Source: a virus. Taken from it: 5,080 nucleotides of DNA. Both the position numbers and the translations under genes were made by a program. Positions 1-5,080 of this stretch are shown here, piece by piece. The first letter of the stretch is position 1. Each line of letters opens with the position of its first letter. The DNA is taken from IMG/VR virus record IMGVR_UViG_2700989228_000032, one strand, 5' to 3'. A model generated the notes under the pieces. That model did not search any database and was not told the origin of the DNA. It was given only the letters and a program-made list of their open reading frames with translations.

Positions 1-128
1 AAAAAAAGAGGACTCGGCAAAGTCCTCTAAGTCTACGAAAGGATATAAGTATATGGCATGTTATCATCCATTGCGTGGCGCTTATACTAATAATAAGAAA
101 GCCACCGGAAAAAATCAAGTGAAAGTTT
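1..128. repeat. Terminal redundancy of a circular genome; identical to 4953-5080 (unit length 4952 nt)
   Basis: Base-by-base comparison: aaaaaaagaggactcggcaaagtcctct...aaaaaatcaagtgaaagttt occurs at both window ends with offset 4952. I saw no mismatch. Confidence 0.97.
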
Positions 129-1075
129 TCCCGGCAGCAACAACTGGGAATAAATATGTATATCAAAATATAGCTAAGCCTGAGGTTTTTGATTGTTCAG
201 ACCATGTGTTCGATTCTCGCTATTGGCGAAGATTGGAAACGTTCATGATTCCTTGTGGTCAGTGTATTGGATGTCGATTGGATTATTCTCGACGTTGGGC
301 TACTCGATTGATGTTAGAGTTACAATGTCATCAAACAGCCTATTTTATTACTCTGACCTATGACGATGACCATATTATTCGTGGTAACAAGTTAGCCTAT
401 ACACTTGTTCCTGAGGATGTTACTAATTTTATGAAGCGACTTAGAAAAGAGCAGTCAACAAGGACTGATACTAAGATTCGATTCTTTTTAGCTGGTGAGT
501 ATGGTTCTGAGACTCATAGACCTCATTATCATCTTATTGTTTACGACTGGATTCCACCGGAAAATGATCTCGTGTTTCTTAAGAATAGCTTTTCCGGTAA
601 TAAGTACTTGTATAGTCTGACTCTTAACAAGCTATGGACTCATGGCTTTAATGTAGTTGCCGATGTATGTTGGAAATCCTGCGCTTACGTTGCTCGATAT
701 ATCCTGAAAAAACATAAGGGTACAGATTCTAATGTATATGAAGATCTCGGTATTGAGCCTGAATTTTCGCGCATGTCTCGTCGTCCCGGTATTGGTAAGG
801 AATACTATGATGCTTATGCGAAAGATATGCTTTCACAAGGTTATGTGCAGATGCCGGATGGTCTTTGCGCTCCTATTCCACGTTATTTTGACCCATTTTT
901 CGAAATTGATTATCCTAAAGAATATGAGAAGTTGTCAGATGATCGTGTAGAAACTGCTAAGATGTTACAGGTTATTAAGGAATATGCAACAGAATTAGAT
1001 TATTTTGAACAGTTAGCGATTGATGAACAAGCAAAAGAATTCTGTGGAAAAATGTTGATTAGACCAAATATATAA
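53..1075 (+). CDS. VP4: Rolling-circle replication initiator protein (Microviridae VP4 / phiX174 A-like, HUH endonuclease)
   Basis: 340-aa ORF. SD GAAAGGA (37-43) lies 9 nt before the ATG. Motifs: Cys cluster CGQCIGCR (nt 254-277), FITLTYDD (nt 344-367), HUH motif HYHLIV (HYH at nt 524-532), and catalytic Tyr motif YVARYILKK (nt 686-712). The pattern is typical of gokushovirus VP4, recognised from memory. Confidence 0.93.
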   Translation: MACYHPLRGAYTNNKKATGKNQVKVFPAATTGNKYVYQNIAKPEVFDCSDHVFDSRYWRRLETFMIPCGQCIGCRLDYSRRWATRLMLELQCHQTAYFITLTYDDDHIIRGNKLAYTLVPEDVTNFMKRLRKEQSTRTDTKIRFFLAGEYGSETHRPHYHLIVYDWIPPENDLVFLKNSFSGNKYLYSLTLNKLWTHGFNVVADVCWKSCAYVARYILKKHKGTDSNVYEDLGIEPEFSRMSRRPGIGKEYYDAYAKDMLSQGYVQMPDGLCAPIPRYFDPFFEIDYPKEYEKLSDDRVETAKMLQVIKEYATELDYFEQLAIDEQAKEFCGKMLIRPNI

Positions 1076-1160
1076 TTTAAAATATATATATTATTTCTAA
1101 TACAAATGAAATAAAATTCATATTTGTTATTAAAAATAAATAAATACATATTTGATATAA

Positions 1161-1184
1161 AAGCCTAGGAAAAATCCTAGGCTT
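1161..1184 (+). terminator. Perfect 9-bp stem-loop (aagcctagg-aaaaat-cctaggctt) after the VP4 stop; possible weak intrinsic terminator or ssDNA structural element
   Basis: The arms are exact reverse complements. The stem-loop is followed by attaaatt (moderately U-rich) and preceded by AAAA, so it is at least as terminator-like on the minus strand. It lies 86 nt after the VP4 stop and 23 nt before the TTGACA hexamer. Confidence 0.4.
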
Positions 1185-1206
1185 ATTAAATTGGAGAAAA
1201 ATATGC

Positions 1207-1243
1207 TTGACAATACCCCCCCCCACCCCCCCCCAGGTATAAT
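1207..1243 (+). promoter_or_regulatory. Sigma70-like promoter hexamers TTGACA (1207-1212) and TATAAT (1238-1243) with an abnormal 25-nt spacer
   Basis: Both hexamers match consensus 6/6 and sit about 33 nt upstream of the first gene of the ORF8-VP5-VP3-VP1-VP2 block. The spacer is ata+C9+a+C9+agg = 25 nt instead of 17+/-1, so function as sequenced is doubtful. Confidence 0.4.
1216..1234. repeat. Interrupted homopolymer CCCCCCCCC-A-CCCCCCCCC (G9-T-G9 on the minus strand)
   Basis: Read directly: C at 1216-1224, A at 1225, C at 1226-1234. I noticed no other C run longer than 4 in this AT-rich genome. Confidence 0.95.
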
Positions 1244-1275
1244 ATGAGATTATAAAATAGAAAGGAGATAAGTAT

Positions 1276-1395
1276 ATGGCAGGAAAAAAAATGGTATCAA
1301 AAGGAAAAGATAGACAGATTTTCCGAAAAACTGCTGATCGCACTAAAAAAATGAATGTGCGCCCGCTATTATATCGTGGAGGTATTAGATTATGA
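1276..1395 (+). CDS. Small highly basic DNA-binding/packaging peptide (gokushovirus ORF8-like, functional analogue of phiX174 J)
   Basis: Hand-translated; it is under the 60-aa track cutoff. Sequence: MAGKKMVSKGKDRQIFRKTADRTKKMNVRPLLYRGGIRL (39 aa, 13 K/R vs 2 D). SD AAAGGAG (1261-1267) lies 8 nt before the ATG. The C-terminal RGGIRL resembles the conserved C-terminus of Chlamydia-phage ORF8-type peptides (from memory). The stop TGA 1393-1395 overlaps the next ATG (ATGA). Confidence 0.75.
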   Translation: MAGKKMVSKGKDRQIFRKTADRTKKMNVRPLLYRGGIRL

Positions 1396-1688
1396 GAAAT
1401 GGAATTGTTAATGTAGTGTATTGTTTCTTTGATGAGGTAAGTCACAATGCTATGCAGTATTATGTGCTGCCTGGCGTTGAATGGTCTGAACGTGTGTTTA
1501 AGTCTCTCGTTGCTCAGATTGCCGTTGGTGAACCTCGAGAGTATTCTTTTCGGTTAGTTGGTCGTTTCGATGGGATTATGTTTCTGGATGCTGAGAAAGT
1601 TATTATTGAAGCTAATGAAGCTGGTATTCCGGTTCCTGAAATTCTGCGAGGTGATGAGTATGTCGAAAAAGTGGCTGACAATGTATGA
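1392..1688 (+). CDS. VP5-like small non-structural protein (product assignment tentative)
   Basis: 98-aa ORF whose start overlaps the upstream stop (ATGA). SD GGAGG at 1378-1382 lies 9 nt upstream. The position (after rep and the basic peptide, before the scaffold gene) and the loose pattern hhhYxxFDxxxxxAxxxxxxP...RxF...(D/E)YxFxLVGxFD resemble gokushovirus ORF5/VP5 as I remember it. No search was run. Confidence 0.7.
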   Translation: MRNGIVNVVYCFFDEVSHNAMQYYVLPGVEWSERVFKSLVAQIAVGEPREYSFRLVGRFDGIMFLDAEKVIIEANEAGIPVPEILRGDEYVEKVADNV

Positions 1689-2172
1689 TGTATACGAGAA
1701 TCCTGTTACGGTGGAAAGCAATCCCGGAACATCTTTTCGTGAAGAGTATAAATTATCTGTAGGCAAGGATGGTCGTAAGTGTCTTACAAAGATTCGTGAT
1801 ATTGACATATCCGCATATATTAACAGTTATGCACCCGGATGTGATATGGCTGTGATTTTGAATAAGTTACAAGCTGGTTTGATTTCTACAGATTTCGATG
1901 AACACAATTGTGTTGATCTGTCTATGATGCCTCGTGATGTTGTTGATGCAATGCAGAAAACAAGGCAGTTTCGCGAGAGTTTTGCGGATTTTCCAGAAGA
2001 GGTTCAGAAACTTTTTAATTATGATTCTAACCTTTTTATTCAGAGTTTTCTTGACGGTTCTCTTGATTCCGCACTTTCTACACTTAACAAACCTGAGACT
2101 AAACCTGAGACTAAACCTGAGACTAAACCTGAGACTAAACCTGAGATTAAACCTGATGGAGGTGATGCATAA
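1660..2172 (+). CDS. VP3: Internal scaffolding protein VP3, with a C-terminal (KPET)n repeat tail
   Basis: The frame is that of track ORF 1558-2172. In-frame ATGs are at 1654, 1660 and 1681. ATG 1660 has GAGGTG (1648-1653) with GAGG 8 nt upstream. ATG 1681 (MYDVYENP...) has no SD but overlaps the upstream gene by only 8 nt. The core ...INSYAPGCDMAVILNKLQAG...DLSMMPRDVVDAMQKTRQFRESFADFPEEVQKLFNYD... matches the gokushovirus VP3 pattern from memory. Confidence 0.8.
   Translation: MSKKWLTMYDVYENPVTVESNPGTSFREEYKLSVGKDGRKCLTKIRDIDISAYINSYAPGCDMAVILNKLQAGLISTDFDEHNCVDLSMMPRDVVDAMQKTRQFRESFADFPEEVQKLFNYDSNLFIQSFLDGSLDSALSTLNKPETKPETKPETKPETKPEIKPDGGDA
2089..2156 (+). repeat. 12-nt tandem repeat aaacctgagact x4, then one C>T variant and a partial unit; in frame it encodes KPET x4-KPEI-KPD
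   Basis: Perfect units at 2089-2100, 2101-2112, 2113-2124 and 2125-2136. The variant aaacctgagatt is at 2137-2148 and the partial unit aaacctga at 2149-2156. Confidence 0.97.
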
Positions 2173-2279
2173 TGGATGGTTTACTTTTTGCTATGTTTTT
2201 TTTGATCTTAATGGATGTTGGACTTAATATTTACAGTCTAGTGCTGATTGCATCAGACTACAGAAAGGACGGTGAATGA
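2172..2279 (+). CDS. Untracked 35-aa hydrophobic ORF, a putative single-pass membrane peptide (candidate lysis or membrane-active protein)
   Basis: Hand translation: MDGLLFAMFFLILMDVGLNIYSLVLIASDYRKDGE. The ATG 2172-2174 overlaps the VP3 stop (TAATG) and the TGA 2277-2279 overlaps the VP1 ATG (ATGA). GGAGGTGAT at 2158-2166 fully complements the canonical 16S anti-SD, with GGAGG 9 nt before the ATG, the same geometry as the VP5-like gene start. Confidence 0.5.
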   Translation: MDGLLFAMFFLILMDVGLNIYSLVLIASDYRKDGE

Positions 2280-3970
2280 GTTTGTCATTTTCAAAAAATC
2301 TGATTGATGCTAACAGCTATTTTTCTACTTATAAGAGTGATCTGGAAAGACCACGTTCTCGGTTTGACAGAAGTTCTTCTATCAAGACTTCATTCAACGT
2401 TGGTGACTTAGTGCCGTTTTACCTCGATGAAGTTTTACCTGGCGATACCTTTGATGTAGAGACTAGCTTTGTGACTCGTCTACAGACTCTTATTACACCG
2501 CCGATGGATGATCTTTTCCTCGACACGTATTATTTTTTCGTTCCGTCTCGATTATGCTGGACGCATTGGAAAGAGTTTATGGGTGAATCTACAAGTGCTT
2601 GGACTTCTGATGTTGAATATCAGGTTCCTCAGCTGACGTTCTCTAAGGCTGATAAGACTGCCTTGCAAAAATCTTTGCTTGACTATTTCGGTGTTCCGAT
2701 TAATCCTGACGGTGTTCTTTCTATCAGTAGACTTCCGGTCAATGCTTACAATTTGATCTGGAACGAGTGGTTTAGAGATGAGAATTTACAAGATGAAATT
2801 CTCGTTGATATTGACGATGGTAATGTAGAGTTTGACAAGACTAATTCTGCAAAAGGCGGTGCTTTGCTTAAAGTTAATAAGTTACACGACTATTTTACTT
2901 CTGCTCTTCCTCAGCCTCAGAAAGGCGAAGATGTAACGATTAGCTCGTTGTTTGGCGATTTGCCGGTTGTCTCTCGCAGTAAAGAGCATTTTGTAGCTGG
3001 CTCTCCTGAAATGTCTCCCGTTTTCGTTCGTCGTTCGAAGAATGGAGATCCTTTAGCTGGTGAATTCTATTCTACTACTAGCACACCATCGCTTCCGTCG
3101 CATCCTAATCCTTACAGTGTTTTTAAAATTCATGGACCATTTTCTGGTTCTGACGATGGCGTTGGAATTTCGTTTTCTAATCTCTATGCTGACCCCTCCG
3201 GTGCTGATCCGCTTACTGTGAATAGTCTTAGACTTGCTTTTGCTACTCAGCAGATGCTTGAAACTGATGCTCGCTCCGGTTCTCGTTATATTGAACTTTT
3301 GCGCGGTCATTTTGGCGTTATTTCCCCGGACGGTCGCTTGCAGCGTCCTGAACTACTTAGTGCTAACCGTACACGTATCAATGTGCATCAGATTGTTCAG
3401 CAGTCTGAATCTGGTGAAACTCCGTTGGGAACAACGGCTGCTATGTCTCTGACTTCTAATACGGATAACAGTTTTACTAAATCTTTTACTGAACACGGTT
3501 TCGTTGTTGGCGTGATGTGTGCCAGATATAATCATACATATCAGCAAGGATTGCAGCGCATGTGGTCACGTAAGAATCGTTTAGACTACTATTTTCCGAT
3601 TTTAGCCAACATCGGTGAACAGCCGATTTATACTCGTGAAATCTATTATGAAAATGATGGTTTCGGCAGTCTTGACGAAGTGTTCGGTTATCAGGAAGCC
3701 TGGGCAGATTATCGTTATAAAACGTCTGTCGTTACAGGTGAAATGAGATCTGGTATTACTAATTCTTTGCAGTCTTGGCATTTTGCCGACTATTATGCAA
3801 AAAAGCCTACATTATCATCTGAATGGATTAAGGAAGACAAGACCAACGTTGACAGGACTCTTGCTGTAACTAGTAAGGTTGCTGATCAAATTTTCGGTGA
3901 TTTTTATGTCAAAAACTTGACTACTCGAGTTATGCCGGTTCATTCTATCCCGGGCTTGCACACTCTGTAA
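2276..3970 (+). CDS. VP1: Major capsid protein VP1 (phiX174 F-like jelly-roll capsid protein, gokushovirus type)
   Basis: 564-aa ORF. SD GAAAGGA (2263-2269) lies 6 nt before the ATG. Family-typical motifs (from memory): RSRFDRSSSIKTSFNVGDLVPFYLDEVLPGDTF, HDYFTSALPQPQKG, RYIELLRGHFGV...QRPELL. Confidence 0.95.
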   Translation: MSLSFSKNLIDANSYFSTYKSDLERPRSRFDRSSSIKTSFNVGDLVPFYLDEVLPGDTFDVETSFVTRLQTLITPPMDDLFLDTYYFFVPSRLCWTHWKEFMGESTSAWTSDVEYQVPQLTFSKADKTALQKSLLDYFGVPINPDGVLSISRLPVNAYNLIWNEWFRDENLQDEILVDIDDGNVEFDKTNSAKGGALLKVNKLHDYFTSALPQPQKGEDVTISSLFGDLPVVSRSKEHFVAGSPEMSPVFVRRSKNGDPLAGEFYSTTSTPSLPSHPNPYSVFKIHGPFSGSDDGVGISFSNLYADPSGADPLTVNSLRLAFATQQMLETDARSGSRYIELLRGHFGVISPDGRLQRPELLSANRTRINVHQIVQQSESGETPLGTTAAMSLTSNTDNSFTKSFTEHGFVVGVMCARYNHTYQQGLQRMWSRKNRLDYYFPILANIGEQPIYTREIYYENDGFGSLDEVFGYQEAWADYRYKTSVVTGEMRSGITNSLQSWHFADYYAKKPTLSSEWIKEDKTNVDRTLAVTSKVADQIFGDFYVKNLTTRVMPVHSIPGLHTL

Positions 3971-4019
3971 TATTTTACAACATTGTGTAACGTTCATGCT
4001 TAATTATATGTCACGGTAG

Positions 4020-4041
4020 GGACAGATGATCTCATCTGTCC
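4020..4041 (+). other. Stem-loop ggacagatg-atct-catctgtcc (9-10 bp) in the VP1-VP2 intergenic region
   Basis: Arms 4020-4029 and 4032-4041 are exact reverse complements. A second, shorter GACAG/CTGTC hairpin is at 4062-4076. Confidence 0.7.
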
Positions 4042-4081
4042 TTGATTAACTATTAATACGAGACAGGCAGTCTGTCAACTT

Positions 4082-4103
4082 CCTTTTTTCTTCGGAAAAA
4101 AGG
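4082..4103 (+). other. Stem-loop ccttttttc-TTCG-gaaaaaagg (9 bp, UUCG-type tetraloop); possible attenuator or terminator after VP1
   Basis: Exact reverse-complement arms at 4082-4090 and 4095-4103, with loop ttcg. It is followed by tggttta, a weak U tract. The 3' arm overlaps the only SD-like sequence (AAGGTGG) available to ATG 4119. Confidence 0.6.
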
Positions 4104-4151
4104 TGGTTTACAGGCTGAATGGCTTGTATTATCTCGAAAGGATGTGATACA

Positions 4152-4823
4152 ATGACTACTGATCAATTATCTAATCAGTTATCAAATATTGCTTCTCAGA
4201 ATACGGCGAAAAGTCAGGAATTTGCTCGTGAAGAAATGAAATTCAATTCTGCAGAAGCACAGAAAAATAGAGATTGGCAAGCGCAGCAGTCTGCAACTGC
4301 TCATCAGCGTGAGGTTATCGATCTCCAAAAAGCTGGACTTAACCCGGTTTTGTCTGCCGGAGGCTCTGGCGCACAAACCGGCTCAGGAGCTACTGCATCC
4401 GGTGCGAAAGGTGAAACAGATAATTCTGTTGTGCCTGCTTTGGCTAGTATTATTGTCAATCAACAGAATAATGCGAATCAACAAGCTATTGCTCAGATAC
4501 AAAGAGACGCAACTCTCGAGGCTGCTCGTATTCATCAGTCTACCGCTTTACAAGCCGCTAACATTCAAGCTGATGCTTCACGGTTCGCAAGTATTAATTC
4601 TGCGAATGCTGCACGTTATGCTTCACAAATGAGTTATGCTGGGTCAAAATATGCTTCTCAGATGGGTTACGCTGGTACTAAGTATTCTAGTAACAAGAGT
4701 TCTGGTGCATCTCGATATGCAACTAATGTGAATTCCAAGACTACTAAACGTGGTCAGAATATGAGTCTTATTGGCTCACTTGCTGGTTCTGCTGCTGGAT
4801 TGCTTGGAAAAATTTTTGGGTAG
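4152..4823 (+). CDS. VP2: Minor capsid / DNA pilot protein VP2 (functional analogue of phiX174 H)
   Basis: The frame is that of track ORF 4119-4823. ATG 4152 has GAAAGGA (4136-4142) 9 nt upstream, the same geometry as VP4. The only SD-like sequence for ATG 4119 is 12 nt away and lies inside a hairpin, so I prefer 4152; 4119 is the alternative. AQKNRDWQAQQSATAHQREVIDLQKAGLNPVLS matches the conserved gokushovirus VP2 motif from memory. The middle is Q/A-rich and helical-looking, followed by a Gly-rich stretch. Confidence 0.85.
   Translation: MTTDQLSNQLSNIASQNTAKSQEFAREEMKFNSAEAQKNRDWQAQQSATAHQREVIDLQKAGLNPVLSAGGSGAQTGSGATASGAKGETDNSVVPALASIIVNQQNNANQQAIAQIQRDATLEAARIHQSTALQAANIQADASRFASINSANAARYASQMSYAGSKYASQMGYAGTKYSSNKSSGASRYATNVNSKTTKRGQNMSLIGSLAGSAAGLLGKIFG
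4581..4745 (+). repeat. Five consecutive 33-nt (11-residue) in-frame repeats in the VP2 C-terminal region; the two central copies are a recognisable tandem duplication
   Basis: Units: RFASINSANAA / RYASQMSYAGS / KYASQMGYAGT / KYSSNKSSGAS / RYATNVNSKTT. At the DNA level 4617-4649 (tatgcttcacaaatgagttatgctgggtcaaaa) and 4650-4682 (tatgcttctcagatgggttacgctggtactaag) differ mostly at third codon positions. Confidence 0.85.
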
Positions 4824-4833
4824 CCGATACCCA

Positions 4834-4862
4834 GACCAGTTACGTACTTGATGTAACTGGTC
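4834..4862 (+). other. 10-bp stem-loop gaccagttac-gtacttgat-gtaactggtc, 11 nt after the VP2 stop
   Basis: Exact reverse-complement arms at 4834-4843 and 4853-4862. The 9-nt loop contains ACTTGAT. Confidence 0.8.
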
Positions 4863-4881
4863 GGACTGACACCAAAAAAAC

Positions 4882-4906
4882 AGTTGTACGCGCTACGCGG
4901 ACAACT
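4882..4906 (+). other. Stem-loop agttgt-a-cgcg-cta-cgcg-g-acaact, preceded by A7 (4874-4880)
   Basis: Ten base pairs (6+4) with one A/G internal mismatch and a 3-nt loop. Confidence 0.7.
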
Positions 4907-4922
4907 CAAACTAAAAAAGAGC

Positions 4923-4942
4923 CATGCATCCTAAGATGCATG
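4923..4942 (+). other. Stem-loop catgcatc-ctaa-gatgcatg (8 bp), preceded by A6 (4913-4918)
   Basis: The arms are exact reverse complements. Confidence 0.7.
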
Positions 4943-4958
4943 ATGTACTCCAAAAAAA

Positions 4959-4980
4959 AGAGGACTCGGCAAAGTCCTCT
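4959..4980 (+). other. Stem-loop agaggact-cggcaa-agtcctct (8 bp), preceded by A8 (4952-4959); the same element appears at 7-28
   Basis: The arms are exact reverse complements. It lies 24 nt upstream of the VP4 start codon. On the minus strand it reads as hairpin+T8. Confidence 0.75.
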
Positions 4981-5004
4981 AAGTCTACGAAAGGATATAA
5001 GTAT

Positions 5005-5080
5005 ATGGCATGTTATCATCCATTGCGTGGCGCTTATACTAATAATAAGAAAGCCACCGGAAAAAATCAAGTGAAAGTTT
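5005..5080 (+). CDS. VP4: 5' fragment of the VP4 gene, truncated by the window end (wrap-around duplicate of 53-128, not a second gene)
   Basis: Identical to 53-128 (MACYHPLRGAYTNNKKATGKNQVKV...). Confidence 0.9.
   Translation, partial: MACYHPLRGAYTNNKKATGKNQVKV

Follow-up and report, generated by a model that had tools for sequence, protein, structure and literature searches.

A putative principal promoter with a variable C-tract spacer in a gokushovirus-like gut microvirus

The stretch of viral DNA analyzed here (the window; 5,080 nt, IMG/VR record IMGVR_UViG_2700989228_000032) contains two perfect σ70-type hexamers ahead of the structural genes, and they stand 25 nt apart, separated largely by two runs of nine cytosines. 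The optimum spacer of σ70-type promoters is 17 nt, with a steep loss of activity outside approximately 15 to 19 nt. The question that the locus raises is what such an element could be: a promoter with an adjustable spacer, a structure-forming or replication signal, or a product of amplification or assembly.

The window represents a microvirus circle of 4952 nt, the 5,080-nt record including a 128-nt terminal redundancy. It is gokushovirus-like by Pfam domain content, with a Phage_F capsid, a Chlamy_scaf scaffold, and an ORF2/G2P-type Rep on a circle of ∼5 kb, and every gene in it lies on the + strand. A search of Rfam returned zero family matches in the window. Its genes and the elements around the promoter are as follows.

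53-1075, + strand, Rep (Pfam REP_ORF2-G2P), upstream of the promoter
1161-1184, + strand, hairpin resembling a terminator, AAGCCTAGGA-aaaa-TCCTAGGCTT, where the Rep gene region ends
1207-1212, + strand, -35 hexamer TTGACA, matching consensus at 6 of 6 positions
1213-1237, + strand, promoter spacer of 25 nt, ATA-C9-A-C9-AGG
1215-1235, + strand, perfect tandem duplication of a 10-nt unit, ACCCCCCCCC, 2.1 copies (TRF, 100% match)
1216-1224, 1225, and 1226-1234, + strand, C9, A, and C9, respectively
1238-1243, + strand, -10 hexamer TATAAT, matching consensus at 6 of 6 positions, with an overlapping alternative, TAATAT, at 1240-1245
1261-1267, + strand, Shine-Dalgarno sequence AAAGGAG of the ORF8-like gene, read directly from the sequence
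1276-1395, + strand, ORF8-like basic protein of 39 amino acids, the first gene after the promoter (ORF call, homologues in relatives)
1392-1688, + strand, VP5 (ORF call, homologues in relatives)
about 1660-2172, + strand, VP3 (Pfam Chlamy_scaf)
2172-2279, + strand, small ORF (ORF call)
2276-3970, + strand, VP1 (Pfam Phage_F, E = 5e-144)
4119-4823, + strand, VP2 (ORF call)

Positions 1207 to 1243 read TTGACAATACCCCCCCCCACCCCCCCCCAGGTATAAT. The original prediction described two full-consensus hexamers ahead of the ORF8-VP5-VP3-VP1-VP2 block, and both the sequence and the gene map confirm this. A run scan likewise bore out the 25-nt spacer with its C9-A-C9 tract and the scarcity of such runs elsewhere: no C run of at least 5 occurs in the window apart from the two C9 runs, the longest other C run is 4, and the window has no G run of at least 5. 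C9 was observed twice against 0.00 expected from 200 shuffles, and the arrangement TTGACA-N12-30-TATAAT was observed once against 0.04 expected, with 7 of the 200 shuffles having one. There was no other + strand site in the genome with at least 10 of 12 hexamer matches. The hexamer scan yielded zero promoter candidates in the VP1-VP2 intergenic region, and the VP2-Rep region offered only matches of 8 to 9 of 12, at the Rep start or within Rep. Because no other + strand site reaches 10 of 12 and the VP1-VP2 region is empty, we infer that the locus is the principal σ70/σA-type promoter of this gut gokushovirus-like microvirus.

The position of the element is consistent with that assignment. It follows the hairpin at 1161-1184, which lies between the Rep stop codon and the -35 box and is predicted to fold at -10.5 kcal/mol (z = -4.8; 0 of 200 shuffles folded equally well), and it precedes the ribosome-binding site at 1261-1267 and the ORF8-like gene. 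Judged by hexamers and position, the locus itself qualifies as a promoter of the σ70/σA type; the window allele, with its 25 nt, falls outside the spacing of 17 ± 1 nt. An extended -10 of the TG type is lacking in the window, where TATAAT follows AGG, and at the proper distance ACCCCC stands in place of an alternative -35. In nearly all aligned relatives, too, the ORF8 homologue is preceded by an AAAGGAG-type site, mostly GAAAGGAG and in distant ones GGAGG or GGAGGT. As a separate observation, the Rep start region (37-56) and the ORF8 start region (1263-1279) share a string (GATATAAGTATATGGC and GAGATAAGTATATGGC), so that the two genes have an identical ribosome-binding context and identical first codons (ATG GCA).

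Relatives were collected by several routes and are referred to here by L numbers where they must be told apart. From IMG/VR, 28 genomes were obtained via the capsid protein and one via Rep. A single metagenome scan, with the hairpin as query, added just one contig, L002, whose sequence is identical to that of the L001 genome. Some 55 further contigs, all of them from ENA or Logan, came from exact-protein look-ups with ORF8 and VP5 homologues, and a distant-mode search with the promoter region provided two GenBank genomes of Dulem virus 137. For the window itself, the ORF8 exact-protein look-up led to L030 (Logan contig ERR140752_502); the same look-ups with its VP5, VP1, and VP2 gave no match. 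Megablast showed no close relatives among GenBank phages, just short capsid or hairpin matches, and an exact-flank pattern with a variable gap had no match in IMG/VR, which means that the collection searched does not include the window itself.

In the regions upstream of the ORF8 homologues, which are called at the matching location, about 50 relatives have a conserved core, TTGAC[AG]-NTA-C(n)-GG-TATA, at the equivalent place. The count comprises 41 copies from IMG/VR, ENA, and Logan, 2 from GenBank genomes, and a further 5 copies on 4 contigs. The core lies directly after a terminator-like hairpin and before ORF8-VP5-VP3-VP1; the hairpin occupies the matching position, and in L009, L010, and L021 it has a canonical stem and a T6 run abutting TTGACA. 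In an alignment of 20 representatives, TTGAC, TA, CCC, and GGTATA are invariant, and the intergenic flanks are unalignable in distant members. The conservation of the hexamers and of their place after the hairpin and before the ribosome-binding site and ORF8 in about 50 relatives supports reading the element as a promoter, as had been proposed.

The tract of the relatives is single, C7 to C10, and sometimes interrupted. The distance from TTGACA to TATA is 12 to 16 nt in 40 of 40 tabulated relatives and 25 nt in the window alone (41 copies), so the comparison of the homologous intergenic region, which the original prediction had put forward as a check, marks the 25-nt spacing as abnormal. In many relatives the best -10 hexamer (TACAAT, TATAAT, TATGAT, or TAGAAT; 5 to 6 of 6) is found 2 nt further downstream, and the spacers measured to the best -10 hexamer are 13 to 17 nt. 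No second doubled tract was seen among about 50 relatives or in an IMG/VR pattern scan that allowed up to 30 extra bases.

There are also relatives without the tract, with capsid proteins 83 to 86% identical. In the equivalent slot, L003 has an AT-rich promoter, TTGATA-16-TATAAT preceded by TGG, and L007 has another, TTGATT-15-TATATT. These ordinary microvirus promoters share the slot, the hexamers, and the downstream operon with the window-type promoter, and only the latter has the homopolymer. Since the tract-less relatives have an ordinary promoter at the equivalent place, the slot is a promoter slot. The C tract on this comparison is a feature of one promoter type, and the promoter module appears to be exchangeable between relatives. 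In L005 (about 40-130) and in L059-L064, upstream of ORF8, an 18-bp perfect palindrome, ATGTTTCACGTGAAACAT, replaces the C-tract promoter in one or two copies; it resembles the operator of a dimeric regulator.

The original prediction raised slipped-strand phase variation as a possibility, and clonal copies agree with an unstable tract length. Five clonal groups, identical elsewhere, each contain one indel, which is always in the tract. The window (C9AC9) and L030 (C10, 16-nt spacer) align over 1843 nt with 0 mismatches and one 9-nt gap. L051 (C9) and L052 (C8) have 0 mismatches over 2313 nt, as do L065-L068 (C10) and L069 (C9) over 1980 nt, with contigs of 4907 and 4906 nt, respectively. L087 (C7) and L089 (C9) differ over 2923 nt by one 2-nt gap and 0 mismatches. 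The two Dulem virus 137 genomes, PP511473.1 (C9) and PP511361.1 (C10), come from the feces of two lemur species and have 0 mismatches over the whole genome (5066 versus 5067 nt). The repaired state that had been predicted, in which loss of the A and 7 C would leave C11 and a 17-nt spacer, is arithmetically correct and has a near match in L030, otherwise 100% identical to the window, with its C10 and 16-nt spacer.

Other groups are uniform in tract length. L031-L040, from ten samples and up to 1.4% diverged, are all C8, and L055, L057, and L058, from three samples, are all C7. In the L041 group, the eight contigs that reach the site share one interrupted tract (ATATACTT-C5; ATATACTTC5), and interruptions also occur in L054 (C7TC) and L080 (C6TC). 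The interrupted tracts keep their total length and differ mostly by C-to-T changes, the expected form of decay on the packaged single strand. Instability is seen chiefly in runs of about 9 or more, as slippage would predict. The length differences are differences between assembled consensus sequences, with a technical share in those of ±1 possible; the variation is likely to be biological at least in part, given the 2-nt consensus difference and the concordance of independent pipelines. One contig with two tracts, L086 (ENA ERZ12298804 NODE_2089, 9854 nt), is a head-to-tail dimer of genomes ∼98.4% identical, both C7, and probably represents two co-occurring strains joined by the assembler.

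On the basis of these observations, we consider it reasonably probable that the locus is a principal promoter with a slippage-prone C-tract spacer that tunes transcription of the structural genes, and that the window represents its doubled allele, very weak or off. The hairpin at 1161-1184 would close the Rep region, with the promoter directly after it. That promoter would drive ORF8-VP5-VP3-VP1-VP2 and, by read-through around the circle, probably Rep too, and the hairpin upstream of it would end a transcription unit able to run most of the circle. Replication slippage in the C tract would shift the distance between -35 and -10 by 1 to 2 nt between otherwise identical genomes. Such shifts may turn structural-gene transcription up or down, a form of volume control that could reach OFF; an effect on transcription is expected from the σ70 spacing rule and from the precedent of Neisseria opc, considered below. 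In the window, a tandem duplication of A-C9 would have added about one extra helical turn, giving the 25-nt spacer and a promoter that is predicted to be very weak or off; the same genome also occurs in a C10 form with a 16-nt spacer. A counterpoint comes from several relatives with distances of 12 to 14 nt (14 to 16 nt when counted to the overlapping hexamer downstream). As 12 to 14 nt lies below textbook tolerance, weak alleles must be common in nature or else the spacing rule must apply differently here. The changes of ±1 to 2 nt in the relatives look more like volume control than like an ON/OFF switch.

A C9 parent whose A-C9 unit was duplicated in tandem would yield precisely the window allele, in accord with the TRF repeat, and that allele is probably a promoter-down allele of a hypervariable promoter. 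The doubled C9-A-C9 might instead be a product of library PCR, of rolling-circle or multiple-displacement amplification, or of assembly, the true genome having about C10 and a normal promoter; we regard this as possible, though somewhat doubtful. Amplification with phi29 polymerase is common for microvirus-rich viromes and can fix one aberrant molecule as consensus. L030, 100% identical otherwise, has C10 and the 16-nt spacer, the doubling was seen nowhere else in the relatives or the pattern scan, and a 25-nt spacer in what is apparently the only strong promoter would be strongly deleterious. However, reads with C9AC9 must exist, since De Bruijn assemblers do not invent k-mers, and a clean 10-nt tandem duplication is the type of product that slippage yields in vivo. 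Four other clonal groups, assembled by independent pipelines, also show tract differences of 1 to 2 nt, and the 2-nt difference between L087 and L089 is hard to ascribe to base-calling. The caveat of an assembly artefact that accompanied the original prediction does not hold for the tract as such, which is found again in assemblies of IMG/VR, ENA, Logan, and GenBank origin, and bears on the doubling. If the promoter is the sole one, the 25-nt allele would be nearly lethal, and its status as consensus would then need explaining, for example, by complementation by co-infecting genomes, by a rolling-circle amplification jackpot, or by artefact. A different doubt concerns function. The tract could be a tolerated mutational hot spot, its length drifting and selection removing bad spacings, with no switching function; this, too, we rate as conceivable without being likely. 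The interrupted tracts of L054, L080, and the L041 group are in effect locked with total length kept, which shows that these phages can do without a pure tract. An AT-rich spacer is used instead by close relatives, neither change being attended by evident harm, and the ten-sample C8 group is invariant. Against this, promoter spacer sequence is normally free to vary, yet a pure C7 to C10 run survives where the intergenic flanks have diverged beyond recognition, and C-to-T deamination on the packaged single strand should erode it. C7 alleles that are predicted to be weak (12 or 14 nt) are, furthermore, the consensus in both copies of L086 and in L087. The tract has several of the properties looked for in a contingency locus: it lies inside the -35/-10 spacer, where length would be expected to affect expression; it is polymorphic among genomes with 0 mismatches over 1.8 to 5.1 kb; and it is conserved and over-represented beyond chance, judging by the shuffles and the unalignable flanks. 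Adaptive phase variation is plausible; in the strict sense, it would call for switching that is frequent, reversible, and beneficial to the phage. That the poly-C tract is a selected contingency locus, maintaining through slippage and occasional duplication sub-populations with the single main promoter high, low, or off, is a stronger claim, and we hold it to be rather unlikely.

Two other readings set the promoter spacing aside. It is very improbable that the promoter or a single-stranded DNA function is controlled by structure, either a G-quadruplex of the G9TG9 template or an i-motif or H-DNA of the C strand. The window allele does satisfy the four-run rule (runs of at least 3 G or C, loops of 1 to 7) at 1216-1234, as originally noted, and C9AC9 is a mirror repeat. 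The rule was satisfied, however, in 0 of 66 homologous regions from relatives, as single C7 to C10 runs cannot form an intramolecular three-tetrad structure. The four-run motif is confined to the window allele and therefore is not the conserved function. A hairpin in the single strand, with an ATACC...GGTAT stem and the C tract as its loop, was marginal at -0.8 to -1.8 kcal/mol, with a z score that was not significant. It is likewise highly unlikely that the C tract on the packaged + strand serves as a start signal for host primase, that is, as a complementary-strand origin. Half of the CCC triplets on the + strand (14 of 28) are in the tract, distant relatives occur in Clostridia MAG contigs, one of them integrated, and the primase of Clostridioides difficile favors d(CCC), best with C on the 5′ side (PMC5204125). 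However, the genome has 14 further CCC sites, a plain promoter without any tract occupies the site in the relatives whose capsid proteins are 83 to 86% identical, and the idea would leave the invariant -35 and -10 boxes on either side of the tract unexplained. A hairpin at 4836-4866 is far more conserved and is a better candidate for a replication signal. The same hairpin and the tract-less relatives make a Rep nick site or origin at the tract unlikely.

That hairpin lies between VP2 and Rep and reads CCAGACCAGTTAC-gtacttgat-GTAACTGGTCGG. A 23-nt core of it is exact in 17 fetched loci, including relatives without the C-tract promoter. By megablast, it shows 96% identity over 49 nt to Dulem virus 137, the remaining genome being unmatched at the DNA level. 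We consider it a candidate replication-origin or other single-stranded-DNA signal.

A promoter whose spacer length is set by a slippage-prone tract, the reading that we favor for this locus, has counterparts in bacteria. In Bordetella fim and Haemophilus hif, the spacing depends on a simple-sequence repeat inside the promoter, with phase or level variation as the result. The homopolymeric tracts of Bordetella pertussis have reportedly been surveyed in one study. The fim promoter depends on a site for the activator BvgA, whereas no activator is indicated in the window, and hif has TA dinucleotide repeats in place of the C homopolymer found here. Closer in kind are opc (poly-C) and porA (poly-G) of Neisseria meningitidis, in which a C or G homopolymer between or next to the -35 and -10 boxes sets the spacing and gives graded transcription (PMC3447861). 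For opc, that paper, citing Sarkari et al. 1994, states that a change of the promoter poly-C from 11 to 12 raises expression. Both are bacterial surface-antigen genes with measured expression; the locus described here, in contrast, is the putative main promoter of a 5-kb single-stranded DNA phage, with two full-consensus hexamers and shorter tracts (C7 to C10). Contingency loci of phages, such as the poly-G tracts of Campylobacter phages and the repeats of T2 and T4 (bioRxiv 10.1101/2025.10.21.683753), resemble it in that homopolymer slippage leads to heterogeneity within a population. They differ in being mostly frameshifts in coding genes of large double-stranded DNA phages, whereas the tract considered here is in a non-coding promoter spacer of a microvirus; the words promoter and Microviridae are both absent from the text of that preprint.

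We found no description of a microvirus promoter homopolymer, or of gokushovirus promoter regulation, in the open-access literature, and a clade-wide hypervariable promoter tract in abundant gut phages apparently has been undescribed. Gokushoviruses are among the most abundant phages of animal guts, and to our knowledge almost nothing has been established about their gene regulation. A conserved, slippage-prone tract in a seemingly sole strong promoter would give a clonal phage population a simple way of varying in virulence or persistence, and the concept of contingency loci, drawn from bacterial surface genes and the coding genes of phages, would come to include promoters of viruses. If the contingency reading is correct, this would be the first virus with phase variation through promoter spacing, and genomes in quiet, plasmid-like persistence, or in slower and less host-damaging infection, could exist beside fully lytic ones. 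The doubled tract alone may be defective or artefactual; the clade-wide hypervariable tract is the testable feature, and tract-length spectra at the read level can be mined from existing data. For curation, the length of the tract should be treated with care, since microvirus assemblies that are identical elsewhere disagree at this one position.

A weak hint at the host range of the wider group points to Clostridia, as distant capsid relatives (42 to 46% identity) are found in Clostridia and Lachnospiraceae MAG contigs. In one of these, L071 (CAKQTC010000003.1, a 176-kb Clostridia MAG contig), the interval at about 3200-9500 has microvirus capsid and Rep genes beside a tyrosine integrase, the capsid showing 42% identity to the VP1 of the window. 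The flanking bacterial genes encode a pyrroline-5-carboxylate reductase, a PadR-family regulator, a methionine gamma-lyase, an IPP transferase (miaA-type), and MutL. To judge from this gene content, L071 is an integrated microvirus prophage in Clostridia.

Two further features of the window lie outside the promoter region. The VP1-VP2 intergenic region (3971-4118) contains three short hairpins in series, GGGACAGATGA..TCATCTGTCC, GACAGGCAGTCTGTC, and CCTTTTTTC-ttcg-GAAAAAAGG, which are largely kept in L001. At the C terminus of VP3 (2089-2156), a 12-nt unit, AAACCTGAGACT, is repeated ∼5.7 times and encodes (KPET)n. Relatives have a different, degenerate version of this repeat (L001: QKPDTQKPDPQKSDTQ), which makes it a second site of variable repeat length, in this case within a coding sequence.

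What the first reader, a model, noticed from the sequence alone, without database searches (positions are those of the whole stretch)
2172..2279. Hidden 35-codon transmembrane-like ORF fitted exactly between the VP3 stop and the VP1 start: candidate gokushovirus lysis or membrane peptide
Seen in sequence: the ORF is below the track cutoff. Its ATG overlaps the VP3 stop (TAATG) and its TGA overlaps the VP1 start (ATGA), so it fills the VP3-VP1 gap to the nucleotide. It is preceded by GGAGGTGAT (2158-2166), the best anti-SD complement I found in the genome, with the same GGAGGT-N8-ATG geometry as the VP5-like gene (1378-1394). The product, MDGLLFAMFFLILMDVGLNIYSLVLIASDYRKDGE, has about 24 mostly hydrophobic residues and then a charged tail. 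Established knowledge: phiX174-type microviruses lyse with the small membrane protein E, an MraY inhibitor. Gokushoviruses lack an E homologue and, to my knowledge, have no assigned lysis gene. Inference: this is a plausible single-gene-lysis or other membrane-active peptide, translationally coupled to the capsid gene.
Basis: partly seen in the sequence, partly recalled or inferred. Interest (0 to 1): 0.75.

Follow-up and report, generated by a model that had tools for sequence, protein, structure and literature searches.

The report
Conserved 35-codon membrane peptide gene
The tiny reading frame between the scaffold and capsid genes of this gut microvirus is a real gene, kept by selection, for a single membrane-type helix; it is the only unassigned candidate for host lysis or another membrane function, but its function has not been tested.

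Summary
ORF 2172-2279 (35 aa) starts in TAATG on the VP3 stop and ends in ATGA on the VP1 ATG. GGAGGTGAT lies 8 nt upstream. Within this window alone it is not beyond chance: P(open) is about 0.10, and 10 of 18 non-gene + strand ORFs are equally "TM-like". Comparison with relatives settles it. Every relative with VP1 at least 68% identical whose junction is present (about 24 junctions from human and lemur gut) keeps a homologous 28-36 codon frame with a start codon. pN/pS is 0.17, against 0.16 for VP1 and 0.39 and 8.3, with stops, in the other two frames. Variable columns by codon position are 12/1/16, and indels are in frame. L4, L11, D15 and N19 are invariant. AlphaFold2 predicts one helix (pLDDT 90). 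No known family matches. The peptide is already in NCBI nr as "Uncharacterised protein [Chlamydia trachomatis]", but it is not annotated in the curated relative Dulem virus 137. The charged tail is largely the VP1 Shine-Dalgarno read in frame, and the exact ATGA overlap is not conserved. More distant relatives (VP1 54% or less) mostly lack the spacer, so the gene is specific to this clade. My probabilities: real translated gene about 0.95; lysis or membrane-damage effector about 0.4; other membrane accessory role about 0.35.

The parts
2172..2279 (+). sORF coding sequence: 35 codons plus TGA, product MDGLLFAMFFLILMDVGLNIYSLVLIASDYRKDGE
   Evidence: Listed as an ORF. Homologues are 85-94% identical in L001-L006. 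pN/pS is 0.17 against 0.16 for VP1. The frame is open in all clade members. The exact peptide and 58 close variants are in public protein collections.
2158..2166 (+). Shine-Dalgarno of the sORF (GGAGGTGAT), embedded in the last VP3 codons (G-G-D)
   Evidence: Duplex energy with the anti-SD is -16.9 kcal/mol. GGTGAT is conserved in group A, and AAGGAG lies about 8 nt before a TTG or ATG start in group B.
2170..2174 (+). TAATG junction: VP3 stop overlapping the sORF start by one base
   Evidence: In L001, L004 and L102 the shared base is G (TAGTG), which keeps both a stop and a start (GTG).
2178..2252 (+). Codons 3-27: predicted transmembrane-type helix
   Evidence: Kyte-Doolittle 23-residue maximum is 2.30 at residues 4-26, and the Hessa sum is +0.5 kcal/mol. 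AlphaFold2 gives a helix over residues 2-34 with pLDDT 90. pN/pS for this part is 0.22, and variable columns by codon position are 11/3/12.
2214..2228 (+). Codons 15-19, D-V-G-L-N: the invariant Asp15 and Asn19 with near-invariant G17 and L18 at the centre of the helix
   Evidence: D15 and N19 are invariant in 25 sequences from both subclades, which otherwise share only 38-52% identity.
2263..2275 (+). Shine-Dalgarno of VP1 (GAAAGGACGGTGA) lying inside sORF codons 31-35 (R-K-D-G-E)
   Evidence: GAAAGGA at 2263-2269 is invariant in all 11 aligned genomes. Duplex energy is -17.9 kcal/mol.
2276..2284 (+). VP1 start region: ATG 2276 (ATGA overlap with the sORF stop) and in-frame TTG 2282, the position where relatives start VP1
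   Evidence: In group B the VP1 ATG aligns with TTG 2282. Group A relatives have TAA-G-TTG or an upstream ATG, and L097 has a 1-nt deletion that puts the window's ATG out of frame.
1654..2172 (+). VP3 internal scaffold gene (context, upstream neighbour)
   Evidence: PF09675 Chlamy_scaf, E = 1.6e-16; phrog_1642.
2276..3970 (+). VP1 major capsid gene (context, downstream neighbour)
   Evidence: PF02305 Phage_F, E = 5e-144.

Best explanation
Bases 2172-2279 are a genuine, independently translated gene of a clade of primate-gut microviruses. It sits in the translationally chained string ORF39-ORF98-VP3-sORF-VP1. It has its own strong Shine-Dalgarno inside the end of VP3, and it terminates inside the ribosome-binding region of VP1. 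Its product is a peptide of about 30-35 residues that forms one hydrophobic helix with a short polar C-terminus, and it is expected to insert into the host cytoplasmic membrane. Selection acts on the peptide itself. The most constrained residues are an Asp and an Asn one helical turn apart in the middle of the helix. That pattern fits a helix that binds another membrane helix, either a host membrane protein or copies of itself. My best guess for the role is host-cell lysis or membrane damage at the end of infection. This could work like the 37-residue LysM or phiX174 E, which block lipid II supply by binding a membrane protein. It could also work as a small pore-forming or depolarising peptide. 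Shown here: a real gene, a helical hydrophobic product, purifying selection, restriction to one clade, and no known family. Inferred: membrane insertion, binding through D15/N19, and the lysis role. The confidence of 0.4 is for the whole statement including the lysis or membrane-damage role; for the gene and one-helix peptide part alone it is about 0.95.
For: Evidence that it is a gene:
- It is open, with a start codon, in every junction recovered from relatives with VP1 at least 68% identical.
- pN/pS is 0.17 in group A, against 0.16 for VP1 and 0.39 and 8.3, with stops, in the other frames. It is 0.28 in group B, against 0.91 and 3.8.
- Variable columns by codon position are 12/1/16 in group A and 15/6/22 in group B.
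- Indels inside the coding part are 3 or 9-12 nt.
- The start codon changes among ATG, GTG and TTG, but one is always present at SD distance. L009, L020, L106 and L132 have a stop right after the old ATG and keep a TTG 8 nt after AAGGAG. L128 has its own AAGGAG-N7-ATG after a spacer full of stops.
- There are 59 distinct variants of 35-36 aa in public data.

Evidence on the product: Kyte-Doolittle 2.15-2.3; one helix with pLDDT 90; a sub-threshold resemblance to a MalF TM helix only.

Evidence bearing on a lysis or membrane role:
- All other genes are assigned to replication, DNA binding, scaffold, capsid or pilot, and there is no peptidase or E homologue.
- Gokushovirus-type genomes are reported to lack a lysis gene (PMC7062461).
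- A 37-residue single-pass peptide is a proven lysis protein (PMC12506998).
- Non-homologous small TM ORFs occupy the same VP3-VP1 slot in L014/L114, L112 and L143, and other intergenic slots in further lineages. This recalls the scattered, repeated origin of single-gene lysis genes.
Against: - No functional data exist.
- Sister lineages (VP1 54% or less) mostly have no spacer and no intergenic TM ORF, yet must also exit the cell.
- The SD is one of the strongest in the genome and the gene abuts the most highly expressed gene. phiX174 E, by contrast, is weakly translated (from memory).
- The central Asp and Asn make insertion marginal on the Hessa scale.
- Hydrophobic ORFs are common on this T-rich strand.
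- In a crude survey, TM-like ORFs were not enriched among intergenic SD-preceded small ORFs relative to the minus strand (18/300 against 2/25).
- The host may be a Gram-positive Clostridia-type bacterium: all genes use a strong SD, and a distant relative is integrated in a 176-kb Clostridia MAG contig. No single-gene lysis protein is known for such hosts.
Confidence: 0.4

Rival explanations
1. It is a real membrane peptide with a non-lysis accessory role. Examples are a phiX174 K-like modulator of burst size, a superinfection-exclusion factor, or an inhibitor or modulator of a host membrane protein (division, transport or signalling), in the manner of small bacterial membrane regulators.
For: The gene and helix evidence is the same as above. 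The gene is clade-specific and absent from sister lineages, which is typical of accessory genes. A strong SD suits a protein needed in quantity or early. The conserved D15/N19 suit specific intramembrane binding.
Against: A genome of about 4.95 kb with seven genes has little room for non-essential genes. Every clade member keeps the gene. No lysis function is otherwise assigned.
Confidence: 0.35
2. It is chiefly a translational coupling device. Ribosomes loaded at the strong SD translate the sORF and terminate within the VP1 ribosome-binding region, which feeds or unmasks VP1 initiation. On this view the peptide is a by-product.
For: The sORF stop always falls between the VP1 SD and the VP1 start, or on the start itself. 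Group A relatives appear to start VP1 at a weak TTG or at an ATG with no usable SD spacing. ATGA and TAATG overlaps chain ORF39, ORF98, VP3, the sORF and VP1.
Against: Purifying selection on amino acids in the helix part, far from either SD, is as strong as in VP1 (pN/pS 0.22, codon position 2 almost invariant). D15 and N19 are invariant across subclades. A coupling ORF need not be 30-35 codons long or hydrophobic. Sister lineages couple VP3 directly to VP1 without it. The local RNA fold is not unusual (z = -0.98).
Confidence: 0.1
3. It is not a separate product. The frame would be joined to VP3 by a -1 frameshift, or to VP1 by readthrough, giving a membrane-anchored scaffold or capsid variant.
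For: The frame abuts both genes. In L007, L008 and L009 the sORF stop is in frame with the VP1 ATG.
Against: The sORF frame has a TGA two codons before its ATG in the window (2163-2165). L009, L020, L106 and L132 have a stop between the VP3 end and the sORF start in the sORF frame, and L128 has stops in all frames. The frame relation to VP1 differs between genomes (+1 in group A, L103, L104 and L128; 0 in others). There is no slippery heptamer.
Confidence: 0.02
4. It is a chance ORF in a T-rich non-coding spacer, and the spacer is conserved for DNA or RNA reasons.
For: Openness (P about 0.10) and hydrophobicity are unremarkable within the single genome.
Against: There is three-base periodicity of substitutions, pN/pS is far below 1 only in this frame, stops occur in the other frames, and indels are in frame.
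Confidence: 0.03

Closest known systems
LysM (SglM) of ssRNA phage M, a 37-residue single-gene lysis protein that blocks the lipid II flippase MurJ (PMC12506998)
   Same: Size (35 against 37 aa). Both are a single predicted membrane-spanning helix and little else, encoded by a very small lytic phage with no endolysin. A specific helix-helix contact is a plausible mode of action.
   Different: No sequence relation was detected. The phage is DNA rather than RNA. This gene is not overprinted and has a strong SD. Lysis activity and target are unknown, and the host may not be a Gram-negative enterobacterium.
phiX174 protein E (Pfam Microvir_lysis), the MraY inhibitor of Bullavirinae
   Same: Same virus family in the broad sense. 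Both are small membrane proteins whose N-terminal helix would carry the activity, and both lie next to or in a scaffold gene.
   Different: No profile match. 35 aa against 91 aa. No proline in the helix, whereas E needs P21 (from memory). It occupies its own spacer rather than being overprinted in the scaffold gene, and it has no basic C-terminal domain.
phiX174 protein K, a small non-essential membrane protein that affects burst size (from memory)
   Same: A small hydrophobic microvirus protein with an accessory distribution.
   Different: No sequence relation. K is overprinted on A and C. Its function is also poorly defined, so the comparison explains little.
Type I toxin peptides such as Fst, TisB and Hok, and small bacterial membrane regulators such as MgrB and AcrZ (from memory)
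   Same: About 30-50 aa, with one hydrophobic helix followed by a short charged tail. They act in the cytoplasmic membrane.
   Different: No Pfam match at E up to 1. No antisense RNA partner was examined. This peptide is phage-encoded within a structural-gene operon.

Membership tests
Bona fide protein-coding gene | The frame stays open, with a start codon, in relatives | tested here: met
   All junctions from relatives with VP1 at least 68% identical have it. L138 has a 1-nt insertion, but an alternative in-frame ATG keeps the core.
Bona fide protein-coding gene | Purifying selection specific to this frame | tested here: met
   pN/pS is 0.17 in group A and 0.28 in group B, against 0.39-8.3 in the other frames; VP1 is 0.16. 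Variable columns by codon position are 12/1/16.
Bona fide protein-coding gene | Ribosome-binding site at a functional distance | tested here: met
   GGAGGT-N8-ATG in the window; GGTGAT or AAGGAG 7-8 nt before the start in relatives.
Bona fide protein-coding gene | Product detected (Ribo-seq or proteomics) | not testable with these tools
   No expression data are available.
phiX174 E (Microvir_lysis) | Match to the family profile | tested here: not met
   No hit in Pfam at E up to 1 for any of 25 members; none in PHROGs or NCBIfam.
phiX174 E (Microvir_lysis) | Conserved proline in the N-terminal transmembrane helix | tested here: not met
   No proline in any of 25 aligned sequences.
phiX174 E (Microvir_lysis) | Overprinted inside the scaffold gene | tested here: not met
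   The sORF lies in its own spacer. The alternative-frame ORF inside VP3 (1934-2227) is no longer than expected: 779 of 5000 synonymous shuffles reach its length.
Single-gene lysis proteins (functional class, e.g. LysM) | Small protein with one membrane helix, in a phage without an endolysin | tested here: met
   helix, hydropathy; no peptidase or endolysin.
Single-gene lysis proteins (functional class, e.g. LysM) | Expression alone causes host lysis, with a defined target in cell-wall precursor supply | not testable with these tools
   This needs expression experiments, and the host is unknown.
Holin (with endolysin) | Partner muralytic enzyme in the genome, and a match to a holin family | tested here: not met
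   No muralytic domain and no holin family hit.
Type I toxin peptides (Fst/Ldr-like) | Match to the family profile | tested here: not met
   No Pfam hit other than a sub-threshold MalF_N_TM match.
Integral membrane peptide | Hydrophobic helix long enough to span a bilayer | tested here: inconclusive
   Kyte-Doolittle 2.15-2.30 over 19-23 residues and an AlphaFold2 helix speak for it. The unweighted Hessa sum of +0.5 to +1.8 kcal/mol, caused by the central D15 and N19, is marginal. DeepTMHMM and Phobius are not available here.

The most novel reading that the evidence does not exclude
The peptide is the lysis effector of this microvirus clade. It would be the first single-gene lysis protein outside the phiX174 group of Microviridae. 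It would act through its invariant intramembrane Asp/Asn face on a host membrane protein, possibly in a Clostridia-type host. It would also be one instance of a recurrent pattern in which unrelated one-helix peptides arise in the scaffold-capsid slot and other intergenic slots of gut microviruses (L014, L112, L143, L021-type).
Probability: 0.3. Interest if true: 0.8.

Novelty: new member of a known kind. Interest (0 to 1): 0.55.

Why it matters
How microviruses outside the phiX174 group leave their hosts is an acknowledged gap (PMC7062461). These phages are among the most common in the human gut. This finding is a short peptide that can be made synthetically, is under clear purifying selection, and has two invariant polar residues that offer obvious point-mutant controls. 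That makes a concrete experiment possible: express it, look for lysis or depolarisation, and select suppressors to find the target. If it is a lysis protein, it could point to a new weak spot in the envelope of gut bacteria. If it is not, it is still an unannotated seventh gene of a seven-gene virus, and curated microvirus records such as Dulem virus 137 omit it.

Tried and rejected
1. Alternative-frame ORF 1934-2227 inside VP3 as an E-in-D analogue. Its 81-codon open run is reached by 779 of 5000 synonymous shuffles, and +1 frames are long throughout the genome. Rejected as evidence.
2. Clustering of conserved residues on one helix face. The helical moment of conservation at 100 degrees is not significant (permutation p = 0.12), so I do not claim it.
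3. RNA structure around the junction. MFE z-score is -0.98, so there is no support for a structured element.
4. Homology between the sORF family and the slot peptides of L112 and L014. hhalign probability is below 1%, so they are positional analogues only.
5. General enrichment of TM-like small intergenic ORFs. A crude survey gave 18/300 on the + strand against 2/25 on the - strand, so no enrichment was shown. The SD pattern used also missed group A, so the survey is weak in both directions.
6. Fusion to VP3 or VP1 by frameshift or readthrough. Excluded by stops and by inconsistent frame relations.
I used the representative search instead; it found a single cluster.
8. PDB sequence search with the family profile gave no match.
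9. The phiMH2K paper (Brentlinger 2002) could not be read. Literature searches found no description of a TM ORF between VP3 and VP1.
10. Host assignment. Only a distant integrated relative (VP1 42% identical) in a Clostridia MAG and a binned Lachnospiraceae contig were found. The 'Chlamydia trachomatis' label in nr most likely reflects mixed clinical-sample assemblies (my inference).

Full report
WHAT THE WINDOW IS. The 5080 bases are one circular microvirus genome of about 4952 nt with a 128-nt terminal redundancy. All genes are on the + strand:
- Rep/VP4, 53-1075 (PF23343)
- a 39-aa basic protein, 1276-1395 (phrog_10695)
- a 98-aa ORF, 1392-1688, with no family
- the VP3 scaffold, 1654-2172 (PF09675)
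- the 35-codon ORF in question, 2172-2279
- the VP1 capsid, 2276-3970 (PF02305)
- the VP2 pilot, 4119/4152-4823

No peptidase, endolysin or phiX174 E-like protein is present.

THE OBSERVATION.
- TAATG joins the VP3 stop to the sORF start.
- ATGA joins the sORF stop to the VP1 ATG.
- GGAGGTGAT lies at 2158-2166, and GGAGGT is 8 nt from the ATG, as it is at the 98-aa ORF.
- The predicted anti-SD pairing (-16.9 kcal/mol) is in the top 2% of positions.

Within this one genome, however, the ORF is not beyond chance. A 34-codon open run has P of about 0.10. This T-rich strand also yields hydrophobic ORFs readily: 10 of 18 non-gene + strand ORFs exceed the Kyte-Doolittle threshold.

COMPARATIVE EVIDENCE. 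Relatives came from IMG/VR, ENA and JGI metagenomes, mostly human gut, Logan and GenBank (Dulem virus 137 from lemur faeces).

Every genome with VP1 at least 68% identical whose VP3-VP1 junction is on the contig has a homologous frame of 28-36 codons. There are two subclades.
- Group A: VP1 82-100% identical, 35-36 aa, for example MEGLLFAMFFLILMDLGLNIYSLVLIASDYRKDGE.
- Group B: VP1 68-79% identical, 28-32 aa, for example MDLLWVMILLIIFDIGLNVAVLTMLAGKE.

The coding signature is clear.
- In group A, pN/pS is 0.17, against 0.16 for VP1 in the same genomes. The other two frames give 0.39 and 8.3 and carry stops.
- Variable columns by codon position are 12/1/16.
- The helix part alone gives 0.22.
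- In group B, pN/pS is 0.28, against 0.91 and 3.8 in the other frames.
- Length differences inside the coding part are 3 or 9-12 nt.

The start is maintained by different means in different genomes.
- A shared-base change from TAATG to TAGTG keeps both the VP3 stop and a GTG start (L001, L004, L102).
- L009, L020, L106 and L132 carry a stop directly after the ancestral ATG, but retain a TTG 8 nt after AAGGAG.
- L128 has a separate AAGGAG-N7-ATG after a spacer with stops in all frames.
- L138 has a 1-nt insertion, and an upstream ATG in the other frame restores an ORF that keeps the conserved core.

These facts also exclude a VP3-sORF or sORF-VP1 fusion product.

Public protein collections hold the exact window peptide (CRH59962.1, "Uncharacterised protein [Chlamydia trachomatis]") and 58 further variants, all 35-36 aa. 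A search of 1.84 billion cluster representatives found only this one family. The curated GenBank record of Dulem virus 137 does not annotate the ORF.

THE PRODUCT. AlphaFold2, using the family alignment, gives a single helix over residues 2-34 with mean pLDDT 90. Kyte-Doolittle hydropathy is 2.15-2.30 over 19-23 residues. The unweighted Hessa scale is marginal (+0.5 to +1.8 kcal/mol) because Asp15 and Asn19 lie at the centre. Those two residues, with L4 and L11, are the only invariant positions across both subclades, and G17 and L18 are nearly invariant.

The C-terminal charged residues are not an independent feature. GAAAGGA at 2263-2269 is invariant because it is the VP1 Shine-Dalgarno, and read in the sORF frame it gives R/G-K-D/E.

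No Pfam, PHROGs, NCBIfam or PDB family matches; the only hit is a sub-threshold resemblance to a MalF transmembrane helix.

EXPRESSION CONTEXT. ATGA and TAATG overlaps chain ORF39, ORF98, VP3, the sORF and VP1. The sORF stop always falls between the VP1 SD and the VP1 start, or on the start itself, but the exact geometry varies. The window's ATGA is unique. Most group A genomes have TAA-G-TTG, and in group B an ATG sits where the window has TTG 2282. Termination-reinitiation coupling to VP1 is therefore plausible. It cannot by itself explain amino-acid-level selection in the helix. The local RNA fold is unremarkable.

DISTRIBUTION. Relatives with VP1 at 54% identity or less mostly have the VP3 stop overlapping the VP1 start and no spacer, so the gene is a clade-specific acquisition. 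A few other lineages carry unrelated one-helix ORFs in the same slot: L014/L114 at 31-41 aa, L112 at 32 aa ending in K-E on the VP1 SD, and L143 at 49 aa. hhalign shows no relation between these and the sORF family. Others carry such ORFs in different intergenic slots, for example MEKLIKIALVLVILLLCIKLVLMILPYLLVLLIA in L021 and L118-L122. Many genomes have none, and my crude survey showed no statistical enrichment.

INTERPRETATION. That this is a real, translated gene for a one-helix hydrophobic peptide I hold at about 0.95. I put membrane insertion at about 0.8.

The function is inferred. Three things favour a lysis or membrane-damage effector. Lysis is the only essential step with no gene assigned. 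Gokushovirus-type phages are reported to lack a lysis gene (PMC7062461). And a 37-residue one-helix peptide is a proven lysis protein (PMC12506998).

Three things count against it. Sister lineages lack the gene. The ribosome-binding site is very strong and lies next to the capsid gene. And the host is possibly Gram-positive: all genes have strong SDs, and a distant relative is integrated in a Clostridia MAG.

My estimates are:
- lysis or membrane damage, about 0.4
- another membrane accessory role, about 0.35
- mainly a coupling device, about 0.1
- chance ORF or fusion product, about 0.05 together

COMPARISON WITH KNOWN SYSTEMS. In size and architecture it would work like LysM or the N-terminal helix of phiX174 E. 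It is not a member of the E family: there is no profile match, no helix proline, and it is not overprinted. No membership in any described family could be shown.

VERDICT. The lysis reading is plausible but unproven, and the gene is specific to this clade. It is a new family within a known kind, small phage membrane peptides, and of moderate interest because it gives a directly testable candidate for an open question.

Noticed in passing
window 1207-1243; compare L002, L005, L007, L008, L009, L011 upstream of the 39-aa ORF: Relatives carry a sigma-70-like TTGACA/TATAAT pair ahead of the ORF39-to-VP2 gene string, with a 16-18-nt spacer that is mostly a C8-C9 run. In the window the run is doubled (C9-A-C9, 1216-1234), which gives a 25-nt spacer. 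This is either a homopolymer assembly artefact or slipped-strand variation of promoter spacing.
   Followed up: partly
window 1934-2227 (+), alternative frame inside VP3: A 97-codon hydrophobic ORF overlaps the second half of VP3 and is also open in L001-L006, superficially like E-in-D of phiX174. Its length is within expectation: 779 of 5000 synonymous shuffles reach it, and +1 frames are long in all genes of this genome.
   Followed up: yes
window 2092-2150 (VP3 C-terminus): A 15-nt tandem repeat encodes (PETK)x5. Relatives have different units and copy numbers at the same place (KPDP in L001, PADP-type in L007, EQPK in L103), so the scaffold tail is a variable low-complexity region just upstream of the sORF SD.
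   Followed up: partly
window 4834-4882: An intergenic stretch after VP2 contains a 9-bp-stem hairpin (ACCAGTTAC-N9-GTAACTGGT, 4834-4860). It is 96% identical to Dulem virus 137 and 91% identical to a Ciona-associated microvirus, far above the identity of the coding regions. It could be a replication origin or another cis element.
   Followed up: partly
L147 about 4776-9444 (CAKQTC010000003.1, 176-kb contig of an uncultured Clostridia MAG): A microvirus gene set (basic protein, VP1 42% identical to the window's, VP2, Rep) lies inside a long bacterial contig. This suggests an integrated microvirus in Clostridia and gives a weak lead to the host range of this broad group.
   Followed up: partly
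L014 1998-2123 (same as L114), L112 about 2145-2243, L143 2300-2449; L021 2001-2105 and L118-L122: Unrelated one-helix ORFs of 31-49 codons with good SDs sit in the same VP3-VP1 slot in other lineages, and L112 even ends in K-E on the VP1 SD. Another 34-aa hydrophobic ORF family follows the basic-protein gene in genomes that lack the slot gene.
   Followed up: partly
L138 1197-1316 (CYGL01005625.1): A 1-nt insertion near the sORF start truncates the canonical frame after 11 codons, but an upstream ATG in the other frame restores a 38-39-codon ORF that keeps the conserved core. It is either a real variant or a homopolymer sequencing error.
   Followed up: no
NCBI nr CRH59962.1 and CRH59951.1; L148 (PP511361.1) 4218-4511 and 4968-5066: The peptide is filed under Chlamydia trachomatis in nr, which probably reflects phage contigs in clinical-sample assemblies. 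In Dulem virus 137 the sORF is unannotated, and the homologue of the 98-aa ORF is labelled 'replication initiator protein', which looks like an annotation carry-over.
   Followed up: no
window 2276-2284 and L097 97-130: The VP1 start is unstable among close relatives: ATG 2276 in the window, TTG or an upstream ATG in L001-L006, and a 1-nt deletion in L097 that puts the window's ATG out of frame. The conserved N-terminus begins at the TTG 2282 position, where group B has ATG.
   Followed up: partly
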